From the NCBI GenBank assembly GCA_041611735.1, contig JBFIML010000059.1:1-16765 (forward strand): DNA of 16,765 nt, given 5' to 3'. Source of the DNA: Myxococcota bacterium (GTDB lineage Bacteria; Myxococcota_A; UBA9160; PR03). The first letter of the stretch is position 1. Each line of letters starts with the position of its first letter. Position numbers and translations under genes: made by a program. A model generated the notes under the pieces. It did no database searches, was not told the origin of the DNA, and was given only the letters and a program-made list of their open reading frames with translations. Shown here one piece after another: positions 1 to 16,765 of this stretch.

Positions 1-407
1 CCGGACATGCTGATGAAGGCGCCGGTCGCCGGGCTGCCGACCCCCGAGAGGTCCACCTCGCCGAACTCATCGATCGTGATGACGTTGATCGGGAGGGCGC
101 CGGTGGACATGATCGTCGCCTGCAGCTGCGCGCCGGTCTGGTCGAAGCCGAAGGCGCCGGCCGCCGACGCGCTGAAGGTCGTCGGCGTGAAGACCAGGCT
201 GTCGCCCACGATGATCGGCGCGCCGAAGAGCGGCTCCGGGTCGCCGAAGCTCGAGGTCTCCTGCACGCCCAGGTAGTCGTAGTTCGTCCCGACGAAATTG
301 CCGTGGATCGTGGTGGCGTGGGACGCCACCGCCGCGAGTAAGCACCCGCCGAGCAGCAGGCCAGCCGGCCCCAGGCGCCAGAAGCGTCTCCGATCGATCT
401 CAGTCAC
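1..407 (-). CDS. Secreted/exported protein, N-terminal part (runs off the window); PEP-CTERM-like in character
   Basis: Read manually; not in the ORF track. GTG at 407 preceded by AGGGGG. Frame open to base 1: MTEIDRRRFWRLGPAGLLLGGCLLAAVASHA|TTIHGNFVGTNYDYLGVQETSSFGDPEPLFGAPIIVGDSLVFTPTTFSASAAGAFGFDQTG... Basic N-region, hydrophobic core, S-H-A cleavage site, strong GC3 codon bias, and a T/S/G/D/F-rich mature region without Lys. The C-terminus is not visible, so the PEP-CTERM assignment is inference. Confidence 0.85.
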   Translation of the reverse strand, partial: MTEIDRRRFWRLGPAGLLLGGCLLAAVASHATTIHGNFVGTNYDYLGVQETSSFGDPEPLFGAPIIVGDSLVFTPTTFSASAAGAFGFDQTGAQLQATIMSTGALPINVITIDEFGEVDLSGVGSPATGAFISMS

Positions 408-507
408 GTCGCGTCCCCCTAGCCCCCAGGGCGCCCGGCTTTCAGCGTGCACAGCCCGGCCGGCGAAGTTCGCCTCGCCCGACCACCGCCGACCTGCCTG
501 GGGGTTT

Positions 508-523
508 TGCAAGCGAGGTGCCA
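508..523 (-). promoter_or_regulatory. Sigma-54 (RpoN) -24/-12 promoter
   Basis: Minus strand reads TGGCAC-CTCGC-TTGCA, an exact match to TGGCAC-N5-TTGCW, about 100 bp upstream of the GTG at 407 and correctly oriented. Confidence 0.85.
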
Positions 524-542
524 AGACGGCCGCCCGGTTGAC

Positions 543-573
543 AGAAAAATACTCGTTCGAACCCAAGGGCTTG
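543..573. promoter_or_regulatory. Possible IHF binding site
   Basis: ACCCAAGGGCTTG (561-573) matches 7 of 9 specified positions of WATCAANNNNTTR, with an A-tract (AGAAAAATA, 543-551) on its 5' side. It lies between the sigma-54 promoter and the upstream palindromes. Confidence 0.45.
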
Positions 574-615
574 CGGCTCGATGCTGCCGAGACTCCGGTT
601 TTCGCCGGAACACCA

Positions 616-653
616 CGGAAAGGACCTTCCGCGATCGCGGAAGACCGCTTCCC
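616..653. promoter_or_regulatory. Tandem palindromes, candidate enhancer (UAS) for a sigma-54 activator
   Basis: CGGAA-AGGACC-TTCCG (616-631) and CGGAA-GACCGC-TTCCC (638-653) start 22 bp apart. Their junction makes a perfect 18-bp palindrome CTTCCGCGATCGCGGAAG (626-643). Confidence 0.55.
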
Positions 654-689
654 TCCCCGGAGGGAAACCCCGGGGCTCCGCCCCACCCC

Positions 690-1418
690 TCAGCGGAGAG
701 TCCAGTGCCCCCGGACGCTGCCTTCCCCCGAGCCGCCCAGGTAGCCCAGGAGTGCGTGCAGGAAGAGCAGCACGCCGCCGATCTCGAGACCCTCCTCCAC
801 GAGGCTCGCCAGCTTGTACTGGAGGGTGTCGCGAAGGCGCTGGCGGACGAGCTCGTTGCCATACACCTCCATGCCCGCGCCTCCCGCCAGGTAGAGCGCT
901 CCGGCCAGCACGAAGAGCAGAGCCGTGCGGCGCGGCAGCCGCAGCAGGAACGGAACGAAGGCGAAGCCGATCCCGAGCGCCAGGATCCCGCCCGGAATCG
1001 CCCAGGTCACCTGGATCACGCTGTTGATGGTCTCGTGCACGCCGGCCACCTCGTCGATCGAGAGCAGGAGGAACCCCACGGCGAGCGCGGTCCAGTGGCC
1101 GGACCCGCCACTGGCTTCGGCTCGCTCCTGGGCTGCGCAGAGCCACAGGAATGCGGCCGTCAGGAGCAGCAGGAACGAGGAGAACCAGGTGGGAAGGTTG
1201 TTCTCCTCGTCCAGATCGAAGAGCTGGAGCAGCAGCCAGGGGAGCTCCTGGACGCGGTAGTGCACGATCGCCAGGGCCGTGTGCAGCGCGAGCAGGGCTA
1301 GCGCCAGGATCCCGAGCAAGCGCAACAGGGCGCCGGCCCGCACGCCCGCCTCGTAGTGCCCCGCAACCGGCGCACTGGCCCGCGGCCGTCGTCTCTGCTT
1401 CCGGCGCTGCTGTGCCAT
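690..1418 (-). CDS. Polytopic (about 6 TM) membrane protein of unknown function, 242 aa
   Basis: Start trimmed to the ATG at 1418 (MAQQRRKQ...). Multiple hydrophobic segments with polar motifs FDLDEENNLPTWFSS, SIDEVAGVHE and VEEGLE. Confidence 0.85.
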   Translation of the reverse strand: MAQQRRKQRRRPRASAPVAGHYEAGVRAGALLRLLGILALALLALHTALAIVHYRVQELPWLLLQLFDLDEENNLPTWFSSFLLLLTAAFLWLCAAQERAEASGGSGHWTALAVGFLLLSIDEVAGVHETINSVIQVTWAIPGGILALGIGFAFVPFLLRLPRRTALLFVLAGALYLAGGAGMEVYGNELVRQRLRDTLQYKLASLVEEGLEIGGVLLFLHALLGYLGGSGEGSVRGHWTLR

Positions 1419-1500
1419 GCCTAGTTGGAACCGGCTCTCCGAGCCAGCGCCAGCCCATTGGCCAGCCGCGCCCCGGGAAGGCCCGGAGCGGTGTTCGGGT

Positions 1501-2622
1501 TCACGGGTCTCGAGTGGCCTCCCGGGCGACAGGGTATCCGCGGCGCCCGCCGCGTGCGTGCAGTGCCGCGTGGATCGCCTGGGCCGCCAGCGCGTGGCCA
1601 CGGGCGTTCCAGTGCATCCCCACGCGGTGGTAGGTGCGCCGCCAGGCCCGCCGGAAGGCGGGCGCCAGGTCCACGTGCTCGATGCCGAGCTCCTGGCAGA
1701 GCTGCCCCAGCGCCGCCTGGTAGGCGGGTCCCCGCCCACCGCGCCCGGCCTCGATCTCCCGCTTCGAGGGCACGAAGACCACCAGGAGGCGCCCTCCCCG
1801 CTCCGCCACCTCCCGGTCGAGGGCGGTCAGCAGCCGCTCCGTCACCTCGAGCTCCCCGGGCAGGAAGGGCTCCGGCCCGGCGTCGAGGGCCCCCCGGCTC
1901 CCCTCCAGGCGCATGAGCACGTCCGCCAGCAGGTGGGAGCGGCGCGCCATGCGCCAGAGGCCGGCCCGAGGAAGCCGAGGCGGAGCGGGCGGGACGTCCC
2001 AGGCCGGGAGCCGCGGGACCGGCACGCCGCGCAGGACCAGCTCCCCGTCCACGATCTCGAAGCGCGGCTTCGGCTTTCCGTAGGCGGTGTCCGCGTTGTT
2101 CTCCGCCACGTCGTTCTCGCTGAAGACCAGGAGCACGCGGTGGAGGGGTCCCGGGCTGCGCCAGCGCCGGAACGCGAGCAGCTGCTGGTCGGTGCCCCAG
2201 CCGCGGTGGGCCAGGTTGAAGACCTCGAAGTCGGGAAGACGCGCGCGCAGCCGGTTCACGAACAGGGCGTCCACCTCCACCTCGTAGCCCCAGGTGAAGG
2301 AATCGCCCAGGAAGACGAGGGCGGGCCGACCCGCCGCTCCGGGCCCGTGCTCCTCGTCCCGGAAGCCCGCGGCGTTGTGCGCCACGTGCACGCTTCCGTT
2401 CCAGGTGACGAGGGTCGCGCGCCCGCCGGGCACGCCGCTCCAGCCGAGGGCCGGATCCCAGCGGGAGAGGTTGCCGTACTCCGTGTGGTTGATCTCGGCG
2501 GGGTCCGCGGTCGGAAAGGGGTCCAGCACCTGGTAGCCCAGCTCGAGCAGCGCGAGGCACCCCCCGAGGGCGGCGGCGGCGAGCACCGCTCCACCCCACG
2601 CACCGGGCAAGCGGAGCGTCAC
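1501..2622 (-). CDS. Membrane-anchored SGNH/GDSL hydrolase-fold protein (AlgX/AlgJ-like acyltransferase or esterase)
   Basis: GTG at 2622 overlaps the upstream TGA (GTGA). N-terminal TM helix, then block I FLGDSF, block II NLAHRG, block III ENDV and block V MHWNARGH. Confidence 0.85.
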   Translation of the reverse strand: MTLRLPGAWGGAVLAAAALGGCLALLELGYQVLDPFPTADPAEINHTEYGNLSRWDPALGWSGVPGGRATLVTWNGSVHVAHNAAGFRDEEHGPGAAGRPALVFLGDSFTWGYEVEVDALFVNRLRARLPDFEVFNLAHRGWGTDQQLLAFRRWRSPGPLHRVLLVFSENDVAENNADTAYGKPKPRFEIVDGELVLRGVPVPRLPAWDVPPAPPRLPRAGLWRMARRSHLLADVLMRLEGSRGALDAGPEPFLPGELEVTERLLTALDREVAERGGRLLVVFVPSKREIEAGRGGRGPAYQAALGQLCQELGIEHVDLAPAFRRAWRRTYHRVGMHWNARGHALAAQAIHAALHARGGRRGYPVAREATRDP

Positions 2623-2960
2623 CGCGGGCTTCGCTCCTCGATGCGGAAGCGAGGGTCCTCGATGCGCTCGCTGCGGCAGCGCGGGCAGCGGCTCGGCGCA
2701 TGGAAGTGCCGCGGGACGCGATCGCGGAACACGAAGCCGCACGCGGCGCAGCGGGCCGGCTCCACCCGCAGGCGCCGGTCGGCGCCGCGCGCGCTCCGCT
2801 CCACGTGGCGGAGATCGTCCTCCAGCACCCGCACCGGGATCTCGAACTCCCGGCGCAGCTCGTCGAAGCCCCAGGCCTGCTCGCGCAGGCGCGCCGCGAG
2901 CTCCTGGCGTCGGGTGCGTCGCGCCCCGGCCTGGAGCGATCGGCCTTCGGAGCGGGCCAG
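2619..2960 (-). CDS. Predicted transcriptional regulator, HTH + Zn-ribbon (COG3357-like), 113 aa, probable CTG start
   Basis: TRRQEL...LEDDLRHV...VEPARCAACGFVF...PSRCPRCRSERIEDPRF with two CxxC pairs. No in-frame ATG/GTG/TTG between the upstream stop (2984) and the conserved region. AGGAGG lies 5 nt before an in-frame CTG at 2960. Confidence 0.8.
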   Translation of the reverse strand: MARSEGRSLQAGARRTRRQELAARLREQAWGFDELRREFEIPVRVLEDDLRHVERSARGADRRLRVEPARCAACGFVFRDRVPRHFHAPSRCPRCRSERIEDPRFRIEERSPR

Positions 2961-2983
2961 GCTGCCCTCCTCTTCCGGCTCCG

Positions 2984-3982
2984 CTAGCTGGCGAGCTCGG
3001 CCAGCAGGCGCAAGGCCGCCGGATCCCGGGAGCCCACCAGGAGCGTCGTGACCGGGCTCTCCCGCCAGGCAGCCAGCCGCTCCCGGATGCGCTCCGGCGG
3101 CCCCACCAGCGAGATCTCGTCGGCCAGGAGGTCCGGCACCGCCTCGATCGCCTCGGCGCGCCGTCCGGCCACGAACCGCTCCTGCACCCGCTTCGCCTCG
3201 GCGGCGAAGCCCAGGCGCCCGATCAGGTTCAGGTGGAAGTTCTGGCTGGGGGCGCCCATGCCGCCGATGTAGAAGGCGAGTGCGGTCTTCACGAAGCGGA
3301 GCGCCGCCGCCACGTCCTCGTGCACCACCACGGTCACCGGGCACGCGATCTCGAAGTCCGGCCGGCAGTCCTTCAAGGACTCGGCGTAGATGCCGGCGCG
3401 ATGGGGCGAGAAGAAGATCGGGATCCAGCCGTCGGCGATCTCGGTGGCAAGCCGTACGTTCTTCGGACCCTCGGCCCCCAGGTAGATGGGGAGGTCCGGG
3501 CGCCGGGGCTTGCCGATCAGCTTGAGGGGCTTTCCGAGCCCCGTGCCGCCGGGGTACGGGAGCGTGTAGTGCTCTCCCCGGAAGGTCACCGGCTCCTCCC
3601 GGCGCAGGATCGCGCGCAGGATGGCCACGACCTCGCGGGTGCGGGCCAGGGGCTTCGGGAACGGCTGCCCGTACCAGCCCTCCACCACCTGGGGCCCCGA
3701 GACGCCGAGCCCCAGGATCAGGCGCCCCTGCGAGAGGTGGTCGATGGTGTAGGCGGTCATGGCCAGCGAGGCGGGCGTGCGCGCCGAGATCTGGGCGATG
3801 CCGGTGCCCAGCTTGATGCGCGAGGTACGCGCTCCGATCCAGCACAGGGGCGAGAAGGCGTCGGAGCCGTAGGCCTCGGCGCTCCAGACCGAGTCGTAGC
3901 CCAGGCGCTCGGCCTCCAGCACCAGGTGGATCGGATCCTCGGGGCCCGTCGTCCAGTAGCCGAGCATGAGGCCGAGCTTCAT
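2984..3982 (-). CDS. LLM-class (luciferase-like) oxidoreductase, probably F420-dependent (Rv3520c-like)
   Basis: Start trimmed to the ATG at 3982. MKLGLMLGYW...AERLGYDSVWSAEAYGSDA...GRLILGLGVSGPQVVEGWYG...IYLGAEGPKNVRLATEIADGW are typical motifs of this family. Confidence 0.9.
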   Translation of the reverse strand: MKLGLMLGYWTTGPEDPIHLVLEAERLGYDSVWSAEAYGSDAFSPLCWIGARTSRIKLGTGIAQISARTPASLAMTAYTIDHLSQGRLILGLGVSGPQVVEGWYGQPFPKPLARTREVVAILRAILRREEPVTFRGEHYTLPYPGGTGLGKPLKLIGKPRRPDLPIYLGAEGPKNVRLATEIADGWIPIFFSPHRAGIYAESLKDCRPDFEIACPVTVVVHEDVAAALRFVKTALAFYIGGMGAPSQNFHLNLIGRLGFAAEAKRVQERFVAGRRAEAIEAVPDLLADEISLVGPPERIRERLAAWRESPVTTLLVGSRDPAALRLLAELAS

Positions 3983-3991
3983 GGCCGACGC

Positions 3992-3997
3992 ATCATA
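3992..3997 (-). promoter_or_regulatory. Possible -10 box for a leaderless or near-leaderless LLM transcript
   Basis: TATGAT lies 9 nt upstream of the LLM ATG and contains the leuA stop codon. No Shine-Dalgarno is visible before the ATG. Confidence 0.4.
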
Positions 3998-5198
3998 CCG
4001 CGTCCGACGCCCCCGGAACGGGTGTGGCCATCGAATCCTCGCAGGCCCTGCACAGCTCCCGCAGCTCCGTGTCGCCCACCTCGCGTCGCACGTCGGCCAG
4101 CGCCTGGAAGCGAGCGAAGGCGCGCTCCAGCGCCGCTCCCGAGAGCGCGAAGCCGAGCCCCCGGGCCCGGGCGGCGAAGCCGGCCCGCCCCGAGAGCTTG
4201 CCCAGTACGATCTGGCTGCCCTCGCTGCGGCCGATCTCCGCCGGGTCGAGCACCTCGTAGGTGTCACGGCGCTTGAGGACCCCGTCCTGGTGGATGCCCG
4301 ACGCGTGGCGGAAGGCGTTGCGGCCCACGATCGCCTTGTTGGGCGGGACCGGGATTCCGCTGCGCTCCTCCACCAGGCGCGAGAGCGCAGCGATGCCGCG
4401 CGGGTCCACGTCCGTGTGCACGCCGAGCTGGCGGCCGTGCACGCGGAGCGCCATCACCACCTCCTCGAGGGCGGTGTTGCCCGCGCGCTCGCCGATCCCG
4501 TTCACGGCCAGCTCCACCTGGCGCGCTCCGGCGCGCACGGCGGCCAGGGTGTTGGCTGTGGCGAGGCCCAGGTCGTCCTGGCCGTGGAAGGAGAGCACCG
4601 CCCCCGCCAGCTCCGGGACCGCCGCGCGCAGCTCGCGCAGCAACGCCTCCAGGCGATGGGGCAGGACGCAGCCCACCGTGTCGGGGATGTTCACGGTGCC
4701 TGCCCCGGCGGCCAGGGCGACGCGCACCAGCTCGGCCACGAAGGCCGGGTCCGCCCGGGTGGCGTCCATGGGGCTGAACTCCACGTCGTCCACGTGGCGG
4801 CGGGCGCGCCGCAGCATGGCATCGGCCAGGCCCAGCACCTGCTGCCGCGAGCGGTGCAGCTGGTGGGCGAGCTGGACGTCGCTCGCGTTCAGGAAGACGT
4901 GGATGCGGGGGCGCGCGGCGCCGGCCAGGGCCCGCGCGGCGGCGTCCACGTCGGCGGACACGGCGCGGGCGAGGCCGCACACCACCACGTCGCGCAGCGT
5001 CCGGGCCACGGCGGCCACCGCAGCAGCCTCGGCTGCGGTGGCGCCCGGGAAGCCCGCCTCCACCACGTCGACGCCGAGGGCGGCGAGCTGGGTGGCGATC
5101 TCCAGCTTGTCGCGGGCCGAGAAGCAGACGCCGGCGGCCTGCTCGCCGTCCCGCAGGGTCGTGTCGAACACGATCACCTTCTCGGTCGGGGATTCCAT
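3993..5198 (-). CDS. leuA: 2-isopropylmalate synthase (DRE-TIM), short form lacking the C-terminal regulatory domain
   Basis: FDTTLRDGEQ, EAGFP, NIPDTVG, NGIGERAGN, NKAIVG.NAF.H.SGIHQDG, LGKLSGR motifs. 401 aa. SD GAGGAG at 5213-5208. A Leu-rich leader upstream supports a role in leucine synthesis. Confidence 0.85.
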   Translation of the reverse strand: MESPTEKVIVFDTTLRDGEQAAGVCFSARDKLEIATQLAALGVDVVEAGFPGATAAEAAAVAAVARTLRDVVVCGLARAVSADVDAAARALAGAARPRIHVFLNASDVQLAHQLHRSRQQVLGLADAMLRRARRHVDDVEFSPMDATRADPAFVAELVRVALAAGAGTVNIPDTVGCVLPHRLEALLRELRAAVPELAGAVLSFHGQDDLGLATANTLAAVRAGARQVELAVNGIGERAGNTALEEVVMALRVHGRQLGVHTDVDPRGIAALSRLVEERSGIPVPPNKAIVGRNAFRHASGIHQDGVLKRRDTYEVLDPAEIGRSEGSQIVLGKLSGRAGFAARARGLGFALSGAALERAFARFQALADVRREVGDTELRELCRACEDSMATPVPGASDAV

Positions 5199-5207
5199 CT
5201 CGCAGCT

Positions 5208-5350
5208 CTCCTCGGGCCCGATCCCGCCGCGGGGCCGGAGGAGGAAGCGCGTGGAAGGCTGGGGTCGAGAGCGCGAATCCCTCTCCGGCCGGCGCGGCGG
5301 GAGAGGGGCCTGGTCTGGACGGCTAGCGGCCGCGGGCCTTCCCCCCCGCC
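5208..5350 (-). promoter_or_regulatory. Putative leucine-responsive attenuator RNA (alternative hairpins sequestering the leuA SD)
   Basis: Complementary segments found by eye: 5350-5335 with 5310-5296; 5307-5300 with 5286-5279; 5290-5278 with 5246-5233; 5243-5232 with 5219-5208 (the last contains SD GAGGAG). Confidence 0.7.
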
Positions 5351-5403
5351 CCCGGAAGGAGCAGGGCAGGCAGCAGGCCCAACCGGTCGCACGGCACCGT
5401 CAT
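5323..5403 (-). CDS. Putative leu leader peptide (26 aa, MTVPCDRLGLLPALLLPGAGGKARGR)
   Basis: ATG at 5403, TAG at 5325-5323. Six Leu among codons 8-16 (TTG, CTG, CTG, CTG, CTC, CTT). Ends 124 nt upstream of leuA. Confidence 0.7.
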   Translation of the reverse strand: MTVPCDRLGLLPALLLPGAGGKARGR

Positions 5404-5786
5404 GGTCCCGACTGGGTATCCAAGGCCCAGCGGCCCGTCAACCAGGCGCCGAGGGCAGCCCCCAGCAGGTAGTGGGGGAAGTCCCAGAGCGAGAAGCTGG
5501 CCCCGATCAGGGTCCGGCCCAAGAAGGTGGCCCGCACCGCCTCGAGCGGCGGCGGATGCCAGAGCTGGAGCAGCTCGAGCCCACAGGTGGCGGCGAGCAC
5601 CGCCGCCGCCACCCGGCCCGGGGAAAGACGGGGTGCGACCGCCAGCACCCCGAGCACCCAGAAGAGGACGTAGAGGACGCCGCCGGCGAAGTGGTTCACC
5701 CACACCGAGCCGGGCCCCGCGTAGAGCTTGGTGGCGAAGCCGAGGGGCGTCACGAGCACCAGCGCCAACGCGCAGCGGCGTCGCAT
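5400..5786 (-). CDS. DUF2809-like small membrane protein, 128 aa
   Basis: MRRRCALALVLVTPLGFATKLYAGPG...AGGVLY...GLELLQLWHPPPLEAVRATFLGRTLIGASFSLWD resembles the E..QL / R.T..G.L.LG..F...D pattern I recall for DUF2809 (recognised, not searched). Confidence 0.8.
   Translation of the reverse strand: MRRRCALALVLVTPLGFATKLYAGPGSVWVNHFAGGVLYVLFWVLGVLAVAPRLSPGRVAAAVLAATCGLELLQLWHPPPLEAVRATFLGRTLIGASFSLWDFPHYLLGAALGAWLTGRWALDTQSGP
5413..5441 (-). promoter_or_regulatory. Candidate sigma-70-type promoter for the leu leader, inside the 3' end of the DUF2809-like gene
   Basis: TTGACG-N17-TACCCA, ending 9 nt before the leader ATG. The -35 is 5/6 consensus; the -10 lacks the conserved final T. Confidence 0.4.
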
Positions 5787-5882
5787 GCAGGGGCACGGTA
5801 GCCGGGACCGGGCGGCCTCGCTTCGGGTATGCTGCGCGGGTCCCGGGCGCCGCGGCGTCCGGAACCCTCTGGGAGGACGAGC

Positions 5883-6287
5883 ATGGAGCGTTTCCTCGGC
5901 GGCTTCGCGGACCGCATCTATGCCGCGCTCCGCATTGTGGCGGGTTTCCTGTTCGCGTGTCACGGCGCCCAGAAGATCCTGGGCGTGCTGGGCGGCGTGC
6001 AGGGCACCGGGGCCGCGGCCGAGTTCGGCAGCCTGATCTGGGTGGCGGGCGTGATCGAGCTGGTGGGCGGCGCGCTGGTGGCCCTGGGCTGGTATGCCAG
6101 CTGGGCGGCCTTCCTGTGCAGCGGCCAGATGGCGGTCGCCTACTTCATGGTGCACCAGAGCCGGGGGCTCCTGCCGATCCAGAACGGGGGCGAGCTCGCC
6201 GCCCTCTACGCCTGGGTCTTCCTGCTCATCGCCGCCCGCGGCGCGGGGCCCTGGAGCCTCGACGGCCGCCGCGGCAGCGGGCTCTAG
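5883..6287 (+). CDS. DoxX family membrane protein, 134 aa
   Basis: SD GGGAGG then ATG at 5883. LRIVAGFLFACHGAQK...IELVGG...AVAYFMVH...NGGELA...GAGPWSLD are DoxX motifs. Possible -10 TATGCT at 5828-5833. Confidence 0.92.
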   Translation: MERFLGGFADRIYAALRIVAGFLFACHGAQKILGVLGGVQGTGAAAEFGSLIWVAGVIELVGGALVALGWYASWAAFLCSGQMAVAYFMVHQSRGLLPIQNGGELAALYAWVFLLIAARGAGPWSLDGRRGSGL

Positions 6288-6328
6288 AGCCTCGTAGCCG
6301 CGTGGCGACCGGGCCAACCGAGCCGTCC

Positions 6329-7090
6329 GTGGAGCTGCGCGGCAAGGCGGCCATCGTGACCGGCGGCGGCACCGGCGTGGGGCGCGCCACCTGTCTGGCA
6401 CTGGCGCGCGCCGGCTGCTCGGTGCTGGTCAACTACAGCCGCTCCCGGGACGCGGCAGAGCGCACCGCCGCGGAGGCCGCGGCCCTGGGCGTGCAAAGCC
6501 TCGCCTTCCCGGCCGACGTGGCCGAGGATGCTGCCTGCCGCGCCCTGGTGGATGCCGCCGTGCGCCGGTTCGGGCGCCTGGACGTGCTCGTGAACAACGC
6601 GGGCACGACCGTGTTCATCCCGCCCCCGGAGCTCGAGCGCGTGAGCGAGGCGGACTGGGAGCGCCTGCTGGCCGTGAACCTGCGCGGCCCCTTCCAGTGC
6701 GCCCGGGCGGCGCGGGCGCCCCTGGAGGCCTCCGGGGACGGCGCCATCGTGAACGTCTCCAGCGTCGCGGGGATCGCAGGCCTCGGCAGCTCGATCCCGT
6801 ACTGCGCCTCCAAGGCGGGGCTGAACGTGCTCACGGTGATCCTGGCCCGCGTGCTCGGCCCGAAAGTGCGGGTGAACGCCGTGGCTCCCGGCTTCATCGA
6901 AGGCGAGTGGCTGCGCGAGGGCCTGGGGCCCGCCTACGAGCCCCTGAAGCGCGCCATCGAGCAGCGCAATCCGCTGCAGAAGGTGTGCACGCCCGAGGAC
7001 GTTGCGGCGGCCATCCTCGGCCTGCTGGCCGCGGATCTCGTGACCGGCCAGGTGCTGCCCGTGGACGGAGGCATGCTGATCGCGGGCTGA
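6329..7090 (+). CDS. Short-chain dehydrogenase/reductase (classical SDR)
   Basis: TGGGTGVG, DVLVNNAG, NVSS, YCASK, VNAVAPG and VTGQVLPVDGG motifs. Start GTG at 6329; alternative in-frame GTG at 6302. Confidence 0.93.
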   Translation: MELRGKAAIVTGGGTGVGRATCLALARAGCSVLVNYSRSRDAAERTAAEAAALGVQSLAFPADVAEDAACRALVDAAVRRFGRLDVLVNNAGTTVFIPPPELERVSEADWERLLAVNLRGPFQCARAARAPLEASGDGAIVNVSSVAGIAGLGSSIPYCASKAGLNVLTVILARVLGPKVRVNAVAPGFIEGEWLREGLGPAYEPLKRAIEQRNPLQKVCTPEDVAAAILGLLAADLVTGQVLPVDGGMLIAG

Positions 7091-7094
7091 CGAG

Positions 7095-7112
7095 CCGGGC
7101 TGCGCAACCCGG
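7095..7112. terminator. Small GC hairpin between convergent SDR and recG
   Basis: Minus strand CCGGGUU-GCGC-AGCCCGG forms a 7-bp stem. No adjacent U-tract, so terminator function is uncertain. Confidence 0.3.
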
Positions 7113-7131
7113 AGCCTGACCAGGAAAAGTC

Positions 7132-9546
7132 CTAGCCGACGTCCGCCAGGGCCAGCCGCGCGCCCCAGCGGGCGTGCACCGCCCGGGCCAGCTCCGGGGC
7201 GTGCCGGAAGCCCGGGTCGCGGCGTACCGCGTCGAGGGCCGCCTCCCGGGCCACCGCCACCAGGCGGCTGTCGCGCACCAGGTCCGCCAGGCGCAGGTCC
7301 GGCAGCCGACCGCTCTGTCGGGTGCCCAGGAACTCGCCCGGGCCGCGGATGCGCAGGTCCGCATCGGCAATGGCGAAGCCGTCGGTGGTCTCGAGCAGCG
7401 CGCGCAGCCGCGCCTCGCTGTCCTCGGTGGAACCGCGGGCCACCAGGAGACACGTCCCCGGCCGCTCCCCCCGCCCCACCCGTCCGCGCAGCTGATGGAG
7501 CTGCGCCAGACCGAAGCGCTCCGCATGCTCCACCACCATGAGGGTGGCGTTCGGCACGTCGACCCCCACCTCGATCACGGTGGTGGAGACCAGGATCTGG
7601 ATTTCGCCGGCCTCGAAGCGCGCCATGGCCTCCGCGCGGGCGGAGGCGTCCAGGCGACCGTGGACGAGATCGACCCGGGCCTCCGGAAAGGCGCGACGGA
7701 TGCGGCCCGCAGACTCGGTGGCGGCCCGCAGGTCGGTCTTCTCCGACTCCTCGACCAGGGGATAGACCACGTAGACCTGCTCGCCGCGTCCCAGGGCCCG
7801 GCGGATCTCCGCCATCACCCGCTCGCCCTCCCCGGAGCGCAGCACGTCTGTGGTGACCGCCCGGCGTCCGGGCGGCAGCTCGTCGATCACCGAGAGGTCG
7901 AGCTCTCCGTACACGGTCAGGGCCAGGGTGCGCGGAATCGGCGTCGCGGTCATCACCAGCACGTGGGGCGAGCGGCCGCCGAGGGTCTTGGCCGCCAGCG
8001 CCGCGCGCTGGAGCACCCCGAAGCGGTGCTGCTCGTCGATCACGGCCAGGGCGAGGCTCGCGAAGCCGACCTCGTCCTGGATGAGGGCGTGCGTCCCCAC
8101 CAGCAGGCCGAGCTCCCCCGTCCGGGCCCCCCGGCGCACCGCGTCCGCCTCTGGCCGCGGCAGCGAGGCCGTGAGAAGCGCGATGCGCAGCGCCGTCGCG
8201 CTTCCGCCGGAACCCGCCAGACGGCGCAGGGTGCGCTCGTGCTGCTCGGCCAGCAGCTCCGTGGGAGCCATGAGGGCGCTCTGGTGGCCGCTCTCCGCCA
8301 CGGCCAGCGCGGCCAGGAAGGCCACCGCCGTCTTCCCGCTTCCCACGTCACCCTGTAGCAGCCGGTTCATGGGATGCGGCCGCGCCAGGTCGGCGCGGAT
8401 CTCCCGGAAGACCCGCCGTTGCGCGCCGGTCAGGCGGAAGGGAAGCGCCTCGGAGGCCGCCCGGGTTCGCGGACCGTCCGCCGGGACGGCGATGCCCGGC
8501 TCGGCCACCCGCGCGGCGCGCCGCAGGGCCAGGCCCACCTCGAGCAGGAAGAGCTCCTCCAGGACGAGCCGCTGGTGGGCCGGCGTGGCCCGGCGGGCCA
8601 GGGCGTCGAGGTCGCTGTCGCGGTCCGGGAGGTGCAGGCGCCGCAGCGCCTCGGCGGGCTCCGGCAGCTCCCGCTCGCGGACCAGGGCCGCGGGAAGCTG
8701 GCCGGCCACGAGATCCGCGTAGGTCTCCACCGCCCGCTGCACGTAGCGGCGCAGGGCGCGCGGCGGGATCCCCTCCATGCCGGGGTAGTCCGGCACGACC
8801 TGCCGCAGGGCATCCAGGTCGAGCTCCTCGGGCTCGGTCTCGTCGTCGAGCCGCTCGATCTCCGGGTGCATCAGCTCCTTGGCGAAGCGGTAGCGGCGCA
8901 CGTCGCCGGTGACGAGGAGCGTGGCGCCCTTGCGCAGCCGCTCGGCGATGCTCTCGCCGCCGTGGAACCACTTGAGGTTGACGCTGCCGGTCTCGTCGCC
9001 CACCGCCACCTGGAGGATGCGGCGGAAGCGCCCTCCCCGGCCGCGGGTCGACACGAAGTCGAACACCTGGACCCGCCCCAGGAACGTGGCCCGCCGGCCC
9101 ACCTCGAGCTCGCCGATCTTCGAGAGCGCGCGACGGTCGTCGTAGCGGGACGGCAGTTGGAAGAGCAGGTCCGCCACCGTGCGCAGCCCCCGACGGGCCA
9201 GGGCCTCGGCGCGGCGCGGACCGATGCCCGGGATGGCCGTCGGCGCGCGTTCGAGGGCAGACTCGGACCAGCCCGGCTCGGCCAGCGGCGCGAGCCGCCG
9301 CAGCGCAGCCTGCACGGCGGCGACCCGCGCCTCGCCGGTGAGCGGCTTCTCGAAGGCGGCCGCCACCGCGCCGAGCAGGCGGCGCGCGTCGGGTGGTACC
9401 GCCAGCCCCGCCGCCCGGCGTGCCGCGTCGCGCACCGTGCGCTCCAGGTCCCGCACCCGCTCCGCGTGAGCGAACCCGTCCCGGGCGGCGAAGCCGAGCG
9501 GCGCCTGCACCGCCGCGAGCGCTTGCGCGAAGGGGGACGCGTCCAC
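7132..9546 (-). CDS. recG: ATP-dependent DNA helicase RecG
   Basis: RLLQGDVGSGKT, MAPTELLAEQH, DEQHRFGV, MTATPIPRTL, TTVIEVGVDVPNA, QLHQLRGRVGRG, RGPGEFLGTRQSG. Confidence 0.98.
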   Translation of the reverse strand: MDASPFAQALAAVQAPLGFAARDGFAHAERVRDLERTVRDAARRAAGLAVPPDARRLLGAVAAAFEKPLTGEARVAAVQAALRRLAPLAEPGWSESALERAPTAIPGIGPRRAEALARRGLRTVADLLFQLPSRYDDRRALSKIGELEVGRRATFLGRVQVFDFVSTRGRGGRFRRILQVAVGDETGSVNLKWFHGGESIAERLRKGATLLVTGDVRRYRFAKELMHPEIERLDDETEPEELDLDALRQVVPDYPGMEGIPPRALRRYVQRAVETYADLVAGQLPAALVRERELPEPAEALRRLHLPDRDSDLDALARRATPAHQRLVLEELFLLEVGLALRRAARVAEPGIAVPADGPRTRAASEALPFRLTGAQRRVFREIRADLARPHPMNRLLQGDVGSGKTAVAFLAALAVAESGHQSALMAPTELLAEQHERTLRRLAGSGGSATALRIALLTASLPRPEADAVRRGARTGELGLLVGTHALIQDEVGFASLALAVIDEQHRFGVLQRAALAAKTLGGRSPHVLVMTATPIPRTLALTVYGELDLSVIDELPPGRRAVTTDVLRSGEGERVMAEIRRALGRGEQVYVVYPLVEESEKTDLRAATESAGRIRRAFPEARVDLVHGRLDASARAEAMARFEAGEIQILVSTTVIEVGVDVPNATLMVVEHAERFGLAQLHQLRGRVGRGERPGTCLLVARGSTEDSEARLRALLETTDGFAIADADLRIRGPGEFLGTRQSGRLPDLRLADLVRDSRLVAVAREAALDAVRRDPGFRHAPELARAVHARWGARLALADVG

Positions 9547-9560
9547 CGCGACTCCTGGTC

Positions 9561-12797
<3,237 letters not shown>

Positions 12798-12800
12798 GGG

Positions 12801-14002
<1,202 letters not shown>

Positions 14003-14006
<4 letters not shown>

Positions 14007-15298
14007 GGAGCCAGCACCCCGCGATCCACGTGGTAGACGAGGCGTCCCGCGACGAAGGTGGCCAGCGTCCGCCCGGTCAGCTCGCAGCCGGCCCAGGGCG
14101 AATTGCGGCTCTTCGAGAAGCCCTTGGAGGGGTGGTAGGTCCAACGCCGCTCCGGATCGATCACGACGAGGTCCGCGGGGGCGCCCACCTGCAGGGACCC
14201 GCCCGGCAGGCCGAGGATGCGCGCGGGATTGCTGGAGAGCCGACGCACCCATTCGAGGGGCGCAAGCTCACCACTGCGCACCAGCTCCAGGGTCACCGCC
14301 ACCGCCGTCTCGAGACCGATCAGGCCGGGGGGAGCCTGGGTGAACTCCACGTCCTTCTCGTGCATCGCGTGGGGCGCATGGTCCGTGGCGATCGCGTCGA
14401 GGGTTCCGTCGGCGAGACCGGACCGGCAGGCGCGCACGTCCGCGGCCGAGCGCAGCGGAGGCGCCACCTTCGTGTTGGTGTCGTAGCCGGCCGTGGCCTC
14501 GTCGGTGAGGGTCAGGTGATGGGGCGTCACCTCGGCGGTGACGTGAACGCCCCGCTCCCGGGCGCGGCGGATCAGGTCGATGGCCCCGGCCGTGGAGACG
14601 TGGGCCACGTGCAGATGCGCCCCGGTCAGCTCGGCCAGGATCAGATCGCGGGCCACGTGGATCGCCTCGGCGGCCGCCGGGTTCCCGGGCAGGCCGAGCC
14701 GGGTCGAGACCGGCCCCTCGTTCACGACTCCATCGCCCACCAGCGTGCGGTCCTCGGCGTGGGTGATGATCGGGACGTTCACGAGGCGCGAGTACTCGAG
14801 CACCCGACGCATGACGCTACTGTCCATGATCGTGCGCCCGTCGTCGCTCAGGGCGACGGCTCCCGCCTCGACGAGCGACACCATCTCCGTCATCACCTTG
14901 CCCGAGAGCCCGCGGGTGGCGGCCGCCACCGGATGCACCCGCACGGGCGCCTCCTGACGGGCGCGATCCAGGATGTAGTCGGTGACGGAGGCGTCGTCGT
15001 TCACCGGATCGGTGTTCGCCATGCAGGCCACGGCCGTGAAGCCCCCGGCAGCCGCCGCGCGCCCCCCGGAGGCGATGCTCTCCTTGTACTCGGCTCCGGG
15101 CTCGCGCAGGTGCGCATGAAGGTCCACCAGCCCGGGCGCCACCCAGCAGCCGGCCGCATCCAGGATCTCGGCGTCGACGCGCTCCAGGGAGGACTCGACG
15201 GCGACCACCCGGCCCTCCTCGAGCAGGACGTCGGCCGCGGCGTCGCGCCCACTGCTCGGGTCGAGCACGCGACCCCCGCGGATCCAGAGCCGGGCCAT
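14003..15298 (-). CDS. pyrC: Dihydroorotase
   Basis: [45 protein letters not shown]; metal ligands and catalytic Asp are present. Confidence 0.97.
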
Positions 15299-15307
15299 GG
15301 ACCCCCC

Positions 15308-16240
15308 CTAGCCCTCGCGGTCCACGGGGCGTCGGCCCGCGAACAGGTAGAGGACCGCCATGCGAACGGCGACGCCGTTGCGGACCTGATTCAGGATCAC
15401 GCTCGGCCGCTCGTCGGCCAGATCGTGGGCCAGCTCGACGCCCCGGTTCACCGGGCCAGGGTGCATCACGATCACGTCGTCCTTGGCAAAGCGCAGCTTT
15501 TCCCGATCGAGACCAAAGGTGGCTGCGTACTCCCGGATGCTCGGGACGAAGGCGCCCCGCAGCCGCTCCTGTTGGATGCGCAGCACCATCACCACGTCCG
15601 CGCCGTCCAGGGCCTCGCGCAGGCAGGTGAAGGCCTTCACGCCGAGCGTCTCCACGGCCGCCGGAAGCATGGTGGGAGGCGCCGCCAGGCGGACCTCGGC
15701 CCCCATCTTGGTGAAGGCGAAGACGTTGGAACGCGCCACCCGGGAGTGGAGGATGTCCCCTACGATCGTGACGGTCAGGCCGTCCAGGCGGCCCTTCTCC
15801 TCCCACACCGTGAAGAGGTCGAGCAGGGCCTGGGTGGGATGCTCGTGGGCGCCGTCGCCCGCGTTGATGACCGGGGCCTCCAGGGCGTCGGCCAGGCGGC
15901 GCGGAACCCCAGCCACCCGGTGGCGCACGATCACGGCGTCCGGGTCCATGGCGTCGAGGGTCTTGGCCGTGTCCAGCAGCGTCTCGGCCTTCTTGAGGCT
16001 CGACCCGGACACGGAGAAGTTCACCACGTCTGCGGACAGCCGCTTGCCGGCGATCTCGAAGCTCGTGCGGGTGCGCGTGGACGCCTCGAAGAAGAGGTTC
16101 ACCAGGGTGCGCCCGCGCAGGGTCGGTACCTTCTTCACGTCCCGCCGTCCGACTTCCTGCATGTGCACCGCGGTCTCGAGGATGCGTTCGACGTCCGCGG
16201 GCTCCAGGTCCTCGATGCCGATCAGGTCCCTGCCGATCAC
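15308..16240 (-). CDS. pyrB: Aspartate carbamoyltransferase catalytic subunit
   Basis: [62 protein letters not shown] overlaps the pyrR stop. Confidence 0.98.
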
Positions 16241-16765
16241 GGCACCTGCTCCCCTTCCCCGTCGACCACGACCACCTCGAGGGGACCCGCCAGACCTCCT
16301 TCCAGGCCCCGCAGCATGACCCGCTCGCGGCGTCGCGTGGGGATGTTCTTGCCCACGTAGTCGATCTTGATCGGCAACTCGCGATGTCCCCGGTCCACGA
16401 GGCCGACCACCTGCACGCCCCGGGGGCGACCGAAGTCCATCAAGGCGTCCATGGCGGAGCGCACGGTGCGGCCGGTGCTCACCACGTCGTCCACCAGCAC
16501 CACGACGTGGTCGTCCACGGCGGAGGGCATCTCGGTGCGCCGCAGGGGCGGGCGCTCGCCGCTGCCCATCAGGTCGTCACGGTAGAGGGTCGTGTCGAGG
16601 ACCCCGACCGGCACCTCCAGGTCCGCGATCTCGCGCAGGTTCTGGGCGAGGTGCCGGGCCAGAGGAACGCCGCCGTTCGGGATCGCCACCAGATAGAGCT
16701 GCTCGAGCGCGTCGTTGCGCTCGACGATCTCGTGAGCGATGCGCATCAGGGCGCGACGGATCGCC
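16237..16765 (-). CDS. pyrR: Pyrimidine operon regulator / uracil phosphoribosyltransferase PyrR (5' end outside the window)
   Basis: Frame open to the window edge: [17 protein letters not shown]...LDTTLYRDD...[26 protein letters not shown]...[11 protein letters not shown]. Confidence 0.95.

Follow-up and report, generated by a model that had tools for sequence, protein, structure and literature searches.

The leader of a shortened 2-isopropylmalate synthase (IPMS) paralogue, in a genome from an uncultured order of Myxococcota, is in our view quite probably a classical four-region leucine attenuator that works through the ribosome and to which a translational layer has been added, as judged from its conservation across relatives and from folding models. 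It belongs to an uncatalogued family of leaders with at least 90 distinct copies in that order. Throughout, the window denotes the whole 16,765-nt stretch of DNA that was analysed, and the leader switch and the gene it would regulate lie on its minus strand (Table 1). The mechanism is of a textbook kind and holds no surprise for a specialist; the window copy is a new example of such a switch, one with an unusually weak terminator.

Table 1. Features of the leader switch and its surroundings, in the direction of transcription
Feature	Position	Strand	Description
Upstream DUF2809 membrane-protein gene	5400..5783 (start approximate)	minus	different frame from the uORF; context, outside the switch
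Predicted -35 hexamer TTGACG	5436..5441	minus	in the 3' end of the DUF2809 gene; hexamer read from the sequence, promoter putative
Predicted -10 hexamer TACCCA	5413..5418	minus	17 nt past the -35 hexamer, 9 nt before the uORF ATG; putative
Leader peptide ORF (uORF)	5323..5403	minus	26 codons plus TAG: MTVPCDRLGLLPALLLPGAGGKARGR; ATG 5403-5401, TAG 5325-5323
Regulatory Leu run CTG CTC CTT	5356..5364	minus	codons 14-16; region 1 when taken with flanking bases, a possible partner of S1
S1 (region 2)	5335..5350	minus	G-rich 5' arm of the antiterminator, within the uORF
S2 (region 3)	5296..5310	minus	shared strand CCCCUCUCCCGCC, partner of S1 or S3; most conserved segment
S3 (region 4)	5278..5290	minus	3' arm of the terminator-type hairpin; followed by the U-poor tail 5277-5266
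S4	5233..5246	minus	pyrimidine-rich anti-SD UUCCUCCUCCGGCC; partner of S5, alternatively of S3
S5	5208..5219	minus	GGGCCCGAGGAG; holds GAGGAG (5213-5208), the SD box for the short IPMS gene
Regulated gene, 2-isopropylmalate-synthase-like, 401 aa	3993..5198	minus	start at 5198; lacks the C-terminal regulatory (LeuA_dimer) domain

Leu occupies codons 8, 10, 11, 14, 15 and 16 of the leader ORF, as TTG, CTG, CTG, CTG, CTC and CTT, respectively. A sequence-only reading of this DNA had singled out this 26-aa uORF with six Leu in nine codons and had called TTG and CTT rare in the surrounding genes; both observations hold, the two codons accounting for 7/256 and 5/256 of the Leu codons counted across six window genes. 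The uORF is the 3' end of a longer 157-codon open frame (5323..5796) and has no separate entry in the ORF list. From the sequence we infer both that the uORF is translated and that its promoter lies in the end of the DUF2809 gene, the last codons of which cross that promoter and the TGA of which overlaps the uORF ATG (ATGA). Because the -10 hexamer stands so close to the ATG, the transcript would be leaderless or nearly so; leader peptides of Corynebacterium are often carried on leaderless transcripts. A consensus scan of 5100-5900 returned no promoter and no terminator. TTGAC is present in 9/10 aligned orthologous leaders, and 75/90 distinct copies of the family have TTGACN-N16-18-TANNNN ending 4-10 nt ahead of an in-frame uORF start, at a distance of 6-10 nt in 74 of these 75 and of 4 nt in one.

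The regulated gene appears to encode an extra, shortened IPMS paralogue. Pfam finds HMGL-like PF00682 (3.4e-79) and HCS_D2 PF22617 (2.3e-23) in the 401-aa protein and nothing else, so that the catalytic barrel and the post-barrel subdomain are present and the LeuA_dimer domain is without a Pfam match. The best NCBIfam model is an IPMS, NF002086, which aligns over positions 4-382 of its 516 and reaches 515 bits where the cut-off is 532; for TIGR00973 the score is 468.6 and the cut-off 598.7. Since the IPMS score falls just under the equivalog cut-off, the substrate is a presumed one. A leader of the Thermus type, for lysine and homocitrate synthase, was considered for the short gene and dropped, the codons being Leu rather than Lys and the best models IPMS. 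The same genome encodes a full-length LeuA elsewhere (TIGR00973 712.9). Because the extra IPMS has no leucine-binding feedback domain, leucine control, elsewhere the task of this domain, would here fall to the leader.

The leader is far from unique to the window. A protein search located a short paralogue in 10/40 relatives at 66-80% identity (orthologues of 376-454 aa), and the Leu-rich uORF that the sequence-only reading proposed to look for upstream of orthologous genes is there: the same leader precedes the short IPMS in 9/10 of these loci, the tenth being masked by N. A DNA pattern in which S2 and S3 are fixed, run over one genome per species, returned 110 loci, of which 96 carry the leader (42 before a short IPMS, 44 before a long IPMS, 6 at contig ends and 4 before MFS transporters) and 14 are apparently chance matches. 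The long IPMS is of the leuA_yeast type, scoring 344-882 bits against NF002991, with all those not cut by a contig end above the 455-bit cut-off; its identity to the short type is 26-30% in 19/20 loci scored and 36% in one. The leader is thus conserved before two unrelated IPMS types, and these occur as short only in 11 and as long only in 23 of 41 genomes, with none holding both. Because the leader is shared with bona fide long IPMS genes, and because the two types appear to replace one another, the short paralogue probably works in leucine synthesis as well. At the four MFS-transporter loci, the same helices are kept and Trp codons stand in place of Leu.

At E<=4e-10, a covariance model finds the leader in 19/23 genomes from the window's order, and in a sister family it finds it in 2/4; the leader family is restricted to this clade within Myxococcota. 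Weak matches across the phylum (E about 1e-4) proved false, L169 being an ordinary gene-end terminator and L171 coding sequence. A dispersed repeat is ruled out by the single copy in the window's genome and by essentially one forward match per genome. No Rfam model, RF00512 included, matches the window or any of five related loci (L012, L041, L165, L176 and L035) at the gathering score, and at E<=10 the interval 5100-5500 returns only chance miRNA and sRNA models. Our search of the open-access literature (PMC and bioRxiv) turned up no account of a leader of this sort from Myxococcota or Deltaproteobacteria, and to our knowledge cis-regulatory RNAs of amino-acid genes have hardly been described in Myxococcota at all. 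The family therefore adds a well-populated leucine attenuator, with its 90 or more distinct copies, to an uncultured order.

In an alignment of 90 distinct copies, the uORF frame, the Leu run and a stop in that frame ahead of S2 are conserved, while the remaining peptide positions and the length of the peptide vary. Leu stands at codons -5, -4 and -3 before the first G-rich segment (S1) in 89, 74 and 89 of 90 copies, the last of these being the rare CTT in 81/90, and at codons -9, -8 and -7 in 69, 44 and 47; these upstream codons are poorly conserved yet enriched in Leu. The helices are kept as well. S1 pairs with S2 at 92.2% across the 90 copies, as against 55-62.5% with the partner slid, and S2 pairs with S3 at 99.4% in 96 copies, S2:S3 being the RNAalifold consensus, in a sample where 80/90 aligned rows were ascertained by a pattern that fixes S2 and S3. 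Antiterminator S1:S2 and terminator S2:S3 both use S2 and so exclude one another. Mutually exclusive helices behind a Leu-codon leader were the core of the sequence-only reading, and the family bears this out, as it does the parity of the pairings, which is the right one for a biosynthetic gene. That reading missed a further predicted helix, between the Leu run and S1, which is paired at 81.7% across the 90 copies and would be the classical region 1:2; with it, the design of the family would be four regions plus an SD hairpin.

Covariation is thin. For the Leu run and S1 it does not rise above shuffles (233/500), and for S1:S2 one pair shows a double change and the observed score is reached by 7/500 shuffles. 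In the family, A:U pairs at the flanks lengthen the S2:S3 stem and covary with G:C, one such pair, outside the search pattern, being AU in 68, GC in 18 and GU in 3 copies. Among members found by the covariance model, a U>C change in S2 of L163 and L164 is compensated by A>G in S1 and again in S3, and a C>U change in S2 of L167 by G>A in S3.

The positions and letters that had been given for S1-S5 in the window are all correct. Folding energy does not set this copy apart from shuffled sequence, a comparison that the sequence-only reading had named as a check: the 221-nt leader has an MFE of -119.8 kcal/mol (z -1.03), with 38/200 shuffles folding equally well, and its 101-nt core has z +0.66, with 148/200 doing so. 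We therefore reject single-sequence thermodynamics as evidence either way, and the significance of the structures has to come from conservation alone. In the MFE of the window leader the Leu run pairs with S1, and naked S1 is paired upstream at 0.65; the naked MFE also places the S3 region and S4 in a long helix, one that is possible both here and in the closest relative, G003.

With these elements in place, the general course of regulation can be sketched. Transcription from the promoter in the end of the DUF2809 gene would start at or just ahead of the 26-codon leader ORF, making the transcript leaderless or nearly so. Consider first a cell with plentiful charged tRNA-Leu. The ribosome would pass the Leu run and S1, or S1 would re-pair with the Leu run behind it, leaving S2 free to form S2:S3, which in relatives would act as an intrinsic terminator, while S4 would pair with the SD. 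Because S4:S5 would hide the SD once S2:S3 has formed, any message read through would also be poorly translated (OFF). If instead tRNA-Leu is scarce, the ribosome would stall at the first codon of CTG-CTC-CTT, covering region 1 and freeing S1; S1 would then capture S2 as it emerges, forming the antiterminator in place of the terminator, and free S3 could draw S4 off the SD (ON).

Folding to equilibrium, with ribosome footprints imposed and S3 included, was tried as a test of the switch and rejected, since the terminator wins in every state (P about 1); switching must therefore be kinetic. When the co-transcriptional moment is modelled instead, by folding truncated transcripts with ribosome footprints, the antiterminator is predicted (P>0.5) in 83/90 copies with the ribosome on Leu -5, in 34/90 naked and in 18/90 with the ribosome at the stop. 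The window copy has a predicted P(S1:S2) of 0.78 if the ribosome sits on the first Leu codon of its run, against 0.09 once the ribosome has reached the stop and 0.05 for naked RNA. The sequence-only reading had cautioned that stalling at codons 14-16 would partly cover S1. The models agree, and locate the problem: S1 is blocked when the A site holds the last Leu codon (antiterminator in 9/90 copies with the ribosome stalled at -3), and is not when it holds the first one of the run.

The same reading had placed control at translation rather than termination, and for the family this does not stand. TTT or CTT follows directly on the S2:S3 hairpin in 86/89 distinct copies, and 83/89 have 5-10 T in the next 12 nt. 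The window, where the absence of a U-tract was correctly noted, is an extreme outlier, and it is for this reason that the reading was misled. Its tail, ATTCGCGCTCTC, has 4 T in 12, tied for the lowest of 89, and it is the only one of these tails to begin with A; the stem extension is lost, a CA mismatch at the flanking pair being found in this copy alone. Since the U-tail is eroded, termination in the window copy is doubtful.

The SD layer claimed earlier does hold in the family. With the terminator formed, the median predicted accessibility of the SD is 0.01 for the short and 0.13 for the long type, against 0.28-0.29 for shuffled spacers, and it lies below 0.3 in 42/43 short-type and 29/39 long-type loci. 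Constrained folds of the window pair S4 with S5 once S2:S3 has formed, and every base of the SD then has an unpaired probability of <=0.10. The second half of the claim, that S3 frees the SD from S4, fares differently in family and window: the S3-S4-S5 relay is predicted in 48/82 relatives, and in the window no opening is predicted on freeing S3 (0.04 to 0.06), other pyrimidine stretches taking the SD.

Might the window switch, then, be purely translational, with S2:S3 forming without termination and leucine deciding only whether S4 lies on the SD (S2:S3 plus S4:S5) or on S3 (S1:S2 plus S3:S4)? The U-poor tail, the lost stem extension, the empty terminator scan and the hidden SD would all fit, as would the capacity of the window and G003 for a long S3:S4 helix. 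At the same time, the window SD stays paired when S1:S2 is imposed, and the U-rich tails across the family would make any such arrangement a recent local change. We regard this as unlikely.

Less likely still is that the window copy is a decaying relic that no longer regulates, its gene being read from the DUF2809 transcript or expressed constitutively. The copy has certainly drifted: its 74 bits are among the lowest covariance-model scores of full-length members in the order (most score 83-113), its S1 has diverged, its U-tail and stem extension are gone, and the DUF2809 gene, which is missing from the otherwise syntenic locus of G003, now crosses the promoter and abuts the uORF. Nonetheless, the uORF is intact, with its ATG, its frame, its Leu run and its stop all in place, the TTGACG-17-TACCCA motif has been retained, S1 still pairs with S2 through G:U replacements and at the probability given above in the stalled-ribosome model, and SD sequestration is intact in the constrained folds. 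We believe that an attenuator with a weakened terminator describes this copy better.

The enterobacterial leu attenuator (leuL, RF00512) is one of the closest known systems. It too has consecutive Leu codons in a short leader ORF, four regions that pair alternatively as 1:2, 2:3 (antiterminator) and 3:4 (terminator), and a place directly before the first enzyme of the leucine pathway, and it too is OFF in leucine excess. The Myxococcota family differs in belonging to another phylum, in an apparently leaderless leader transcript, in a predicted SD-sequestering hairpin coupled to the 3' arm of the terminator, and in what it would govern, a single IPMS paralogue rather than an operon; the window copy differs further in having no U-tract. 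Leu-rich leader peptides are also reported to control BCAA genes at the leuA and ilvB leaders of Corynebacterium glutamicum, as is a leucine-rich attenuator peptide in Staphylococcus aureus (PMC5794164); these Gram-positive attenuators belong to other phyla and gene arrangements, and the likeness to them is one of description only.

A second comparison is with the actinobacterial LEU element, which, as described in PMC1262725, likewise places a Leu-run uORF ahead of an IPMS gene and has alternative structures. There the Leu run (CUCCUU) is complementary to the SD of the IPMS gene, and the two form a base stem around a pseudoknot. In the window leader, CUCCUU (5361-5356) is complementary to GAGGAG (5213-5208), although any CUCCU-type run will pair with any SD. 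The Myxococcota family often precedes the long leuA_yeast-type IPMS, which is the type that Actinobacteria use, and the Nonomuraea leuA leader, MLRGLLLSRRGGGH up to its stop, resembles the family's ...LLLSRAGGS before the stop. The covariance model of the family places its top-ranked match on the Nonomuraea leuA locus at this leader, with a score (9.3 bits, E 0.046) that is not significant. The LEU element is described as a pseudoknot with no obvious terminator, for which the authors doubted ribosome-mediated attenuation (PMC1262725); in the Myxococcota family the terminator hairpin is clear and ends in a U-rich tail, and the host belongs to a different phylum.

The same source bears on the weakest alternative. 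Seliverstov et al. (2005) favoured a binding site over attenuation for the LEU element, and PMC1262725 cites an experiment in an actinobacterium where Leu-codon mutations had no effect on regulation; the very strong sequence conservation and scant covariation of our family could be read in the same way, but a protein or small-ligand site with an incidental uORF is hardly credible here, given that start, frame, stop and position-specific Leu codons are kept while other peptide positions and peptide length vary, that Leu is enriched even at poorly conserved upstream codons, and that the same helices carry Trp codons before another class of gene, which is to be expected of a device that reads codons and not of a ligand site.

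Returning to ribosome-mediated attenuation, a broader and distinctly tentative interpretation takes the observations jointly, as a portable attenuator chassis within one order of Myxococcota. One S1/S2/S3 core, read from a leaderless mini-gene, would have persisted as the IPMS changed from one to the other of two non-homologous types, and its Leu codons would have been re-coded to Trp for control of an MFS transporter. Coupled through S3 to a hairpin that hides the SD, the core would let a single decision gate both transcription and translation. With its SD relay and its Trp-coded sibling, the family would illustrate compactly how attenuators can be modular in nature. The family may also be a terminator-bearing relative of the LEU element; such kinship would argue that the LEU element is read by ribosomes too, and the resemblance offers a route to testing its disputed mechanism, open since 2005. 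In the window itself, the eroded terminator may have caught the device in the act of moving from transcriptional to translational control.

Overall, we believe it likely, from comparison with relatives, that the element upstream of the window's short 2-isopropylmalate synthase (IPMS) gene is a genuine attenuator of the leucine leader-peptide type, with a translational layer added. As a family it is new; the kind of device is well known, and the novelty at first estimated from the window alone was too high. On re-reading, all coordinates and letters of the uORF and of its segments proved correct (S1:S2, the putative antiterminator, and S2:S3, the terminator-type hairpin, share S2; S4 is a pyrimidine-rich anti-SD segment and S5 carries the SD). 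So did the claim of a Leu-rich uORF, with six Leu within codons 8-16, one TTG and one CTT among them, both locally rare: among the 256 Leu codons of six window genes, CTT occurs 5 times and TTG 7 times. A 157-codon open frame, unremarkable given the G+C (72.7% in the window), ends with the uORF, whose ATG overlaps the DUF2809 TGA (ATGA); this overlap could also allow its coupled translation from a read-through transcript.

Features of the leader and its neighbouring genes in the window
Feature	Position	Strand	Remark
Leader uORF	5403 (ATG) to 5323 (TAG)	minus	encodes MTVPCDRLGLLPALLLPGAGGKARGR
Short IPMS gene	5198-3993	minus	ORF, 401 aa
F420-type luciferase-like oxidoreductase gene	starts 13 nt downstream of short IPMS gene		
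DUF2809 gene	about 5783-5400		upstream of leader, 127 aa
DoxX and SDR genes	beyond DUF2809	opposite strand	

Folding energy alone leaves the region unremarkable, and the case depends on comparison with relatives. Here shuffling goes against the sequence-only reading, which had staked its pairing cascade on outdoing shuffled sequences: the single window sequence does no better, with 38 of 200 shuffles folding as well as the 221-nt leader (z -1.03) and 148 of 200 as well as its core (z +0.66).

A protein search in 40 relatives, in which short-gene orthologues were told apart from canonical LeuA (47-57% identical), found orthologues in 10 genomes (66-80% identical), all short at 376-454 aa. The same leader, with its Leu-rich uORF, lies upstream of nine; the tenth is N-masked. 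These leaders have in common TTGACN-17-TANNNN, S1 GGGGCGGGAGAGGG, S2 CCCUCUCCCGCC, and S3 GGCCGGAGAGGG followed by UUUCGUGUUU; their ORFs run to 23-28 codons, terminating ...LLLxGAGEGxxGR (stop). In each, the SD is paired in a hairpin whose other arm is a pyrimidine stretch upstream of it, and the hairpin sequence varies by lineage (e.g. CGCUCC/GGAGCG, CUCCGAU/AUCGGAG, GUUCGCUCC/GGAGCGAAC). An S2-loop-S3 DNA pattern, scanned over the contigs of one genome per species, matched 110 loci, most from MAGs titled Myxococcota or "Deltaproteobacteria": 42 before a short IPMS (gene 60-153 nt downstream), 44 before a long, leuA_yeast-type IPMS (NF002991 344-882 bits, cut-off 455; full-length proteins pass TIGR00970 too), four before an MFS transporter and six at a contig end, while 14, without leader or U-tail, were taken as chance. 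Short and long IPMS are 26-30% identical in 19 of 20 scored loci and 36% in one. A covariance model built from 90 distinct copies and run on 151 genomes of the phylum matched 19 of 23 same-order genomes at E<=4e-10 and two of four in a sister family; the remaining 123 gave five marginal matches only. Two of three marginal matches inspected outside these groups were judged false. The window's genome holds one copy. A by-eye count of match rows over 41 genomes (40 relatives and the window's) gave short only in 11, long only in 23, both in 0 and neither in 7; the two types look mutually exclusive in this count, and the attenuator sits before whichever is present, canonical LeuA being without one. 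At four long-type loci (L040, L057, L074, L160) short tandem repeats stand right after the terminator, before leuA, e.g. GGTTTGA x4, GTTCGCGTTTCGGG x2, and TTTTGACG/TATTGGCG many times over.

The leader peptides point to leucine. With the reading frame anchored on an Ala codon within S1, an anchor independent of Leu, and codons counted back from S1, Leu stands at -5/-4/-3 in 89/74/89 of the 90 distinct copies and at -9/-8/-7 in 69/44/47, while the adjoining positions vary. The Leu sensing and the parity first proposed were right. CTT occupies -3 in 81 of the 90, and CTG-CTC-CTT is the most frequent triplet (46 copies). Most copies have an in-frame ATG within 45 codons, and in all 90 a stop precedes S2. 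In 75 of 90, TTGACN-N16-18-TANNNN ends 4-10 nt ahead of the uORF start, so the leader transcript would be leaderless or nearly so. The four MFS-linked copies (L035, L112, L115, L128; PF07690, 7e-27 to 6e-58), examined over oriented leaders reaching about 230 nt upstream of the S2 pattern, keep the S1/S2/S3 core and a U-rich tail, with Trp codons, not Leu, directly 5' of S1 (WTVWKCK, WTVWKWK, SKWQ and LSWWKR). They look like a Trp-coded sibling attenuator, and the swap is exactly what a codon-reading device predicts.

Complementarity in the alignments is strongly conserved and covariation is sparse. The RNAalifold consensus is the S2:S3 hairpin; one pair flanking this terminator stem, not covered by the search pattern, is AU in 68, GC in 18 and GU in 3, the window being the sole mismatch. 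Over 96 copies S2:S3 is 99.4% and S1:S2 92% paired. In the MAFFT alignment of 90 copies, S1:S2 is 92.2% paired vs 55-62.5% with a slid partner, and a helix of the Leu run with S1 (CCUGCUCC/GGGGCGGG) 81.7% vs 42-68%; covariation of the latter is not above shuffles in this alignment. S1:S2 shows a double change in one cell only, 7 of 500 shuffles reach its score, and real compensatory changes are confined to distant members found by the covariance model (in L163 and L164, U>C in S2 is matched by A>G in S1 and S3; in L167 and L013, C>U is matched by G>A, which in L013 lies in S1). Covariation is partly hidden because 80 of the 90 rows were ascertained by a pattern in which S2 and S3 are fixed.

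In equilibrium folds with S3 present the terminator is predicted to win in all ribosome states, and any switch must therefore be kinetic. Consider the 90 transcripts folded only to the 3' end of S2, with a call at P>0.5. A ribosome with its A site on Leu -5 gives a predicted antiterminator in 83 (window P(S1:S2) 0.78), the naked transcript in 34 (0.05, the window's S1 being predicted to pair upstream at 0.65), a ribosome at the stop codon in 18 (0.09) and one with its A site on Leu -3 in 9 (0.00). Once the terminator hairpin has formed, the SD would be hidden: median predicted accessibility is 0.01 in short-type and 0.13 in long-type loci, and below 0.3 in 42/43 and 29/39, against medians of 0.28-0.29 with shuffled spacers. 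With S1:S2 formed and S3 free, the SD would become more accessible (medians 0.47 and 0.50, respectively), by more than 0.2 in 27/43 short-type and 21/39 long-type loci, with the opposite change in 1 and 2. This predicted closing and opening supports the proposed S3-S4-S5 relay as a second layer in the family.

The window copy is atypical. Its covariance-model score, 74 bits, is among the lowest of full-length same-order members, most of which score 83-113; S1 has diverged, with G:U pairs maintaining its helix, the stem extension has disappeared, and the tail after S2:S3 is the poorest of 89. Constrained folds bear out the proposal that S4:S5 hides the SD once S2:S3 forms, but not its release: with S3 freed, the SD stays closed (0.04 to 0.06). 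This copy may act mainly translationally, act weakly or be decaying. Within 5400-5441 (minus strand), the last DUF2809 codons overrun the -35/-10 of a predicted leader promoter. The closest relative, G003, keeps the same DoxX-SDR / leader-IPMS-oxidoreductase order without DUF2809, which is therefore a local addition now overlying the predicted promoter.

The family has the same design as the enterobacterial leu leader, and the earlier exclusion of termination was wrong for it. No Rfam match was found to the leader in the window or related loci, and we found no report of such a leader in Myxococcota or Deltaproteobacteria in the open literature. Among elements already described, the closest relative may be the actinobacterial LEU element, in which the uORF carries a run of Leu codons with complementarity to the SD (PMC1262725). 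A Nonomuraea sp. leuA leader ORF (L176:1358-1402; MLRGLLLSRRGGGH, then stop) contains CTC-CTT-CTT-AGC and, after it, G-rich sequence for which a possible pairing partner exists in C-rich sequence downstream; this leader looks like that of the Myxococcota, minus the U-tract. The family model finds its top match in that locus at the leader, at only 9.3 bits (E 0.046), so that kinship is no more than a lead. In two weak model matches within the phylum (L168 in G027, L170 in G047; E about 1e-4), a terminator hairpin of similar form comes after small ORFs that differ, one starting MCCLPLPGS..., and the genes that follow do not encode IPMS; these two could be additional siblings or chance matches.

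The putatively regulated protein comprises an HMGL-like barrel (3.4e-79) and an HCS_D2 subdomain (2.3e-23), and the domain search found no LeuA_dimer regulatory domain. The curated models that match best are 2-isopropylmalate synthases; NF002086 gives 515 bits, slightly below its cut-off of 532, over profile positions 4-382 of 516 only. The genome has four HMGL-like genes, among them an HMG-CoA lyase and, on a separate contig, a full-length LeuA (TIGR00973, 712.9 bits vs a cut-off of 598.7, whole profile covered); the window gene is therefore an extra, shortened paralogue. Downstream, the last ~100 residues of a long open frame (2619-3845, minus strand) match PF0610-like N-terminal and Zn-ribbon domains (8e-13, 7e-9), and the region just 3' of the oxidoreductase, at about 2619-2930, probably holds a small regulator gene of the PF0610 type.
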